Both the position numbers and the translations under genes were made by a program. Source: Candidatus Kaiserbacteria bacterium (lineage in GTDB: Bacteria; Patescibacteriota; Minisyncoccia; Phycocordibacterales; UBA2100). From it: a DNA stretch of 64,000 nt. The notes under the pieces were generated by a model. The model was not told the origin of the DNA. It saw only the letters and a list, made by a program, of their open reading frames with translations, and searched no databases. The stretch spans positions 352,933 to 416,932 of the forward strand of contig CP066682.1 of NCBI GenBank assembly GCA_016432285.1, in the 5' to 3' direction. Positions 1-64,000 of the stretch are shown piece after piece (within the stretch, counting starts at the first letter, position 1; every line of letters starts with the position of its first letter).

Positions 1-253
1 CGACGCCTCCGACATAGCCGAAGCAGTGCTTTCCTACAGCGGCCTCAAGAAGTTTGATTATGCGATCTGCAACACGGCCGCAATGGACAAGAAACTCGTC
101 GCCGCGTATGAGAAAGAGAAAAAGTATCCGATCCTCTGCGACGATAAGCTCTCCGCGTACGCCGACGAGGTGATCACCGGCGATTTCTTCTCGGAGGCGG
201 ACATCGCCCGCCACGATTCGGGAAAGATAGCAAAAATTATTTCCGAGTTATGA
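1..253 (+). CDS. C-terminal fragment of a YvcK/CofD-like (UPF0052, gluconeogenesis factor family) protein; the 5' end lies outside the window
   Basis: The frame is open from base 2. The C-terminal motif ...VITGDFFSEADIARHDSGKIAKIISEL resembles the conserved YvcK C-terminus (..RHD..KLA..I). The stop codon is at 251-253. Confidence 0.45.
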   Translation, partial: DASDIAEAVLSYSGLKKFDYAICNTAAMDKKLVAAYEKEKKYPILCDDKLSAYADEVITGDFFSEADIARHDSGKIAKIISEL

Positions 254-260
254 TGCTTAT

Positions 261-695
261 ATGACCGCGAAGCTTTGGATTGCCATCGGCGTCCTCTTTC
301 TCGTCGTGATTCTCGGCGCGATCCTGATCGCGCTCCCGGCTCCTGCCGAAGCTCCGGTGCAGGGCACCGCGTTCGTTTCGGAGAACGTGCGCGTGGATGC
401 TCCGCGGATGGGGGAGACAGTGGCGAGCACGATCGAAGTGCGCGGGCAGGCACGCGGCAACTGGTATTTCGAAGCATCGTTCCCCCTTGAGGTACGCGAT
501 CCGAGCGGTAAAAGGGTGGGAGAAGGGTATGCGATGACGAGCGAAGAGTGGATGACGACAAATTTTGTATCGTTTGAAGGCACCGTTGTGGCGACCGATT
601 ACAGGGGGCCGGCCACGCTCGTTCTCCATAAGGACAATCCGTCGGGCTTGCCGGAGAATGACGATTCGGTCGAGTTTTCGATCGTCATCAAATAA
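261..695 (+). CDS. membrane-anchored protein with a Gmad2/GerM-like immunoglobulin-like domain
   Basis: An N-terminal TM helix (WIAIGVLFLVVILGAILIAL) is followed by a ~110 aa beta-rich domain with the pattern ..VRVDAP..G..V.S...V.G.ARG.WYFEASFP..V.D..G typical of Gmad2 Ig-like domains. Confidence 0.5.
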   Translation: MTAKLWIAIGVLFLVVILGAILIALPAPAEAPVQGTAFVSENVRVDAPRMGETVASTIEVRGQARGNWYFEASFPLEVRDPSGKRVGEGYAMTSEEWMTTNFVSFEGTVVATDYRGPATLVLHKDNPSGLPENDDSVEFSIVIK

Positions 696-698
696 TAG

Positions 699-1361
699 AT
701 GACACCGCTCTTTCGCGAACGGCAGCGGCGGGCGGAAAGGATAGTCGAATATCTCAAAAAAACGTATCCGAGGCCGAAAAGCGAATTGAAACATACGACA
801 CCGTTCCAGTTTCTTGTGTCGGTCGTGCTCTCGGCACAGTGCACAGACAAGCTCGTGAACAGGGTAACCGAACCGCTCTACAAAAAGTACAAGACACCGG
901 GAGACTTTGCGGGGGCGAATCCGCGCACGTTCGAGAAAGAGATCTCGTCGGTCTCCTTTTTCAGGGTGAAAGCAAAGGCGGTGATCGCTGCCGCCAAAAA
1001 AGTGGAGAAAGAATTTGGCGGCGCGGTGCCGCGTACTGCGGAGGAGCTCCAGCGCCTCCCTGGTGTCGGTTACAAAACCGCTCACGTGATTTTGGGCGAG
1101 CTCTACGATCTCTGGGAGGGGATCCCCACCGACACGCACGTGAAGCGCTTCGCGTATCGCTTCGATCTTTCGGATCAGGTAGACCTTAAGAAAATATCGA
1201 AAGATCTCGAAGCGCTCGTCCCCAAAAAAGACTGGAAGTACGTCAACAACGGCCTCGTGCTCTACGGTAGATACGTCTGCCCGGCGCGGCCGCACGTCTG
1301 CATCGATCATCCGCTCACCAAGCTCTGGCCCTCCGCCGCCAAGCGATGGCGCACAGTGTAG
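699..1361 (+). CDS. nth: endonuclease III (DNA glycosylase/AP lyase)
   Basis: HhH-GPD fold with LPGVGYKTAHVIL, and the C-terminal 4Fe-4S cluster motif C-x6-C-x2-C (CPARPHVCIDHPL). Length 220 aa. Confidence 0.85.
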   Translation: MTPLFRERQRRAERIVEYLKKTYPRPKSELKHTTPFQFLVSVVLSAQCTDKLVNRVTEPLYKKYKTPGDFAGANPRTFEKEISSVSFFRVKAKAVIAAAKKVEKEFGGAVPRTAEELQRLPGVGYKTAHVILGELYDLWEGIPTDTHVKRFAYRFDLSDQVDLKKISKDLEALVPKKDWKYVNNGLVLYGRYVCPARPHVCIDHPLTKLWPSAAKRWRTV

Positions 1362-1478
1362 AATCGCGGATATAAATTCCCTCGGAATCCGGATTTTCCT
1401 GCTGGAAAATCCTCAATCCTCGCGCTCTTCGCGCTGCGGAGGTTCCTCGGAAACATATACCCGCGATTCTCTCCGCCA

Positions 1479-3845
1479 CTAGTACCCCTTGTTGCGAATG
1501 AGGATCTCGAGGAGTTGGCGCGGGAAAATTTGCGGCGATTCCGTGAGGGCCTGGTGGTAAAGCACAGTCGAGGGGGTGAGGCCTGGGAGCGTGTTGATCT
1601 CGATGATCGTCAGCTCACCCGTCCGGGTATGCACGAAGGCGTCGATGCGCGCATAGCCCGTGATACCGAGCTTTCTCGCGAGGCGTTCGATGCGCTCGCG
1701 GATTTTTTTGACGACCGCGGGCTTGATGACTTGCGGCGGTGGCGGCGTGAGGTTGACGCCGGTGCCGCCCTGGAATTTTTCTTCCACCGAAAGCACCTCG
1801 CCTTCGGCGACGGTGATAGAGGGGTTCAATGCGTGGATGCCGCCGGTTTTGCCGATTACGCCGATCGTGATCTCCACGAGACCGCTCTTTTTTGTGTGCT
1901 TCAGCCTGTTGTCGATCACGCGCAACGTGTCGGTCTCGATGAAGCGCTCGAAGATGAGATAGGGCGGCGCGGAGGGCGGCATGTCGATGATCGTCGTTTG
2001 GTTTTTGAAAGTACCGGGGTGCGCGTGCGCCGCGCGCGTGCGCACGAGCGCCAGGTAGGCCACGAGGTCGGAAGGCCCGTAGAGATGCACGACACCGGTG
2101 GAGCAGCCGTCGCCCCGGGGCTTTACGATGAGCGAGCGCGAGTGCAGCTCCTTCAAGGACGCGTGCCAGAATTTGCGCAGCGAGGCGTCGCTCATTTTGA
2201 GCAGCTCCGCCGTCTCCGCTATTTTTCCGGGGACGGCCCCGACGCCCTCGAGCTCGAGCGAGCGGACCTGCTCGGAGGTGGCCCATTTGTCGATGCAGAG
2301 CTTCGATGCTTCGGCGTCGGGGCCGTTCATCGGAATCCCGCGCTTTTGCATGAGTGTCTGGAGTGTACCATCCTCGCCTTCTCCCCCGTGGAGCGCAGCG
2401 AAGAGAAAGCGCGTCTCTTCCAAAAGCTCGTCGAGCGTCATGTGCGCGGGCTCGAAAAAGGTGGCCGCGTCTTTTTTGGCGGAAAAGCCGAGGTGGAGCC
2501 GGGCGCGCTCTTCGTAGGAGCGGAGCCGCTCCCTCGTGCGCGGATATTCCCGGCAGTTCTGGCTGATTTCCTCAACCGTGTGGTTCAAGGTGAGGTGATA
2601 CGGCAGGCGCCAGACGCTACCATCCGTATCAAGAAGGAATGGGCGGGGTTCGTAGGTGGGCGAGTTGCGCAGCTTCAGCCACACGTTGGTGCCGCTCATG
2701 AGCGACACCTGCCGCTCCGAAGTAGGGCCGCCGAAGAGCACTGAAACGGGTTTGCGCTCGGCTTTCGCAACCGACTTCTGCTGTGGCATCCTGAGGCTAT
2801 GCCGACGCGCTGCCGAACCGAGGATGTAGCGCAAGACGTCGCTGTGCGTCATGCCGACACGCGATCCCTGCTGGAAAAGGAAGCTGTTCTGCTCCATGCC
2901 GGAGACGGTGTTGAAGTCGCAAAACCAGATCTCGCCGGAAGGAAGGATCCATCCGTCGAATCGCGCGAAGTCGCGCATCCCGAAAAGCGCGAAAAGCTGC
3001 TCGGCTTGCGCCTGAATGCGCTCGATCGAGGCATCGTCGAATCGCGGCGGCGAATGGTAAGAGACGTGGCGCGAGGGAAGGTACTTCTTCCGGAAATCGA
3101 AAATCTGATGCTCGGCGTAATCGGTCTCGATCTCGGTCGGGGGGAGCGCCACGGGAATACCGAAGCGGTTTTGCAAAATAATCACCGTGAATTCCTTCCC
3201 CTCGGCAAACGGCTCCAAAACGAGCCGCGTGTCCATGCGTTTTGAAAAGAGCATACGCGCTCTCTCGAGGACCTCTCTTGGGGAGCCGACAGAGAAGACT
3301 CCGATCGACGAACCGCCACTTGCGGGCTTGATGACCGCGCGCTTGATCTTATGCTCATCAAAAAACTTCCGCGTGATCGAAGCGTGGTCGCGCCCGTATA
3401 TTTTCAGCACGACCGACGGCAGCGTGAAAAATCCATTCTCCCGGATGTACTCGTTGCCCGTGTGCTTGTCGAACGCCTTCTTGCAGCTTTCGGATCCTGA
3501 TCCGACAAACGGAATCTTGTGCTTTTCGAGAAATGCCTGCACGCCGCCATCTTCGCCATAGCTGCCGTGCATCACCGGAAAAACGATGTCGGTGCGACGC
3601 AGGGCTCGGACGAACTGTGCGGTACCGAGGGGTTTCGCCGTTTGCTTCAGCTTGAAGTCGAAATCGGAGGGAGTGTTGCTGTAGAGCTGGGCAGGGGAGA
3701 TCGCGTAGGCATTGCGTTTCTGGTCGAGGTAAAAGGGCACGATCTCAACGGAATCCGATGAGAGGTGATCGAGGACGGAGCGCGCCGAATTGAGCGATAT
3801 ACCGCGCTCCAGCGAGGGACCTCCGCAAATCAGTCCGACCTTCAT
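1479..3845 (-). CDS. ddl: tandem-fused double D-alanine--D-alanine ligase (two complete Ddl/ATP-grasp modules in one 788-aa polypeptide)
   Basis: Module 1 begins MKVGLICGGPSLERGISLNSA. Module 2 begins ~aa 385 with PVSVLFGGPTSERQVSLMSG. Both have ATP-grasp cores, and module 2 ends with the typical Ddl C-terminus (..INTLPGLT..S). Confidence 0.8.
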   Translation of the reverse strand: MKVGLICGGPSLERGISLNSARSVLDHLSSDSVEIVPFYLDQKRNAYAISPAQLYSNTPSDFDFKLKQTAKPLGTAQFVRALRRTDIVFPVMHGSYGEDGGVQAFLEKHKIPFVGSGSESCKKAFDKHTGNEYIRENGFFTLPSVVLKIYGRDHASITRKFFDEHKIKRAVIKPASGGSSIGVFSVGSPREVLERARMLFSKRMDTRLVLEPFAEGKEFTVIILQNRFGIPVALPPTEIETDYAEHQIFDFRKKYLPSRHVSYHSPPRFDDASIERIQAQAEQLFALFGMRDFARFDGWILPSGEIWFCDFNTVSGMEQNSFLFQQGSRVGMTHSDVLRYILGSAARRHSLRMPQQKSVAKAERKPVSVLFGGPTSERQVSLMSGTNVWLKLRNSPTYEPRPFLLDTDGSVWRLPYHLTLNHTVEEISQNCREYPRTRERLRSYEERARLHLGFSAKKDAATFFEPAHMTLDELLEETRFLFAALHGGEGEDGTLQTLMQKRGIPMNGPDAEASKLCIDKWATSEQVRSLELEGVGAVPGKIAETAELLKMSDASLRKFWHASLKELHSRSLIVKPRGDGCSTGVVHLYGPSDLVAYLALVRTRAAHAHPGTFKNQTTIIDMPPSAPPYLIFERFIETDTLRVIDNRLKHTKKSGLVEITIGVIGKTGGIHALNPSITVAEGEVLSVEEKFQGGTGVNLTPPPPQVIKPAVVKKIRERIERLARKLGITGYARIDAFVHTRTGELTIIEINTLPGLTPSTVLYHQALTESPQIFPRQLLEILIRNKGY

Positions 3846-3991
3846 ATTTTGCGAAATTTCCTCATTAAAAAGTGCTTATTTTAAGCGATTTTTACAACTT
3901 CGAGACGCCGATACCACGGAATATAGCATTTTTTGCAGAAAACACTATCAGCACGTGGGGAGAGGACTGGCTCTCAGTGTAGGATGAAGGC

Positions 3992-4684
3992 ATGAGCAAG
4001 AAACGCAAAGTGGCGGTATTTGATGTCGATGGCACGATATTCCGCTCCAGCCTTCTCATAGAGCTCGTCGACCGGCTCATCGAAGAGAGCGTCTTTCCGA
4101 AGTCGGCGCACAGAGAATACGGGAAAGAGTACGAGAAGTGGCTCAATCGCGAAGGTGACTACCAGGAATACATTCTCGCCGTGGTCCGCGTCTTTAATAC
4201 CTACCTCAAAGGCGTGCACTATGGGGCGCTCGCCGATGCGGCGGAAGTGGTCGTGGAGGAGCAGTGGAAGCGCGTGTACCGCTACACGCGGGATCTTTTG
4301 AAAGACCTCAAGAAGAAAGATTACTTTCTTCTTGCGGTGTCGCATTCGCCAAAAACGGTGCTCGATAAATTCTGTCCGCGCATGGGTTTCGATAAAGCGT
4401 ACGGCGTGGTGTACGAGATCGGTCCGCAGGAGCTGTTTACCGGCACGATCGTCGAGGAGCATCTCATCTTCAACAAGGCGTCGATCCTGAAGCGGGCGGC
4501 CGAAAAGGAAAATCTCACGCTCGAGGGATCGATTGGCGTGGGCGACACGGAGACCGACATTTCCTTTTTGGAAGAAGTCGCCGAGCCGATCTGCTTCAAC
4601 CCCAACGCGAAGCTCTACACCTATGCAAAGCGCATGAAGTGGAAGGTGGTAGTCGAGCGGAAAGATGTGATTTATGAGCTCTAG
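3992..4684 (+). CDS. HAD-superfamily hydrolase (HAD-IB / phosphoserine-phosphatase-like)
   Basis: Motif I is VAVFDVDGTIF. Motif IV (GVGDTETD) is near the C-terminus. A capping domain lies between them. Confidence 0.7.
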   Translation: MSKKRKVAVFDVDGTIFRSSLLIELVDRLIEESVFPKSAHREYGKEYEKWLNREGDYQEYILAVVRVFNTYLKGVHYGALADAAEVVVEEQWKRVYRYTRDLLKDLKKKDYFLLAVSHSPKTVLDKFCPRMGFDKAYGVVYEIGPQELFTGTIVEEHLIFNKASILKRAAEKENLTLEGSIGVGDTETDISFLEEVAEPICFNPNAKLYTYAKRMKWKVVVERKDVIYEL

Positions 4685-5576
4685 CTCGTCGCCGACGCAT
4701 GCCTCGATCGGGTCGCGTCGCCGTCTGCTGACGGGGCGCTCCCTCTCGCGCCGTCGCGCTGCGAAAGACCCTCACGAGGCACGCGTCGACTCCTTCCGCT
4801 CGGCAGTGTGGGGGTATTGGAAGAAGAGCGGACGGCATGAGCTGCCGTGGCGAAAGACGAAAGACCCCTACCGCATTCTCGTCTCGGAAGTGATGCTCCA
4901 GCAGACGCAGGTGCCACGGGTGATCGACAAATACAAATCTTTCCTCAAAAAATTTCCGACGGTCCGCGCGCTCGCCCGTGCGCCGCTCGTTGACGTGCTC
5001 AGCGAGTGGAATGGGCTCGGATACAACAGGCGGGCGAAATATCTCAACGATGCCGCCAAAATGATCACGGCGACCTATCGCGGAAATCTTCGAGCGGCGC
5101 TGGCGCACCCCTTGCCGGGAATCGGGCCGTACACGAAATCCGCCGTGCGCGTCTTCGCGTTCAACGAGCCCGATGCATTGCTCGAAACCAACATCCGGAG
5201 CGCCTTTATCCTCCACTTTCACAGAGGACAGTCCTCTGTGGAAGATAAGGAGATTTTGCCGATGGTGCGGGAAGCCGCAAGAGGGCAGGATCCGCGAAGG
5301 TGGCATTCGGCGCTCATGGACTACGGGGCGCATATCAAAAAACTTCATCAAAACCCCAGCAGAAAAAGCGCACACTATGTCGTGCAATCGAAATTTGAAG
5401 GTTCTCGCCGACAGGTGAGAGGTGCCATATTAAAGACGCTCAGCCTCGGCCCCCGGGGCGATCTCGCGCTCGCGCAGGAGCTCTCCTTTGATGCGCGGCG
5501 CGTGCGCGAAGCGCTCTCCGGGCTTCTCAAAGATGGTCTCGTGAGCGCCAAGAAAGGCTCCTGGAAAATCGCCTGA
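4674..5576 (+). CDS. HhH-GPD superfamily DNA glycosylase (MutY/EndoIII-like, no Fe-S cluster motif seen) with a C-terminal winged-helix-like tail; the start is uncertain
   Basis: ELPWRKTKDPYRILVSEVMLQQTQV and LPGIGPYTKSAV are typical of MutY/Nth N-lobes. The ATG at 4674 overlaps the upstream gene by 11 nt and gives a Ser/Arg-rich 45-aa leader. A GTG at ~4809 is an alternative start. Confidence 0.6.
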   Translation: MSSSSSPTHASIGSRRRLLTGRSLSRRRAAKDPHEARVDSFRSAVWGYWKKSGRHELPWRKTKDPYRILVSEVMLQQTQVPRVIDKYKSFLKKFPTVRALARAPLVDVLSEWNGLGYNRRAKYLNDAAKMITATYRGNLRAALAHPLPGIGPYTKSAVRVFAFNEPDALLETNIRSAFILHFHRGQSSVEDKEILPMVREAARGQDPRRWHSALMDYGAHIKKLHQNPSRKSAHYVVQSKFEGSRRQVRGAILKTLSLGPRGDLALAQELSFDARRVREALSGLLKDGLVSAKKGSWKIA

Positions 5577-5662
5577 GCGTTCAATTGCGGAGGCTAAGCC
5601 TCCGAAAAAAGCTTAAAAACAAAGCGGCAAGGGGACTCGCCGCCTTGCCGCCTTCGTTGACC

Positions 5663-5851
5663 TCACCGCCACATCCACATCCGCGCAAACACTGCGCCAG
5701 CGAAGAAAGTACCGGCAGTGTCGATCATTCGCGGCGACGTTAAACGGACTCCGAGAATGACGGTTTGAAAATTGAGGAAGTCCTCAGCCGCCGCCGTTAC
5801 GAAGCCCGTTGCCACCAGTATTAGCGCGGTAACAAGGAACGTCTTCACCAT
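5663..5851 (-). CDS. small (62 aa) predicted membrane protein
   Basis: A strong SD (AGGAGGTG) lies 4 nt upstream of the ATG (minus-strand sequence ctaggaggtgcgagATGgtgaag). There is one hydrophobic helix. A rho-independent terminator (GC hairpin plus T-run) sits ~5620-5660 downstream on the minus strand. Confidence 0.45.
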   Translation of the reverse strand: MVKTFLVTALILVATGFVTAAAEDFLNFQTVILGVRLTSPRMIDTAGTFFAGAVFARMWMWR

Positions 5852-5900
5852 CTCGCACCTCCTAGTTGGTTTCAAACTATAAATTGCAACTTTGAACTTG

Positions 5901-7781
5901 TCAAACGCTCACGATAACCGGAATGACAATCGGGCGTTTCATAGTGCGCTGCAAGAGGAAGCGCGAGACGCTCTCCGCGAGGTCATCGCGGGCGGCATCG
6001 AGGTCGACGGCGCGCGGATTGCGCATTGAGCCTTCGACGGACTTGCGGATGATAAGGCGCGTCTGATCCATGAGCTCTTTGTTGTCGCGCAGATACACGA
6101 AACCGCGCGAGATGATGTCGGGAGATTTGTGGAGGCGACCGGTACGCCGGTCGACGGTGGCGACGACGACGCAAAAGCCCTCCTGCCCAAGCGCTTTTCG
6201 GTCGCGCATCAGCACATCGGAGAGCTCGGATACGGTGTGGCCCTCGACGACGCGAAGCTCCGAGGGCGCCTTCATGGGAAGCGTCGAGATTTTCTCACCC
6301 TTCACAATCTCGATGATCGAACCGTTGTCGGGGACCACGACGTGGTTTTTCGGTACACCGAGCTCCATGGCAAGGTGCGAGTGTACGCGGAGCATGTAGT
6401 GGTAGCCGTGCACTGGCACGAAGAACTTCGGCTTCACCTGCTTGTGAATCCACACCGCCTCCTCGCGATTGCCGTGGCCGGAGGCGTGCACGTCGCTCGC
6501 GTGATAGGTGATGATGTGCGCTCCCTGGCGCGAGAGGTTGTCCTTCAGCTTTTGCACCGCGCGCTCGTTGCCGGGAATCACAGAGGAGGAGAGCACCACG
6601 GTGTCGGTGGGCTGGAGCCGGATGTGCTTGTGCGATTTGTTGCCGATGCGAGCGAGCGAGGCAAACTCGTCGCCCTGCGCGCCGGTCGCGAGAATCACCA
6701 TCCGCTCCGGCGGGTACTCTCCCATGCTCTCCACGGGCACCACCGTGTCGTCTTTGTATTTGACGAGCCCAAGCTCGCGCGCGATCTCGATGTTGGTGCG
6801 CATGGAGCGGCCGTCGATCACGATCTTCTTGCCGTACTTTTCGGCAAAGGCGATTACGCGGATGAGCCGCTCAAGGTGCGAGGCGAACATCGCGATGATG
6901 AGGCGGCCGGTCGCGTCTTTGATGATGTTTTCGAGCGTGGTGTAGACGTTCTTCTCGGGGATCGAGAAGCCGGGCTGCCAGACGTTGGTCGAGTCCATGA
7001 GAAGGAGGAGCACGTTGCGACTCTTGAAGACGCCGAACTCACGCACTTCCTCTTCGCTCGGCTGCCCGTTGTCGTGGTTGAGCTTGATGTCGCCGGTAAA
7101 AACGACGTCGCCCCATGCGGTCTCGATGATGATTCCCATCGAATCCGGCACGGTGTGCGTAACGCCGAAAAAGCGCACAGTGTGATCGCCGAGTTTGATG
7201 TGCTCATCTTTTTCGACTTCGCGGATCTGTACGGGAGTCGTTTGCGCGAATTCCTCCTGGCGCTTCTTGATCATCATGCCGGTGAGGCGGCGCGTGTAGA
7301 TGGTCGGATTGCCGATGCGGTCGATCACGTAGGGAATACCGCCGATGTGATCGAGGTGACCGTGCGAAATGAGAAGCCCGCGGATCTTGTCGCGGCGCTC
7401 TTCGAGGTAGCCGGTGTTCGGGAGGATGTAATCGATGCCGGGCGTTTCTTCTTCGCGGAACTGGAATCCAGCGTCGAGAATGAAAATGTCGTTGCCGATC
7501 TCGACGGCCGTCATGTTGCGGCCGATTTCTTCGACGCCGCCAAGCGGAATCACGCGGACCGTTTCGGGGCCGATCGGCGGGGGCGTGGCGCCCGCGGGAC
7601 GCGGGCGGCCGCTCGGCGCCTGGTGCTCGACGCGTGTGCGGCGCTGCCGCGGCGGGTGCGCAGAGCGGCCGCGCCCGCCGTAGAATCGGCCGGGACGGTT
7701 GCGCTGCGGTCGCGCATTCGGGGAGGCAGAGCGCGGTCTCCCGTGAGAGCCTGCGCCGGGGTTTTGAGGAGGTGGGTTCAT
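5901..7781 (-). CDS. rnj: ribonuclease J (metallo-beta-lactamase/beta-CASP RNase) with a ~75-aa Arg/Pro/Gly-rich N-terminal extension
   Basis: Contains the HGHLDHIGG motif and beta-CASP region. Its start overlaps the upstream SBP gene stop by 4 nt (ATGA). Confidence 0.85.
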   Translation of the reverse strand: MNPPPQNPGAGSHGRPRSASPNARPQRNRPGRFYGGRGRSAHPPRQRRTRVEHQAPSGRPRPAGATPPPIGPETVRVIPLGGVEEIGRNMTAVEIGNDIFILDAGFQFREEETPGIDYILPNTGYLEERRDKIRGLLISHGHLDHIGGIPYVIDRIGNPTIYTRRLTGMMIKKRQEEFAQTTPVQIREVEKDEHIKLGDHTVRFFGVTHTVPDSMGIIIETAWGDVVFTGDIKLNHDNGQPSEEEVREFGVFKSRNVLLLLMDSTNVWQPGFSIPEKNVYTTLENIIKDATGRLIIAMFASHLERLIRVIAFAEKYGKKIVIDGRSMRTNIEIARELGLVKYKDDTVVPVESMGEYPPERMVILATGAQGDEFASLARIGNKSHKHIRLQPTDTVVLSSSVIPGNERAVQKLKDNLSRQGAHIITYHASDVHASGHGNREEAVWIHKQVKPKFFVPVHGYHYMLRVHSHLAMELGVPKNHVVVPDNGSIIEIVKGEKISTLPMKAPSELRVVEGHTVSELSDVLMRDRKALGQEGFCVVVATVDRRTGRLHKSPDIISRGFVYLRDNKELMDQTRLIIRKSVEGSMRNPRAVDLDAARDDLAESVSRFLLQRTMKRPIVIPVIVSV

Positions 7782-9610
7782 AGATTGGTTGAGTCTGTTT
7801 TATCAGTAAATATATTCCAGACGCGCTCCGTGTCGGTGTACCATTCGTACACATTGAGGAAGCGCTCCGAAGGGGAGGTGAGAGAGCCGAGTGCGACGCC
7901 GCGCAATTTTTCCGGGACGATGTAGATAAATTCCGGGGCGTAGAGGAAGACAGCAGGCTGGTCCTTTTCGACCACCGATTCGAACTCCTGGTAGAGCTCG
8001 GTACGGCGGCTCTTGTCGGTCGTGGCGCGCGCCTCCGCCAAAAGCGCGTCGGCGCGCGAATTCGCATACAGCGAAAGGTTGAGGCCCGGATCGTTGCGCT
8101 GCGAGCTGTGCCAAAAGGCGAAGAGATCGAGGGATCGGCCGACGACTTCTCCAAAAAGCACCGCGTCGTAGTTTCTCGGCCGCAGGATCGCGGTGTTGAG
8201 CTCCGAGAGCGAGTACACGTGCACGTCTACCTGCGCTCCCATGGCGCGCCACGCGGCCGCGACGATGTCTGCCGTTTGCGAGAGCTCCGGTTCGTCGGCC
8301 GTCGCGAGCGCAAACGAGAGAGTGCTCTTGCCCTTCGTCCACGCGCCGCTCGCATCGTCCCACTTCCAGCCGCCGCGCCGGAGGATCTCGCGCGCCGCTT
8401 CGGTGCGCGCGCTCGCTTCCACCGGTTCGTTCTGGGAAAGCGCGGCGGGCGTCGCCGGCGGCTCTTCTCCGAGCACTCGCGGGGGGATCGGCCCGTCGAT
8501 CGGTACGCCGTATCCTTCGAGCACCGCGTCGACGAGCACGCTCTTGTCGACCGCCTCATTGAGCGCCGCACGCACCGCCGCGTCGGCGAGTACCGGATTC
8601 TTGCTCTGGTTGAAAAAGACGCCGAAGGAGCGCGGCAGCGCGACCCGCACCATCTTCGTGCTATTCGGATCGAGGTTCTGCACGGCAGCAGGAGAGATAC
8701 CGGCGAAGCTGTCGACGCGCCCTGCGTTGTACGCGTTCAAAAGCGCGGTCTCGTTGGGATAAAAGAGCAGGGTGATGCGCTTCAGATAGGGCTTTCCGAG
8801 AGCGAATCGCTCGAAGGGCACGAGCTCGAAGGAAAGCGCGGCTCCGGTGCTGTCGGTGCTCTGCTTGTCGATGCGGTACGGGCCGCTTCCCACCGGATGC
8901 GTGTTGAGGGGATTGAAGGGAAAATCTTCCGCCGACACGCTCTCCCACAGTGTCTTCGGCAGAATACCGATCGTGGTGTTCTCGAGAAACGGAGCGTACG
9001 CGCGCGGCAGCTTGAAGACAATAGTAGAAGGATCAGGCGCGCTTACGGCGACGCCCTCCCAGTCGGCGCGCCGCTGGCTCTTGATGTCGGGACTCTGTGC
9101 TTTTTGGATCGTGAAGAGTACGTCGGCGGAGGTGAGGGACGTGCCGTTGTGGAAGACGGCGTCTTCGCGGATCTTAAATGTGTACGTCGTGCCGTCTTCG
9201 GATATTTCGTATGAAGAGGCGAGGTCGGGGACGAGGCGGCCGTCGGGGAGGGCTCGCATGAGACCTGAGTAAACGAGCGTCGTGAGATCGGCGTCGGGCT
9301 GCGAGAGTGCGAGCAGCGGATTGATGAAGCGCGCGGGGCCGATCACGCCTTCGGTGAGCGTCCCGCCCTGCGACGGGACGATGGTCGAGACGCTGCTGTT
9401 GAGGCCTGCAAGAAGCGCGAACGCGCTGACCGCAAGGAGCGCCGTCAATAGATAGAGCACGAGCCGCTCGCCCGGCGAGAAACGTCGAAGCTGCCCTTCG
9501 ATCATCGCAAGGTACGGGACGCTGCGGTGGCGCATCAGCTTTTGTGAGTAGCCTTCCTCAGCTTCCTTCGGAAGCGCGGGATCGGCGGGAGAGTCGTAAT
9601 CGGAAATCAT
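7778..9610 (-). CDS. ABC-transporter substrate-binding protein, family 5 (OppA/DppA-like peptide/nickel binding), N-terminally membrane anchored
   Basis: SBP_bac_5 features (PDLASSYEISEDGTTYTFKIREDAVFHNGTSLTSADV). An N-terminal TM segment is present. No permease or ATPase genes are adjacent. Confidence 0.75.
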   Translation of the reverse strand: MISDYDSPADPALPKEAEEGYSQKLMRHRSVPYLAMIEGQLRRFSPGERLVLYLLTALLAVSAFALLAGLNSSVSTIVPSQGGTLTEGVIGPARFINPLLALSQPDADLTTLVYSGLMRALPDGRLVPDLASSYEISEDGTTYTFKIREDAVFHNGTSLTSADVLFTIQKAQSPDIKSQRRADWEGVAVSAPDPSTIVFKLPRAYAPFLENTTIGILPKTLWESVSAEDFPFNPLNTHPVGSGPYRIDKQSTDSTGAALSFELVPFERFALGKPYLKRITLLFYPNETALLNAYNAGRVDSFAGISPAAVQNLDPNSTKMVRVALPRSFGVFFNQSKNPVLADAAVRAALNEAVDKSVLVDAVLEGYGVPIDGPIPPRVLGEEPPATPAALSQNEPVEASARTEAAREILRRGGWKWDDASGAWTKGKSTLSFALATADEPELSQTADIVAAAWRAMGAQVDVHVYSLSELNTAILRPRNYDAVLFGEVVGRSLDLFAFWHSSQRNDPGLNLSLYANSRADALLAEARATTDKSRRTELYQEFESVVEKDQPAVFLYAPEFIYIVPEKLRGVALGSLTSPSERFLNVYEWYTDTERVWNIFTDKTDSTNL

Positions 9611-9662
9611 GGCGCTTGTGGAGCGCTGCGCTTCGCCGCACGGAGCGGCCTGCGCGGAGGCG

Positions 9663-9923
9663 TTAGCTTAGTAAGAGATTAATGAGTGCCGAAAAGGCAA
9701 AGAGGATACCGAGGACGATCGTAGCATAAAAGAGCGTCTTCTCCAACCCGCGGCGCGTGTGGAAGCCAGAAGAGAAGTTGTCGGCGCCAAATGCTCCGCC
9801 GAGCGAAGCGCCGGTGCGTTGCAGCACGATCGCTACAATCAAGAGTACCGAGAGCCCGATCTGTATGTAGGGCAGAACCCCTTGGAGAAAACCCATCGGC
9901 GAGAGGATAGCATACTGCCCCAT
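9663..9923 (-). CDS. secG: preprotein translocase subunit SecG
   Basis: Two-TM SecG signature (IVAIVLQRTGASLGGAFGADNFSSGFHTRRGLEKTLFYATIVLGILF). The ORF-track entry 9663..10157 was trimmed to the internal ATG at 9923. The long upstream extension is Arg/Pro-rich and overlaps the next gene. Confidence 0.7.
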   Translation of the reverse strand: MGQYAILSPMGFLQGVLPYIQIGLSVLLIVAIVLQRTGASLGGAFGADNFSSGFHTRRGLEKTLFYATIVLGILFAFSALINLLLS

Positions 9924-9978
9924 AAAAACAAGTCGCCGCGGCGGGTCCTCAAAAAGAGGTCCAGCCGCGGCGTATTTC

Positions 9979-10452
9979 TCATGCGCGCCGCCACGTGATC
10001 GCCACGACGAAACCCGCAACCGCGAAAACGAGAAGGTATGCGGATGCGTACGGAGCAGAGTTGGCCGTGGTGATCGAGACGGCGTCCCAGAATCCCCGCG
10101 CCTCATTGGTGAAGGCCGCGGTGATCGCCGCATAACCAAAGAACACGACGACCGCAACCCCCGCCGTCATCAGGAACCACGTTACGAAGAACCCGAGGAA
10201 GTGCCGGATCCATGCACCGACGAACAAGGCGAGGAAGGATGTGATGATGATGTACGCGAACGCATCGGCGTCGCTCAGTTCCAGGATCTTCCTCATGTAG
10301 CCCACGCTCACGGCCGTGGCGAAGAGCCACGCGGCAAACAGCACCAGCACCGGTAGGTGCCAAGAGCGAATCCGTGGAGGGGTGAGCATTGCCCCGGTGA
10401 TCATTGCGATGACGATCGGAGCAAGCGGAAAGAGGTAGGCGTAATTCTGCAT
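9979..10452 (-). CDS. hypothetical polytopic membrane protein (about 5 TM helices)
   Basis: Hydrophobic helices occur throughout. It is co-directional with and upstream of secG. No recognisable family. Confidence 0.45.
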   Translation of the reverse strand: MQNYAYLFPLAPIVIAMITGAMLTPPRIRSWHLPVLVLFAAWLFATAVSVGYMRKILELSDADAFAYIIITSFLALFVGAWIRHFLGFFVTWFLMTAGVAVVVFFGYAAITAAFTNEARGFWDAVSITTANSAPYASAYLLVFAVAGFVVAITWRRA

Positions 10453-10630
10453 AGCACCACCATAATTTCGAGCACCGCATTCCCGGCGGCTCGGGTATGT
10501 ACTCAGGGCACTCTGGCATTCGGTGCCCCTTTAGTCAATTTCTTCTTGACCGGGGTGCGCCACTTCATTTATAGTGCCCGCACCTACGGCGAGAGCCGTA
10601 CATCCAAGCAATTTTTAAAAGCGTAACCAT

Positions 10631-10963
10631 TTGGATATGGCAAAAGAAGCGAAGAAGGGCAGCAAGGTAAACATCGAGCCGGTAGGCGACCGGGTGCTTG
10701 TAAGGCGCATGGACGTGGATGAAAAATCGCCGTCCGGCATTATCATTCCCGACACGGCGCAGAAGGAAAAGTCGAAGCGTGGCGTGATCGTCGCGGTCGG
10801 CCCCGGCAAGTACGGCGATGAGGCCGACCTCATCCCCATGACGGTGAAGGCCGGGCAGAAAGTGTTCTTTAATTCCGGCTGGGACAACGAGATCAAGATG
10901 GAAGGCGACGAATCCGAATACTTCCTGATCCACGAAAGCGACATCCTCGCGGTTATCAAATAA
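10631..10963 (+). CDS. groES: co-chaperonin GroES
   Basis: Typical GroES (VGDRVLVRR.D.DEKS.SGIIIPDTAQEK...G.VVAVGPG). It lies immediately upstream of groEL. Confidence 0.9.
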   Translation: MDMAKEAKKGSKVNIEPVGDRVLVRRMDVDEKSPSGIIIPDTAQKEKSKRGVIVAVGPGKYGDEADLIPMTVKAGQKVFFNSGWDNEIKMEGDESEYFLIHESDILAVIK

Positions 10964-10972
10964 GCACACACC

Positions 10973-12619
10973 ATGGCAAAAAAAGTAATTTTTGAACAAG
11001 ACGTCAGAAGCGCCCTCAAGCGCGGCGTTGACATCGTCGCGAATGCGGTGAAAGTAACGATCGGCCCGCGCGGCCGCAACGTCGCCCTCTCCAAATCGTG
11101 GGGAGGCCCGACGATCACCAACGACGGCGTCTCGATCGCGAAAGAGATTTCACTCGAAGACAAATTCGAAGACATGGGCGCCTCGATCGTCAAAGAGGTG
11201 GCCACGAAAACCAACGACAAAGCGGGAGACGGCACGACGACCGCCGTGGTGCTCACGCAAGCGATCGTCCACGAAGGCCTGAAGCGCACCGCGCTCGGCG
11301 CCAACGCCATGATGGTGCGCCGCGGCATCGAAGCGGCCGCCAAAGATGCAGTGGAGGAACTTCGCAAAATGGCGAAACCGGTGAAAGGGAAAAATGAGAT
11401 CAAACAAGTGGCTTCGATCTCCGCCGAATCGGAGGAGCTCGGCAAGACCATCGCCGAGGTCGTCGAGAAAGTAGGCAAAGATGGCGTCGTAACGGTGGAG
11501 GAAGGCCAGACGACCGCAATTGAATACGAATACGTGGAAGGCCTGGAGTTCGACAAGGGATATGTTTCCGCGTACATGATCACCAACGCCGAGCGCATGG
11601 AGGCGGAAGCCAAGGATGCGCCGATTCTCGTTACGGATAAAAAGATTTCGACGGTGAAAGACATCCTGCCGCTTTTGGAAAAAGTGGCGCAGGCCGGCAA
11701 GAAGGAGCTCGTGATCATCGCCGACGACGTGGATGGGGAAGCGCTCACCACGTTTGTCTTGAATAAATTGCGCGGCGGCTTCAACGTGCTCGCCGTGAAG
11801 GCTCCCGGATACGGAGATCGCAAGAAAGAAATGCTCGCCGACATCGCGATCACGGTGGGCGCGCAGGTAGTTTCTGAAGACCTTGGAATCAAACTCGAGA
11901 CAGCGGAGCTCTCGCAGCTCGGCCGCGCGCAGCGCGTGGTGGCCACGAAGGATTCGACGGTGATCGTCGGCGGTAAGGGCAAGAAGTCGGAGATCGAGGC
12001 GCGCGTCGCATCGCTCCGCAAGCTCGCCGAGAGCACCGACTCGAAGTTCGACAAAGAAAAACTCGACGAGCGCGTCGCCAAGCTCTCGGGCGGCGTGGCG
12101 GTGATCCGCGTGGGAGCCGCGACGGAAACTGAAATGAAATATCTCAAAGACAAAATCGAAGACGCGGTGAATGCGACGAAGGCCGCGATCGCCGAAGGCA
12201 TCGTGCCGGGCGGCGGAGCCGCGCTCGCGAAGGTCTCGGAAAAATTGGGCAAGAAGGTGAGCGCGAGCGCGCACGACGAATACACCATCGGCTACCGCAT
12301 TCTGCTTTCTGCGCTCTCCGCACCCTTCCTCCAGATCGCATACAACTCGGGCCGCGAAGACGGCGTCGTGCTTCTGAAGGAAATCGCCCACAAAGGCGGC
12401 AACTTTGGATTCGATGCCTCGAAAGACGCGCGGGAGGCGCACATCGTTGACATGTACGAGGCGGGAATCATCGATCCGGTGAAGGTAACACGAAGCGGTG
12501 TGGAAAACGCTGCTTCCGCTGCGGCCGTGCTCCTCACGACAGAAGCCGCCGTTGCCGACCTGCCGGAAGAGAAGAAGGCCGCGCCGGGCGGTATGCCGGG
12601 GGGGATGGACGAAATGTAA
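10973..12619 (+). CDS. groL: chaperonin GroEL (Cpn60)
   Basis: Full-length Cpn60 with AGDGTTTA, the GGM-rich C-terminus and conserved domains throughout. Confidence 0.95.
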   Translation: MAKKVIFEQDVRSALKRGVDIVANAVKVTIGPRGRNVALSKSWGGPTITNDGVSIAKEISLEDKFEDMGASIVKEVATKTNDKAGDGTTTAVVLTQAIVHEGLKRTALGANAMMVRRGIEAAAKDAVEELRKMAKPVKGKNEIKQVASISAESEELGKTIAEVVEKVGKDGVVTVEEGQTTAIEYEYVEGLEFDKGYVSAYMITNAERMEAEAKDAPILVTDKKISTVKDILPLLEKVAQAGKKELVIIADDVDGEALTTFVLNKLRGGFNVLAVKAPGYGDRKKEMLADIAITVGAQVVSEDLGIKLETAELSQLGRAQRVVATKDSTVIVGGKGKKSEIEARVASLRKLAESTDSKFDKEKLDERVAKLSGGVAVIRVGAATETEMKYLKDKIEDAVNATKAAIAEGIVPGGGAALAKVSEKLGKKVSASAHDEYTIGYRILLSALSAPFLQIAYNSGREDGVVLLKEIAHKGGNFGFDASKDAREAHIVDMYEAGIIDPVKVTRSGVENAASAAAVLLTTEAAVADLPEEKKAAPGGMPGGMDEM

Positions 12620-12679
12620 GGTTTGAAGGGAAAAGTTTTCAACGCGGCCGCCCAGCAGGGCGGCCGCTTCGCGTTATGA

Positions 12680-15600
12680 TTGAAGCACATGGGAACAACG
12701 ACCCGTGGAATTTTCAGTGTTGCGTTTTTCCTGATTTTCTACGCCTTTTTTCTTGTGCCACCTGCGGTGGCTACAATCGACGACTCCGCCGATCGAACGT
12801 GCGTGCCATTTCTTGCTGTATGCGGATGTGGTGAGACGTTGCAAAACAATACGTGCGTGAAGGTAACTTCCGAAAACACCGGTCTTAAGTCCAACGGTGT
12901 CAACATGAACGGATGCAAGTGCCAGAGCACGGAAAAACCGGCGGGTGGCACTTGCAGAGCGGTACGGGATTGCAAAGGAGAATGGTACGAGCAAAACGGC
13001 AAACGGGTCAACATCGATCCGAACGCCGAGAAGAATTTCGCGGATCTTTTGAAAGGACTTCCAAATCAACCTCCGAGCGGAGGTTCGGGACAGCAAGGGG
13101 GCGCTACACCTGATCTCTCGCCGCCGCAGCAAGCACCTTCGGAAACGAGCGATCATCAGGATTCAGAAAGCATTCAATCAGCGTTTGATCCTCTAACAGG
13201 GCAACCAATCGATCAGGGGAAGTCCGGCGATCAAAAGAATTGGGGCGAACTTCTTTCGGAGGACGAGTGGAATGATTTGGTAAAGCAAGATCAAAATCTG
13301 AGCAATCAATATCCGCCACCGACGCTGGACGAGGCGACACGGCTGCAACCAGGCTCGCCGGATACGCCATTTGATGTAGCGAAAATTGATCCGATCACGG
13401 GAGAGCCGACATACAGTGGTTTTCAAAACGGTCCGGTCCCAAACGATGAAACTGCTTCGGGGGATGAACCACGATCCGAACCGTCGTGGATGGATTCGGT
13501 CCGTGACTATGCCGGGAAAGCGTGGGACGCGATCAAGAATGAATTCGGCGGTGAGGCGGAGGCGGGTCAGGGATGCCCGAAATACAATTGTTGGGGCATC
13601 AAAAACGGCGGCAGCGGATATCAAAAATTCGGATCGGAAGAGGCCGCAGCCACACGATATCTTTCGAACTGGAAGGACTATGTCGACAAGGGATACAACA
13701 CTGTCGACAAGTATCTCAACCGATGGGTTGCCCCGAAGGAAGCCGGGACGGATCCCGAATACTATGGCCAGTATGTAAACGGAGTAAAACAAGCGATTGG
13801 CGGAAATCAGCTTGAGGCGGGCAACGCGGAGCAGGCGATCTCGATGATGAAAGCGCAAGCCCTCTACGAGCAGGGGGTCTCGGGCAGGAGCTTTCCGATC
13901 TCGGATCAGGCGATCGAGGCGGCTGCGCAACGAGTATTCGGATCGAGCTATTCCCGGGGGCCGGTGGAAGATATCGGCCCGGGAGCGGGAAGGAGTTTTG
14001 CCGCCGAGAGCTACGGCGACACGGATCGCTTTGCGCCGACGGAGGCACCCGCATGGGTGGCATCGACTCCCGGATCGACACCAGCTGATCTCGGTCTGCA
14101 ATCTGGGGTCTCTCCGTTTGGGTGGGGCAACAATTTCGACTCATACGGAGAGCCGTCCGATTCGCTCGTCGCGCAAACCGGTCCGGAAGAAACGTACGTA
14201 CCAAACGAGATCGCAAGCGGCGCGTTCGACATCGGTCCGCAGGATGTGCCGCCGCCTGTCCTCACAGACGCGCAAATCGGGGGAGGGTACAACGACCCGG
14301 ATTTCGACCCGTTCGGCGATTTCAATACGCCGGTAAACGAGCCCGCGACAGCGGACGCCGGGGATCAACAGCGCAACGAAGTCGATATTGCCGCCAACGA
14401 CGCCGAACGACAGGCGGAAATTGAGAGAGCACGAAACGAAGTCGACATCGCGGCCAACGATGCGGAGCGGCAGACGGAATTGGCTCGTGCCGAGGAGCGG
14501 CGCAACGAAGTCGATATTGCCGCCAGCGACGACGAGCGACGCCCGCTCCAGCCGAATCGCCAAGCGATCGAGCAGGCGCAGCGGGAGTATGTGGACGACT
14601 ACTTAAAGGAGTACGAGCAACGCCGTGAAGCGCAGCAACAGGCTGTAGCCAATGCGCAGAAGCAGAAGGCGCTCGACACCTTGAACGCGGCCGCGGCCGA
14701 TGTGAAAGATCGTGCCAATTCGATCGCGCAGACGGTCCGCGATCCGCAAAATCTCGACGTCAAGGATCTCGCCGCCGACGTGAAGAGCGCCCCCACCGAG
14801 CTCGCGCGTCTTCGCGCCGCCGCGCGCGAGGCGCTCGATAAGGGAGCGATCTCCAAAGAGCAGTACAACAACGTGATACGCGGGTCGGAAACGCTTCAGG
14901 GGATGGTCAGTGAGTACGCGAAGAATGACAAATATTTCAGCGAAGAATATAAAGGCCAGGTGCAAGGCGCTTTGCAGGGCAGGATTGAAACCGGCGAGAC
15001 GCGGGATCAGCTTGCGAAAGCCGGCAGCGCACTCGCGCAGGTAACCGACGTTCCGAAGACGTACACGCCGCCGCCGCGCACGCTCGGCTCAGACGCGAGC
15101 TCCGGCGTGAGCGATGCGGGGTACAGCCAGTCGCAGTCAGAAGGGTTGATCGACGGCGGCGCACTCGACTCGGGCTTCGGCCTCTCCTCGCAGCAGGTGG
15201 CCTCGCTCTACGACCAGCTCGAATTGGACGCGCAGGCGGATCAGCTGGTCGAGAGTGGGGCTCTCGACTCGGGCTTTGGCCTCACGTCGCCCCAGGTCGC
15301 ATCGCTCTACGACCATCTCGACTTGGAGAATAAAGTGGAGGGGATCGACTGGACGTCGGTTTCTTTCCACAGTCCATATACCGACACCGGTCTTTCGGAG
15401 GACATCAACGAGCAGATCCGCCTCGCGGCCGGTCCGCAGGAGTTCGTACCCGAAGAGCCGTTTGTGGAGGCGCGGCCTGATCGGAGCGGCCCGAACGATC
15501 AGGTTGCGATCAACGACGACAATCAAGTATTGCCGCTTGGTCAAAACAAGGAGGAGCTCGATCTTGAGCGGGGAGAATATGCGAAGTGGGACGACATCGT

Positions 15601-16822
15601 CCACTTTGCCGACGCGAAATCGTGGAACGACTTTGGGCAGGATGAGACGGATCGCAATTACCGCACCCCAGGCTTCCCGTCGGCTGCCGGTATCGACAAG
15701 GTCGCCGACGCGATCAGGGATGCCTCGAAAAACGTACTGGACGCATTTCGCAGCTCGGACGTGGAAGATGCGATCAAGAATTACAAAAGCCCCTACGGAG
15801 ACTACTTCGGCAACTACCTACAGTCACCGGATCCGTTCTCTCAAAGCGGCGAAGATCTGACGCGGCAGGTGCTGGCGTCCAACATTCCCGCGTCCGATCG
15901 CTTCACCCCAAGCGGGGAAGCGATTACTGAGGATGTCCTCGGGTCCAACTTCGCGCCGGTCGATTCGTCGGATCGAAGCGGCGAGGCGCTCACGCAAGAT
16001 GCGCTCGATTCCAGTTTCATCCCACCCGATTCGTTCGATCAGAGCGGGGAGGCTCTCACCGAATCCATCTCACTTTACAATCTGGCGGAATCGCAAAAGC
16101 TCATCGACGAAGGCTCGCTCGATTCTGGCTTCGACGGCTTCACCGGGGAGCAGGTAGCCGAAGCCTACCGAGACTACGCGCTGCGGAATACCGATTGGGA
16201 TCGACTCGTCTTGAACGACGACGTGCCGCAGGAAACACCTGAGGCCGATGTTTCCGATATACTGCCCGCGGATCCTTCCCAAATCGTTCCCGTAACGAAA
16301 CTCGCCGCACCAAATCAACTTATACCGAACGTGCCCGAGAAGCCGGCCGACGAGGTCAGTGCCGCCGACAAAACGGACGCGCAGTCTCCCGAAACTTCCG
16401 CCGAGGAAACTCCTGCGCAAAAGCCGCAGCTTCCAGCCGCCTGCTTCGGGCCGTCGGTCGCCGCGTGCAGTAAGGCGCTCGGCAAGGAGTGGAGCGAGAG
16501 CCGCAACGAGATCGCAAAGGATCTCGGAGTGAGCTGTACGCCCGGAAGCGCTTCCTGCAACAGGCAGATCCTAAAAGCGATCGTGGACCAAGGGGGCTTA
16601 CCACCGCCTTTGCCGCAGCCTCGAGATCCGTACTCGCGCGCGGCGCAGAATTATCCGACAGGGGACTCGCTCGTCAATTTCCTGAAAGCGGGAGGACTCC
16701 CGAGCGACTACCTCAGCCGCGCCGATTTCGCGAAGGAGAACGGCATCGACGGCTACAAAGGCACCGCGGCGCAAAACCTCCAGCTCCTCCAGTGTCTCCG
16801 AGACCCTTCCTGCAGGAAATAA
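12680..16822 (+). CDS. very large (1380 aa) secreted/surface protein: signal/TM anchor, N-terminal Cys-rich module, long acidic low-complexity region with several tandem repeat families, and a C-terminal Cys-containing module
   Basis: N-terminal hydrophobic segment (IFSVAFFLIFYAFFLVPPAVA). A Cys-rich segment spans aa 40-110. Tandem repeats include NEVDIAANDAERQxE (x3) and GALDSGFGLxSxQVASLYDxLxL (x2, with a third degenerate copy). The C-terminus has CFGPSVAACS...SCTPGSASC...LQCLRDPSC. Confidence 0.7.
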   Translation: MKHMGTTTRGIFSVAFFLIFYAFFLVPPAVATIDDSADRTCVPFLAVCGCGETLQNNTCVKVTSENTGLKSNGVNMNGCKCQSTEKPAGGTCRAVRDCKGEWYEQNGKRVNIDPNAEKNFADLLKGLPNQPPSGGSGQQGGATPDLSPPQQAPSETSDHQDSESIQSAFDPLTGQPIDQGKSGDQKNWGELLSEDEWNDLVKQDQNLSNQYPPPTLDEATRLQPGSPDTPFDVAKIDPITGEPTYSGFQNGPVPNDETASGDEPRSEPSWMDSVRDYAGKAWDAIKNEFGGEAEAGQGCPKYNCWGIKNGGSGYQKFGSEEAAATRYLSNWKDYVDKGYNTVDKYLNRWVAPKEAGTDPEYYGQYVNGVKQAIGGNQLEAGNAEQAISMMKAQALYEQGVSGRSFPISDQAIEAAAQRVFGSSYSRGPVEDIGPGAGRSFAAESYGDTDRFAPTEAPAWVASTPGSTPADLGLQSGVSPFGWGNNFDSYGEPSDSLVAQTGPEETYVPNEIASGAFDIGPQDVPPPVLTDAQIGGGYNDPDFDPFGDFNTPVNEPATADAGDQQRNEVDIAANDAERQAEIERARNEVDIAANDAERQTELARAEERRNEVDIAASDDERRPLQPNRQAIEQAQREYVDDYLKEYEQRREAQQQAVANAQKQKALDTLNAAAADVKDRANSIAQTVRDPQNLDVKDLAADVKSAPTELARLRAAAREALDKGAISKEQYNNVIRGSETLQGMVSEYAKNDKYFSEEYKGQVQGALQGRIETGETRDQLAKAGSALAQVTDVPKTYTPPPRTLGSDASSGVSDAGYSQSQSEGLIDGGALDSGFGLSSQQVASLYDQLELDAQADQLVESGALDSGFGLTSPQVASLYDHLDLENKVEGIDWTSVSFHSPYTDTGLSEDINEQIRLAAGPQEFVPEEPFVEARPDRSGPNDQVAINDDNQVLPLGQNKEELDLERGEYAKWDDIVHFADAKSWNDFGQDETDRNYRTPGFPSAAGIDKVADAIRDASKNVLDAFRSSDVEDAIKNYKSPYGDYFGNYLQSPDPFSQSGEDLTRQVLASNIPASDRFTPSGEAITEDVLGSNFAPVDSSDRSGEALTQDALDSSFIPPDSFDQSGEALTESISLYNLAESQKLIDEGSLDSGFDGFTGEQVAEAYRDYALRNTDWDRLVLNDDVPQETPEADVSDILPADPSQIVPVTKLAAPNQLIPNVPEKPADEVSAADKTDAQSPETSAEETPAQKPQLPAACFGPSVAACSKALGKEWSESRNEIAKDLGVSCTPGSASCNRQILKAIVDQGGLPPPLPQPRDPYSRAAQNYPTGDSLVNFLKAGGLPSDYLSRADFAKENGIDGYKGTAAQNLQLLQCLRDPSCRK

Positions 16823-16872
16823 GACACTTGGCTTCAAATAGAAAAGGAGAGTCGTTGTGATAGAATGGCGGC

Positions 16873-17430
16873 ATGACAGCCTGGATCGTCGTCGGCATTC
16901 TCGTCCTTGTCGCGCTGTGGCTCGTGTGGGCGTACAACAACTTCGTGCGTCTCACCAACCGCTCCGAAGAGGCGTGGTCGGACATCGACGTGCAGATGAA
17001 GCGCCGTTACGACCTCATCCCGAATCTCGTGGAAACAGTGAAGGGCTACATGACGCACGAGCGGCAGACCTTGGAGAGCGTGACGGAGGCGCGCACGAAG
17101 GCCATGGGAGCGCACAGCGTGGGCGAACACGCGCAGGCGGAAAATATGCTGACGGGTGCTTTGAAAACTTTGTTCGCCGTGGCGGAGAGTTATCCGGATT
17201 TGAAGGCCAACACAAATTTCGTGGAGCTCCAGCGCGAGCTCGCGGACACCGAGAATAAAATCCAGGCCGCCCGCCGTTTCTACAACAGCGTCGTGCAGGA
17301 TCTCCAAAACGCACTCGAGCAATTCCCCGGCAACCTCGTCGGCTCTACCTTCGGCTTCAAGACGCGCGAGTTCTTCCAGCTCGATGCGGGCGAAGAGGCT
17401 GCGCGACAGCCCGTGAAGGTGAGCTTCTAG
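16873..17430 (+). CDS. lemA: LemA family membrane protein
   Basis: N-terminal TM followed by the LemA signature (YNNFVRL...EAWSDIDVQMKRRYDLIPNLVETVKGY..HE..TLE.V..AR). Confidence 0.85.
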   Translation: MTAWIVVGILVLVALWLVWAYNNFVRLTNRSEEAWSDIDVQMKRRYDLIPNLVETVKGYMTHERQTLESVTEARTKAMGAHSVGEHAQAENMLTGALKTLFAVAESYPDLKANTNFVELQRELADTENKIQAARRFYNSVVQDLQNALEQFPGNLVGSTFGFKTREFFQLDAGEEAARQPVKVSF

Positions 17431-18138
17431 CTACCACTTCGCTTTTGAGTAGTCGATGGGCTTCGCGTAGAAGGAGTGTTTGTCTACGTAGCCAACAACG
17501 CGCAACGATTTGAAAAGCTTCTTGGTTTTCTCGCTCATGCGCTCTTCCTTCGGGTCGTGCTCGTTCCAGTCGGTGCGTTTGTAGAAAAGCGCGCTCGTGG
17601 GAACATACGTGATCTTGGAGAGCTCCCGTACGATGTGTGCAGGCTCCTTGCCACGCATAAACGTGCCGAGTATTTCTTGCAGTTTTTTCACAGCCTCCTG
17701 ATCTTCTGGAGAGACGCGCACTTTCTCGTCTCTCGTCCACGAAAACTGGTTTTTGGCAAGGATCACATCGCGCAGCGTGCGGCCAAACTCTCCGGCGGCG
17801 AGCCGCGCGAGTGTTACCTGCACCACCCCAAGCTGTCCCAAGGGGGACTCGCCCTTCGCCTCGTGGTAGACGTTTTCTGAAAGCAGGGTGAGATCCTCTT
17901 TTGAGTAGAGCTCCTGCTGCGCGCGCTCGATTTTTGCACCCTCACGAGCCTGCGCCGGCCCAGCATCGCTCACGGCTGCACCCGCATATACGGTGCCCGC
18001 CGCAAGGAGTGTGCGCAGCACTTTGACAGTTTCTTGAAGCGAAGGACCTTGCCCAGAAGAGGATTCATCTTTCAAAAAATCAGAGACCAATTTTTTTGCA
18101 CCCTCGATGCGCGAGCGGTCGATTCTGTCCATCCCCAT
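17431..18138 (-). CDS. cell-wall hydrolase, SleB/Hydrolase_2-like domain protein
   Basis: YHEAKGESPLGQLGVVQVTLARLAAGEFGRTLRDVILAKNQFS matches the SleB-family catalytic domain. It is convergent with lemA. Confidence 0.55.
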   Translation of the reverse strand: MGMDRIDRSRIEGAKKLVSDFLKDESSSGQGPSLQETVKVLRTLLAAGTVYAGAAVSDAGPAQAREGAKIERAQQELYSKEDLTLLSENVYHEAKGESPLGQLGVVQVTLARLAAGEFGRTLRDVILAKNQFSWTRDEKVRVSPEDQEAVKKLQEILGTFMRGKEPAHIVRELSKITYVPTSALFYKRTDWNEHDPKEERMSEKTKKLFKSLRVVGYVDKHSFYAKPIDYSKAKW

Positions 18139-18197
18139 GCCACAAGTATAGCCTTCATTCTGGATTCTTTCAGTCCGCGAGAGTATGATGACCGGCT

Positions 18198-19097
18198 ATG
18201 GCATCCCTCTACACCGAAAAGAGCAAGAACATCCAAAAGACGTGGCTTTTGATGGGCGTCTTTCTCGTCCTCATCATCGCAATCGGATATTTCGCCGGGT
18301 GGTACCTCAACAACCCTTCTATTGTATACATCGCGGTCGCATTTTCGCTTTTCATGAACGTCGCGGCGTACTGGTTTTCGGACAAAGTCGCGCTTGCCGC
18401 CACTGGCGCCAAGGAAGCTGATCCGAACCAGTTCCGTGAGCTGCATCGCATGCTCGAAAATCTCGCGATCACCGCGGGCCTTCCGAAGCCGCGGCTCTAC
18501 GTGATCGACGATCCGGCACCGAATGCCTTTGCCGCAGGAAGGAATCAGGAGAGGGCGGTCGTGGCCGTCACGACAGGCCTCCTCGGCCAGCTTGAGAAAG
18601 CGGAGCTCGAGGGAGTGATCGCGCACGAGCTCTCACACATCGGCAATCGCGACATTCTCGTGATGACCGCGGCGGTCGTGCTCGCCGGATTTATCGCGAT
18701 CATCGCCGACATATTCCTCCGCATGAGCTTTTTCGGGGGAGGAGGGGATCGCGACAACCGCAATCCCTTGTTCGCGATTCTTGGTATCGTGGCCATCATC
18801 GTGGCCCCGATCGCGGCGCAGCTCATACAGCTCGCCGTCTCGCGCCGCCGCGAATTTTTGGCCGACGCCTCGGGCGCGCTCCTCACGCGCTACCCCGACG
18901 GGCTCGCATCGGCCTTGAAAAAGATCGCGAGCTACCAGGCACCGATGAAAAGGGCCAACCACGCCACCGCGCACCTCTTTATTTCGAATCCCTTCGGCGC
19001 GCACGAGGCCGGTCGCTTTATCGCCAAGATCTTCAGCACCCACCCGCCGGTGGAGGAGCGCGTGGCGGCCCTCGTGGGGTTGCGCGGGCAGATCTAG
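18198..19097 (+). CDS. htpX: zinc metalloprotease HtpX (peptidase M48)
   Basis: HELSHIGNRD (HExxH), four TM segments and M48 topology. It lies near lemA, a common association. Confidence 0.9.
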   Translation: MASLYTEKSKNIQKTWLLMGVFLVLIIAIGYFAGWYLNNPSIVYIAVAFSLFMNVAAYWFSDKVALAATGAKEADPNQFRELHRMLENLAITAGLPKPRLYVIDDPAPNAFAAGRNQERAVVAVTTGLLGQLEKAELEGVIAHELSHIGNRDILVMTAAVVLAGFIAIIADIFLRMSFFGGGGDRDNRNPLFAILGIVAIIVAPIAAQLIQLAVSRRREFLADASGALLTRYPDGLASALKKIASYQAPMKRANHATAHLFISNPFGAHEAGRFIAKIFSTHPPVEERVAALVGLRGQI

Positions 19098-19100
19098 CGG

Positions 19101-19106
19101 TATACT
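19101..19106 (+). promoter_or_regulatory. TATACT -10-like box (cggTATACT) heading a short transcription unit
   Basis: Same extended -10 consensus as upstream of rnpB and the tRNAs. It is followed 28 nt later by GGGAGG and an ATG. Confidence 0.4.
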
Positions 19107-19133
19107 GAAAACGGTCATACGTGGGAGGTCAAG

Positions 19134-19337
19134 ATGACCGAAATCGTTGATGCGAAGAAGTTCTTCGAGCGGAAGTGGCTTTTTAATGAGAGGCGGAGAG
19201 CGCAGAACCGTGCTCCCCGGATGCAGGAAGATGCGCAGCGCATCCAATTCCCTTTATCGCAAACGCCCGAGCAGCGGCGGCGTAGCAATGAAAGGAGTGT
19301 TCGGGAAGTGCAAGCGCGGATCGTTCAGGATCAGTGA
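19134..19337 (+). CDS. small (67 aa) highly basic Arg/Gln-rich ORF, function unknown
   Basis: A good SD (GGGAGG) lies 6 nt upstream of the ATG. GC3 is consistent with coding. No homolog recognised. Confidence 0.3.
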   Translation: MTEIVDAKKFFERKWLFNERRRAQNRAPRMQEDAQRIQFPLSQTPEQRRRSNERSVREVQARIVQDQ

Positions 19338-19347
19338 GGAGTGTGTG

Positions 19348-19500
19348 ATGAATGTTCTCTACGTGGGAGCGTACTTGATCGCTCACGGGCGGGGCAGAGA
19401 GTACCGCGAGCGTGCGCGAAGATTGCGAGTCGCTCGCCGGGCGCAGCGGCGAAGCGCTCGCGAAAGCAGGGGATTCAGCAAGCGCTTCCGTCGAAAATAA
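19348..19500 (+). CDS. small (50 aa) ORF: short hydrophobic N-terminus followed by an extremely Arg-rich tail
   Basis: An SD (GAGGAG) lies 7 nt upstream of the ATG. It is immediately followed by a strong terminator. No homolog recognised. Confidence 0.25.
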   Translation: MNVLYVGAYLIAHGRGREYRERARRLRVARRAQRRSARESRGFSKRFRRK

Positions 19501-19514
19501 TCGAAAGTTAAGGT

Positions 19515-19542
19515 GGGCCGCTTCGGCGGCCCCCTCCTTTTA
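19515..19542 (+). terminator. rho-independent terminator (ggccgcTTCGgcggcc + CCTCCTTTT)
   Basis: Perfect 6-bp GC stem with a tetraloop, followed by a T-run. Confidence 0.6.
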
Positions 19543-19724
19543 ATAGGAATTGGAATGCGATATGCTCAGTGCGCGAGGAGGGTTCGAATCCGAATCGAGG
19601 ATTCGAAAGCCGGAGGCGCGTCGGCGCCGAGGCGGGGTCGCGGAAATTTTCAACAGAAAATTATCCCTGACCGCATAGTGGGCTTGTTATACGATGTTTG
19701 TCGGCTCGGTTTGCAGATATACAC

Positions 19725-19812
19725 GGAGGGTTCGCATAGTGGTCTAGTGCGCCGCATTGGAGATGCGGTGTGGGGAAACCCACCGAGAGTTCGAATCTCT
19801 CACCCTCCGCCA
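19725..19812 (+). tRNA. tRNA-Ser (anticodon GGA), class II with long variable arm; CCA encoded
   Basis: Manual fold: acceptor GGAGGGT/ACCCTCC, anticodon loop TTGGAGA, variable hairpin GTGGGGAAACCCAC, T-arm GAGAGTTCGAATCTCTC, discriminator G, then CCA. Confidence 0.85.
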
Positions 19813-19815
19813 TCT

Positions 19816-20127
19816 ATGGACGATAAGATCCAAAATCTTGAAAAAGAAATTTTAACGCTCCGCGAGCGAGGTCGCACCTTGGAGTCGCAAATCGAATTAC
19901 TGAAAGAGCGCAACGCGCGGGTGGAGAGCGAAAAGGCGTGGGAGACGAGCTACTTCCGAGTACTCTCGATCGGGCTCGTCACGTACGTCGTGGCGGCCGC
20001 GCTCCTCTTTGCGATCGGTGTCGCCAATTTTCTGCTGGCAGCTCTCATGCCCTCGATCGGGTACATTCTCTCCACGCTCTCGTTCCCGGCGTTGAAGCGC
20101 TGGTGGCTTCGGAGGCGAGTCTCGTAG
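19816..20127 (+). CDS. small (103 aa) coiled-coil plus single-TM protein, hypothetical
   Basis: The ORF-track entry 19513..20127 runs through the tRNA, so it was trimmed to the first ATG after the tRNA. It has an N-terminal coiled coil (IQNLEKEILTLRERGRTLESQIELLKERNARVESE) and a C-terminal TM. Confidence 0.45.
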   Translation: MDDKIQNLEKEILTLRERGRTLESQIELLKERNARVESEKAWETSYFRVLSIGLVTYVVAAALLFAIGVANFLLAALMPSIGYILSTLSFPALKRWWLRRRVS

Positions 20128-21045
20128 CTACACGGTCTCGTGTTTCTTGAAGATCACGATGCTTTCGCTGTCGCTTTCCGCTTCTTTCAGGGGCAGCACG
20201 GTATTCACGACGATCTCGACGGGCGCCCCATCCCTTTCCACGACGCAGGTGAGCTGCGTTTCTCCGTGGGAGACGCGTGAGGCGTTTTGCTTTTCTGCGA
20301 GCTCGATCAATTTCTTGTAACTCTCGAGGACATTCTTCGTCGAAAAGCCCGCCTCCGCGACGGCGCGCGCCGCCTCTTCGTACGATGCCTCTCCGCCTTC
20401 CGTTTGCGCTGCTTTGAAGGCCTCTTCATCGTCCACTTCACTCTTTTTCCAAAAATCTCCAGCATTCGGATCCACGGTCGTGCTGCCCGCGCGTATCACG
20501 CCCATGGTTTCGTACTTGCCGGTCCGGCGCACTGCATTCGCGCCTTTGAGGCGGCAGAGAAGCCAGCCGCCAGACTCGACATTTTTGAGAAGATGTTTGG
20601 TCATCGTTACCTCTTCGTCGAGCACGACGACGATTTTCGCCCGCTCTCCCTCGTGCCATTCCGCCGCACCCTTCTGGATCTCATCGAGGCCGCTCTTTTT
20701 GCGCAGCATGTCTGCCTCTGCCGTCCTCTCCGTGAGCATACGGAAGTGGGGGATCGAATCTCCCTTGCGAAAGGCGCGCGTGATAGCCACATTGCGCTCC
20801 GGATGCACGACGTAGATGTCGAGATCCTCGGGATTCAGTCGATTGAGATGGAAAGCGCGTCGGAACGATCGGAATTTTTTTATGTCGCTCTTGTGGACTT
20901 CGAGATACGGATCCGTCTTCAGATCTTGCTCGAGCTCGCGCTCGAAATCCGCCTCCTCTTTTTCGGCAGTCGGCTCGCCTTGCTCGCGCCCAAACTCGTT
21001 GCCTACACCTGCCTTCAACATCCTCCCAATATACCAGGTATGCAC
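20128..21045 (-). CDS. hypothetical protein (305 aa), no family recognised
   Basis: Long ORF with uniform composition. It is convergent with the preceding gene and abuts it stop-to-stop. Confidence 0.5.
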   Translation of the reverse strand: MHTWYIGRMLKAGVGNEFGREQGEPTAEKEEADFERELEQDLKTDPYLEVHKSDIKKFRSFRRAFHLNRLNPEDLDIYVVHPERNVAITRAFRKGDSIPHFRMLTERTAEADMLRKKSGLDEIQKGAAEWHEGERAKIVVVLDEEVTMTKHLLKNVESGGWLLCRLKGANAVRRTGKYETMGVIRAGSTTVDPNAGDFWKKSEVDDEEAFKAAQTEGGEASYEEAARAVAEAGFSTKNVLESYKKLIELAEKQNASRVSHGETQLTCVVERDGAPVEIVVNTVLPLKEAESDSESIVIFKKHETV

Positions 21046-21088
21046 ACCGTCAACTGGACGATGGTGAAAGTCGCGCTACGATTCACGT

Positions 21089-21493
21089 ATGACAGAAGTC
21101 AGTTTGATTTCGCTCCTCGCTTCCGGGATCGTGAGCCTTCTCATCGGTTTCGCGTGGTATCACCCGAAGGTCTTTGGAGGAATCTGGATGCGGCTCTCCA
21201 ACATCACGCCCGAATCGCAGGAGCGCGGCAAGCGTCGCATGCCGGTGAGCGCGGGAATCACTTTCCTTGCGAGCATGGTGATCGCGTACGTCATGAGCTA
21301 CTTCGGCATCGCGTGGGGTGTGTACGATCCGATCGGTGCAATCGAGCTCGCGTTCTGGATCTGGATCGGATTCGTCGCGCCGACGATGCTCGGCACGGTG
21401 CTCTGGGAACAAAAGCCCTTCCTCCTCTATGTGATCAACGTCGGCTTCTGGTTTGTCGCGCTCGTTGCTATCGCGATCGTTCTGGTTTTCTAA
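21089..21493 (+). CDS. DUF1761-like integral membrane protein
   Basis: Four TM helices. The pattern resembles DUF1761 (WYHPKVFG..W......P). Confidence 0.5.
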   Translation: MTEVSLISLLASGIVSLLIGFAWYHPKVFGGIWMRLSNITPESQERGKRRMPVSAGITFLASMVIAYVMSYFGIAWGVYDPIGAIELAFWIWIGFVAPTMLGTVLWEQKPFLLYVINVGFWFVALVAIAIVLVF

Positions 21494-21536
21494 AGAGCCG
21501 GTTCTCCTTTTTTGAGAAGTGTGCTTTGATGCGCTC

Positions 21537-22064
21537 ATGAAACGCGTATTCACCGTTGCACTTCTTCTCACCGCCGTTGCGGTGCTGATCTCGCTCGTCT
21601 ACACCAAGCTCCCCACGCCACTCACGCAGCAACAAGAGCAGCAAGAGGAACAGCAGGAGCAACGGCAAGCGCAGCAAGAGAAGCAAGGCGTCGGCGAGAC
21701 GGTGGAACTCGATGGGCAGATCATTCGCATCAGCGTCGCGGATACAGACGAGGAGCGGCAGTTGGGCTTGAGCGGCCGTGAGGGGCTTGCGCAAGACGAG
21801 GGAATGTTGTTTATTTTTCCGGAGGACGGTTTGCATGCATTTTGGATGAAGGACATGCTCTTTTCGATCGACATTTTATGGCTCTCTGCCGAGGGCAAAA
21901 TCGTCCATATTGAAAAGAGCGTCTCTCCCGACACCTTCCCCTCGTCGTTTTCCCCATCCGCGCCGGCGAGATACGTTTTGGAGTTGCCAGCGGGCTTTTC
22001 CGAGCGGTATACTGTGATGCAAGGGGACGTGGTGCATCTCGGAAGCGCGACGCTTTTTGATTAG
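21537..22064 (+). CDS. DUF192 (COG1430) domain protein with N-terminal TM anchor and Gln/Glu-rich linker
   Basis: Core ISVADTDEERQLGLSGREGLAQDEGMLFIFPEDGLHAFWMKDMLFSIDILWL is typical of DUF192. The start may alternatively be the ATG at 21519. Confidence 0.65.
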   Translation: MKRVFTVALLLTAVAVLISLVYTKLPTPLTQQQEQQEEQQEQRQAQQEKQGVGETVELDGQIIRISVADTDEERQLGLSGREGLAQDEGMLFIFPEDGLHAFWMKDMLFSIDILWLSAEGKIVHIEKSVSPDTFPSSFSPSAPARYVLELPAGFSERYTVMQGDVVHLGSATLFD

Positions 22065-22108
22065 CTTCGCGATATTGCCTCATGCAGCTTGCAGGGGGTG
22101 GTTGTCCA

Positions 22109-22126
22109 CACTATCGCGATAGCGAG
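22109..22126 (+). promoter_or_regulatory. NrdR-box-like palindrome (ACACTATCGCGATAGCG) upstream of nrdJ
   Basis: Perfect 12-bp palindrome CTATCGCGATAG embedded in ACACTAT...ATAG.G, resembling the NrdR operator consensus acaCTATATATAGtgt. It lies ~50 nt upstream of the nrdJ ATG. Confidence 0.35.
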
Positions 22127-22176
22127 CTCGCAAAAGCGCGGGAGTACAATAAACCTCCGATTAAAAATCTAGGTCA

Positions 22177-24534
22177 ATGCGCATGACAAAAACAATCGCC
22201 GCACGCGCGGCACGTGAGAAAGGTTCGGCAGGGGTCGTCGACGGCTCCGCGCTTCGCGTGTACAAAAAATATTTACCGCAGATCCAGAAACGCGACGGAC
22301 GAATCGTGCCGTTTGAATTTGAAAAAATCGTGCGCGTGATCGAGAAGGCGATGAAAGCCTCCAACGAAGGCTCCGCGGAGGAAGCGATGGTCGTGGCCCA
22401 CAAGGTCGCGGGCGAGATGATGCGCATCGCCAAGACCTACAAGAACTTCCTGCCGACCGTCGAGGGCTGCCAGGACGAGGTAGAGCGTCAGCTCATCCTC
22501 TCCGACTACGTGGCGACCGCGAAGAACTACATTCTCTACCGCGCGGAGCGCTCCAAGATCCGCAAAGAGCAGGGAGAGGTGCCGGAGCATGTCCGCAAGC
22601 TCGCCGAGGAGTCGAAAAAGTATTTCAAAAGCAATCCGCTCGGAGAGTTTGTGTACCTCCGGACCTACGCGCGCTGGATCGAGAGCGAGCAGCGCCGCGA
22701 GACGTGGATCGAGACAGTCGATCGCTACGTCAATTTCATGAAAGAGAATCTCGGCGAAAAGCTCACGAAGCGCGAGTACGCGGAGGTGCGCGAAGCGATC
22801 CTCAAGCAGGAGGTGATGCCCTCGATGCGCGCGATGCAGTTTGCGGGCGCGCCTGCCAAAAAGTGCAACACGTGTTTCTACAACTGCTCTTTCACCGCAC
22901 CAGTGAAGCTCGAAGATTTCGCGGAGATCATGTATCTCTCGATGCAGGGATGCGGCGTGGGGTATTCGGTGGAAAGCCAGAACATCCAGCAGCTTCCGCA
23001 GATCGAAAAGCAAACCAGCGAGAAGCTCCCGACGCACGTCGTGCAAGACACGAAAGAAGGGTGGTGCGACGCGCTCACGCTTGGCCTTCGGACCTGGTAT
23101 TCCGGCAAAGACATCGAATTTGATTTCTCACTCATTCGCCCCGCAGGCGCGCGCTTGAAGACGATGGGCGGCAAGGCCTCCGGTCCTGAGCCCCTGCGCT
23201 CGCTCCTCGCCTTCGCGCGGGAGCGCATTTTGAAGCGGCAGGGGAGGCGCCTTCGCAACATCGACGCGCACGACATCATCTGCAAGATCGGCGAGTGCGT
23301 GGTGGCGGGCGGCGTGCGCCGCACGGCCATGATCTCGCTCTCGGACCTCGACGACGTGGAAATCCGCGACGCGAAAAAGGGCCAATTCTTCCTCACCGAT
23401 CCGTACCGCTCGGTCGCCAACAACTCCGCCGTCTACGAATCGAAGCCGACCAACGCCGAGCTCATGGACGAGTGGGTCGCCCTTATGAAATCGGGCACCG
23501 GCGAGCGCGGCATCTTCAACCGCGGTTCGCTCGAGAAGACCATGCCCGAGCGCCGTATCAAGCTCTTGCAGAAAAAGTACAAGCGCAAAGGCTACATCGG
23601 GCAGGTGGGCACTAATCCGTGCGGCGAGATCATTCTGCAATCAAAACAGTTCTGCAATCTCTCCGAAGTGATCGCGCGCGCCGACGACACCGAGAAAACC
23701 CTGCTGCGGAAAGCGAGGCTCGCGACATTGCTCGGCACCTACCAGTCGACGCTCACGAATTTCAACTACATCTCGCAGGAGTGGACCGACAACTGCCGCG
23801 CGGAGCGACTCCTCGGTGTCTCGATCACCGGCCAGTGGGATTCTCCCGCGGTGCGCAATCCGAAGGTGATGAAAAAAATGCGCGACGCTGCGGTGAAGAC
23901 CAACGCTTCGTACGCCAAACGTTTCGGGGTGAATCCCTCAAGCTCGATCACATGCGTGAAGCCCTCGGGAACCGTCTCGCAGACCTTCGATTGCTCCTCC
24001 GGCATCCACCCGCGTCACTCGCAGTACTACATCCGCCGCGTGCGCATCTCGGCTACCGACTCGCTCTTCAAGATGGTCCGCGACCAGGGGATCCCGCACC
24101 AGCCTGAAGTGGGGCAGAATCCGGGCGAGGCCAACACCTACGTCTTGGAGTTCCCGGTCAAATCTCCCACAGGGTCGGTTTTCAAGAACGACCTCACCGC
24201 GCTCCAGCAGCTCGAATACTGGAAGATGGTGAAAGTGAATTTCACGGAGCACAATCCTTCGGCCACGATCTCGGTGGGCGACGAGGAGTGGGTGGAGGTG
24301 GTCTCGTGGCTCTACGCCAATTGGGACATCATCGGCGGCCTCTCCTTCCTGCCGCGCGAAAACCACGTCTACCGTCTCGCACCGTACGAATCAATCGACA
24401 AAAAGACGTACGAGCAGCTCGCTGCGAAGTTCCCGAAGATCGACTACTCGAAGCTCGTCATCTACGAGCGCACCGACGAAACCGAGCAGAAAAAGGAGCT
24501 CGCCTGCGCTGGCGGCACCTGCGAAATTATTTAA
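22177..24534 (+). CDS. nrdJ: ribonucleotide reductase, class II (adenosylcobalamin-dependent), with N-terminal ATP-cone
   Basis: ATP-cone at the N-terminus (VPFEFEKIVRVIEKAMKA). Contains the NPCGEI active-site region and the class II C-terminal Cys pair (CAGGTCEI). Length 785 aa. Confidence 0.85.
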   Translation: MRMTKTIAARAAREKGSAGVVDGSALRVYKKYLPQIQKRDGRIVPFEFEKIVRVIEKAMKASNEGSAEEAMVVAHKVAGEMMRIAKTYKNFLPTVEGCQDEVERQLILSDYVATAKNYILYRAERSKIRKEQGEVPEHVRKLAEESKKYFKSNPLGEFVYLRTYARWIESEQRRETWIETVDRYVNFMKENLGEKLTKREYAEVREAILKQEVMPSMRAMQFAGAPAKKCNTCFYNCSFTAPVKLEDFAEIMYLSMQGCGVGYSVESQNIQQLPQIEKQTSEKLPTHVVQDTKEGWCDALTLGLRTWYSGKDIEFDFSLIRPAGARLKTMGGKASGPEPLRSLLAFARERILKRQGRRLRNIDAHDIICKIGECVVAGGVRRTAMISLSDLDDVEIRDAKKGQFFLTDPYRSVANNSAVYESKPTNAELMDEWVALMKSGTGERGIFNRGSLEKTMPERRIKLLQKKYKRKGYIGQVGTNPCGEIILQSKQFCNLSEVIARADDTEKTLLRKARLATLLGTYQSTLTNFNYISQEWTDNCRAERLLGVSITGQWDSPAVRNPKVMKKMRDAAVKTNASYAKRFGVNPSSSITCVKPSGTVSQTFDCSSGIHPRHSQYYIRRVRISATDSLFKMVRDQGIPHQPEVGQNPGEANTYVLEFPVKSPTGSVFKNDLTALQQLEYWKMVKVNFTEHNPSATISVGDEEWVEVVSWLYANWDIIGGLSFLPRENHVYRLAPYESIDKKTYEQLAAKFPKIDYSKLVIYERTDETEQKKELACAGGTCEII

Positions 24535-24556
24535 TTCTGCTCTCTTAAAAAGTGGA

Positions 24557-24582
24557 AAGCCCCGCGATCCTCGCGGGGCTTT
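24557..24582. terminator. bidirectional rho-independent terminator between nrdJ and the convergent small gene
   Basis: gccccgcgatcctcgcggggc hairpin flanked by an A-run upstream and a T-run downstream. Confidence 0.6.
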
Positions 24583-24589
24583 TCGTGCG

Positions 24590-24847
24590 TCAGATGTCGA
24601 TGACGATCTTTTCGGTGTCGTCGCGCTCCGTGACGCAGATCAGGCGGGCTCTTCCGATTGCGACCTCGCCTTCTTTCTCGTCAGGCATCTTGTGCCTGCC
24701 GTAGGTTACATGCCTTTTTTCGGGGATCCTGAGACCCTGGGATTTAGCCTGCATGAGCGTCAAATACACGCTCGACCCGGGCGCCATCCACACCTCGACC
24801 GACGTTTCGGTGCCGGCGAGCGTCAGCGTTACCGTAATCCTTGGCAT
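24590..24847 (-). CDS. small (85 aa) hypothetical protein, possibly beta-barrel (Mop/TOBE-like)
   Basis: The ORF ends at the bidirectional terminator. Weak resemblance only. The first ATG at 24868 is an alternative start. Confidence 0.3.
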   Translation of the reverse strand: MPRITVTLTLAGTETSVEVWMAPGSSVYLTLMQAKSQGLRIPEKRHVTYGRHKMPDEKEGEVAIGRARLICVTERDDTEKIVIDI

Positions 24848-24912
24848 CGTATCTCCTCCAATGAACAACGTCGCTCACAAGAAAACACGATTGCCAGAGC
24901 GCGTCAAATTGG

Positions 24913-24918
24913 TATACT
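24913..24918 (+). promoter_or_regulatory. extended -10 box TGgTATACT for rnpB
   Basis: ttggTATACTac lies 6-7 nt upstream of the P1 5' strand. Confidence 0.5.
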
Positions 24919-24922
24919 ACCC

Positions 24923-25342
24923 GTCTGCGTCAGGCAATCGCCCCGCGTAAGCGGGGAGGAAAGTCCGGACACGCACATTGTTCTTACGATGTAGCAGGGT
25001 AGCGGGTAACGCCCGTCCGAGTAATTCGAGGGATGCGAACAGAGACGCCGAAGCCGAGAGGCGACGGCTCCTACCGAGGTTTAACCTCGGTCGGATGAGG
25101 CCCGCAGCAATGCGGGAGTGCAACGGCAAAAATCCTACCTGCGTGCAAGGTCGTGACCCATGGGATAATGCGCTCCGAATAGTTCGGCTGATCCGGAGAG
25201 ATGAATAAAATCCGATTTTCCGAAATGTGCGGATCGCGTTATCCCACGGGTAGAACCGCTCGAGGTGATCGGCAACGATCATCCCAGATACATGATTGCC
25301 TCGTCCTTCGGGATCAGACAGAATCCGGCTCATGACGCAGAA
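24923..25342 (+). ncRNA. rnpB: RNase P RNA (bacterial type A)
   Basis: Conserved P4 motifs GGAGGAAAGTCCGGAC (5') and ACAGAATCCGGCT (3'). P1 pairs ctgcgtcagg (24925-34) with catgacgcag (25331-40). A terminator follows. Confidence 0.85.
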
Positions 25343-25346
25343 CGAA

Positions 25347-25376
25347 CCCCGCCGCAAGGCGGGGTTTGCTTTTTTA
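25347..25376 (+). terminator. rho-independent terminator after rnpB
   Basis: ccccgccgcaaggcgggg hairpin followed by tttgctttttt. Confidence 0.65.
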
Positions 25377-25519
25377 ACTCAGGATGGCGGCACTTTCTGC
25401 TTTGACAACAGACGATCTTATGGGCGAACGGCACAACTTGTAAGAAAAACGCTTGCGGGGTATCATGTGCCTTATGATAGATAACCTGGTTGAGTAGACC
25501 TCGTTGTGAGCCAGGAGGA

Positions 25520-26293
25520 TTAACGTTGTAGGTCAAGAGGAGGGTTCACGGAGAACACCTTCCGGACCCATTCGCGCGTGTCGTCCACGCGCTTTATGAG
25601 GTTAGCGCGTCTGTTTGGATCGGAAATCTCTTTAGCCACCTGGATATACTGGAGATTTGACTCGGCAATTTTTTTGTCGATCGCGTACTCACGTGCATGA
25701 TTTTTTTCAACGAGGAATTTTATGAATTCGTCGTCCTTCTTCTCCTCTCTGAAGTAGTTCCACTTCAGCGCAAGAAAAAAAGCCTGGTTGTTCTTGCCGA
25801 TTAGGTTCTCGTAGTGGTAGAGGTTTCCAACATTCGCTATTTGCATGTGCACGCTCGCCAGATCTTCGTGGATTAAGGCGCGGTCGATTCGCTCTTTTGC
25901 TTTTCCTCCCTTGTCCGTAGATGCAGTTTGCCAGTCGTAAAGCGTCTTGTAGAGAAGTGCGTGTATGTATCCGAGAATGTTGTTCACCTTCACGCTCACG
26001 TATGCCTTTTCCTGGCCGTGGGTTCGTGCCATCTCTTCAGCGATGGTTTTTGAAATCCAAAGATAGACGCCATACCCAGCGACACCGACAAAAGCCATTA
26101 CGATGCTCAAGATGTCTAGAACGTCAGATGTCTCAATGGGAGCCAAAAGTGGCGAGGATATCTGAGCCAGACGAAGGAAGTCAGGCACGTACAAGAAGCC
26201 GACGGCAAAAATAAAAACCGTCGCTAAAATGCCGATTAGTTCGAAGACCTTTCTCATGCGCGGATCCATTCTACGCTCCAAAGTTAGGTCCAC
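25520..26293 (-). CDS. hypothetical membrane protein (2-3 N-terminal TM helices plus soluble C-terminal domain)
   Basis: Long ORF with N-terminal TM helices. No family recognised. Confidence 0.5.
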   Translation of the reverse strand: MDLTLERRMDPRMRKVFELIGILATVFIFAVGFLYVPDFLRLAQISSPLLAPIETSDVLDILSIVMAFVGVAGYGVYLWISKTIAEEMARTHGQEKAYVSVKVNNILGYIHALLYKTLYDWQTASTDKGGKAKERIDRALIHEDLASVHMQIANVGNLYHYENLIGKNNQAFFLALKWNYFREEKKDDEFIKFLVEKNHAREYAIDKKIAESNLQYIQVAKEISDPNRRANLIKRVDDTREWVRKVFSVNPPLDLQR

Positions 26294-26311
26294 AAGTGCT
26301 CGTTTTCGTGC

Positions 26312-28612
26312 ATGTTATACTCGACAACGATGCAGTATCTCGGATACGCGGAAAAGGTGTCCTGGTATTCCTTCCTCGCCCTCCTCACGCTCGCGCCCTT
26401 CTTTTTCGTTCCGGTCGCCTCGCTCACCGTGCCCGCCGCAAAGATGGCGCTTGCCGCGATTCTCACCGCAGTTGCGGCAGTGACCGCCGTACTCTCCATT
26501 CTTTCGCGTGGCTCGCTTCGTCTCCCGCGACACCTGCTGCTTCCCGCCGCGGCGCTGTTGCCGCTCGCGTATTTCGTCTCTGCGCTCTCGACCGGGCTCT
26601 CGCGCGAATCGATCCTCGGAAGCGGTGAGCAAGACACGGTTGTCGCGATGATCATCTTTGTCGCGCTCTTTTTCGTCGGCGTCGTGGTCCTCATCAGCGA
26701 CGAGCGGCTCCTTGCGGGCCTCAAGGCTTTCCTCTTGGGTCTCGGTGCCATGCTCCTACTCCAGATTGTGCACCTTGCTGCGCCTTCGTTTACGTTCGGG
26801 GGAGCGATCATCGGCGTCGCGGGAAGCGCCGCCGGAAGCTGGCACGATCTCGCGATACTTGCAGGCCTCTCACTCTTCCTCTCACTCGCGCTCAAGCCCA
26901 CGCGCGTCGCGGAAAATCCGCGTGTGCGGTACGGACTCTATGCGCTTGCCGCAGTGTCGGCGATTTTTTTGATCCTCACCAACGCGTCCGACGTGTGGCT
27001 CGGCCTTACGCTGCTTTCGATCTTGTACGCAATCTATGCCTGGCGGTATGTGCCGCCGCAGGGGGACCCAGGGAATCCTGGTGCGGTTCGCGGCGTACTC
27101 TTCTGGATCGTACTCGCGATCCTTTTCGCAGGACTTTTTTGGGGCGGGTCAGTGATCCAGTCGCGGTTCCCCCAGCAGCTTCAAGTAACGCAGCTTGAAG
27201 TACGTCCGTCGTGGCAGGGGACGCTCGCCATCGGGCGGCAGGTTTTCAGCGAAGCGAGCAGCATCTTTTTTGGCTCGGGCCCCAACACGTTTACGCAGCA
27301 GTGGGGACTCTACAAGCCGCTCTCGGTCAACGAGACGCAGTTTTGGAACACCGATTTCTACTTCGGCGTGGGCTTCATACCCACCTCGATCGTGTCACTC
27401 GGCGCGATCGGCCTCGTCGCGTGGCTGATCGTACTCTTCGCGCTCCTCGCAGCTTTAAGGCGCACGTTTACGGGCGAGGCGCAGGGGATTGGGAGATTGC
27501 GGATCGCGCTCCTTTCGGGTGCCGTGTATCTCACCGTGTTGCAAATACTCTACGCGCCGGGAAGCGCCATCGCGATTCTCACGTTTGTTTTCTATGCGTT
27601 TCTCGTCGCCGACGAATATCTCACGAAGTCGGTGCGTGAAATCAACGTCGCTTTTTCGTGGATTGGCGCGCGCGCAAGGATATTCTCCGGCGCCCTCTCT
27701 GTGCTGGCGCTCGTCGTACTCCTCTCGGGAGCACAATCTGCACGCGTGCTCTTTTCGGACGCCTTCGTGAATCGCGCGATCATCATCAACGCTTCGCGGC
27801 AAGACCTTCCTGCCGCGTCCCGCGCCATATCGATGGCGCTTTTGGTCGATTCCAAAAACGATCGGGCGCATCGAGCGGCTGTCGAGCTTGGCATACTCGA
27901 GCTTGCCCGCCTTGCGAACTCCGGAGATCAGAGCGATGCCGCGAGGGCGCAGCTACAGCAAACGCTGTCCGACACGATCCGGCATGGCCTCGCGGCGATT
28001 ACCATCGAGGATCGGAATTATCAAAACTGGCTTTCGCTCGCGTACCTCTACCGTGAGCTCGCGGGAGTGGGCGTCGAGGGGGCCGCCCAAAATGCGCGCG
28101 ACGCGTACGGGAAGGCTCTCGAAGACAACCCGACCAATCCGCTGCCGTACCTCGGGCTCGCGCAGCTTGATCTCCTCGCGGGCAGCGATGCGGCGGGGAA
28201 GGAGAATCTCGCGAAGGCGCTGGAGCTGAAGCCGGATTTGGCGATCGCACACTACCTCCTGTCGCAAATCGAAGCGCGCGCGGGCAATTTGCAGGCGGCG
28301 GCCGATGCGGCCGCAAAGGCCGTCCAGATTTTGCCGGAAGATCCGCTCGGCTGGTACAACGTGGCGACCGTCCTCTACGCGCAGGCTAACTACCCGGCTG
28401 CCGCGGCGGCGCTTGAACGAGCCGTCGGTCTCCAGAACGACTACGCCAATGCGCTCTTTTTGCTCGGCCTCACGTACTACCGCCTTGGCCGTACCGATGA
28501 CGCGCTCACGGTCTTGCGCGCAGTCGTGGCGCTGAATCCGGAGAATGCGGATGTCCGCGGCATCGTGGCTGCGATCGAAGCGGGAGAAGATCCATTCGCG
28601 AAGGGCCGGTAG
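26312..28612 (+). CDS. polytopic membrane protein with C-terminal TPR repeats (O-antigen ligase/Wzy_C-like plus TPR)
   Basis: About 12 TM helices in the first ~480 aa. The C-terminal ~250 aa contain tandem TPR-like Ala-rich repeats (AYGKALEDNPTNPLPYLGLAQL..; ALELKPDLAIAHYLLSQIEARAGNLQAA..; ERAVGLQNDYANALFLLGLTYYRLGRTDDAL). Confidence 0.55.
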   Translation: MLYSTTMQYLGYAEKVSWYSFLALLTLAPFFFVPVASLTVPAAKMALAAILTAVAAVTAVLSILSRGSLRLPRHLLLPAAALLPLAYFVSALSTGLSRESILGSGEQDTVVAMIIFVALFFVGVVVLISDERLLAGLKAFLLGLGAMLLLQIVHLAAPSFTFGGAIIGVAGSAAGSWHDLAILAGLSLFLSLALKPTRVAENPRVRYGLYALAAVSAIFLILTNASDVWLGLTLLSILYAIYAWRYVPPQGDPGNPGAVRGVLFWIVLAILFAGLFWGGSVIQSRFPQQLQVTQLEVRPSWQGTLAIGRQVFSEASSIFFGSGPNTFTQQWGLYKPLSVNETQFWNTDFYFGVGFIPTSIVSLGAIGLVAWLIVLFALLAALRRTFTGEAQGIGRLRIALLSGAVYLTVLQILYAPGSAIAILTFVFYAFLVADEYLTKSVREINVAFSWIGARARIFSGALSVLALVVLLSGAQSARVLFSDAFVNRAIIINASRQDLPAASRAISMALLVDSKNDRAHRAAVELGILELARLANSGDQSDAARAQLQQTLSDTIRHGLAAITIEDRNYQNWLSLAYLYRELAGVGVEGAAQNARDAYGKALEDNPTNPLPYLGLAQLDLLAGSDAAGKENLAKALELKPDLAIAHYLLSQIEARAGNLQAAADAAAKAVQILPEDPLGWYNVATVLYAQANYPAAAAALERAVGLQNDYANALFLLGLTYYRLGRTDDALTVLRAVVALNPENADVRGIVAAIEAGEDPFAKGR

Positions 28613-28613
28613 T

Positions 28614-30320
28614 ATGCCAGGCTTCGTTCGCGGAGGCATCAGATTTCTTTCCTCCGAAGTGCGAGGACTTCAGGCAGCTGTGTACATCCTCGCTTTGAGC
28701 GCCCTCCTCTCGTCATTGCTCGCGCTGGTGCGCGACCGCTTGTTTGCAGCGCAATTCGGCGCGGGTGCGGAGCTCGACCTCTACTACGCCGCGTTCCGGA
28801 TTCCTGATCTTCTCTTTGTAGCGACAGGCGCGCTTGTGTCTGTGTACGTGCTGATTCCACAATTGAGTGCGCGCGACAGGGAAGGGCAGCTCCGGTACAT
28901 CGACACGATCATCGCGGGCTTCTCGGCGCTTGCGCTCCTCTGCGCCGGTGTGGCCGCCTTTTTTGCGCCCTCGCTGCTCCGCTTCTTTTTTCCCGTTTTC
29001 TTCGCCGAAGGGTGGGGCGACGCGCTCGTCGGTATTACGCGCATCCTCCTTTTGCAGCCGATCTTTCTCGGGCTTTCAAATATTCTCGCCGCGATCACGC
29101 AGGCGAGGCAACGGTACGCGCTCTACGCTATTTCGCCGCTCCTGTATAACCTCGGGATCATATTCGGCCTCCTCGTCTTCTTTCCTCTCTGGGGGCTCTC
29201 GGGACTCGCGTGGGGAGTCGTGCTCGGTTCACTCCTCCACGCCGGCATCCAGCTGCCCTCGATTATCGCTGACGGTTTTTTGAAATCACTCCCGTGGATT
29301 CGGGAGCCCCAGGCCCTGCTTGCGACAGCCGTCGTCTCGGTGCCGCGGGCACTCACGCTCGCGATGAGCCAGATAATCTTTTTGGGACTGACCGCGCTTG
29401 CCTCAGCGCTTGCGCCCGGTTCGATCGCAGTCTTTATGTTCGCCTTCAATCTTCAGGCAGTTCCGCTCTCAATCGTCGGAGCTTCGTACTCGGTCGCCGC
29501 GTTCCCGACGCTTGCCTCGGCGCTCTCAGAGGGGCGACGCGAGGAGTTTGTCGAGCACATTACGATTGCCGCACGGTACGTGTTCTTCTGGTCGCTCCCC
29601 ATTTCGGCGCTCGTACTCGTTTTGCGCGCGCATCTCGTGCGCGTGGTGCTTGGCTCCGGCGCCTTCGACTGGACCGACACGCGTCTTACGGCGGCGGCGT
29701 TTGCGCTCATGGCGCTTTCGCTTGCCGCGCAGGGTCTGACGCTTCTCCTCGCGCGCGGCTACTATGCGGCTGGTCGCACGCTCGTGCCGCTCTTTGTGGC
29801 CCTCGGAAGTGCGATAGCCACCATCGCACTGGCAATGCAATTCATCGAGCTTCTCAAGGACGAGCGTCTGCTCGTTACTCTTCAACAGCTCCTCCGGCTC
29901 GAGGATGTCTCGGGCAGCTCCGTGCTCGCGCTTGCGCTTGCGTATGCGATCGTCTCCATCATCGGCTGTATTGTTCTCGTTGCGCACTTCGAGTACGCCT
30001 TTGGCGGATTTATGGTGCGAACGCGCGATTCGCTGCTCCACGCCCTCGCGGCCGCTCTCGCCGCCGCAGGCGCGGCGTACCTTGTGCTCACTGTCGTGGG
30101 GCCGCTCACGCTCTCGTCGACCCTCCTTTCAGTCTTCTTGAGGGGAGCGGCTGGCGGTGTTGCGGGTATCCTTGCGGCGGCACTCGCGTACGCACTCCTT
30201 GGTAATCGAGAGTATGCGGAGACGATTTCGGGCATACGCTCGCGTCTGTGGCGCGGCTCCCTGAAGAAAACACCGCCGATCGCCTCAGCGGAGGAGGCAA
30301 CGGTTTCTGGTCCGCAGTAG
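28614..30320 (+). CDS. murJ: lipid II flippase MurJ (MviN)
   Basis: The MurJ N-terminus (RDRLFAAQFGAGAELDLYYAAFRIPDLLF), 14 TM helices and ~570 aa length fit MurJ. The ORF-track entry 28545 overlaps the previous gene, so the ATG at 28614 (2 nt after the upstream stop) was chosen. Confidence 0.8.
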   Translation: MPGFVRGGIRFLSSEVRGLQAAVYILALSALLSSLLALVRDRLFAAQFGAGAELDLYYAAFRIPDLLFVATGALVSVYVLIPQLSARDREGQLRYIDTIIAGFSALALLCAGVAAFFAPSLLRFFFPVFFAEGWGDALVGITRILLLQPIFLGLSNILAAITQARQRYALYAISPLLYNLGIIFGLLVFFPLWGLSGLAWGVVLGSLLHAGIQLPSIIADGFLKSLPWIREPQALLATAVVSVPRALTLAMSQIIFLGLTALASALAPGSIAVFMFAFNLQAVPLSIVGASYSVAAFPTLASALSEGRREEFVEHITIAARYVFFWSLPISALVLVLRAHLVRVVLGSGAFDWTDTRLTAAAFALMALSLAAQGLTLLLARGYYAAGRTLVPLFVALGSAIATIALAMQFIELLKDERLLVTLQQLLRLEDVSGSSVLALALAYAIVSIIGCIVLVAHFEYAFGGFMVRTRDSLLHALAAALAAAGAAYLVLTVVGPLTLSSTLLSVFLRGAAGGVAGILAAALAYALLGNREYAETISGIRSRLWRGSLKKTPPIASAEEATVSGPQ

Positions 30321-30405
30321 GAGGCTCTCGGCACTCTGCGGCTCGCTGAGATGAAAAAAGGGGAATCGGCATTAGGGTGGTTGTCTGTTAGGATAGGGCT
30401 TCTTA

Positions 30406-30443
30406 CATGAATATCCGCAACTTCTCAATCATCGCACCCATCG
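30406..30443 (+). pseudogene. degenerate duplicate of the lepA 5' end (pseudo-start MNIRNFSIIAPIV...), part of an att-like direct repeat
   Basis: 30406-30443 aligns to 30577-30614 (real lepA start) with 33/38 identities, including a 19-bp perfect DR aacttctcaatcatcgcac (30419-30437 and 30589-30607). The frame terminates after 55 codons. Confidence 0.6.
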
Positions 30444-30465
30444 TCGCGGCACGCCGCTCCCTGAG

Positions 30466-30555
30466 AACCCACGGTTCTCAGCGGTCGACCTGCGCGCACT
30501 CGGTCGACCTGCTCTCCGTCACGGGAAAACTACAGTTTTCCCGACCCCTTTCGAA
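30466..30555. repeat. copy A of a conserved ~90-nt structured intergenic element (perfect 9-bp stem hairpin cgggaaaac-N4-gttttcccg at 30522-30543)
   Basis: Shares aacccacggttYtc...cacgggaaaacNNNNgttttcccgacccctttcRaa with copy B at 35082-35160. The middle segment differs between copies but is palindromic in both. Confidence 0.7.
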
Positions 30556-30576
30556 CGATGTGAGCGATTTCTGAAT

Positions 30577-32358
30577 ATGCACATCAGAAACTTCTCAATC
30601 ATCGCACACATCGATCATGGCAAGTCGACGCTTGCGGATCGTATGCTCGAAATCACGGGTACGATCGAGCCGCGCCGCATGCAGGAGCAGGTGCTCGATC
30701 GCATGGACTTGGAGCGCGAGCGCGGCATCACGATCAAAATGCAGCCCGTGCGGATGCGGTGGAATCATGAGGGCGCCGATTACATTCTCAATCTTATCGA
30801 CACGCCCGGACACGTTGATTTTGCATACGAAGTCTCGCGAGCGCTCTCCGCGGTCGAGGGCGTGATTCTGCTCGTGGACGCGACGCAGGGCGTGGAGGCA
30901 CAGACGCTCTCCGTGCTTTCGGTGGCAAAGAGCCTCGGCCGCACCATCATTCCGGTCGTGTCGAAGATCGACGCGCCGGCGGCGCGTGTGGAGGAACATG
31001 TGGCGGAGCTTGCGCTCCTTTTGGGGTGCGAGGAGCGCGACGTGCTCCGGAGCTCCGGCAAGACGGGCGAAGGCGTGCCCGCTCTCTTGAACGCGATTGT
31101 CGAGCGGATCGCGCCGCCCGAGAGCACGGGCGAGAAGACCCAGGCCCTCGTCTTCGATTTCGGCTATTCGGATCATCGCGGCGTGATCATCTACATGCGC
31201 GTCTTTGGCGGTTCCGTAAAAAAGGGCGACGAGCTGCGCCTCGCGGCGGCCGACGCCTCGTTCACTGCGCTCGAAGTGGGAGTTTTGATGCCTGAAGAAA
31301 AGCCGTGCGGAGAGTTGCTCGCGGGAGAGATTGGCTACGTCGTTACCGGCATCAAAAAACCGGGCATCGCCTCCGTCGGCGACACGGTTACGGCCGCAAA
31401 AAATGCCGCGCCCCCGTTTTCTGGCTACCAAGCGCCGTCGCCCGTCATCTGGGCTTCCGCGTATCCGGAGTCGCAAGACGATTTGCCGCTCCTACGGCAG
31501 TCGCTCGAGCGCCTGCGGCTCTCGGATTCGTCGCTTTCGTATGAAGAAGAATCTTCGGGCGTGATGGGCAAGGGATTCCGCTGCGGCTTCCTTGGCATGC
31601 TGCACCTCGAGATCGTTATCGAGCGGCTCCGCCGGGAGTTTGGTCTCTCACTCGTCGTCACGCAACCGACGACCGTCTACGAAATCACACGCACCAACGG
31701 CAAGGTGGAGGAAATCTACGCGCCCGCGCGTTTTCCCGACGACGGAACGGTGGCGAAAGTGCGGGAAGTCTGGGCGAAGGTATTCGTGATCTCGCCGCCA
31801 GATTATATCGGTGGTGTGTCGCAGCTTTTGTATGAGCATGAGGCGAAGGTGGGGGAGACGGAAACGATGCCCGACGGCAAGATGCAGCTTTCGGCCGAGA
31901 TGCCGCTGCGGGAGCTCATGCGGGGATTCTTCGATCGACTCAAGAGCATCTCATCCGGATTCGCCTCGCTCTCGTACGAGCTTCAGGGATTGCGCGAGGC
32001 CGACGTCACGCGGCTCGACGTACTGGTGGCGGAAGAGCTCGTCCCGGCTTTTGCGCGCATCGTGAGCCGCCGGCGACTCCAGACGGAGGCCGAGGCCATG
32101 GTGGAAAGACTCGAAAAGCTTTTGCCGCGGCAGCTCTTCGAGCTGAAGATTCAGGCGAAGGTAGCCGGGAGGATCATCGCCTCACGTAGAAAATCAGCGA
32201 TGCGCAAAGACGTGACGGGCTATCTCTATGGCGGCGACGTGACGCGAAAGATGAAACTGCTCGAAAAACAAAAACGCGGCAAAAAGAAAATGCTCGCGCG
32301 CGGCAAGGTGGATATACCCCACGATGTTTTCCTAAAGGTGGTGCGGGAGACCAACTAG
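30577..32358 (+). CDS. lepA: elongation factor 4 (LepA)
   Basis: N-terminus IRNFSIIAHIDHGKSTLADR, G-domain motifs and the LepA C-terminal domain. Length 593 aa. Confidence 0.9.
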   Translation: MHIRNFSIIAHIDHGKSTLADRMLEITGTIEPRRMQEQVLDRMDLERERGITIKMQPVRMRWNHEGADYILNLIDTPGHVDFAYEVSRALSAVEGVILLVDATQGVEAQTLSVLSVAKSLGRTIIPVVSKIDAPAARVEEHVAELALLLGCEERDVLRSSGKTGEGVPALLNAIVERIAPPESTGEKTQALVFDFGYSDHRGVIIYMRVFGGSVKKGDELRLAAADASFTALEVGVLMPEEKPCGELLAGEIGYVVTGIKKPGIASVGDTVTAAKNAAPPFSGYQAPSPVIWASAYPESQDDLPLLRQSLERLRLSDSSLSYEEESSGVMGKGFRCGFLGMLHLEIVIERLRREFGLSLVVTQPTTVYEITRTNGKVEEIYAPARFPDDGTVAKVREVWAKVFVISPPDYIGGVSQLLYEHEAKVGETETMPDGKMQLSAEMPLRELMRGFFDRLKSISSGFASLSYELQGLREADVTRLDVLVAEELVPAFARIVSRRRLQTEAEAMVERLEKLLPRQLFELKIQAKVAGRIIASRRKSAMRKDVTGYLYGGDVTRKMKLLEKQKRGKKKMLARGKVDIPHDVFLKVVRETN

Positions 32359-32508
32359 CCCGTGATGATCGCGAGGACGCCCGGCGCAAAGAAAATCACC
32401 ATGCCGATGATGATGAGGACGGCGACGACGCTCCAGATGGCGTTGACGATCCGTTTGGTACGCTTGTGAAAAAGAAAGCTCATAGGTGAAGTGGTACGAT
32501 TATAGCGT

Positions 32509-32886
32509 ATGAGCTGGAGTCGGCAAAGGAACGATCTCGGCCGCAGGCTCTTGAGGCGGCTGGGGCTCCTCGCGCTTCTTGGGGTCGTCGTTTTTGCCAT
32601 CTCGGGCGTATGGGGAGTCTTTGGCAAGGCGCGGGACTCGCAGACACTCCGCGCGGAGGCAGAAGTGGCACGCAACGACCTCCTTTCGCGCGAGGCGCAG
32701 CTCGAAGCCGATTTGGAGAAGCTGCGTACCGACCGCGGCGTCGAGGAAGAGCTCCGTACGCAGTATTCGCTCGCCGGGGAAGGCGAGCGGCTCATCGTAA
32801 TCGTCGATCCCTCGAGCACGACCCCGATCAAGGCGACCTCTTCGCCGATCAAGCTGTGGTTCCAAAAGATTTTCCCCTGGTGGTGA
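32509..32886 (+). CDS. septum formation initiator family protein (FtsB/DivIC-like)
   Basis: Single TM, then a coiled coil, then the conserved EEELRTQYSLAGEGERLIVIVD motif. The minus-strand ORF 32355..32852 is its antisense shadow. Confidence 0.7.
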   Translation: MSWSRQRNDLGRRLLRRLGLLALLGVVVFAISGVWGVFGKARDSQTLRAEAEVARNDLLSREAQLEADLEKLRTDRGVEEELRTQYSLAGEGERLIVIVDPSSTTPIKATSSPIKLWFQKIFPWW

Positions 32887-32888
32887 TG

Positions 32889-32894
32889 TATAGT
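32889..32894 (+). promoter_or_regulatory. -10 box TGTATAGT for tRNA-Gly
   Basis: gatgTATAGTatt lies 9 nt upstream of the tRNA 5' end. Confidence 0.45.
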
Positions 32895-32903
32895 ATTCCG
32901 ACC

Positions 32904-32974
32904 GCGGGATTAGTTTAGTGGTAGAACGGCTGCTTCCCAAGCAGCAGATACGGGTTCGATTCCCGTATCCCGCA
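32904..32974 (+). tRNA. tRNA-Gly (anticodon CCC); CCA not encoded
   Basis: Acceptor GCGGGAT/ATCCCGC, anticodon stem GCTGC/GCAGC with loop TTCCCAA, T-arm CGGGTTCGATTCCCG. Confidence 0.85.
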
Positions 32975-33010
32975 CACGAGCGAGCGCTTGGCCGATTTCC
33001 CGTACTCGCA

Positions 33011-33364
33011 CTACAGGTACTTTTTTCCGTATGTCCGCATTTCGTCCACCACCTTCCGGAGGGCCCTGCCTTGCGAAGTGAGGCGATACTCCACGTAAGG
33101 TGGGAGGCGCTTCAGCGCAGTGCGAGCCACGAGGCCGCGCCTTTCGAGCCGGCGGAGCGTCTTGGTGAGCGTGCGGGTACTCATACCGAGCGATTCGTCG
33201 AGATGTCCAAAACGGCGCGGGCCGTCCAAAAGATCGCGCACGACGAGGAGGGAGCAGGCGTCCCCGAGGAGATCGGCCACCCGGGCGACGGGGCAGTCGG
33301 CGCAGAGGTCTTCGCGTTGCTTTTTGGTGCGCAACATCAGACCACGGTAGCACGAGTTATCCAC
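33011..33364 (-). CDS. HxlR-family (MarR-like winged-helix) transcriptional regulator
   Basis: CPVARVADLLGDACSLLVVRDLLDGPRRFGHLDESLGMSTRTLTKTLRRLERRGLV is a typical HxlR helix-turn-helix. The start may be the internal ATG 27 nt downstream. Confidence 0.8.
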   Translation of the reverse strand: MDNSCYRGLMLRTKKQREDLCADCPVARVADLLGDACSLLVVRDLLDGPRRFGHLDESLGMSTRTLTKTLRRLERRGLVARTALKRLPPYVEYRLTSQGRALRKVVDEMRTYGKKYL

Positions 33365-33424
33365 TTTACAAAGTAAAGCGACTATCTATACTGAGTCTCT
33401 ACCAACAAACTTTACTAAGTAAAG
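33364..33424. promoter_or_regulatory. two palindromic operator boxes CTTTAC-N3-GTAAAG (33364-33378 and 33410-33424) in the divergent hxlR/LUD promoter region
   Basis: Both boxes are perfect 6+6 inverted repeats with identical half-sites, 46 bp apart. A TATACT -10-like box lies between them (33388-33393). Confidence 0.55.
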
Positions 33425-33467
33425 CAACTGAAATCGAGCGGCGTCAGCAGAAGCGCCACATCAACGT

Positions 33468-34085
33468 ATGGAATATACGAAACTTGCAACTGAAGAGATC
33501 ATCGAGAAGGCAGTGCACGAGCTCGAAGCGAGGCGTTTCAAGACCGCCCGTGTGCAGAATCGCGCCGAAGCGCTCGAATACATCAAGAAGACTATTCCCG
33601 CAGGTGCGTCGGTCATGAACGGTTCGTCGGTGACGCTCGAGGAGATCGGCTTTGTCGATTACCTCAAAGCTGGCGGGCACCCGTGGAGAAATCTGCACGA
33701 GGAAATTCTTAATGAGCCCGACAAAGACAAGCGCGCGCAGGCGCGCATGCATGCGGTCGTTTCCGATTACTATCTCGGCAGCGTGCATGCGCTTACGGAG
33801 GGTGGTGAGATGGTGATCGGCTCCAACACCGGAAGCCAACAGCCGCACCTCTCGTACACCTCACAAAATCTCATCTTGGTCGTCGGCACACAAAAGATCG
33901 TACCGGACCTGCCGGCGGCCTTGGAGCGGCTCGAAAAGCACGTCATCCCCCTCGAAGACGAGCACATGAAGGGGCTGTACGGCTCTGGCACGCAGCACAA
34001 CAAGACGCTGATTCTGTACGGGGAGAGCAGCATGATGAAGCGGAATGCCACCGTGCTCCTCGTAGAGGAAAAACTCGGTTTCTAG
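33468..34085 (+). CDS. LUD-domain protein (LutC/YkgG, DUF162-like lactate-utilisation family)
   Basis: Conserved LUD-domain pattern (..G.S.T..E.G.....L......H...YY.GS.HA.TE.G..V..S..GS.....). It is divergent from hxlR. Confidence 0.65.
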   Translation: MEYTKLATEEIIEKAVHELEARRFKTARVQNRAEALEYIKKTIPAGASVMNGSSVTLEEIGFVDYLKAGGHPWRNLHEEILNEPDKDKRAQARMHAVVSDYYLGSVHALTEGGEMVIGSNTGSQQPHLSYTSQNLILVVGTQKIVPDLPAALERLEKHVIPLEDEHMKGLYGSGTQHNKTLILYGESSMMKRNATVLLVEEKLGF

Positions 34086-34124
34086 GCGATATGGTATTAT
34101 CAGGTATCACTAAAAAATAATCGT

Positions 34125-34367
34125 ATGGCTACAAAACAAAACGTAACTATTTACTCGACCCCGACCTGCCACTTCTGCCACATGGCGAAGGACTTTTTTG
34201 CCGCCAACAAGATTCAGTTCACCGACTACAACGTTGCGACCGATCTCGAAAAGCGCAAAGAGATGGTAGAAAAGAGCGGTCAGATGGGCGTGCCCGTCAT
34301 CACGATCGGCAAAGAGACCATCGTCGGCTACGACGAGGATCGCCTCAAGGAGCTGCTCGCAGTCTAG
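34125..34367 (+). CDS. glutaredoxin-like protein (NrdH/YruB type, CxxC = CHFC)
   Basis: 80 aa. IYSTPTCHFCHMAKDFF...GVPVITIGKETIVGYDEDRLKELL is a classic Grx fold. Confidence 0.85.
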   Translation: MATKQNVTIYSTPTCHFCHMAKDFFAANKIQFTDYNVATDLEKRKEMVEKSGQMGVPVITIGKETIVGYDEDRLKELLAV

Positions 34368-34384
34368 TGCCCTCGGCAGGAATC
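34366..34384. repeat. 19-bp perfect direct repeat agtgccctcggcaggaatc duplicating the 3' end of tRNA-Arg (second copy 34525-34543, inside the tRNA)
   Basis: Exact 19/19 match 159 bp apart. The intervening DNA also holds an inverted partial copy of the tRNA T-arm (34470-34485, ttcgattcctgc). Confidence 0.7.
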
Positions 34385-34526
34385 TCCCTCGACTCTCGGC
34401 TCGCCGTCGCTCGCCTCGGTCTGGGCACCGCCTCGCTGCTCGGCCTGCTGGCCTCGCATCGCTCCGGCGTTCGATTCCTGCACGCGCCATGCAGCGGCAC
34501 GGCGCTCTCGATCACTTGCTTCGCAG

Positions 34527-34598
34527 TGCCCTCGGCAGGAATCGAACCCACATCTCTCCCTTAGGACGGGATAGCTCTATCCATTGAGCTACGAGGGC
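34527..34598 (-). tRNA. tRNA-Arg (anticodon CCT); CCA not encoded
   Basis: Reverse complement folds as acceptor GCCCTCG/CGAGGGC, D-arm GCTCAATGGATAGAGC, anticodon loop GTCCTAA, T-loop TTCGATT. Confidence 0.8.
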
Positions 34599-34632
34599 GA
34601 GGCCGCAACTATAGCATGCTAAGATTTCAGGC

Positions 34633-34923
34633 ATGGATCCGAGTCAGGAAACGCTGAGAGAGATTCTTCGTCTCACACAGGAGAACAACCGCATGCTCCA
34701 CAAAATGCGCCGCAGCGCGTTTTGGGGCGGGATCCTGAAGCTCCTTCTGTACGCCGCGCTCCTCGGAATTCCGCTGTGGCTCTACATCACGTACCTTGGC
34801 CCCATGATGCAGGAGGTCATACAAACGTATCGCGACATCCAGGGCACCGGCGCCAACGTCTCGGCGCAGTTCACTGATTTTCAGGGAATGCTTCAGCAGT
34901 TCAAGGATAATTTCTCGCAGTAA
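34633..34923 (+). CDS. small (96 aa) hypothetical membrane protein
   Basis: Helical N-terminus plus one TM (ILKLLLYAALLGIPLWLYITYL). No family recognised. Confidence 0.4.
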   Translation: MDPSQETLREILRLTQENNRMLHKMRRSAFWGGILKLLLYAALLGIPLWLYITYLGPMMQEVIQTYRDIQGTGANVSAQFTDFQGMLQQFKDNFSQ

Positions 34924-34953
34924 AACAGGTCGACTTCCAATAAAAAGATCTGG

Positions 34954-34959
34954 TATAGT
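34954..34959 (+). promoter_or_regulatory. extended -10 box TGgTATAGT upstream of tRNA-Phe
   Basis: atctggTATAGTacc, ~40 nt upstream of the tRNA. Confidence 0.4.
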
Positions 34960-34999
34960 ACCGCAATCGCCCGGAGAGGTTCGTTTCTGGGCGTCGCTT

Positions 35000-35073
35000 G
35001 CCCAGATAGCTCAGGTAGTAGAGCATTCCCCTGAAGAGGGAAGGGTCGTCAGTGCAAATCTGACTCTGGGCAC
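35000..35073 (+). tRNA. tRNA-Phe (anticodon GAA)
   Basis: Acceptor GCCCAGA/TCTGGGC, D-arm GCTCAGGTAGTAGAGC, anticodon loop CTGAAGA, T-arm GTCAGTGCAAATCTGAC, discriminator A. Confidence 0.85.
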
Positions 35074-35081
35074 CTCTTGGA

Positions 35082-35160
35082 AACCCACGGTTTTCCAACG
35101 CTCGCTTCGCGAGCTGTCTTCCTCCACGGGAAAACAATTGTTTTCCCGACCCCTTTCAAA
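35082..35160. repeat. copy B of the conserved structured element (hairpin cgggaaaac-aatt-gttttcccg at 35127-35148), 8 nt downstream of the tRNA-Phe 3' end
   Basis: Aligns with copy A (30466-30555). Flanks and hairpin stems are identical. The central segment holds a different palindrome (gctcgcttcgcgagc). Confidence 0.7.
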
Positions 35161-35296
35161 GCCCAGAAGAGCCGTGCCTGCGCACGGCTCGTGTCGGATT
35201 TGCAAGCCGGAGCCATGTCGCCTTGGCGACAGGCGAGGCCGGGCAGGAGCCACTTAACGAGCGCAGCGAGTTTAGTGAGCTGTCGCCAAATCTGAC

Positions 35297-35315
35297 TCTG
35301 GGCACACAAAAAAAT
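35297..35315. repeat. 19-bp perfect direct repeat caaatctgactctgggcac duplicating the tRNA-Phe 3' end (first copy 35055-35073)
   Basis: Exact 19/19 match 242 bp downstream. This is an att-like duplication bracketing element copy B. Confidence 0.7.
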
Positions 35316-35355
35316 CCGGCCTGTCAGTCGACAGGCCGGTGCACACTTCGTTTGT

Positions 35356-35775
35356 TCAGGCGGCATTTTGTTCGCGCCTCCGGGTTTCTGAGGATCGCGC
35401 TTTTCGACGCTCAGCCTCCTGCCGCGCGGCTTTTCCCGGCCACAAAATCCCCGCTCCCCGGTGTTCGCGGTTCAGGTACAGCGCCAGAACGGACATTCCG
35501 TACGAGTACCACCCGCAGAGGGTCAGCAGAATGAACATCACCTCGTTGGACGTTCCGTTCTTTAAGAAGTTGTGTGGATACTTGCGAACCGTGATCGCGT
35601 ACACAACTCCGGCTCCCGCGAATCCGGCCGGGAGCCAGGTGACCCCGATCACGCCGATGAGGATATACGAAAAGTTGGACCACGCTTCTGTCATGGGATT
35701 CCCCCGCGCTGAAAAACGTATGCGGATCAGCCCGCACCTAGTGGAGAAGCCTACGGATTTGGGGCGGAAGGTCAA
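35356..35775 (-). CDS. hypothetical membrane protein (3 TM helices), basic C-terminal tail
   Basis: A terminator (ccggcctgtc..gacaggccgg plus T7) sits immediately after its stop on the minus strand. The start may be the internal ATG (MTEAWSNF...). Confidence 0.4.
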   Translation of the reverse strand: MTFRPKSVGFSTRCGLIRIRFSARGNPMTEAWSNFSYILIGVIGVTWLPAGFAGAGVVYAITVRKYPHNFLKNGTSNEVMFILLTLCGWYSYGMSVLALYLNREHRGAGILWPGKAARQEAERRKARSSETRRREQNAA

Positions 35776-35776
35776 G

Positions 35777-36352
35777 CTACAGCCCCAGGGTAAACGTCAT
35801 TGGCTTTGCGCCCGCGACGAGCCACTTTGAGGTGTCGAGCTTGATCTCGCGTGTGGTTCCGAGATCCTTGTATTTCAAGCTGCCTTTCTGGAGTGCGTAG
35901 TCGAAGACCCGCTTCGTGAGCTCCACGTCTTTTTGGCAGTACATCTTCACTTTTTCCACCTCTCCCTGCTTCCACCATTTCAGCGACAGCGAGCCGTCGC
36001 CACTCTTGCCCTCGCCGAGCGTCCCGGCTGCCACCGAATCGAGCTTCAGCCGCCGCCCGAGCGATGAGTAGATCTCCTGCAAGAGGTCGAGGCTCTTGAT
36101 GCGTTTCAAATCCCCCGGGTAGTATTTATTGAGAAGCGGAATGTCAAAATAATCAGAATTGTAACCCACGAGCATGTCGGTACGCTCCAAAATGGGCCAG
36201 AGCTGCGGCAGCTCGTTCTCCAAAAAGCAGGAGTACTGATTCGTCTCCGAATCGTGAATCCCGACGACTGCAATCGTGAGGTCGGACGGATCTCCCGAGC
36301 CCGTCTCGCTCATCCAGTTCGCGGTCTCAATGTCAAAAACAACCGTTCGCAT
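35777..36352 (-). CDS. RNase H-like 3'-5' exonuclease (DnaQ/PolB-exo-like domain protein)
   Basis: Exo motif I (VVFDIETAN), motif II (LVGYNSDYFDIPLL) and motif III (YCQKDVELT). Confidence 0.65.
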   Translation of the reverse strand: MRTVVFDIETANWMSETGSGDPSDLTIAVVGIHDSETNQYSCFLENELPQLWPILERTDMLVGYNSDYFDIPLLNKYYPGDLKRIKSLDLLQEIYSSLGRRLKLDSVAAGTLGEGKSGDGSLSLKWWKQGEVEKVKMYCQKDVELTKRVFDYALQKGSLKYKDLGTTREIKLDTSKWLVAGAKPMTFTLGL

Positions 36353-36389
36353 CGGGGTAGTATATCGCGATACGCTCGCGGTCCAAAAA

Positions 36390-37667
36390 TCAGCCGAGCG
36401 AGGAGAAGAGGTGTTCGGCGATTCTGTCGGCGGGAAGCGTGATTTCGTTGCCGGTCGCGAGATTTTTCACGGTGTACCGGCCACTCTCGCGCTCCTTCGA
36501 GCCCACCGCAAGCACAAAGGGGATTTTCATTTTGTCGCCCTGCCGGATCTGATCGCCGATGCGCTTTCCCGAAAAGTTGAGCGCGACGGTTACGTCTTCG
36601 CGCCGCAAGTCCTGCGCGAGCTTCACCGCATGGCTCGTGGCGTCTTCGTCGACGATCGCGATCATAAGCTCGGTGGCGGGCGCGTAGGCGGGCATCAGGT
36701 TGTGGGTTTCCAAAAAGTCGCGTGCGGTTACATCGCCCATGGCAAAGCCGACCGCCGGTATCGATCCTCCTCCAAAGAGCGAGAGCAGGTTGTCGTATCT
36801 GCCGCCGCCAAACATTGAGCGGCGGTTGGATTCGTCGGTGTCGTACACTTCGAAGACCATGCCGGTGTAGTAGTCGAATCCGCGCGTGATCTTGGTGTCC
36901 ACGATCATGTTGTGCACGCCCATGTACTCGAGCTGACGCCGAAGCTCCTCGAGGTAGGCGGTCGACGTGGTGCGGTCGAGCTGATCGATGAGCGAGAGCG
37001 CCGTCTTGGCCCCGAGCACATCGGAAAGCGCTTTTTCAAAATTCTCGTGCTTGGCGCGCCGGTCGAGAAGCCGGGTCGTTTCGGCACGGAGCGAGGCGTC
37101 GATGCCGGTGGCGTCGTAGATCGTGTCGAGGATGCGGCGATCGGAGACGCGAATCTCGAAATCGCGCTCTTCTGCGCCGAGGCTGCGGAGGATGCCGTGC
37201 GCGATTGCGATCACCTCCGCATCTGCTTCCACGCTGTTTACCCCCACGATGTCGGCGTTGAGCTGCCAATGCTCGCGAAGGCGACCGCGCTGCGGACGCT
37301 CGTAGCGGAAGACGTTGGCAATCGTGTACCAGCGTGCCGGAAGCGGAATCTCGCGCGAGCGCGCCGCGACCATACGCGCGAAGGTCGGGGTCATCTCAGG
37401 ACGGAGTGTTACCTCCCGCTCGCCACGGTCCCGAAAGGTGTAGGTCTGCTCGTTGACGATTTCCTCCGAGGTTTTGCTGCGGTAGAGCTCCGACGGCTCT
37501 AAGACCGAGGCGTTGTATTCCTCGTAGCCGAACAGCTCGCACACGCGCTCCATGTGCTCGAAGATGTAGCGTTGCAGGAACTGATCTTCGGGGTAAAAGT
37601 CGCGCACGCCCTTGTAGCTTTCGGTCGAGAGCTTTTCTCGCTTGGTCATTCCCCGTATTATACTCAC
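36390..37667 (-). CDS. hisS: histidine--tRNA ligase
   Basis: Class II aaRS motifs and the HisRS N-terminus (YKGVRDFYPEDQFLQRYIFEHM..). Length 425 aa. A C-terminal anticodon-binding domain is present. Confidence 0.9.
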   Translation of the reverse strand: MSIIRGMTKREKLSTESYKGVRDFYPEDQFLQRYIFEHMERVCELFGYEEYNASVLEPSELYRSKTSEEIVNEQTYTFRDRGEREVTLRPEMTPTFARMVAARSREIPLPARWYTIANVFRYERPQRGRLREHWQLNADIVGVNSVEADAEVIAIAHGILRSLGAEERDFEIRVSDRRILDTIYDATGIDASLRAETTRLLDRRAKHENFEKALSDVLGAKTALSLIDQLDRTTSTAYLEELRRQLEYMGVHNMIVDTKITRGFDYYTGMVFEVYDTDESNRRSMFGGGRYDNLLSLFGGGSIPAVGFAMGDVTARDFLETHNLMPAYAPATELMIAIVDEDATSHAVKLAQDLRREDVTVALNFSGKRIGDQIRQGDKMKIPFVLAVGSKERESGRYTVKNLATGNEITLPADRIAEHLFSSLG

Positions 37668-37672
37668 GCGCC

Positions 37673-38071
37673 ATGGAAACGACAGCCAACCTCGGGATAG
37701 TGAGAAAATCGCGCGCCGGATTAGGGCACGGCTTTTTTGCCACGCGGAAGATCGAAAGAGGCGAGTGCGTCGCCGAATACACGGGGAAGCGCATAGCTAC
37801 GACGTACGCGGATACCCTCAAGAGCCGCTACCTTTTTGAAATCGACGAGTCGTGGACGATCGACGGCTCCGGGCGCGAGAATGTCGCGCGCTACATCAAT
37901 CACTCCTGCGAGCCGAATGCGGAAGCGGAAATACACGACGGCCGCATCTACATCCTCGCGACGCGAACGATCCGCAAAGGCGAGGAAATCACAATCGACT
38001 ACGGAGACGAGTACTACGACGAGTTCATCCGCCCCGTCGGCTGCAAGTGCGCGGCGCAAAAGCACCGCTAA
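37673..38071 (+). CDS. SET-domain protein (putative protein-lysine methyltransferase)
   Basis: 132 aa. The NHSCEPN...GEEITIDYG SET signature plus a C-terminal Cys cluster (post-SET-like CKCAAQKH). Confidence 0.8.
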   Translation: METTANLGIVRKSRAGLGHGFFATRKIERGECVAEYTGKRIATTYADTLKSRYLFEIDESWTIDGSGRENVARYINHSCEPNAEAEIHDGRIYILATRTIRKGEEITIDYGDEYYDEFIRPVGCKCAAQKHR

Positions 38072-38557
38072 CTAGGCGCTGCCGATCAAGATCCCAGCCA
38101 AAAAGACGAGCGCGCCGCCAAAGACTACTTGCGCGACCGAAAACCAGAAGCCCGCTTTGAAATAACGGTAACGAATGTAGCCGATCGAGAGGAGCTCGAT
38201 CCCGACGACGACGTAGGCGACGTAGAGGGCGATTGAAAAATCAGAGATGAGAAAGGGGAGCGTGTGAAAAACGCCTCCCACGAACGTAGTGCCGCCGACG
38301 ATAGCGCCGCGCACAAAGGGGTGCCCGCGGCCCGTGTGGTGGCCTGGGTCCGAGAGCGCTTCGGCGAACGCCATGCTGATCGCCGCGCCGACGGCGGCGG
38401 CGGAGCCGACGAGAAACGCGACGTGCGGGCTCCCGCTCGCGAAGGCGGCCGCAAAGAGCGGGGCGAGCGTAGAGACCGAGCCGTCGATGAGGCCAATGAG
38501 AGCCGGCTGGACCACCTGGAGGAGAAATTCTTTGTCGATGTGTTCCTCTTGAGACAC
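38072..38557 (-). CDS. VIT1/CCC1-family (DUF125) Fe/Mn transporter; start assigned to GTG (alternative TTG 9 nt upstream)
   Basis: The N-terminal EEHIDKEFLLQ..IDGSVSTLAPLFA and 5-TM topology are typical of the VIT family. The first ATG in the ORF-track entry (38707) would add an Arg/Pro-rich extension antisense to the next gene. Confidence 0.65.
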   Translation of the reverse strand: MSQEEHIDKEFLLQVVQPALIGLIDGSVSTLAPLFAAAFASGSPHVAFLVGSAAAVGAAISMAFAEALSDPGHHTGRGHPFVRGAIVGGTTFVGGVFHTLPFLISDFSIALYVAYVVVGIELLSIGYIRYRYFKAGFWFSVAQVVFGGALVFLAGILIGSA

Positions 38558-38564
38558 TCGCGCA

Positions 38565-38966
38565 TTGTACGCTATACTCAACTCGATGAAAAAAGGCACC
38601 CTGATCTTCTCGCTCGCGGTGCTCGCTCTGCTCGTGGCGGGGATCGGCGTGGCGTTTACCGTGCGGGCGCGACCGGGGGATCTCGATTCGTTTGCCACCT
38701 GCCTCAAGGATCGGGGCGCGGTATTCTACGGCGCCTTCTGGTGCCCGCACTGCAAGCGCACGAAGGATCTCTTTGGCGCTTCCGCCAAGCTGCTCCCGTA
38801 CGTGGAGTGCTCCACGCCCGACGGACAAACGCAGCTCGATGCCTGCAAAGAAAAGGGGATTGACCAGTACCCCACATGGATTTTTGCCGATGGATCGCGG
38901 CTTACCGGCGAGCGCACGTTAGAGGAACTTTCCGAAAAAACCTCCTGCGCGCTCCCGCAGTCGTGA
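38565..38966 (+). CDS. membrane-anchored thioredoxin-fold protein (CPHC active site), candidate extracytoplasmic partner of DsbB
   Basis: Signal-anchor, then AFWCPHCKRTK.. Trx fold. It is immediately upstream of a DsbB homolog. A TATACT box lies 7 nt before the ATG. Confidence 0.7.
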   Translation: MYAILNSMKKGTLIFSLAVLALLVAGIGVAFTVRARPGDLDSFATCLKDRGAVFYGAFWCPHCKRTKDLFGASAKLLPYVECSTPDGQTQLDACKEKGIDQYPTWIFADGSRLTGERTLEELSEKTSCALPQS

Positions 38967-38973
38967 TTTTTTC

Positions 38974-39510
38974 ATGCTCGAAACGGTCAACTACATCCTT
39001 GGCCTCAAAGTGATCGCACTTCAGATCGTTACGCTTGCGCTACTCGGGCTCTACCTGCTGAAGGATCGCTTTCCGGATCTGCGTGAGGCCGCGGGCTTCG
39101 TAGGACGATGGGGTCTGTGGGTCGGCTTTTTCACGGCGCTTGGTGCGAGCGCGGTATCGCTCGTGCACTCCACAATCTTCAACCTTCCGCCGTGTCCTTT
39201 GTGCTGGTGGCAGCGTATCTTCCTGTATCCGCAGGTCTTCCTGTTTGCGCTCGCGCTGTGGAAGCGGGATCGTGGTATTGCGGATTATTCGATCCTCCTT
39301 TCCGTCCTTGGCCTCGGGTTTGCCCTCTACCACCACGCGCTTCAGATGTTTCCCTCGAGCTTCGCGCCGTGCTCCGCCGAGGGCGTAAGCTGCGTGCAGA
39401 TTCTCTATCTTGAGTTCGGCTACATCACGTACCCCCTCATGGCGGCGAGCGCCTTCGCTTTCTTAATCGTCCTCATGCTCTTTGTACGCACGCGAGTCGT
39501 GCAATTCTAA
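38974..39510 (+). CDS. dsbB: disulfide bond formation protein DsbB (BdbC type)
   Basis: 4 TM. First periplasmic loop CPLCWWQR, second loop Cys pair (CSAEGVSC), as in Bacillus BdbC/DsbB. Confidence 0.8.
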   Translation: MLETVNYILGLKVIALQIVTLALLGLYLLKDRFPDLREAAGFVGRWGLWVGFFTALGASAVSLVHSTIFNLPPCPLCWWQRIFLYPQVFLFALALWKRDRGIADYSILLSVLGLGFALYHHALQMFPSSFAPCSAEGVSCVQILYLEFGYITYPLMAASAFAFLIVLMLFVRTRVVQF

Positions 39511-39517
39511 AATCCCA

Positions 39518-40543
39518 TCACAGCAACGGCTCGCGGCCGCGTCGCTTCAGCAGGAGTCCTTCGAGCGAGTAGCGGTCGTACCCGTGACAGAAGATCGCAA
39601 GTCCGAGACCGATGAGAATGAGGTGTGGCCACACGGCCTCTTGGAAGTAGAGGAGGCTCAGCGTGAGCCAAAAGAGGAGAAAGAGCGACGTCCAGCGCAC
39701 CGCGATCCCGAGTAAGAGCATGAGCCCTGCCAAGAATTCGATGATGAGTGCGCCGAGCACCACGAAGAGCGGGTCGAAGGGAAAGTAGCGGGTGAGATCG
39801 TTCTCGATCACTACATCGAGCGCGAGCTGGCTGTGGATGTATTTCGCGTAGACCGCGGCAAACATGATCCCGAAACCGAAGAGGATGCGCATCAGCGGGA
39901 ACGCAAAGCGTGAGAGTCTCGAAAACGCGAGGAGTGCGCGAGGGCGGTCGCGAATCGATTGATCGACCGACCACACGCCGCCGCCGAGAATCAGGAGGAG
40001 GAGCGCGCCTCCTAAGTGATCCGTGTACGTCAGAAGGTACGAGCCGTGCACGAATGCGGCGTACAGATAGATCAGCACGGCACAGAGCGCGGCGAGGCGC
40101 GTGTACGCGCCGAGCGTCAGAAACGCGCCGAGCGCGATGAGGAAAATCTGGGCCGCATTCTGAAAAGATCCGAAGAGATCCTGAAGTGGCATCTCCGGTC
40201 CGTAGAGCGAACCCATAATGCCGAAGGAGATGAAGCAGAGCCCGATCGTAACGCGGGCGAGGGGAAGAGCGAAGCGCTTCAATTTGAAGAAGAGCGGGTC
40301 GAGCGTCCTTTCAAATATGCCGAATATACTCGCGGCGATGATCGTTGAGAGGACGACGGCTGATACAAAGCCCCAGAAGAAGAATTGGTATTCGTTGCCG
40401 AAGTACGCGAGAAAGGGATTCGGGGAGCTCGTTGCCATTCCCGCGGCCACGCTTGCTGGATCGAGTACGTACACCTCGTGCGCAAAGACGCTACCCGGAA
40501 TCACGAGCACGGACGCGAGCAGTGTGAGGAGTAGCCTACCCAT
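39518..40543 (-). CDS. DoxX-family membrane protein (duplicated DoxX-like module, N-terminal signal peptide)
   Basis: 341 aa, about 8 TM helices with a DoxX-like pattern. It overlaps the upstream FAD-oxidase gene by 8 nt (operon). Confidence 0.55.
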   Translation of the reverse strand: MGRLLLTLLASVLVIPGSVFAHEVYVLDPASVAAGMATSSPNPFLAYFGNEYQFFFWGFVSAVVLSTIIAASIFGIFERTLDPLFFKLKRFALPLARVTIGLCFISFGIMGSLYGPEMPLQDLFGSFQNAAQIFLIALGAFLTLGAYTRLAALCAVLIYLYAAFVHGSYLLTYTDHLGGALLLLILGGGVWSVDQSIRDRPRALLAFSRLSRFAFPLMRILFGFGIMFAAVYAKYIHSQLALDVVIENDLTRYFPFDPLFVVLGALIIEFLAGLMLLLGIAVRWTSLFLLFWLTLSLLYFQEAVWPHLILIGLGLAIFCHGYDRYSLEGLLLKRRGREPLL

Positions 40544-42185
40544 GGCGGATCATGTCGCGCTCGATATCTGCAAGCGTACCACCAACTTTTTTTCCGGGGT
40601 TCAGAATGCCCGCCGGATCGAATATGCGCTTCACCTTCGCGAAAAGATCGCACATCTTCTCTCCAAACATGATCGGCAGGTAGGGCGTGCGCACGATTCC
40701 GTCGTTGTGCTCGCCCGTGATCGATCCGTGGTATTTCGCGACGAGCCGGTACACACGATCGTCGAGCTCCATGATCGTCTGCCGCGACTTCGGCTCCCCG
40801 AGATTCATCAGGGGGATGATGTGAAAATCCGCGTCGCCGATGTGCCCCGCGATCGTGTAGATCAGATCGTACTCACCGAGGAGCTCCTGTAGTTCCGGCA
40901 GGAAGGCGGGATAGTCGGCAGGATGCACGACGATGTCGTCGATAAAAGGTGCCGCGTGGAGGCCCCGGAGGTTTTTCCGCAGCAGCGAGAAGCTTTCGCG
41001 GCGGATTGTCCAGTACTTTGCGGCAGCGGTCTCGCTCCCCGCTACCGTGGCCTTCACCGGGATCCCGTGGAGCGAGTCGGCCGCGCGGTGCGCTTTTTTT
41101 CGCGCCTCTGCGAGCGAATCTTCCGCAAACTCCGCAAGCAAGACCAGCTTCGGCACGCCGCCCGTGAGGGCCATCCAGGTTTCTGGAATGAACGAAAAGC
41201 CCAGTTTGACCATCTGCAAGAAACCGAAGTGCCTGATGATCTGCGGCATGAAGCGCACCGCGAGCCGGAAGGTCTGATCGTCGTAGCTCTCGAAGGATTC
41301 GGGAGAAAGCGCGAGCACGCGGCGCACGATTTCGGGCAGCGTGTTGAGATCCGAGAGAAAGATCACGAGCATGGATTTTTCGGGCTTCAGCTTCACGAGG
41401 CCGATCTTTGCTTTAGTCACGATCCCAAGTGTTCCTTGGGAGCCCGTGATCAGCTGCGTGATGTCGAATGTGTCGTGCTCGCGATCCCACACTTCCCAAA
41501 GCGCGTAGCCAGCCGAGTTTTTGGAAACGCTTGGCCGCGCTTTTTCGATTTCGTCGATATGCTCCTCGATAAGCGCGCGGACCTCGCGGTATACGGCCCC
41601 TTCGAAATCGTGTTGCGACTCCTTCTGCTCCCACTCCGGCCTCGTGAGAGGCCGCATAATCACTTTCGATCCGTCGGAGAGGATCACGTCGAGCGCGCGG
41701 ACATACTTTCTCGTCTGTCCGTACTTCAACGTGAGCTCGCCGCCGGAGTTGTTGCCGATCATGCCGCCAAGGGCGCAGATCTCGCGCGAAGCGGGGTACG
41801 AGGGGATCAGCGCGCCCGCCTTCGAAAGTGTGATCTTCTCGAAATCGCGGTAGTACACGCCCGGCTCCGCGATTGCATAGTCGGTGCCTACGTCTTCGAT
41901 CGTTTGCATGTATTTTGTGAACACGAGTGATATTGAGCTGGTGAGCGGCCCACCCGTCATGTCGGTGCCGGCGGAGCGCGGTGCGATGCTGATGTCTTCA
42001 CCCTTTTCTTTTGCCTCGCGTACGAAACGAACGACCGCGGCCACGTCATCGGCATCTTTCGGAAAGACCACGACGCTCGGGCGCCTCTCGAAAATGCTTG
42101 TGTCGTGGCTGTAGAGAGCGCGCGTGTTATCGTCGTCGGCGACATCGCCTTTGAGGAGGGGAGCGAGCCGCTCGCGCAGTGTCAT
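40536..42185 (-). CDS. FAD-linked oxidase (GlcD/D-lactate dehydrogenase-like, FAD_binding_4 + FAD-oxidase_C)
   Basis: FAD_binding_4 motifs (PRSAGTDMTGG..., ALGGMIGNNSGG) and a C-terminal oxidase domain. Length 549 aa. Confidence 0.8.
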   Translation of the reverse strand: MTLRERLAPLLKGDVADDDNTRALYSHDTSIFERRPSVVVFPKDADDVAAVVRFVREAKEKGEDISIAPRSAGTDMTGGPLTSSISLVFTKYMQTIEDVGTDYAIAEPGVYYRDFEKITLSKAGALIPSYPASREICALGGMIGNNSGGELTLKYGQTRKYVRALDVILSDGSKVIMRPLTRPEWEQKESQHDFEGAVYREVRALIEEHIDEIEKARPSVSKNSAGYALWEVWDREHDTFDITQLITGSQGTLGIVTKAKIGLVKLKPEKSMLVIFLSDLNTLPEIVRRVLALSPESFESYDDQTFRLAVRFMPQIIRHFGFLQMVKLGFSFIPETWMALTGGVPKLVLLAEFAEDSLAEARKKAHRAADSLHGIPVKATVAGSETAAAKYWTIRRESFSLLRKNLRGLHAAPFIDDIVVHPADYPAFLPELQELLGEYDLIYTIAGHIGDADFHIIPLMNLGEPKSRQTIMELDDRVYRLVAKYHGSITGEHNDGIVRTPYLPIMFGEKMCDLFAKVKRIFDPAGILNPGKKVGGTLADIERDMIRHG

Positions 42186-42205
42186 CGTATGAAGTATAGC
42201 AATGA

Positions 42206-42236
42206 AAAAACGGCAGACCGGAGCCTGCCGCTTTTT
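42206..42236. terminator. bidirectional rho-independent terminator (A6-cggcagACCGGAGCctgccg-T6)
   Basis: Perfect 6-bp stem flanked by an A-run and a T-run. It separates the small minus-strand gene from the FAD-oxidase gene. Confidence 0.55.
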
Positions 42237-42251
42237 TGGTGGTTCGCGAGA

Positions 42252-42461
42252 TTACTTCGCGAACCGATAGCTCAGCGCGCCTGCCGGAAAGTCTTTCGGC
42301 AAGGCACCGCGCTTGATCATCGCGTCGCAACGCGTCGCCACTTCGGGTTCGCCCATGCTACCCGTCGGAAAGATCGCCCCAGTCCTATTCGGAGTATCCG
42401 CCTCCGATTCAACCGCGTACGGGATGAGGGGAGGAACTTTCGTTGTTTTGCCACGTGCCAT
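42252..42461 (-). CDS. small (69 aa) hypothetical protein
   Basis: An SD-like AGAGGA lies 7 nt upstream of the ATG (MARGKTTKVPP...). It ends 15 nt before the bidirectional terminator. The longer ORF-track version overlaps the XRE gene. Confidence 0.35.
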   Translation of the reverse strand: MARGKTTKVPPLIPYAVESEADTPNRTGAIFPTGSMGEPEVATRCDAMIKRGALPKDFPAGALSYRFAK

Positions 42462-42583
42462 CGCACATCCTCTCATTTCGAGCGCCATGCTCGGTTTGCG
42501 AATGTTGCCAGACTTGTAACGATAGTCAACTGATAAAGTAAAGTTCACTTGACCGGCGCCTGCGCCGTAGGCAAGATAGGCAA

Positions 42584-42790
42584 ATGCAGGAGCGCGTTGC
42601 AAATACCGTACAGTCCGCACGGATGAAGGCTGCCATCACGCAGGAGGAGCTGGCCGCCGCGGTCGGCGTCAGTCGTCAGACGATTATCGCCATCGAGAAG
42701 GGTAACTATGCTCCTTCGATCCTGTTGGCGCTCCGGCTCGCGCGCTACTTCAAGACGCCCGTCGAAAAATTATTCGCTATCGAATCGTAG
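42584..42790 (+). CDS. XRE-family helix-turn-helix transcriptional regulator (Cro/C1 type)
   Basis: [39 protein letters not shown] is a classic HTH_3. Length 68 aa. Confidence 0.85.
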
Positions 42791-42791
42791 T

Positions 42792-43142
42792 ATGAAGGAA
42801 ATCCTCGCATCGCTCGCTCTCATCGTGCTCCTCGTGTTCATTCTCAACCCGTTCCACTTTTGGATGCCGATGCCGATACAGATTGCAGTCCTGGGAGGTC
42901 TTGCGGCGGCGTTCGGGGCGATTGCGGTCTTCGCGTTGCGAGAGCGGGCGGCTGACGAGCGGGAGGCGGCCCACCGCAGCTTCGCAGGGAGAATCGCATA
43001 TCTTTCTGGAGCCGCGGTGCTGCTCGCGGGTATCACACTCCAGAGTCTCGACCATAGTATCGATCCGTGGCTCGTGGGCGCCCTCGCCTTCATGGTGGTC
43101 GCAAAGACGGCTGCACGCATATACAGCGACCTCTACAGTTGA
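42792..43142 (+). CDS. small (116 aa) membrane protein, 3 TM, cotranscribed with the XRE regulator
   Basis: The ATG lies 2 nt after the XRE stop. The protein is hydrophobic throughout. The longer ORF-track version was trimmed. Confidence 0.55.
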   Translation: MKEILASLALIVLLVFILNPFHFWMPMPIQIAVLGGLAAAFGAIAVFALRERAADEREAAHRSFAGRIAYLSGAAVLLAGITLQSLDHSIDPWLVGALAFMVVAKTAARIYSDLYS

Positions 43143-43227
43143 GATTGTCCACAGGCGGATGTAAAGTCAATTTGACATTCACCGGACGCTTTTTATACTG
43201 ACCTTTATTAGTCTTTAGCGCGATACT

Positions 43228-43782
43228 ATGGCGACACAAAAAATATTCGTGTGGATAGCGGGTGTGATTATCATCCTCGGCGGCGGCTACTTCCTCTTCT
43301 GGGGCAGCGCACCGAAATCGGATGACTCGATGATGAAAGGGGAGACGATGGAGCAGAAAGATGCGATGCAGGCTGGGGGACAGACGATGCAGAAAGATGA
43401 AATGATGCAGAAGGAAGACGGCGCGATGATGGAAGGAGATACAATGATGGAAGGCGACGCCATGATGCAAAAGAGCGGCTCGTATGAGGCGTATGCTCCC
43501 GAAAAGCTGGCGAGGGCCGAAAGCGGCGACGTCGTACTTTTTTTCCGGGCGTCGTGGTGCCCCACCTGTAAGGCGGTCGACACCGATATTCGCGCGAATC
43601 TCGGTTCGATCCCGGCTGGGCTCACGATCCTCGACATCGACTACGATAACTCCGCGGCGCTGAAGCAAAAGTACGGCATCACCTACCAGCACACTTTCGT
43701 GCAGGTGGATTCTAAGGGTACTCTGATCAAGAAGTGGAGCGGTTCCCCGACGCTCGCCGCGCTCGCGCGGGAGGTGCAATAA
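43228..43782 (+). CDS. membrane-anchored thioredoxin-like protein (WCPTC) with a ~50-aa Met-rich linker
   Basis: N-terminal TM. The linker MMKGETMEQKDAMQAGGQTMQKDEMMQKEDGAMMEGDTMMEGDAMMQK contains 14 Met. A Trx fold with a CxxC follows. Confidence 0.7.
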   Translation: MATQKIFVWIAGVIIILGGGYFLFWGSAPKSDDSMMKGETMEQKDAMQAGGQTMQKDEMMQKEDGAMMEGDTMMEGDAMMQKSGSYEAYAPEKLARAESGDVVLFFRASWCPTCKAVDTDIRANLGSIPAGLTILDIDYDNSAALKQKYGITYQHTFVQVDSKGTLIKKWSGSPTLAALAREVQ

Positions 43783-43784
43783 GC

Positions 43785-45515
43785 ATGGTATTGCTTCTCG
43801 TCTCGTTCGTCGCCGGCGTGCTGACCGTGCTCGCTCCGTGCGTGCTGCCGCTCCTTCCCGTCATCGTCGGCGGCTCTTTGGCGGGCGGATCTCGCCGGCG
43901 CGCGTATGTGATCACCGCATCGCTCGCGCTCTCGATCGTCGTCTTCACGCTCGTGCTGAAGGCCTCGACCGCGCTCATCGGGGTTCCTGAAGAGATCTGG
44001 CGGTATCTTTCTGGGATCATCGTGATGGTCTTCGGCCTCTTTCTCCTTTTCCCCGACGTGTGGGCCTCAATTCCCGGCGTGAACGCCTTGAATATCGGCT
44101 CGAACAAGCTGCTGGCGAGAGGGTATCAAAAGGGGAGCTTCTGGGGAGACGCGCTCATGGGCGCTGCGCTCGGCCCAGTGTTTGCCGGCTGCTCGCCGAC
44201 CTACTTCATCATTCTCGCGACCGTGCTTCCGGTACAGCCGCTTGTCGGGATCGTGTATCTCGCAGCATACGCCGCGGGCCTCTCGCTCATGCTCCTCTTG
44301 ATAGCGTTCCTCGGGGATCGACTCGTGCAAAAGCTTGGGATCACCATCGAGCCGAGGGGATGGTTCCGGCGTGGCATTGGAGCACTCTTCGTGATTGTGG
44401 GCGTACTGGTTTTCACCGGCGTGATGCGGGACATCGAGGTGTGGTTCGTTGAAAAGGGACTGAACTTCAGCCAACTCGAGTATTTGCTCCTTGGCAACGA
44501 AGAAGCGCGTGCCGCCGCATCGGTCACGGATCTTTCGCCCGAAGCGAAAGCGACTGCCTACGAGAAGGCGCCCGAGCTTGTCTCTCCCGCGGGTTACCTC
44601 AACACGGAAGGCGAGCCGATCACACTCGAGAGCCTCCGGGGCAAAGTGGTACTGTTGGACTTTTGGACGTACAGCTGCATCAACTGCCAGCGCACCTTCC
44701 CGTACCTGCGGATGTGGTACGAGAAGTACAAAGATCAGGGCCTTGAGATCGTCGGTATTCACACGCCCGAGTTCGCTTTCGAAAAAGTGAAAGCCAACGT
44801 CGAGAACGCCGCCACCCGTTTCGGATTGACCTATCCGATCGTGCAGGACAACGACTACGAGACCTGGCGTGCATACGGCAATCAGTACTGGCCGCGAAAG
44901 TATCTCGTCGATATCGACGGTTACATCGTGTACGACCACATCGGCGAAGGCGCATACGAGGAAACCGAGCAAGCGATTCAGCGCGCGCTCGCGGAGCGGG
45001 CACGGCGACTCGGGCAGGAGATGCCGCAGCAAGCGGCTGGTGAGGCTCCGGAAACGGTCGCCGTTGAGCCGGGCCGTGTCGGAAGTCCGGAAATCTATTT
45101 CGGATCATCTCGCAACGAGTACCTCGGCAACGGGGTGCAGTATCGAAGTGGCACGCAAAATTTCACGCTTCCAGATCGTATTTTTCCAAATGTTCTTTAC
45201 CTCGGCGGCAGGTGGGAATTTACCGACGAGGCCGCTCGCAGCGCGTCGGCGGGCGCGGAGATCCGCTTTACGTACACAGCCAAAAACGTCTACCTCGTGG
45301 CCTCGGCAGAGAGCGGCGTGCGAATCAAAGTAACGCACGATGGGGGAAAGGCTCTCGGTGCGACGCGCGGGGCGGATGTCGATGCAGACGGGTACGTGAG
45401 AGTCACTGAAAGTGGCCTCTACCACCTCGTGGAGAATGATGACTACGAAACGCACCTACTGGAGATCACGATTGAAGGCGCGGGGCTCGAGGCGTACACC
45501 TTCACCTTCGGCTAG
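43785..45515 (+). CDS. DipZ-like fusion: CcdA/DsbD-type transmembrane electron transporter + thioredoxin-like (TlpA/redoxin, CINC) domain + C-terminal beta-rich domain
   Basis: The N-terminal 6-TM part has the two CcdA Cys (LAPCVLPLLP and FAGCSPTY). The middle has WTYSCINCQRTFP. The C-terminal ~190 aa is beta-rich, as in mycobacterial DipZ. The ATG at 43785 lies 2 nt after the upstream stop. Confidence 0.75.
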   Translation: MVLLLVSFVAGVLTVLAPCVLPLLPVIVGGSLAGGSRRRAYVITASLALSIVVFTLVLKASTALIGVPEEIWRYLSGIIVMVFGLFLLFPDVWASIPGVNALNIGSNKLLARGYQKGSFWGDALMGAALGPVFAGCSPTYFIILATVLPVQPLVGIVYLAAYAAGLSLMLLLIAFLGDRLVQKLGITIEPRGWFRRGIGALFVIVGVLVFTGVMRDIEVWFVEKGLNFSQLEYLLLGNEEARAAASVTDLSPEAKATAYEKAPELVSPAGYLNTEGEPITLESLRGKVVLLDFWTYSCINCQRTFPYLRMWYEKYKDQGLEIVGIHTPEFAFEKVKANVENAATRFGLTYPIVQDNDYETWRAYGNQYWPRKYLVDIDGYIVYDHIGEGAYEETEQAIQRALAERARRLGQEMPQQAAGEAPETVAVEPGRVGSPEIYFGSSRNEYLGNGVQYRSGTQNFTLPDRIFPNVLYLGGRWEFTDEAARSASAGAEIRFTYTAKNVYLVASAESGVRIKVTHDGGKALGATRGADVDADGYVRVTESGLYHLVENDDYETHLLEITIEGAGLEAYTFTFG

Positions 45516-46867
45516 AGGCCGCAGACGGAGCAGAGCTCCCGCAAGATGCGCGCGGTTTCCGCAGGGCCCGCGACTTCGCGCGTTTTGATGCCGGTCGGGA
45601 TCACCATCGCGTCGTTGCCCCCGCGCTTCAGATCGTCGCCCACAAAGAGCATATCCTTCGGCTCCACGCCGAGGCGCTTGCTGAACCAGCGGACACCCAT
45701 CGCCTTGTCGACTCCCTTATGGGTGATGTCGATCGCCGTGCGACCCGAGACGCGCACGTCAAAATCCTTGAGGCGCCTTCGGAGGTAGCGCGCCAGCTTG
45801 TTGCGCTTCTTGCGATCCGGATCCCATGCGGCCTTCAGATCGGCAGGTGCATCGATGCCGATCGCGGCGAGCGTTACCTGATTGTCGCGCGCGAGTATTT
45901 TCTCACCGTACTGCGGCGTGTTTTCCATAATCCCGGTCTCCGAGATGCCTGCCTCGAGTGTTTTCGTCACGCGCTCAAACTCACCAGAGCCGAAGGAATG
46001 GTTGAACTCCCGCGTCCATGCGCCGTCCTTGCAGAGGAAACAGCTGGCGCACGTGTCGGGGAAGAGATGCAAGTTGGCAAGATTCGCGTCCGGCGGGAGC
46101 GCCGAGAGGAGGTACGTTTGCATGCGCTCAAAAGATGCGCCGCTCATGACTGCGACGGGCAGGCCCCTGAGGAGCCGGGCGAGATGCTGTGCGACTTCGG
46201 GCGTGGGTTTCTGGAAGCTCTCGGCGAGCGTGTTGTCGAGATCGAAGATGATCGCCTTGGGGCAGCGCTTCACGGGCGCGTGGCGGCGCCACCACTCAAA
46301 GAGAAGCGGGATCGAGCTCAAGACGATGATTGCGAGCACGATCGGCGTGATGTAATTTTCGGCATCTGGGATTGCGCGCCCGAGGGTGTAGCCTGCGAGC
46401 GTGACGCCGCCCGCCCAGAGGAGCGCACCCACGGCGTTGTAGAAGAAAAACACTCGGTACTCCATGCTTCCCACGCCAGCAAGGATCGGCGCGAAGGTAC
46501 GTACCACCGGTACGAAACGGGCGAGTAAAATCGTCGACTTGCCGTAGCGTTTGAAGAAAGCGTTGGTCTGTTCCAGGTGCTGCTGCTTAAAAAAGCGCGA
46601 GTCAGCGCGCTTGAAGAGCGCGAGCCCGACCTTCGCGCCAAACCAGTATCCGACGTTGTCGCCGAGGATCGCGGCGAGCACCAAAAGCGGCGCGAGGATC
46701 CAGATATTGAAGATACCCGCCGAGGCGAGCACCCCCGAGGTAAAAAGGAGACTGCCGCCGGGCAGAAAAAAACCGAAGAACACGCCGGATTCGAGGAAAA
46801 TGATCCCAAAGAGACCGGGGTAGCCGATGAGCTGGACGAGCTGAAGGAGGTCGATCTCGAAGGGCAT
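45512..46867 (-). CDS. DedA (SNARE-associated/TVP38) membrane domain fused to a C-terminal HAD-IIB-like (Cof/phosphomannomutase-type) hydrolase domain
   Basis: N-terminal GYPGLFGIIFLESGVFFGFFLPG.S.LF..G (DedA). C-terminal CPKAIIFDLDNTLAE ... GDDLKRGGND (HAD motifs I and IV). The start was trimmed to MPFEIDLL. Confidence 0.6.
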   Translation of the reverse strand: MPFEIDLLQLVQLIGYPGLFGIIFLESGVFFGFFLPGGSLLFTSGVLASAGIFNIWILAPLLVLAAILGDNVGYWFGAKVGLALFKRADSRFFKQQHLEQTNAFFKRYGKSTILLARFVPVVRTFAPILAGVGSMEYRVFFFYNAVGALLWAGGVTLAGYTLGRAIPDAENYITPIVLAIIVLSSIPLLFEWWRRHAPVKRCPKAIIFDLDNTLAESFQKPTPEVAQHLARLLRGLPVAVMSGASFERMQTYLLSALPPDANLANLHLFPDTCASCFLCKDGAWTREFNHSFGSGEFERVTKTLEAGISETGIMENTPQYGEKILARDNQVTLAAIGIDAPADLKAAWDPDRKKRNKLARYLRRRLKDFDVRVSGRTAIDITHKGVDKAMGVRWFSKRLGVEPKDMLFVGDDLKRGGNDAMVIPTGIKTREVAGPAETARILRELCSVCGL

Positions 46868-46898
46868 GGAGACCTCGCATTCTACCAGGTCGCGTGTT

Positions 46899-48176
46899 TT
46901 AGACGAAAGATTCGGGGATGGGGAATTTCTGACACATTGACCGGATCTCTTCACGGATCTCTTCATGCCTCTTCTTGTCGTCCTTATTTTTCATCGTCTC
47001 CACCATGAGATCTGCAACGCGGCCGCACTCTTTTTCCGTGAATCCGCGCGTCGTGATCGCGGGCGGGCCGAAACGGATGCCGGAAGGATCCATGGGGCCG
47101 CGAGGATCGTCGGCGATCGAGTTTTTGTTGAGGGTGATGCCGACCTCATCGAGCAGCGTCTCGGCTTCCTTGCCGGTGAGCCCCAGGGAGCCGAAGACAT
47201 CGGCGAGAATGAGATGGCTGTCGGTGCCGCCGGTTAGCATGCGGACGCCGGAGTCCTTGAACACGGCCTCCATGGCTTTCGCGTTCTTGAGGATTTGTGC
47301 GGCATACTCGCGGTACTGCGGGGTGAGCGCCTCGCCGAAGCACACGGCCTTCGCCGCGATCGTGTTCATGAGCGGGCCTCCCTGAAGGCCGGGGAAGATA
47401 CTCTTGTCGATCTTTTTCGCCACCTCTTCGTTTTCTCGCGTGAGAATCATGCCGCCGCGGGGGCCGCGGAGGGTCTTGTGCGTCGTGGTCGTCATCACGT
47501 CGAATCCGAAATCGAAGGGGTTCTTCATGGCCTTCCCGGCAATGAGACCCGCGATGTGCGCGACGTCCATGACCGCATACGCGCCTACCTCGCGCGCGAT
47601 GTCCACGAATTTCTGATAGTTGAGCTCGCGCGGATACGCGGAGTAGCCCGCGAGCACGATTTTCGGCTTCTCCTTCTTGGCAACCTCGCGCATTTCGTCG
47701 TAGTCGATCTCGCCCGTGTCGACGTTTTTCATCTTGTAGCGGACGAATCGGAAAATCTTGGTGAGGTAGGTAACGGGGTGGCCGTGCGTAAGGTGCCCGC
47801 CGTGCGAGAGATCCATTCCAAGAACGGTGTCGCCCGGCTCAAGAAGCGCGAAGTAGAGGCCGATGTTGGCGTTGGCGCCCGCGTGCGGTTGCACGTTGGC
47901 GAACTTGCAGTTGAAGAGCTCTTTGGCGCGATCTCTCGCGAGGTTTTCCACGACATCGGTGTAGGTCTGGCCGCCGTAGTAGCGTTTGCCAGGGTACCCT
48001 TCGGAATATTTGTTGGTGAGGATGGAGCTGTTGGCTTCCCGCACCGCGCGAGAGACGTAGTTTTCGGAGGGAATCAGCTCGATGCCTTCAGCTTCGCGCT
48101 TCTCCTCGCCTTCGAGCGCTGCGTACACGTCCGGATCCTGTTTTTTGACGCTCCCGTACAGGTCGGTGCTTCTCAT
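46899..48176 (-). CDS. glyA: serine hydroxymethyltransferase
   Basis: Full-length SHMT with the PLP-Lys region (TTTTHKTLRGPRGG). Length 425 aa. Confidence 0.95.
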   Translation of the reverse strand: MRSTDLYGSVKKQDPDVYAALEGEEKREAEGIELIPSENYVSRAVREANSSILTNKYSEGYPGKRYYGGQTYTDVVENLARDRAKELFNCKFANVQPHAGANANIGLYFALLEPGDTVLGMDLSHGGHLTHGHPVTYLTKIFRFVRYKMKNVDTGEIDYDEMREVAKKEKPKIVLAGYSAYPRELNYQKFVDIAREVGAYAVMDVAHIAGLIAGKAMKNPFDFGFDVMTTTTHKTLRGPRGGMILTRENEEVAKKIDKSIFPGLQGGPLMNTIAAKAVCFGEALTPQYREYAAQILKNAKAMEAVFKDSGVRMLTGGTDSHLILADVFGSLGLTGKEAETLLDEVGITLNKNSIADDPRGPMDPSGIRFGPPAITTRGFTEKECGRVADLMVETMKNKDDKKRHEEIREEIRSMCQKFPIPESFV

Positions 48177-48796
48177 AAAAGCGATTGTACCGTCTTCAAG
48201 ACTTCCGTCCAGACCTCCTCGAGAGGTTTGTCTGCGTCGATGACGACGGGCGTCCCGAATTCGGCGAGGTGTTTCTTGTAACCCTCCCGTACGCGCGTGT
48301 GAAATTCGATCGATTCGTTGTCGAAGCGCGTCGGCTCCTCCTCGCGGGAGTGGACGCGTGCGATACCGACTTCCGGCGACACGTCGAGAAAAATCGTCGC
48401 GTCGGGTTTGCAGTTTTCGAGAATGATATCCGAGACTTTCGTGTAGAGCGGCAGCAGCTCCGGTTTTTGCCGGCCGTAGATCTGGTAGGCGATGGAGGAG
48501 AGCGCGAAGCGGTTGGAGATTACATGTGTACCGCTCTCGAGCGCGGGCACGATGATCTCGGAGACCATCTGCGCGCGTGCCGCGAGAAAGAGGAGAAGCT
48601 CAGCGCGCACGTCGATTCCTTTCGTGCGCTCCGACATGAGGAGGTCGCGAATCTGATGCCCCAGGGCCGTGCCGCCTGGATCCTGCGTGTAGACGAAATC
48701 CGAAAATTCTTTCCTCAGCATGTCGACGATCGTGGTCTTGCCGGATCCCTCGCCGCCCTCGAACACGATGAATTTTCCACGCTGCATAGGCGGCAA
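48173..48796 (-). CDS. tmk: thymidylate kinase
   Basis: P-loop FIVFEGGEGSGKTT, the DRY/LID region and ~207 aa. Its stop overlaps the glyA start by 4 nt. Confidence 0.9.
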   Translation of the reverse strand: MPPMQRGKFIVFEGGEGSGKTTIVDMLRKEFSDFVYTQDPGGTALGHQIRDLLMSERTKGIDVRAELLLFLAARAQMVSEIIVPALESGTHVISNRFALSSIAYQIYGRQKPELLPLYTKVSDIILENCKPDATIFLDVSPEVGIARVHSREEEPTRFDNESIEFHTRVREGYKKHLAEFGTPVVIDADKPLEEVWTEVLKTVQSLL

Positions 48797-48801
48797 TTGT
48801 A

Positions 48802-49281
48802 CTACTCAAACTGATGTCCGATAACGTTGTCGGGATCGGATTTATTGAAAAGCTTTTCGCTGCCCTCAAGAAGGTACACACTTTTGATGCCCGCATCGAT
48901 CATCGTGCTCCAGCACGGCTCGCAGCACCACCAGTGGCCCCATAAATACAAATCTGCGCCCTTTGTATCTGCGCCGCTCTCCTTTGCGTTGCGGATCGCG
49001 GATGCCTCACTGTGATTCTCGTAGCCGCAGCCTGCGCAGAGCTCGTATCCGGTGCCCGTCGGGACGTTGTGCTTCTCACGCTCGCAGCCGTTTGTGTGCG
49101 GACCGGCGCCGATCGATCCGCGACCAATGATCGCGCCGTCTTTCACGATCACCGCCGCGCCCACGTGCCGGATCGTGTTGTTCTCCTTCGCGAAATCGCG
49201 CGCCGCCGCCATCCACGGATTCTCGAGGCGTACATACTCGATCGATCGGCCGGCGGGAAGATACGGGTAGGGGATCGTCAT
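48802..49281 (-). CDS. dCMP deaminase (cytidine/deoxycytidylate deaminase family)
   Basis: HSEASAI ... CCEPC zinc-binding motifs. The ORF-track entry 48802..50178 is chimeric: its 5' 900 nt is antisense to thyA. The start was trimmed to ATG 49281 (MTIPYPY). Confidence 0.85.
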   Translation of the reverse strand: MTIPYPYLPAGRSIEYVRLENPWMAAARDFAKENNTIRHVGAAVIVKDGAIIGRGSIGAGPHTNGCEREKHNVPTGTGYELCAGCGYENHSEASAIRNAKESGADTKGADLYLWGHWWCCEPCWSTMIDAGIKSVYLLEGSEKLFNKSDPDNVIGHQFE

Positions 49282-49305
49282 TGCCAAAATGTAGCACGTA
49301 GTACA

Positions 49306-50154
49306 ATGAGTCTCCTTATGGCCCGGTTCGACGAGATCTACCAGGAGATGCTCGGGAAGATCATGAAAGAGGGCGTGCGGCAGGTTTCGGGCCGCAACCA
49401 GCACGAAACGGTCGCGATCCCGGGGATGCACTTTTCGATAGACGTGGAAAAGGAGGGCTTCCCGCTTCTCACGCTCCGCAAGATACCGGTCAAGATGTTC
49501 GTGGCGGAGCAGATCTGGTTTATCGCGGGAGTGCGGAAGCCGTCGGATTTTTTGGAGGATTTCACGAAAATTTGGAATGAGTTCACGAATCCCGCGGGCG
49601 TCGTCACGGTGGCCTACGGCTACCGCTGGCGCAAGCACTTCGGCCGCGATCAGCTCGGCCTCCTCGTGAAATTGTTGAAGAAGGATCCGAGCTCTCGCCA
49701 CGGCGTGATCGTTACATGGGACCCCTCTGAAGACGGACTCGGTGGCACCAAAAGAATGAACGTGCCATGCCCGTACTCGTTTACCGTCAACATCATCGGC
49801 GGGCGGCTGCACCTCCACAACATCGTGCGCTCCAACGACATGGTGCTCGGATTTCCATCCGACGTCGCGGGCTTTGCGCTTTTGCAGTGCATCCTCGCGC
49901 AAAAGCTCGGCGTCGCTCCGGGCATATACAGCCACTCGATCTCCAACGCACACGTCTGGGACAATCAGTATCCGGTTGCCGAAGAGCTCTTGAAGCGAAA
50001 AAGCGAACATCCTGCGATCAAAGTGGTGTTGCCCAAAAACACGTTCGATCGCGCGGAGAAAAAAGACAAGAAATTGGTCGACGAGATCGTGAATCCGATC
50101 GCCGCGCAGTACCAGCCGCTTCCCGCGATTTCCGGCATGCAAATTGTGCTTTGA
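49306..50154 (+). CDS. thyA: thymidylate synthase (ThyA, folate-dependent)
   Basis: ThyA motifs (RLHLHNIVRSNDMVLGFPSDVAGFALLQ, PCPYSF). The start is ATG 49306 or the in-frame ATG at 49318 (MARFDEIYQ aligns with E. coli M1). A -10-like TACAAT overlaps the start. Confidence 0.9.
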   Translation: MSLLMARFDEIYQEMLGKIMKEGVRQVSGRNQHETVAIPGMHFSIDVEKEGFPLLTLRKIPVKMFVAEQIWFIAGVRKPSDFLEDFTKIWNEFTNPAGVVTVAYGYRWRKHFGRDQLGLLVKLLKKDPSSRHGVIVTWDPSEDGLGGTKRMNVPCPYSFTVNIIGGRLHLHNIVRSNDMVLGFPSDVAGFALLQCILAQKLGVAPGIYSHSISNAHVWDNQYPVAEELLKRKSEHPAIKVVLPKNTFDRAEKKDKKLVDEIVNPIAAQYQPLPAISGMQIVL

Positions 50155-50157
50155 GCA

Positions 50158-50774
50158 TGGATGATCTAAATAAGCCACTTACGGCGAGACAGGGTATTGA
50201 GCGAGAAGCCCAGCTTTCCTTTTTGAAGAAAATTTTTGAGAGTCAGCTTCCGGTGTATTTGGTAGGCGGCCTTGCGGATGACGCACTCCTCCATAAAAAG
50301 GCCACAAGACGTCACCAAGATGTCGACTTTTTGGCATCGCGCCACGATTCGGACCTGTTAATAGAGGAACTTTCGCGTATGGGCTACAGAGTTCGTGAAG
50401 AGGGACCGGTCCCGCTGCGAGAGAGCCCATATAAGCTGTCTATCCTGGGGAATAACATCAAAGCGGAAGTCGTTTTTTACGATAGAGATCAAAACGGCGA
50501 ATCTTATGTCGCACTATCGAACCCCATGATGGGTGAAAGGTTGCGGGTGTATGTCGATATGAAGGAAGCGATGCCTGCTCAGCAGATCAATGGTATCGAA
50601 GTGAAGACGGTTTCCACACTTACCCTCATACGTCTAAAAGACGAATACCATCAGGCGGGAGCGCCCGAATCCAACCCTCAACAGGTTCGAACTAGGAATA
50701 GACTCATTGACAAGTTCTACCCCGGAGAAAATCCTGATTCTGACAAATTCAAGCTTCGGATCGAGAAAGAGTGA
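50158..50774 (+). CDS. Pol-beta-superfamily nucleotidyltransferase (ANT(2'')/LinB-like small NTase); lower-GC gene inserted between thyA and dcd
   Basis: The GG-x-DDAL...HQDVDFL motif (GS...D-x-D) of minimal nucleotidyltransferases. Local GC is ~48% against ~62% in the flanks. Its ATG is 4 nt after the thyA stop, and its stop overlaps the dcd ATG. Confidence 0.65.
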
Positions 50775-51445
50775 TGGTTCGACGGTTGCTGGAAGCAAGA
50801 TATAATGCCAAGTCCATGGCCATCCTTACCGGCGAAGAGATCCTGGCGCGCGTGAAGAAAGGCAACATCGCCTTCTCTCCTGGGCTCGACCAGTTCCAGC
50901 TCCAGACCCACGCCGTCGACCTCCGGCTCGGCTTCACCTTCCTCATCCCGAAGTCGTGGCACATGACCGCGAAAGGTCGCGAAGCGTACCGCATCGATCC
51001 CTTGAAGGATCACGGTCCCGAATACTTCGACATCATCGAGCTCGAACAGGGGCAGTGTTTTGAACTCCTGCCGCAGGAGTACGTGCTCGTCTCCACCTTT
51101 GAGACGATCAAAGTGCCGGACGATCTCATGGCCGTGCTCTACCCGCGCTCGTCGGTGAACCGCAAGGGTCTTTCCGTCGATCTCACGGGCATCATCGACT
51201 CGGGCTACGAAGGGCCCCTCACGCTTCCCGTCAAAAACAACACACGCTCGCAGGTGATCCAGTTGCACCCGGGGGAGCGCTTCTGCCAAGTCGTCTTCGA
51301 GCAGCTTTCCAAAAAGGTGAAGCCTCGCCGCAGTCGGTGGCACCAGAAAGACGTGGTGGAAAAGGGCGCAAAAGAAAAGAGCGTGGAGATGAAGATGGTC
51401 TTTGGGGGAGATCTGAAGAAGCTGAAAAAAGATTTTGCAGCATGA
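50771..51445 (+). CDS. dcd: dCTP deaminase
   Basis: dUTPase-fold dCTP deaminase motifs (VDLTGIIDSGYEGPLTLPVKN, ERFCQVVF). The true start may be the ATG at 50813 (MAILTGEEIL). Confidence 0.8.
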   Translation: MMVRRLLEARYNAKSMAILTGEEILARVKKGNIAFSPGLDQFQLQTHAVDLRLGFTFLIPKSWHMTAKGREAYRIDPLKDHGPEYFDIIELEQGQCFELLPQEYVLVSTFETIKVPDDLMAVLYPRSSVNRKGLSVDLTGIIDSGYEGPLTLPVKNNTRSQVIQLHPGERFCQVVFEQLSKKVKPRRSRWHQKDVVEKGAKEKSVEMKMVFGGDLKKLKKDFAA

Positions 51446-51947
51446 TATGGCTGCGAGAATCTGTGCGGTCGTAGCGATCGGAAAAAATCGGGAACTCGGC
51501 AAAGACGGCAAGCTCCTCTGGCACATTCCCGCCGACCTGAAGCGCTTCAAAGAGCTGACGCTCGGGCATCCCGTGATCATGGGGCGTAAAACCTTCGAGT
51601 CGATCGTGGACTACCTCGGCGGCCCGTTGCCTGATCGCACCAATATCGTCGTGACGCGGGATCGTAGCTGGAAGCACGAGGGCGTGATTGCGGTGGGATC
51701 ACTGGACGAGGCTATCGCGCAGGCCCGGCAGCTCGATGACCAAGAAATTCACATCGGCGGCGGTGCGGACATATACGCGCAAGCGCTCCCGCAGATCGAT
51801 CGGCTCTACCTTACGCTCATCGATGCAAAAGGGGATGCGGACACTTTTTTCCCGGCATACGAAGACGAGTTTACGAAAAAGACGCTCGAAGAGGCGCACG
51901 AGTGGAATGGTTTGAAGTATCGCTACGTGAATCTCGAGCGTTCATAA
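51435..51947 (+). CDS. folA: dihydrofolate reductase
   Basis: ICAVVAIGKNRELGKDGKLLWHIPADLKRFKELTLGHPVIMGRKTFESI is a canonical DHFR. Length ~165 aa. Confidence 0.9.
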   Translation: MQHDMAARICAVVAIGKNRELGKDGKLLWHIPADLKRFKELTLGHPVIMGRKTFESIVDYLGGPLPDRTNIVVTRDRSWKHEGVIAVGSLDEAIAQARQLDDQEIHIGGGADIYAQALPQIDRLYLTLIDAKGDADTFFPAYEDEFTKKTLEEAHEWNGLKYRYVNLERS

Positions 51948-52374
51948 AAACGCGCCCCGGAGAAGACTCCGAGGCGCGGGAAAGATCCAGCTCGCATGCG
52001 ACGTAGAAGGTCGGCCGACCGGTGAAGCGGTTCACGCGCGCGTAGATGTGCGCCGTGCGCTCGGTGATCCGGGGCTTGAGGCAGGCGACGATTGCTTCAT
52101 GGTGCCCGCCCGACTCGTCTCTGAAGCCGAGACGCCGGATCGTGCCCCGCGTGGTGATTTCTGGCGAGAGCAGCGAGCGGATGCCGATGTCGTAGACTGC
52201 CTCCGCGCCGGTAAAGACCGCGATGCCGAGCCGCTGCCGTTGTTCGGCGAACGGGATTCCGGCGGACATGTCTTGCGCGATCTCCCGCGTCTTGGATCTC
52301 GGGTCGCCGAATGCGGTCATCAAGATCATGATCACAAATGCGCTCGCCATACCGGCGACAATGGATTTCTGCAT
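51871..52374 (-). CDS. hypothetical protein with an N-terminal signal-like hydrophobic segment (low confidence; its 3' end overlaps folA by 77 nt)
   Basis: ORF only, no homology recognised. The convergent overlap with folA and a hairpin after folA make it doubtful. Confidence 0.25.
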   Translation of the reverse strand: MQKSIVAGMASAFVIMILMTAFGDPRSKTREIAQDMSAGIPFAEQRQRLGIAVFTGAEAVYDIGIRSLLSPEITTRGTIRRLGFRDESGGHHEAIVACLKPRITERTAHIYARVNRFTGRPTFYVACELDLSRASESSPGRVFMNARDSRSDTSNHSTRAPLRASFS

Positions 52375-52442
52375 CTCACGTCTCCTCGTGCTGTGTTGCC
52401 GTCCGAAAACATTTATGCGTCCGGAGAGGAAGATTGTCAAAA

Positions 52443-53444
52443 TCACGAACGAGAGAGACTCTTCAAAACCTTGAGATACAAGTTTTCGACGATTTTTTCC
52501 TGTGCCTTGCCTGCTTTTACGTAGTGATCGAGGCCGGGCGCGGCGTTGATTTCGAGCACGACGTACCTGTGCGGTGTCTGCTCGATGCCGCCCTCCGTCA
52601 TAATATCGACGCCACAGAGCCGGAGCCCCATGTCCTTGGTGAGACGTATCGCGAGACGCTTCCAGCCCGGATGGATCGATTGCGTGACATCGACTGCATC
52701 GCCGCCGCTCGAGAGGTTCGCATTGTCGAGCAAGAAAATCCGCTCGCCGCGCGCGGGCACTGATCGCATCGAGCGTTTCTGCGCGCGCAACTTTGCTTTC
52801 ATGCGCGCGTCGTCGAGCTGTATGTTCGTGTCGCGGCTCGCGGCAAGAAAGGCGCGCGCTTTCTTGCGAAGAAGCTGCCCGATCGTCGATCTGCCGTCGC
52901 CGACGACGCTGAGGGGGATTCGCTCGTACGCGGAGATCACGTTCGTATCGAGCACCACGATGCGGTAGTCGCGGCCGCGCGCGAGTCGCTGCACCAGAGC
53001 CACGCGGTCGTTTGCGAAGACGTGCTTCAGCGCCGCTTTCAGCTCCCGATCGCTGCGAACCACGAGGACTCCCGTCCCGTGACTGCCGCTGTTGGGCTTC
53101 ACCACGAGCGGGTAGCCAATTTTTTTTGCGTAGGCAGCCGCTGCTTTGCCCGAGCGCTTCGACCGGAGGATTTTCGCGAAATCGTCGCGGAAAAAAGTTT
53201 TGCCCTCGATCGCCCTGTAGCCCATCCTTCGCATGAAGAAGGCCGCATAATCTTTGTCCTTGGCGATGTCGGACGAGCCCACTCTATTCAGGTCGAGCGT
53301 GTTGTACCGGAAGTAGCTCTTCCTGCCGTTTCGGAAAATGATTTGGCCAGCCACGCCCCATGTAGGCTCAAGCAGCACACGCGCGCCCACCTGCGGCGCG
53401 ATTTTCTTCAGCAATTTTCCGAGAAGCAGGCTCTCTTTTTGCAT
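52443..53444 (-). CDS. RimK-like ATP-grasp ligase (alpha-L-glutamate ligase / cyanophycin-synthetase-like)
   Basis: ATP-grasp motifs (YPLVVKPNSGSHGTGV..., VLEINAAPGL). Length 333 aa. Confidence 0.7.
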   Translation of the reverse strand: MQKESLLLGKLLKKIAPQVGARVLLEPTWGVAGQIIFRNGRKSYFRYNTLDLNRVGSSDIAKDKDYAAFFMRRMGYRAIEGKTFFRDDFAKILRSKRSGKAAAAYAKKIGYPLVVKPNSGSHGTGVLVVRSDRELKAALKHVFANDRVALVQRLARGRDYRIVVLDTNVISAYERIPLSVVGDGRSTIGQLLRKKARAFLAASRDTNIQLDDARMKAKLRAQKRSMRSVPARGERIFLLDNANLSSGGDAVDVTQSIHPGWKRLAIRLTKDMGLRLCGVDIMTEGGIEQTPHRYVVLEINAAPGLDHYVKAGKAQEKIVENLYLKVLKSLSRS

Positions 53445-53495
53445 ACCGTGGGCGCATCATACATCGTTGATTTTTTTCGCAAATGGCGTAGTATT

Positions 53496-56423
53496 ATGAA
53501 AATCATGGCCCATCGTATCGCGGTCTACCCATCGAAAGTGGGGGACGCGCGTGCCGAGGGGGTGCTCCGGTCCCTGAAAGCGGTTTTTCCCACAGCACAT
53601 CTTGATCGGGTCGCCAGTGTGGCGACCTACGTCGTTGAAGCGGCGCTCACCGATCGCGACCTGGAGGTGGCGGCCGTTCGGCTTACGAACCCGATCATCG
53701 AACACTCCTCGAGAGAATCCGTCGACGCACCTGCGGGGTACGCATTCGCGATCGAGATCGGCTACCTGCCGGGCGTGACGGACAACGTGGGCAAAACCGC
53801 GCGCGAGACGATCGAAGATGCGCTTTCAAAAAAGTTCAGCGGGGGCGAGGCCGTCTATTCCTCCACTCTCTATTTTTTCTTCGGTGATCTCACCAAAAAA
53901 GACGCGGAGGCGTTCGCGAAAGAGCTCCACAACCCCTTGATCCAACGCACTATCGTATATGGTAGTGGCGAAAAAGAATTTCCGATTGTCGTTCCTCGCG
54001 TTGATCTCCATGCGCCACCGGAGGCGGATCTAGTCGATCTCGACGTCGACGACGCAGAGCTCCTGCGGATCGGCAAAGAGGGAATACAAAACAGAGATGG
54101 CACAAGGCGCGGCCCGCTCGCACTTTCGGTGCGGGCGCTGAAGGTGATCCGCGATTATTTCAAACAGGAGGGCCGCAAGCCAAGCGATATAGAGCTCGAA
54201 GCGCTCGCACAGGCGTGGTCGGAGCACTGCAAGCACACGATCTTCGCCGATCCGCTCGACGAGATTGAAGACGGGATCTACCGCCGCTACATCAAAGGCG
54301 CCACGGAGAAAATCCGCAAAGAAAAGGGGAAGAGGGATTTTTGCGTATCGGTGTTCAAAGACAATTCCGGCGCGATCGCGTTCGACGAAAAATACCTCGT
54401 CACGCACAAGGTGGAGACGCACAACTCACCCTCGGGGCTCGACCCCTTCGGCGGCTCGGTCACGGCGATCGTGGGCGTCAATCGCGATTGCCTCGGCTTC
54501 GGGCTCGGCGCGAAGCCGATCGCCAATACGTACGGCTTTTGCGTAGCCGACCCCACCGATGCTACCGAGCTCTTTCGCGATAAAGAAAAAACACAGCCGC
54601 TTCTTCCGGCACGCCGCATACTCGAAGGCGTGATCGCCGGTGTGAACGCGGGAGGCAACCAAAGCGGCATCCCCACGATGGACGGCTTCGTGATCGCAGA
54701 CCCTTCCTACCGCGGCAAACCGCTCGTGTACGGCGGCACCGTCGGGCTCATCCCTCGTAAGAAAGGCTCGCGTACGTTGTATGAAAAAAAGGCCAAGGCG
54801 GGCGATTACATCGTGATGATCGGCGGCAGGGTCGGCCTCGACGGGATCCACGGCGCGACCTTTTCTTCAGAATCGCTCTCGTCCGGCTCGCCCGCGACCG
54901 CGGTGCAGATTGGAGATCCGATCACGCAAAAGAAATTCTCCGATGCGCTCGTGCGCGAGGCGCGTGATGCGGGACTCTACTCCAGCATCACTGACGACGG
55001 CGCGGGCGGACTCTCTGGATCGGTGGGAGAGATGGCGCGCGAGAGCGATGGAGCACTGGTGGATCTCGAAACCGTCCCACTGAAGTACCCGGGCCTCTCG
55101 CCGTGGCAGATCTGGCTCTCCGAATCCCAAGAGCGCATGACGCTCGCGGTCCCGAAATCGAAATGGAGCGCCTTCCAAAAAATCTGCGAGCGACACGACG
55201 TGGAGGCCACGCGCATCGGGGAGTTTACTTCCTCCGGGCGGTGCATCGTCCGCCACAAAGGGCAAACGGTGCTCGACATCTCGCTCGATTTTCTACATGA
55301 GGGCCGCCCGATCGAAGCACAAAAGAGCGCACGACCCGAGCCGAAATCGCTTTCGACACAAAAGCACGCCGACCTTGGCGAAGCGCTGCTCGATATGCTC
55401 TCTCGTCCGAGTATCGGTTCGATCTCTTTTATCTCGCAGCAGTACGATCACGAGGTGCAGGGCACGTCTGTCACAAAGCCGCTCCAAGGGAAAGGGCGCG
55501 TCAATGCGGAGGCCACTGTCTTGAAGCCGCTCGCGGAAAGCGATAAGGGAGTCGTGCTCGCGCACGGTATTGCGCCGTGGTACTCGAAGATCGACACGTA
55601 CGCCATGGCGGCCGCCGCGATCGACACGGTGGTGCGCAATGCCATCATCGCAGGAGCCTCGCGCGATTATCTCGCGATCCTCGACAATTTCTGCTGGTCA
55701 TCGAGCGATGCGCCCGAGCGCCTCTTCGAGCTGAAAATGGCGTCGAAAGCGTGTTACGACGTCGCCACCGCGTACGGCACCCCTTTCATTTCTGGTAAAG
55801 ACTCGATGTTCAACGACTTCCGCGGATACACGGCGGAAGGAAAGCCGACGCATATCGCCGCGCTTCCGACGCTGCTCGTCTCCGCCATCGGCGTGATCCC
55901 CAACGTGGAGAAAGCAATGACGATCGATCTGAAGCGAGTGGGGGACCTCCTGTATGTGGCAGGCGAGACCAACGATGAGCTCGGCGCTTCCGAGTATTCG
56001 GAGGCGGGCGACGTGCCGATTGTCGATACGAAGAAAAATGCGGCCGTCTACGATGCCGTGGCAAAGGCGATCGGAAACGGACTCGTGGCTTCTGCGATCG
56101 GCGTCGGCCGTGGCGGTCTTGCGGTCGCCCTCGCGAAATCCGTTATCGCAGGGAAACTCGGGGCCGCAATCGACCTCTCGAAGCTTGCGGGTAGAGCGAA
56201 AGGCGACGCCGAGAAGCTCTTTTCCGAAAGCCAGGGCCGCATTTTGCTTTCGGTACCACGCACTTCGAAAGCCGCATTCGAGAAAATGTGTCAAGGTGTC
56301 ACCGTGACAGAGGTCGGTGAGGTGCTCGAGGCGGCTTCGCTTTCCGTCGAGGGAGACAAGTCGATTGAGATTCCGCTCTCAAAACTCACCGAGGCATATC
56401 GGTCCTTCTTCAAAAAATGGTAG
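53496..56423 (+). CDS. purL: phosphoribosylformylglycinamidine synthase, PurS-like domains fused N-terminally to PurL (synthetase subunit); the glutaminase PurQ is separate
   Basis: aa 1-80 look like PurS (RIAVYPSKVGDARAEGVLRSLKA...NPIIE) and aa 90-170 are a second PurS-like module. An AIRS-type duplicated PurL body follows. Total 975 aa. The ORF-track N-terminal extension (53022-53495) is antisense to the RimK-like gene. The start ATG at 53496 is preceded by TAGTAT. Confidence 0.85.
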   Translation: MKIMAHRIAVYPSKVGDARAEGVLRSLKAVFPTAHLDRVASVATYVVEAALTDRDLEVAAVRLTNPIIEHSSRESVDAPAGYAFAIEIGYLPGVTDNVGKTARETIEDALSKKFSGGEAVYSSTLYFFFGDLTKKDAEAFAKELHNPLIQRTIVYGSGEKEFPIVVPRVDLHAPPEADLVDLDVDDAELLRIGKEGIQNRDGTRRGPLALSVRALKVIRDYFKQEGRKPSDIELEALAQAWSEHCKHTIFADPLDEIEDGIYRRYIKGATEKIRKEKGKRDFCVSVFKDNSGAIAFDEKYLVTHKVETHNSPSGLDPFGGSVTAIVGVNRDCLGFGLGAKPIANTYGFCVADPTDATELFRDKEKTQPLLPARRILEGVIAGVNAGGNQSGIPTMDGFVIADPSYRGKPLVYGGTVGLIPRKKGSRTLYEKKAKAGDYIVMIGGRVGLDGIHGATFSSESLSSGSPATAVQIGDPITQKKFSDALVREARDAGLYSSITDDGAGGLSGSVGEMARESDGALVDLETVPLKYPGLSPWQIWLSESQERMTLAVPKSKWSAFQKICERHDVEATRIGEFTSSGRCIVRHKGQTVLDISLDFLHEGRPIEAQKSARPEPKSLSTQKHADLGEALLDMLSRPSIGSISFISQQYDHEVQGTSVTKPLQGKGRVNAEATVLKPLAESDKGVVLAHGIAPWYSKIDTYAMAAAAIDTVVRNAIIAGASRDYLAILDNFCWSSSDAPERLFELKMASKACYDVATAYGTPFISGKDSMFNDFRGYTAEGKPTHIAALPTLLVSAIGVIPNVEKAMTIDLKRVGDLLYVAGETNDELGASEYSEAGDVPIVDTKKNAAVYDAVAKAIGNGLVASAIGVGRGGLAVALAKSVIAGKLGAAIDLSKLAGRAKGDAEKLFSESQGRILLSVPRTSKAAFEKMCQGVTVTEVGEVLEAASLSVEGDKSIEIPLSKLTEAYRSFFKKW

Positions 56424-56439
56424 TTTCACTGCGCTCACT

Positions 56440-57213
56440 ATGAAAAAGAAACCACATGTCATTCTATTTTCGGGATACGGGCTCAACACCGAGGACGAAA
56501 CCAAGTGTGCGTTCGAGTTGGTGGGCGCAACGGCGGACATCGTGCACATCAACGATCTCATCGCCGATCCGAAGTTGCTCGGGAAGGCGCAGGTACTCGT
56601 GATGCCCGGAGGATTTTCGTACGGCGACGATACGGGCGCCGGCAAGGCGTACGGCAACAGGGTAAAGCAGCATCTCAGCGGTGCGATCGAGCAGTTCCTC
56701 GCACGGGATACGCTCATGATCGGCATCTGCAACGGCTTCCAGATCATCACGAATGCGGGTTTCGTGCCGGGCGCGCTTTTGCAAAACGACTCGGGTCGTT
56801 ACAGCTGCCGCTGGGTCGACCTCGAAGTGACGGGCGAGAGTCCGTGGCTCACCGGAATCAAGTCGCTCAGCGTGCCGATCGCCCATGGCGAGGGGAAGTA
56901 TTTCGCGCCCCCGGAAACGCTCGCGCAGCTCAAAAAGGAGGGCGCGATCGCCCTCCGGTACGTGCGTGGGGAGACGGCGAATTATTTCGACATGCCGGAG
57001 AATCCGAACGGCTCGCTCGAGAATATCGCGGGTGTTACATCTCACGGTGGCCGCGTCCTCGGGCTCATGCCCCACCCCGAGCGGGCCGTGCGCTTCACGC
57101 AGCTGCCGCACTGGACCTACCTGCGGGAAGGATATGTCCGGGACGGCAAGGAGCTCCCCGCGGAAGGGCCGGGGCTTCAGCTTTTTAGAAATGCGGTACA
57201 CTACTTCTCATGA
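56440..57213 (+). CDS. purQ: phosphoribosylformylglycinamidine synthase glutaminase subunit PurQ
   Basis: Class I glutamine amidotransferase with GICNGFQ (catalytic Cys) and the His (HGEG). Trimmed from the ORF-track entry 56317 to MKKKPHVILFSG. Confidence 0.85.
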   Translation: MKKKPHVILFSGYGLNTEDETKCAFELVGATADIVHINDLIADPKLLGKAQVLVMPGGFSYGDDTGAGKAYGNRVKQHLSGAIEQFLARDTLMIGICNGFQIITNAGFVPGALLQNDSGRYSCRWVDLEVTGESPWLTGIKSLSVPIAHGEGKYFAPPETLAQLKKEGAIALRYVRGETANYFDMPENPNGSLENIAGVTSHGGRVLGLMPHPERAVRFTQLPHWTYLREGYVRDGKELPAEGPGLQLFRNAVHYFS

Positions 57214-57743
57214 ACAAACCACTTGTCGGCATCCTGATGGGCTCTGATTCGGATCTTCCGGTCATGCAGGAGGCGTTGAAGGCGCTTGAAGAATTCGGCA
57301 TTCCGTCCGAAGTGCACACGCTCTCCGCGCACCGCACGCCCGAAGCCGTCGTCGACTATGTGCGCAAAAGTGAAGCGGCAGGCTACAAAGCCTTCATCTG
57401 CGGTGCCGGCGGCGCGGCGCATCTTGCCGGAGTGGTGGCCGCACACACGACGCTTCCCGTGATCGGCGTGCCGCTGGAGAGCGCCAAGATGGGCGCCGCC
57501 GGCGTTGACGCGCTCTTTTCCACCGTGCAAATGCCGCCGGGAATCCCTGTTGCCACCGTGGCGATCAACGGCGCGAAAAATGCTGGAATTCTTGCCGCGC
57601 AGATAATCGGCGCGGGAGATGAGTCGGTGCGCGCGAAGGTAGTAGCGTACAAAGAAAAAATGGCGAAAGACATTTCGGCCAAAGATCTGGAACTTCAAGA
57701 GAAAGGTTTTAAGAAATATCTTGAAGACAAGGGGCTGATATGA
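57210..57743 (+). CDS. purE: N5-carboxyaminoimidazole ribonucleotide mutase
   Basis: [14 protein letters not shown]...SAHRTP...[10 protein letters not shown] is a canonical PurE. Its start overlaps the purQ stop by 4 nt. Confidence 0.9.
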
Positions 57744-58783
57744 GTATCAAGAAATCACTCACGTACAAAGTGGCGGGAGTCGATATAGATACGGCCAACG
57801 AAACCAAGAGCGAGTTGAAGGGAATTCTTGATACCGCTGATCAGCGTGTCCTCAACAGGGTGGGCGCGTTCGCCACGCTCTTCGACGGCCGCTTTCCCGA
57901 ATACGAGCATCCCGTGCTCGTTTTCAAGACCGAGGAGCCCGGCTCCAAGCAAAAGATCGCACTCGATCATGGGAGTGTAGAGACGATTTGCCAGGATTTG
58001 ATCAACCACCTCATCAACGACGCCATCGTCATGGGCGCGAAGCCGCTTTCGGTCCAGGACTGTGTCGTCTGCGGCAAGCTGGAGAAAGACGTGATCCTGC
58101 GGATGGTGAAGGCGCTCTCGGAGGCGTGCAAGGCGCAAGGCGCAGTGTTGACGGGCGGGGAGACCTCGGAGCAGCCGAGCGTCGTGCCGGCAGGCACCTA
58201 CGTTCTCACTGCGAGCATCGTGGGCGTCGTCGACAAAAAGAACCTGATCGACGGCTCCAAGATTAAAGAGGGAGACACCGTGCTCGCGCTCGCTTCGAGC
58301 GGTATTCACACCAACGGTTACTCGCTGGTGCGGAAGATCATGGAAACGGCTCCGGAGATTCTAAAAGAATCGATCGACGGCAAGCCCTTTATCGAAACGA
58401 TCCTGACGCCGCATCGGTGTTACTACAGCGCGCTCAAAGACCTGTTCGGCAACGACGGACTCGTCGGGCTCGCGCACATCACCGGGGGCGGTATCAAAGA
58501 AAATCTCAACCGCATTCTGCCGAAAAATCTTTCGTCCCGCATCGATCTCTCGAAGATCCGCGTGTTGCCGATTTTTAAGACGCTCAAAAAGTTCGGCAAT
58601 CTCGATGATGCGGATATGCTGCGCACCTTCAATCTCGGCGTCGGCATGATGGCCGTGGTCAAGCCGGAATATGCCTCCGAAGCGATTGCGCACCTCCAGA
58701 AAACCGGCATCGATACGTACGTGGTGGGCACCATTGCGGCGGGGGATGGGTCGGTCGCGACCGAAGGCGAGCTCACGTGGTGA
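57740..58783 (+). CDS. purM: phosphoribosylformylglycinamidine cyclo-ligase (AIR synthetase)
   Basis: AIRS N- and C-domains. Length 347 aa. Its start overlaps the purE stop. Confidence 0.9.
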   Translation: MSIKKSLTYKVAGVDIDTANETKSELKGILDTADQRVLNRVGAFATLFDGRFPEYEHPVLVFKTEEPGSKQKIALDHGSVETICQDLINHLINDAIVMGAKPLSVQDCVVCGKLEKDVILRMVKALSEACKAQGAVLTGGETSEQPSVVPAGTYVLTASIVGVVDKKNLIDGSKIKEGDTVLALASSGIHTNGYSLVRKIMETAPEILKESIDGKPFIETILTPHRCYYSALKDLFGNDGLVGLAHITGGGIKENLNRILPKNLSSRIDLSKIRVLPIFKTLKKFGNLDDADMLRTFNLGVGMMAVVKPEYASEAIAHLQKTGIDTYVVGTIAAGDGSVATEGELTW

Positions 58784-58817
58784 TTGACATCATAGTAAAT
58801 ATGATGTATACTCAAAT

Positions 58818-59753
58818 ATGACTGAAGTACTTCGAGAAACCAACTTCAACTTCCTCGGCGAAAAAAAGACAGGAAAGGTGCGCGACATCTACGAACAGCC
58901 GGACCGGCTGATTTTGATAACGACCGATCGCCACTCCTCCTTCGACCGCATCATTGCCCACATTCCTCACAAAGGGCAGGTCTTGAATCAGGTCAGCGCA
59001 TGGTGGTTCGAGCACACGAGGGACATCGTCCCGAACCATATTCTCGCCACGCCGGACCCGAACGTTACGGTCGGCAAAAAATACCAAACGGTGCCGGTGG
59101 AAGCCGTCGTGCGCGGTTACCTCACCGGCGTTACCGACACCGCGATCTGGACTCGCTACGAAAAGGGAATGCGTGATTTCGGAGGCGCGAAGCTCGCGAA
59201 CGGGCTCAAGAAAAATCAGAGATTGCCGCAACCGATTTTCGATCCGACGACCAAGGAGGACACACATGACCGCGCGATTTCCCCAGAAGAGATGATCGCC
59301 GAAGGGCTCATCACGAGGGATCTCTTTGAAAACGTAAAACAAACGGCGCTTGAGCTCTTTGCGCGCGGGCAGGAGCTCGCCGCAAAAAACGGTCTCATAC
59401 TTGTCGACACGAAGTACGAGTTCGGTCTCGACGAAAAAGGCGCGCTCGTTCTCATCGATGAGATTCACACACCGGATTCCTCACGCTACTGGATGCTCGA
59501 TACCTACGAGGACCGTTTCGCAAAAGGAGAAGAGCCGCAGTATTTTGACAAGGAGTTCCTTCGCCTGTGGTTTAAGGAGCACTGTGATCCGTACAAAGAC
59601 GCCGTGCTACCGGAGGCGCCGAAGGAGCTTGTGGAGGAAATGAGTCGCCGCTACATACAGATGTATGAGAAAATAACGGGGCAGGCGTTTCTGGCCGGCG
59701 CGGAGCCAATTATTTCGAGAATGGAGAACAATCTAAGAGAGTATGCCATTTGA
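58818..59753 (+). CDS. purC: phosphoribosylaminoimidazole-succinocarboxamide synthase (SAICAR synthetase)
   Basis: Long-form PurC, 311 aa. A TATACT box lies 5 nt upstream of the ATG (leaderless candidate). Confidence 0.9.
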   Translation: MTEVLRETNFNFLGEKKTGKVRDIYEQPDRLILITTDRHSSFDRIIAHIPHKGQVLNQVSAWWFEHTRDIVPNHILATPDPNVTVGKKYQTVPVEAVVRGYLTGVTDTAIWTRYEKGMRDFGGAKLANGLKKNQRLPQPIFDPTTKEDTHDRAISPEEMIAEGLITRDLFENVKQTALELFARGQELAAKNGLILVDTKYEFGLDEKGALVLIDEIHTPDSSRYWMLDTYEDRFAKGEEPQYFDKEFLRLWFKEHCDPYKDAVLPEAPKELVEEMSRRYIQMYEKITGQAFLAGAEPIISRMENNLREYAI

Positions 59754-61155
59754 TCAACTGACAGCAATCACACCAATCGACGGCCGCTACCGGGACGCGG
59801 CCTCGGGGCTTGCCGAGTATTTCAGCGAGTATGCGCTCATACGGGCACGGGTGCGCATGGAGTGCGAATACTTGATCGCGCTTTCGGAAACGCCCCACGT
59901 CGGCGTGCGCTCGCTCTCTGCCGAGGAAAAGAAACTACTCCAAAGAATGGCTGCGGTCTCGCTCGACGATGCGCGAGTGGTGAAGAAAATCGAGAAGGAG
60001 GGCTATGAGGAAATCCCCGCCACCAACCACGATGTGAAAGCGGTCGAGTACTTCCTCAAGAAACGACTGGCGGGCACCTCGCTCGTCGATCTTTCGGAGT
60101 GGATACACTTCGCCACCACCTCCGAAGATACCAACAGCATCGCGTACGGGCTTCTCCTGCGGGATTTTTTGGAAGGCATGTTCCTCGATTCGCTTGGCGA
60201 GATCGAAAAGCACCTCGGAGAGTACGCAAAAAAATATGCGGCCGCTCCCATGCTCGCGCGCACCCACGGCCAGCCAGCCACCCCGACCACCTTTGGCAAG
60301 GAGATGAAAGTATTTCTCAATCGTCTGGAGCGGCAAGTGGAAATCTTGAAGGCAGGCACGATTTTGGTGAAGCTCGGCGGAGCTACCGGTAATTGGAGCG
60401 CGCACGTGGCGGCAGCGCCCGAGGTGGACTGGATCGATTTTTCGCGGAAGTTTATCGAGCAGCTCAACGAAGCGGGAAAGGGCAAGCAGCATGTGGTCCG
60501 TCTCGCGCTCAATCCGTACACGACGCAGATCGAGCCGCACGACACGTATGCAGAGCTTTTCGATGCGGTGCGGCGTATCAATACGATTTTGCTCGATCTT
60601 TCGCAGGATTACTGGCGGTACATCAGCGACGGATGGCTCACGCAAAAGCCGAAGGCCGGGGAAGTGGGCTCTTCGACGATGCCGCACAAAATAAACCCGA
60701 TTGATTTCGAGAACGCCGAGGGCAATCTTGGCGCCGCCAACGCGCTCTTCGAATTCTTTTCCCGCAAACTCCCGATCTCGCGCTTGCAGCGCGACCTTTC
60801 GGATTCTACGGTCGAGCGTATCTTCGGCACCGCCTTCGCCCATACGGTGATCGGCTGGAAGGCCCTGACGCGCGGCCTCGGCAAGGTGGGAGTCAATGAG
60901 AAGGCGATGCTCGCGGATCTCCAGAAGCATCCGGAAGTGATCGCAGAGGCGATCCAGACGGTGCTCCGCAAAGAGGGAGTCGAGGTGCCTTATGAAAAAT
61001 TGAAAGCGCTCACCCGCGGCAGAGAAGTGACGCTCGAAGATTTCGCAGCATTTATCGACGGTCTCGACGTGTCCGCCGAAGTGAAGAAGCGCCTTAAATC
61101 ATTCGCTCCCGAAAGCTACATCGGCCTTGCCGAAAAAATCGCGAGGAGCGACTAA
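59743..61155 (+). CDS. purB: adenylosuccinate lyase
   Basis: Fumarate-lyase signature region (GSSTMPHKINPIDFEN). Length 470 aa. Its start overlaps the purC stop. Confidence 0.9.
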   Translation: MPFDQLTAITPIDGRYRDAASGLAEYFSEYALIRARVRMECEYLIALSETPHVGVRSLSAEEKKLLQRMAAVSLDDARVVKKIEKEGYEEIPATNHDVKAVEYFLKKRLAGTSLVDLSEWIHFATTSEDTNSIAYGLLLRDFLEGMFLDSLGEIEKHLGEYAKKYAAAPMLARTHGQPATPTTFGKEMKVFLNRLERQVEILKAGTILVKLGGATGNWSAHVAAAPEVDWIDFSRKFIEQLNEAGKGKQHVVRLALNPYTTQIEPHDTYAELFDAVRRINTILLDLSQDYWRYISDGWLTQKPKAGEVGSSTMPHKINPIDFENAEGNLGAANALFEFFSRKLPISRLQRDLSDSTVERIFGTAFAHTVIGWKALTRGLGKVGVNEKAMLADLQKHPEVIAEAIQTVLRKEGVEVPYEKLKALTRGREVTLEDFAAFIDGLDVSAEVKKRLKSFAPESYIGLAEKIARSD

Positions 61156-61553
61156 TCAACGTCGTCAGTCGGGGGATTTTCGGCACGCTCACGCGTTTCG
61201 TTAATTTTGTCGTGTAAGACACGCGCTATGGCGACGTAGTACGTGGGGTGCTGTTGCCAGACATGTTCCTCGCTGATCAAAATCATGTTGCGCAAATCCG
61301 CTATTTCATAGACCTTGAGTCCGACTGCGCGCTGCTGAATGTCCGTTTCCGAAATGACGAGCGGGTCTCCATTTTTATCGTGCAGAGATCCTATGAATTC
61401 GTACATTTTTTTAACGTGCGCAAGGAATTCCTTTTCCGTCGGGTAACGATCATAACCTTCATTGTCTCTCTTCACTCCCGAAGAGTCTGGAGACCGTTGT
61501 TTCCACGGGCCCTTGATGACGTTTTTGCCGGGGTCGAAAGAATCCTTGACCAT
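61152..61553 (-). CDS. hypothetical protein (133 aa), lower-GC gene at the distal end of the ABC operon
   Basis: Uniform ORF with ~50% GC in a ~62% GC background. No family recognised. It starts 19 nt after the permease stop and converges on purB with a 4-nt overlap. Confidence 0.5.
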   Translation of the reverse strand: MVKDSFDPGKNVIKGPWKQRSPDSSGVKRDNEGYDRYPTEKEFLAHVKKMYEFIGSLHDKNGDPLVISETDIQQRAVGLKVYEIADLRNMILISEEHVWQQHPTYYVAIARVLHDKINETRERAENPPTDDVD

Positions 61554-61572
61554 GCGCGAAATGATACCAAGG

Positions 61573-62364
61573 TTATTGCTTGAGCCCGAGGCCGGTACGG
61601 ATCAGGTACCAGTTGATCACCGCGAGCGCAAGGATGAGCACGCCAAGCACACCGACCGAAACGGCAAGCGAGATGTCGGCGATACCGAGGAAGCCGTAGC
61701 GGAAACCGTTGATGAGGTAAAAGAGCGGATTGGCGTAGGTGATCGCCTGCCACCAGGCGGGGAGCGTGTGCACGGAATAAAAGATGCCGCCGAGGTAGAC
61801 CAGGGGAGTGAGGACGAAGGTGGGCACGAGGTTGATGCCGTCGATTGTCTTGGCGTAGACGCCATTGACCAATCCCGCGAGCGCGAAGACGAGCGAGGTG
61901 AGGATCGCGAAGGCAAGGATGATCAGCGCGTTGTGGATGGTGATCGAGAGCCCCGTGAAAAAGAGCGAGATCGTCATCACGAGCGCGCCCACCAAGACGC
62001 CGCGCACGACGCCGCCTGCGATGAAGCCCGCGATGATAAGCCACGGCGGCATGGGGGAGACGAGCATCTCGTCGATCGATCGCATGAAGAATTTCGACTG
62101 GAAGAAGGTGAACGAGGAATTGGCATACGCGCTCGTTACGATCGCGAGCATGACGAGCCCCGGCACCACGAACTGCATGTAGTCGAAGCCCTGCATATCT
62201 CCAATGCGGGAGCCAAGCACCGTCCCGAAGACCGTGAAGTAGAGGGCGGAAGTGATCACGCTCGGCAAAAAGGTCTGCACCCAGATGCGGAACATGCGCA
62301 CCACGTCCTTGCGGAGCATGGTGTAGAAGGCGATCCATTTTCTGCGGGCAGGCATACCTGTCAC
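61573..62364 (-). CDS. ABC-2 type transporter permease
   Basis: 6 TM helices with the ABC-2 pattern. Length 263 aa. It is downstream of the cognate ATPase. Confidence 0.8.
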   Translation of the reverse strand: MTGMPARRKWIAFYTMLRKDVVRMFRIWVQTFLPSVITSALYFTVFGTVLGSRIGDMQGFDYMQFVVPGLVMLAIVTSAYANSSFTFFQSKFFMRSIDEMLVSPMPPWLIIAGFIAGGVVRGVLVGALVMTISLFFTGLSITIHNALIILAFAILTSLVFALAGLVNGVYAKTIDGINLVPTFVLTPLVYLGGIFYSVHTLPAWWQAITYANPLFYLINGFRYGFLGIADISLAVSVGVLGVLILALAVINWYLIRTGLGLKQ

Positions 62365-62630
62365 ACGAAATGACCTGATCGCAGGCCGGTAGTAAGTCGA
62401 CGTTTTAAAGCAGTTCTTGCACCAGCGGATTTCTTCAGCATTTGCTCCCGCCGCTCGGCATCGGCCTGCGATGAGTACGCCTCATAGTACAGGAGTTTGA
62501 ACGGTACCCGAGGTTTCGTTGACTTGTTTAGGCCGTCGTTATGTTCGGAAAAACGTCTGCGCAGGTCCGATGTATACCCGGCGTAGAGCTTTGTATCTTT
62601 TGAACTTTGCAAGATGTATACGTAGAACAT
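62361..62630 (-). CDS. small GIY-YIG nuclease-domain protein (UPF0213/YhbQ-like, 89 aa), lower-GC gene wedged between the ABC ATPase and permease genes
   Basis: FYVYILQSSKDTKLYAGYTSDLRRRFSEHN shows the GIY-YIG, Arg and Glu/Asn catalytic positions. Its stop overlaps the permease ATG (ATGA). GC is ~50%. The ORF-track entry 62361..62897 was trimmed to ATG 62630. Confidence 0.75.
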   Translation of the reverse strand: MFYVYILQSSKDTKLYAGYTSDLRRRFSEHNDGLNKSTKPRVPFKLLYYEAYSSQADAERREQMLKKSAGARTALKRRLTTGLRSGHFV

Positions 62631-62659
62631 AACTAGGTCATTTCGTGTGAACAGGCATA

Positions 62660-63427
62660 CTATTTTTCTTGCGTGAGCTTCAAAAAGACTTCCTCCAGCC
62701 GGCCGCCTCGATAGCCGTCTTTCGCGGCGCCCGTATCGTCGTGCATGGCGAGCACCTCCTGCATCGTGCCGTTGGCGACGATCTCGCCTTTGTTGATGAT
62801 CGCCACGCGCTTCGCGAGCTGCTCCGCTTCTTCGAGATAGTGCGTGGTGAGGAGGATGGTTACGCCTTCTCCGGTGAGCTTGCGGAGGTAGTCCCACATC
62901 CCGCGCCGCAGCTCCACGTCGACGCCCGCTGTCGGCTCGTCCAAGACGAGAAAGCGCGGCTTGTGTATCAACGCGCGGGCAATCATGAGGCGGCGCTTCA
63001 TGCCGCCCGAGAGCTGCATGCCGTTCTGCTCCATTTTCTCTCCGAGCCCGAGGTCGGTAAGGAGCTGCCTGGCGCGCGGAAGCGCCTCGCTGCGGGGGAG
63101 CCCATAGTAGCCGCCCTGGTTGACGACGATGTCGATGAGTTTCTCAAAGGGGTTGAAGTTGATTTCCTGCCCGACGAGGCCGATGAAGGTTTTGGCCACT
63201 TCGGGCTCTTTGTCGATCGAATGCCCGAAGACCTCCACCGTGCCGCTCGTTTTATTGACGAGGCCGGTCGCGATGCCGATGATCGTCGTTTTGCCCGCGC
63301 CGTTGGGGCCAAGCAGCGCAAAAAAGTCGCCCTGCGGAATGTCGAGCGAGACGCCTTTCAAGGCGACGGTCCCGCTCCGGTAGGTTTTCTTGAGGTCCTT
63401 GATCGAAAGTGCGTGCATGGGTTTCAA
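62660..63427 (-). CDS. ABC transporter ATP-binding protein
   Basis: Walker A (GPNGAGKTT), ABC signature (LSGGMKRR), Walker B (LVLDEPTAGVD) and the H-loop. Confidence 0.9.
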   Translation of the reverse strand: MKPMHALSIKDLKKTYRSGTVALKGVSLDIPQGDFFALLGPNGAGKTTIIGIATGLVNKTSGTVEVFGHSIDKEPEVAKTFIGLVGQEINFNPFEKLIDIVVNQGGYYGLPRSEALPRARQLLTDLGLGEKMEQNGMQLSGGMKRRLMIARALIHKPRFLVLDEPTAGVDVELRRGMWDYLRKLTGEGVTILLTTHYLEEAEQLAKRVAIINKGEIVANGTMQEVLAMHDDTGAAKDGYRGGRLEEVFLKLTQEK

Positions 63428-64000
63428 GATAGTAGGCTAGTCTCTACAAAATGAAAAGCGTCGGAAGGATCTTTGACTGCCTGCGTGGGGATGACGCCGA
63501 TCACGGTGGCATCGTTGCCGCCGGTGAAGAGCGCGTCGCCCACGTAGAGGCAGTCCTCTTTTTTCCACCCCTCGTGCTCCAAAAGGCGCAGGATGTTGTA
63601 GCCCTTGTGCTTGCCATCGAGAATGAAGTTGAAGCTCGTGGTGCCGGCGGGCTCTACTGAAATCCCGAGTTCGCGGAGCTTGCGGACGTCCGCATCGTGC
63701 CGCGCGAGCGCGGCCTGCCGCTTTTTGTCATCCGGATCGAATGCGTATTTTTCGTTGATGTCGGCGTGGAAGCCGGTAACGCTCGCGGTCAACTGCGCAC
63801 CGCGATTTTCTTCCTCGAGTGGATAGCCGTGAAAATCTTCTCTCCGCAGGAGAGAGACGAATGCTTTGATTGCCGCCGTCTGCTTTGTGGAGAGCTCCTC
63901 GATCCAGAGCGGCGCGCCGTTTTTCGTGCGCGCATCGTTGCCGCTCTGCGCGAGCACGTAGTACTTACCATCGAATCGCGACGTCACTTGCTCGCGTATC
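63424..64000 (-). CDS. HAD-superfamily hydrolase, C-terminal part (N-terminus beyond the window end)
   Basis: HAD motif IV (CLYVGDALFTGGNDATV). No motif I (DxD) is seen before the first in-window ATG, so the CDS probably continues past 64000. Its stop overlaps the ABC ATPase start by 4 nt. Confidence 0.5.
   Translation of the reverse strand, partial: IREQVTSRFDGKYYVLAQSGNDARTKNGAPLWIEELSTKQTAAIKAFVSLLRREDFHGYPLEEENRGAQLTASVTGFHADINEKYAFDPDDKKRQAALARHDADVRKLRELGISVEPAGTTSFNFILDGKHKGYNILRLLEHEGWKKEDCLYVGDALFTGGNDATVIGVIPTQAVKDPSDAFHFVETSLLS

What the first reader, a model, noticed from the sequence alone, without database searches (positions are those of the whole stretch)
50158..50774. Lower-GC nucleotidyltransferase gene inserted precisely between thyA and dcd in the dTMP operon
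The cluster thyA-dcd-folA (with dCMP deaminase, tmk and glyA convergent upstream) is a coherent thymidylate pathway. Between thyA and dcd sits a 205-aa minimal Pol-beta-type NTase (GGLADDALL..HQDVDF), the family that includes ANT(2'')/Lnu antibiotic nucleotidyltransferases and MNT-type toxin-antitoxin components. Its GC is ~48% against ~62% in the flanks. Its ATG is 4 nt after the thyA stop and its stop overlaps the dcd ATG. It therefore looks like a horizontally acquired gene captured into the operon with translational coupling.
Basis: seen in the sequence. Interest (0 to 1): 0.6.

Follow-up and report, generated by a model that had tools for sequence, protein, structure and literature searches.

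The report
Foreign nucleotidyltransferase gene inserted after thyA
A small enzyme gene of the antibiotic-modifying nucleotidyltransferase superfamily was recently picked up from another organism and slotted right behind the thymidylate synthase gene of an ultra-small (CPR/Kaiserbacteria-like) bacterium; this is a clean but fairly ordinary case of horizontal gene transfer, and what the enzyme acts on is still unknown.

Summary
The ORF is real (ATG 50157 to TGA 50774, 205 aa; the finding's start is off by one). It is strongly atypical in composition: GC 0.482 and GC3 0.515, against host-gene means of 0.591 and 0.754 (z = -5.3 and -6.3). None of 80 related Parcubacteria loci carries it. In 46 of 77 relatives the thyA stop lies within 18 nt of the dcd start. 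The ancestral spacer (TATAAT box plus ATG) survives at 50798-50818. So about 643 nt (50155-50797) were inserted, and the real dcd start is 50816, not the ATG that overlaps the NTase stop. A 65%-identical copy sits 1 nt behind gyrA in another Kaiserbacteria lineage, again with low GC3. The protein keeps all Pol-beta catalytic motifs (GG37-38, D55, D57, E104) and folds confidently (pLDDT 91). Its closest relatives are LnuA and ANT(2'')-Ia, but only over the N-terminal core. It fails every curated resistance-gene model, has no HEPN or antitoxin partner, and belongs to a rare, uncharacterised family. The most likely reading is a horizontally acquired accessory small-molecule nucleotidyltransferase, translated by coupling to thyA. 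The substrate is unknown. Interest is moderate to low.

The parts
49318..50154 (+). thyA-like gene, the upstream neighbour and probable provider of transcription and translation for the NTase. An alternative in-frame ATG lies at 49306.
   Evidence: PF00303 at 167 bits. It is 65-83% identical to ThyA in 80 Parcubacteria loci. A TACAAT box lies 16 nt upstream of its ATG.
50155..50797 (.). Inserted DNA of about 643 nt: a 2-nt junction (GC), the NTase ORF and a 23-nt 3' tail.
   Evidence: Relatives have 2-18 nt at this position, and the ancestral spacer resumes at about 50798. No flanking direct or inverted repeats were found.
50157..50774 (+). NTase ORF of 205 aa. It belongs to the Pol-beta superfamily, in an uncharacterised family related to PF10706.
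   Evidence: GC is 0.482 and GC3 is 0.515. The AF2 model has pLDDT 91.2.
50265..50327 (+). Catalytic core codons: G37-G38 (hG[GS]) through H53, D55 and D57 (DxD metal ligands).
   Evidence: D55 and D57 are invariant, and G37, G38 and H53 nearly invariant, in 38- and 60-sequence family alignments.
50466..50468 (+). Codon for E104, the third acidic residue (h[DE]h strand motif).
   Evidence: It is nearly invariant in the 60-sequence alignment A2 and lies in the predicted strand 101-110.
50779..50806 (+). Promoter-like site for dcd. The -35-like TCGACG (50779-50784) comes from the insert tail, and the ancestral TATAAT is at 50801-50806.
   Evidence: It matches 10 of 12 consensus positions. The TATAAT is homologous to the spacer in L007, L008 and L061. 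dcd has a -10-like box in 45 of 72 relatives, against 11% at random positions. This is a consensus match only.
50798..50815 (+). Retained ancestral thyA-dcd spacer (agATATAATGCcaagTCC).
   Evidence: It aligns with L007/L008 cggTTATAATGCtcATCC, which sits immediately before ATG-GCA-ATC-CTT-ACC.
50816..51445 (+). dcd (dCTP deaminase-like), starting at the conserved start MAILTGEEIL.
   Evidence: PF22769 at 119 bits. All relatives start at M[AS]ILT. An independent gene call in L001 uses the same start.
50774..50776 (+). In-frame upstream ATG that overlaps the NTase TGA (TGATG). It is a possible reinitiation site that would add 14 residues to Dcd, and it is not the ancestral start.
   Evidence: Read from the sequence. 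The frame is open through to 50816, and the codons in between include the former non-coding spacer.
51447..51947 (+). folA (DHFR), 1 nt after the dcd stop.
   Evidence: PF00186 at 164 bits.

Best explanation
The 50157-50774 ORF is a recently acquired accessory gene in a Candidatus Kaiserbacteria-like (Patescibacteria/CPR) genome. About 643 nt carrying essentially only the ORF were inserted, by an unknown and probably illegitimate recombination event, into the very short thyA-dcd spacer, directly after the thyA stop codon. The gene has no promoter box or Shine-Dalgarno site of its own. This genome uses -10 boxes placed right in front of start codons and tight gene-to-gene coupling. The NTase is therefore most likely transcribed from the thyA promoter and translated by termination-reinitiation 2 nt after the thyA stop. 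dcd-folA keep the ancestral -10 box and start codon. The product is a catalytically intact Pol-beta-fold nucleotidyltransferase from a rare, uncharacterised family whose catalytic core is homologous to LnuA and ANT(2'')-Ia. It most likely uses Mg-NTP to transfer an NMP onto a hydroxyl group of a small molecule such as an antibiotic or xenobiotic, acting as a detoxification or resistance enzyme. What has been shown: the insertion, the foreign composition, the intact motifs, the fold and purifying selection. What is inferred: the mode of expression, the small-molecule substrate and any resistance role.
For: Evidence for insertion. None of 80 related loci encodes the NTase. Of the 77 loci with both genes, 46 have a thyA-dcd gap of 18 nt or less and 57 have 45 nt or less, against 661 nt here. 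The ancestral spacer is retained at 50798-50815.

Evidence for foreign origin. GC3 has z = -6.3 and codon fit z = -6.3 against 33 host genes, while GC1 and GC2 are normal. Only 4 homologues exist among 5.8 billion proteins, and 89 representatives among 1.84 billion. A 65%-identical copy lies 1 nt after gyrA in a second Kaiserbacteria lineage (GyrA 83-92% identical to Ca. Kaiserbacteria). Its GC3 is 0.49 against 0.67 for gyrA, and two gyrA relatives lack it.

Evidence that it is a real, constrained gene. Between the two host copies pN is 0.22 while pS is 0.89 (saturated). The AF2 model has pLDDT 91.2. GG37-38, H53, D55, D57 and E104 are conserved.

Evidence on family and function. PF10706 scores above its gathering threshold. 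The family profile hits LnuA at 4e-7 and ANT(2'')-Ia at 7e-7. The top Foldseek hits are LnuA and ANT(2'')-Ia. The family as a whole is acidic, with median pI 4.6-5.1. Family members sit as solitary genes in detoxification- or resistance-type neighbourhoods: glyoxalase, a second PF10706 paralogue, GNAT, a pentapeptide-repeat protein and VanW in L093/L094, and MMPL, GNAT and an MBL-fold protein in L087.

Evidence on expression. The NTase has no SD site and no -10 box. thyA has a -10-like box in 71 of 77 relatives and dcd in 45 of 72, against 11% at random positions. Gene junctions of 1-4 nt are common in this genome.
Against: No substrate is known for any member of this family. Sequence similarity to ANT(2'') and LnuA stops after about 75 residues. 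The C-terminal half, which would form the substrate pocket, has no sequence counterpart, and the fold match is only moderate (TMq 0.54, rmsd 4-5 A). Curated resistance models fail: Lnu(P) scores 17 bits against a cut-off of 300, and there is no ANT(2'') hit. The window's own clade is near-neutral (pI 6.15) rather than acidic. The MenT1 tRNA-NTase toxin and LicD/FKRP phosphotransferases are almost equally close by fold. No expression data exist, and a gene caller truncated the ORF to 131 aa. No mobility genes or target-site duplications mark the insertion. The nearest host relative is only 83% identical in ThyA, so 'recent' is a relative term.
Confidence: 0.55

Rival explanations
1. The protein is a MenT/AbiEii-like RNA nucleotidyltransferase. 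It would add nucleotides to tRNA 3' ends or another RNA, acting as a growth-arresting toxin or a regulator rather than as a small-molecule modifier.
For: The MenT1 toxin structures (8an5, 8an4, 8rr5) are among the top Foldseek hits, with TMq 0.46-0.53 and E about 1e-5. MenT3/TglT also appears. P0003 gives a very weak AbiEii match in PADLOC (E 0.034). The window clade is near-neutral or basic (pI 6.2-8.6).
Against: There is no PF08843 (DUF1814) hit. The family profile does not detect any MenT sequence at E <= 1, yet it detects LnuA and ANT(2'') at about 1e-7. The MenT motif III/IV Lys and Asp residues (PMC10435456, PMC7450476) have no conserved counterpart here, and the family's RxKD element reads RTRN in the window protein. 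No antitoxin-like partner is present: the upstream genes are thyA (2 nt away) and gyrA (1 nt away), and no neighbour is conserved across 8 contexts. An unguarded toxin coupled to an essential gene would be hard to maintain.
Confidence: 0.12
2. The protein is a LicD/FKRP-like phosphotransferase. It would move a phospho-alcohol (phosphocholine, ribitol-phosphate or glycerol-phosphate) from a CDP-activated donor onto a cell-surface glycan.
For: FKRP structures and many viral LicD-family models match the fold at TMq 0.45-0.54.
Against: There is no sequence match to LicD (PF04991) at E <= 0.01. None of the examined contexts contains cell-envelope or CDP-alcohol biosynthesis genes. The sequence-level affinity is to ANT(2'') and LnuA.
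Confidence: 0.07
3. The gene is a functionally silent passenger. It would be a recently landed foreign ORF that is poorly expressed or not expressed, confers nothing on this host and is on its way to being lost.
For: Its codon usage is very poorly adapted (z = -6.3). It has no promoter or SD site of its own. Only one genome carries it at this site. A gene finder did not recognise the full ORF.
Against: The ORF is intact with every catalytic residue in place. The protein is under purifying selection across lineages (pN 0.22 against saturated pS). The 2-nt junction to thyA is the same kind of junction this genome uses for native coupled genes. CPR genomes are streamlined and purge useless DNA quickly; this last point rests on general knowledge and was not tested here.
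Confidence: 0.13
4. The NTase has a role inside pyrimidine or thymidylate metabolism, for example nucleotidylating a pathway intermediate or an enzyme. Its position in the cluster would then be functional rather than accidental.
For: It sits between thyA and dcd, and its closest relative sits next to gyrA, another DNA-metabolism gene.
Against: All 80 of 80 relatives run the same gene cluster without it. Its homologues occur next to unrelated genes. No nucleotide-metabolism family matches it.
Confidence: 0.04
5. The gene is ancestral to the lineage and was lost from relatives, and its low GC3 is maintained by selection rather than reflecting foreign origin.
For: The copies in the window and in L002 share the same unusual GC3 (about 0.50) despite saturated synonymous divergence.
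Against: This would require loss from every one of 80 sampled relatives, each time with precise restoration of a 2-18-nt spacer. The two known copies sit at different loci, after thyA and after gyrA. More distant homologues track the low GC of their own hosts (L006: 0.41 in a 0.44 context).
Confidence: 0.03

Closest known systems
Lnu(A)/LinA lincosamide nucleotidyltransferase (PDB 4fo1, 4wh5)
   Same: It is the best hit by both sequence profile (E 4e-7) and fold (Foldseek E 2.6e-6, TMt 0.67). It shares the architecture of an N-terminal helix followed by GG...H-x-D-x-D, and a similar small size with no fused domains.
   Different: The aligned sequence ends at about residue 89, and identity is 13% over the structural alignment. 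The window protein is about 45 residues longer, with a beta-rich middle segment (strands 93-149) and a distinct conserved C-terminal TVSP...KF(F/Y)P...FK motif set. The best Lnu-family match among the NCBIfam models is Lnu(P), at 17 bits against a cut-off of 300.
ANT(2'')-Ia / AadB aminoglycoside 2''-nucleotidyltransferase (PF10706; PDB 4wqk, 5cfs, 5kqj)
   Same: The Pfam family match is above the gathering score (24.7 against 21). The core GGxAxDA...H-D-D-I/V-D motif and the fold match (TMq 0.54-0.56) are shared. The wider family has an acidic pI, as ANT(2'') does.
   Different: Only profile positions 10-65 of 149 are matched. No curated ANT(2'') model is hit. The gene is not an integron cassette, since no attC-like repeat is present. 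The window protein itself is near-neutral (pI 6.15).
MenT1 (Rv0078A) tRNA nucleotidyltransferase toxin of the MenAT1 toxin-antitoxin system
   Same: It is a minimal bi-lobed Pol-beta NTase of about 190 aa, with a fold match at TMq 0.46-0.53.
   Different: There is no sequence-level match and no PF08843 hit. The motif III/IV Lys and Asp residues are not conserved. No upstream antitoxin gene is present (PMC10435456).
   Same: Both belong to the Pol-beta superfamily and have a GS/GG...DxD core.
   Different: There is no PF01909 or PF18765 match, and no HEPN gene is adjacent in any of the contexts examined. At 205 aa the protein is nearly twice the size of a typical MNT; the typical size is from memory and was not tested here.
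LicD/FKTN/FKRP phosphotransferases
   Same: Fold-level resemblance of the catalytic domain (TMq 0.45-0.54).
   Different: There is no sequence match, and no cell-envelope context.

Membership tests
Pol-beta-fold nucleotidyltransferase superfamily | An hG[GS] motif, a [DE]x[DE] metal-binding pair and a third acidic residue on the next strand | tested here: met
   G37-G38, D55 and D57 (invariant) and E104 (nearly invariant) are present in family alignments of 38 and 60 sequences. The predicted alpha-beta-alpha-beta core has pLDDT above 95.
Pfam PF10706 (Aminoglyc_resit, ANT(2'')-like) | HMM score above the curated gathering threshold | tested here: met
   The score is 24.7 bits against a cut-off of 21, but it covers only profile positions 10-65 of 149. 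36 of 38 family members also match weakly.
ANT(2'')-Ia / Lnu antibiotic-resistance enzymes (curated AMR families) | A match to an NCBIfam AMR model at its cut-off | tested here: not met
   The only hit is Lnu(P), at 17.2 bits against a cut-off of 300. There is no ANT(2'') model hit.
ANT(2'')-Ia / Lnu antibiotic-resistance enzymes | A homologous C-terminal substrate-binding domain | tested here: inconclusive
ANT(2'')-Ia / Lnu antibiotic-resistance enzymes | Demonstrated nucleotidylation of an aminoglycoside or lincosamide, or an MIC shift | not testable with these tools
   This needs heterologous expression and enzyme assays.
MenT/AbiEii (DUF1814) NTase toxins | A PF08843 match with the conserved motif III Lys and motif IV Asp | tested here: not met
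   There is no PF08843 hit at E <= 0.01, and PADLOC AbiEii gives E 0.034 for one homologue only. No conserved Lys-Asp pair exists, and the RxKD element reads RTRN in the window clade. The motif definitions come from PMC7450476 and PMC10435456.
MenT/AbiEii or HEPN-MNT toxin-antitoxin modules | An adjacent cognate antitoxin or HEPN gene | tested here: not met
   The upstream gene is thyA (window) or gyrA (L002-L005). No neighbour is conserved across L006, L087, L088, L089, L093-L096.
Horizontally acquired gene (genomic insertion) | Absence from relatives with the flanks conserved, atypical composition, and homologues in other contexts | tested here: met
   The gene is absent from all 80 related loci. 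The ancestral spacer is retained. GC3 and codon fit both have z = -6.3. A homologue lies after gyrA in another lineage.
Mobile-element-borne cassette (integron, IS or transposon) | An attC site, terminal inverted repeats, a target-site duplication, or an integrase or transposase nearby | tested here: not met
   Only chance-level short repeats flank the insert. The insert carries 2 nt upstream and 23 nt downstream of the ORF. No mobility gene appears in the L001 gene list.
LicD/FKRP phosphotransferases | A match to the LicD family model | tested here: not met
   There is no Pfam hit. The resemblance is at fold level only.

The most novel reading that the evidence does not exclude
The NTase may belong to a small set of 'bare ORF' hitch-hiker genes in Kaiserbacteria. 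These would spread with no promoter, ribosome-binding site or mobility gene of their own. They would establish themselves by landing 1-2 nt behind the stop codon of an essential, constitutively expressed gene (thyA here; gyrA in L002-L005; an unidentified upstream gene, again 1 nt away, on P0001's contig). From that position they would exploit the termination-reinitiation translation that these Shine-Dalgarno-less, leaderless-type genomes depend on. If so, stop-codon docking would be a distinct route by which streamlined CPR genomes capture foreign genes, possibly antibiotic defences against metabolites of their hosts.
Probability: 0.1. Interest if true: 0.6.

Novelty: new member of a known kind. 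Interest (0 to 1): 0.35.

Why it matters
CPR/Patescibacteria genomes are extremely streamlined, so a clean and datable gene gain is informative. It shows that foreign genes can be taken up with almost no extra DNA. It also shows that they can be wired into expression simply by docking behind an essential gene. If the enzyme proves to inactivate an antibiotic, it would be a resistance determinant from an uncharacterised branch of the ANT(2'')/Lnu superfamily, carried by episymbiotic bacteria. That would bear on environmental resistome surveys, which would miss it because every curated resistance model fails. As things stand it is a well-documented but ordinary HGT event involving an enzyme of unknown substrate.

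Tried and rejected
1. I looked for an integron, IS or target-site-duplication signature around the insert. Only chance-level repeats were found.

2. I considered an MNT/HEPN or other toxin-antitoxin reading. No partner gene and no family match were found.

3. I tested for an anti-phage defence or phage origin. PADLOC and PHROGs gave nothing significant, and BFVD gave only distant LicD-like folds.

4. I tested for plasmid carriage. Only 31%-identical Streptomyces PF10706 genes turned up.

5. I looked for a structured RNA in or around the insert and in the large thyA-dcd gaps of relatives. There were no Rfam hits. Those gaps share only a terminator-like hairpin plus a TAGAAT box.

6. My first genome-wide codon comparison used greedy longest ORFs. 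It picked up spurious antisense ORFs, so I replaced it with independent gene calls.

8. The metagenome locus scan found only one further relative, and the alignment of distant members was too diverse to seed a scan.

9. The cluster look-up returned no names or taxonomy for the close homologues, so the donor lineage remains unknown.

10. The window contains no gyrA to compare with L002.

11. dN/dS could not be computed as a ratio, because synonymous sites are saturated.
Full report
**The observation**

The window holds an uninterrupted ORF from ATG 50157 to TGA 50774, encoding 205 aa with the motif ...LVGGLADDALLHKKATRRHQDVDF.... The finding's start coordinate is one base off.

The upstream thyA-like gene ends at TGA 50152-50154, so only 2 nt (GC) separate it from the NTase ATG.

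The ORF's GC is 0.482. The contrast lies almost entirely at third codon positions: GC3 is 0.515 against 0.70-0.79 in the neighbours, while GC1 and GC2 are normal.

I compared the ORF with 33 host genes: twenty independent gene calls plus thirteen clear long genes. The NTase scores z = -5.25 for GC, -6.31 for GC3 and -6.29 for a leave-one-out codon-usage log-likelihood. It prefers AGA, CGT, CTT, CTA and GAA where the host uses CGC, CTC and GAG. Only 0.6% of 617-bp windows in the 64 kb are as GC-poor, and apart from the finding's own neighbourhood they all fall in one other region, 25.2-25.8 kb. The anomaly is real and lies well outside local variance.

**Host and insertion test**

The thyA-like protein retrieved 80 loci from GTDB genomes, all Patescibacteria/Parcubacteria. 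The closest are Candidatus Kaiserbacteria, at up to 83% amino-acid identity.

The gene order is conserved across these loci: glyA, tmk and dCMP-deaminase on the minus strand, then thyA, dcd and folA on the plus strand. tblastn found the NTase in none of the 80.

Of the 77 loci that hold both thyA and dcd, 46 have 18 nt or less between the thyA stop and the dcd ATG, and 57 have 45 nt or less. In the window the distance is 661 nt. Nine of the 20 larger gaps hold folA or a DHFR-like gene.

The closest relatives show the ancestral junction. In L007/L008 it reads TAG-cggTTATAATGCtcATCC-ATG GCA ATC CTT ACC. The window has agATATAATGCcaagTCC-ATG GCC ATC CTT ACC at 50798-50827.

So the ancestral spacer and the conserved dcd start (MAILT..., ATG 50816) are intact downstream of the NTase. 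About 643 nt (50155-50797) were inserted immediately after the thyA stop. An independent assembly and annotation, L001, is 100% identical to window 40379-60774 and also starts dcd at 50816.

The ATG at 50774 overlaps the NTase TGA and is in frame with dcd, but it lies in newly inserted sequence and reads through the former non-coding spacer. It is not the native start. Reinitiation there, which would give a Dcd 14 residues longer, cannot be excluded.

No direct or inverted repeats, target-site duplication or mobility genes accompany the insert. The mechanism of insertion is unknown.

**A second, independent copy**

The gene is rare. There are four relatives among 5.8 billion proteins, and 89 representatives at E <= 1e-3 among 1.84 billion.

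The closest full-length relatives are P0001 and P0003, at 68% and 65% identity. P0003 occurs on four short contigs (L002-L005), 1 nt after the stop codon of gyrA (TGA-C-ATG). A convergent ORF follows it immediately.

That host is also Kaiserbacteria-like, with a GyrA C-terminus 83-92% identical to Ca. Kaiserbacteria proteins. Two related genomes, L090 and L091, have gyrA followed by a spacer and a convergent gene, with no NTase.

There too the NTase is compositionally foreign, with GC3 0.49 against 0.67 for gyrA.

Between the window copy and the L002 copy, synonymous sites are saturated (pS 0.89) while pN is only 0.22. The protein is therefore under purifying selection. The two copies are old relative to each other, yet neither has drifted towards its host's composition. 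Separate acquisitions from a donor pool of lower GC explain this best.

More distant relatives sit in low-GC contexts or next to unrelated genes:
- L006, at 47% identity, has GC 0.41 in a 0.44 context.
- L089, at 45% identity, sits beside a tRNA-Leu gene.
- L095 sits beside a ParE toxin gene.

**The protein**

Pfam gives PF10706 (Aminoglyc_resit, the ANT(2'') family) at 24.7 bits against a gathering score of 21, over residues 27-83 only. PF14907 scores below its threshold.

NCBIfam gives only Lnu(P), at 17 bits against a cut-off of 300.

Family alignments of 38 and 60 sequences show D55 and D57 invariant. G37, G38 and H53 are nearly invariant in both alignments, and E104, D109, R130, T151, S153 and P154 in the 60-sequence alignment. 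This amounts to a complete Pol-beta catalytic set, plus a family-specific C-terminal signature (PYKL ... TVSPL.LIQ ... KF(F/Y)P ... FK). Every source calls its members 'hypothetical protein'.

AlphaFold2 gives a confident model, with pLDDT 91.2 and pTM 0.88.

Foldseek against the PDB ranks the hits as follows:
- LnuA (4fo1): E 2.6e-6, TMq 0.54, TMt 0.67.
- ANT(2'')-Ia: TMq 0.54-0.56.
- The MenT1 tRNA-nucleotidyltransferase toxin: TMq 0.46-0.53.
- Then MenT3/TglT, TM1012 and FKRP.

Viral models add LicD-like proteins.

A family profile searched against PDB sequences detects only LnuA (4e-7) and ANT(2'')-Ia (7e-7), over the N-terminal ~75 residues, and detects no MenT protein. The sequence kinship is therefore to the LnuA/ANT(2'') core. 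The C-terminal half, where a substrate would bind, is family-specific.

PADLOC and PHROGs give nothing significant.

**Clues to function**

No partner gene is conserved in any context, which argues against a toxin-antitoxin module. The MenT family is defined by PF08843 and by motif III/IV Lys and Asp residues (PMC7450476, PMC10435456). Neither is found here. The family's RxKD element is not even conserved in the window clade, where it reads RTRN.

Family members on longer contigs are solitary genes in accessory neighbourhoods of detoxification or resistance type:
- L093/L094 hold a glyoxalase/bleomycin-resistance fold protein, a second PF10706 paralogue, the family member itself, then a cupin, a GNAT acetyltransferase and a pentapeptide-repeat protein, with VanW and LexA nearby.
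- L087 holds MMPL, GNAT, SnoaL and MBL-fold genes.
- L088 holds glyoxalase and GST genes.

The wider family is acidic, with median pI 4.6-5.1. That suits cationic small-molecule substrates better than RNA. The window protein itself is near-neutral at pI 6.15, so this is weak evidence.

I therefore favour a small-molecule O-nucleotidylyltransferase with a detoxification or resistance role. This is an inference with no biochemical support, and membership of the clinically defined ANT(2'')/Lnu resistance families was tested and not met.

**Expression**

This genome hardly uses Shine-Dalgarno sequences. Many genes instead carry a TAnAAT box 11-16 nt upstream of the ATG, including thyA, tmk, glyA and dcd.

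Across relatives, thyA has such a box in 71 of 77 loci (mostly TATAAT) and dcd in 45 of 72, against 11% at random positions. This suggests leaderless or near-leaderless transcripts. It also suggests that the 'dTMP operon' is really a row of tightly packed, partly self-promoted units.

Junctions of 1-4 nt or short overlaps between consecutive genes are common here, for example dcd-folA at 1 nt, tmk-glyA with a 4-nt overlap, and the pur genes.

The NTase has neither an SD site nor a -10 box. It must be read from the thyA transcript, most plausibly by termination-reinitiation at TGA-GC-ATG.

dcd keeps its ancestral TATAAT (50801-50806). It is now paired with a -35-like TCGACG from the insert tail, giving 10 of 12 consensus matches. 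These are consensus matches and inferences, not demonstrated signals.

**Verdict**

The main interpretation, horizontal acquisition into the thyA-dcd junction, is well supported. Three points are not supported: the overlap with the dcd start, the MNT link, and the implication that the gene is an ANT/Lnu resistance gene.

The feature is a new and divergent member of a known kind: an accessory Pol-beta NTase acquired by HGT. It is of moderate to low general interest. The recurring placement 1-2 nt behind the stop codons of essential genes in two Kaiserbacteria lineages is the most intriguing aspect, but with only two or three instances it may simply reflect genome compaction.

**Side observation**

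The thyA-like gene and all 80 relatives carry Pro and Asp where canonical ThyA has His147 and Asn177 in E. coli numbering. These are the positions reported to decide dUMP versus dCMP specificity (PMC8670742).

The nearest phage homologues, from PaMx74, RcSimone-Hastad and AMA2, share both substitutions. They also share the linkage to a dCMP deaminase, and the first two to DHFR as well.

This trait is lineage-wide and unrelated to the insertion, but it may be the more interesting biology at this locus.

Noticed in passing
window 49318-50154 (thyA-like); L007-L086; L097 2929-3822, L098 2965-3852, L099 3001-3861: The 'ThyA' of this genome and of all 80 Parcubacteria relatives has Pro at E. coli His147 (PCP[YF][ST]) and Asp at Asn177 (RSND..G.P.D). 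[quoted passage not shown] The closest phage homologues (Pseudomonas phage PaMx74, Rhodobacter phage RcSimone-Hastad, Achromobacter phage AMA2) share both substitutions. They also share the same module of ThyA-like gene, dCMP deaminase and, in the first two, DHFR, preceded by a MazG-like or hydrolase gene. This may be a distinct ThyA-family clade that methylates dCMP, with deamination of 5-methyl-dCMP then giving dTMP by a dUMP-free route, or it may make modified cytosine. The CPR literature I could search treats it as ordinary thyA.
   Followed up: partly
window 40500-61200 (gene starts); L007-L086 upstream of thyA and dcd: The genome almost completely lacks Shine-Dalgarno motifs. A TAnAAT-type -10 box sits 10-17 nt upstream of many start codons: thyA in 71 of 77 relatives and dcd in 45 of 72, against 11% at random positions. 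This implies leaderless or near-leaderless mRNAs and heavy reliance on 1-4-nt gene junctions for translating downstream cistrons.
   Followed up: partly
window 25520-26293 (- strand): This is the only other region of the window as GC-poor as the NTase (GC 0.48, GC3 0.59). It is a 257-aa ORF with N-terminal hydrophobic segments that look like membrane helices and no Pfam match. It may be another foreign or orphan gene.
   Followed up: partly
L093 2320-8000 and L094 4925-6666: A family member (P0012) sits in tandem with a second PF10706 paralogue. They are flanked by a glyoxalase/bleomycin-resistance-fold gene, a cupin, a GNAT acetyltransferase and a pentapeptide-repeat (Qnr/MfpA-like) protein, with VanW and LexA nearby. 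The region looks like a small resistance or detoxification island in an unidentified metagenomic bacterium.
   Followed up: no
L020 6838-7212, L022 6838-7204, L021 6838-7272, L049 5568-5874, L031 2259-3250: The thyA-dcd junction varies in other relatives too. Gaps of 300-435 nt, GC-rich in L020 and L022 (0.62-0.65), have no convincing ORF and no Rfam match. They share only a terminator-like hairpin plus TAGAAT just before dcd. L031 has a 992-nt gap holding a 295-aa histidine-rich membrane ORF on the opposite strand. In nine relatives folA or a DHFR-like gene lies between thyA and dcd. The junction appears to be a recurrent site of rearrangement.
   Followed up: partly
window 50379-50774 and 50166-50294 (L001 10001-10396 and 9788-9916): An automatic gene caller on the identical Logan contig truncated the NTase to a 131-aa fragment starting at Met75, which lacks the catalytic GG and DxD motifs. 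It also called a spurious 42-aa antisense ORF over the 5' part. The full-length protein is therefore absent from the protein databases, and routine annotation would miss it.
   Followed up: yes
window 51871-52374 (- strand): This 167-aa ORF converges on folA and overlaps its 3' end by about 77 nt. It has host-like codon usage (GC3 0.73) and no Pfam match. A strong terminator-like hairpin at 51951-51978 lies inside the overlap.
   Followed up: no
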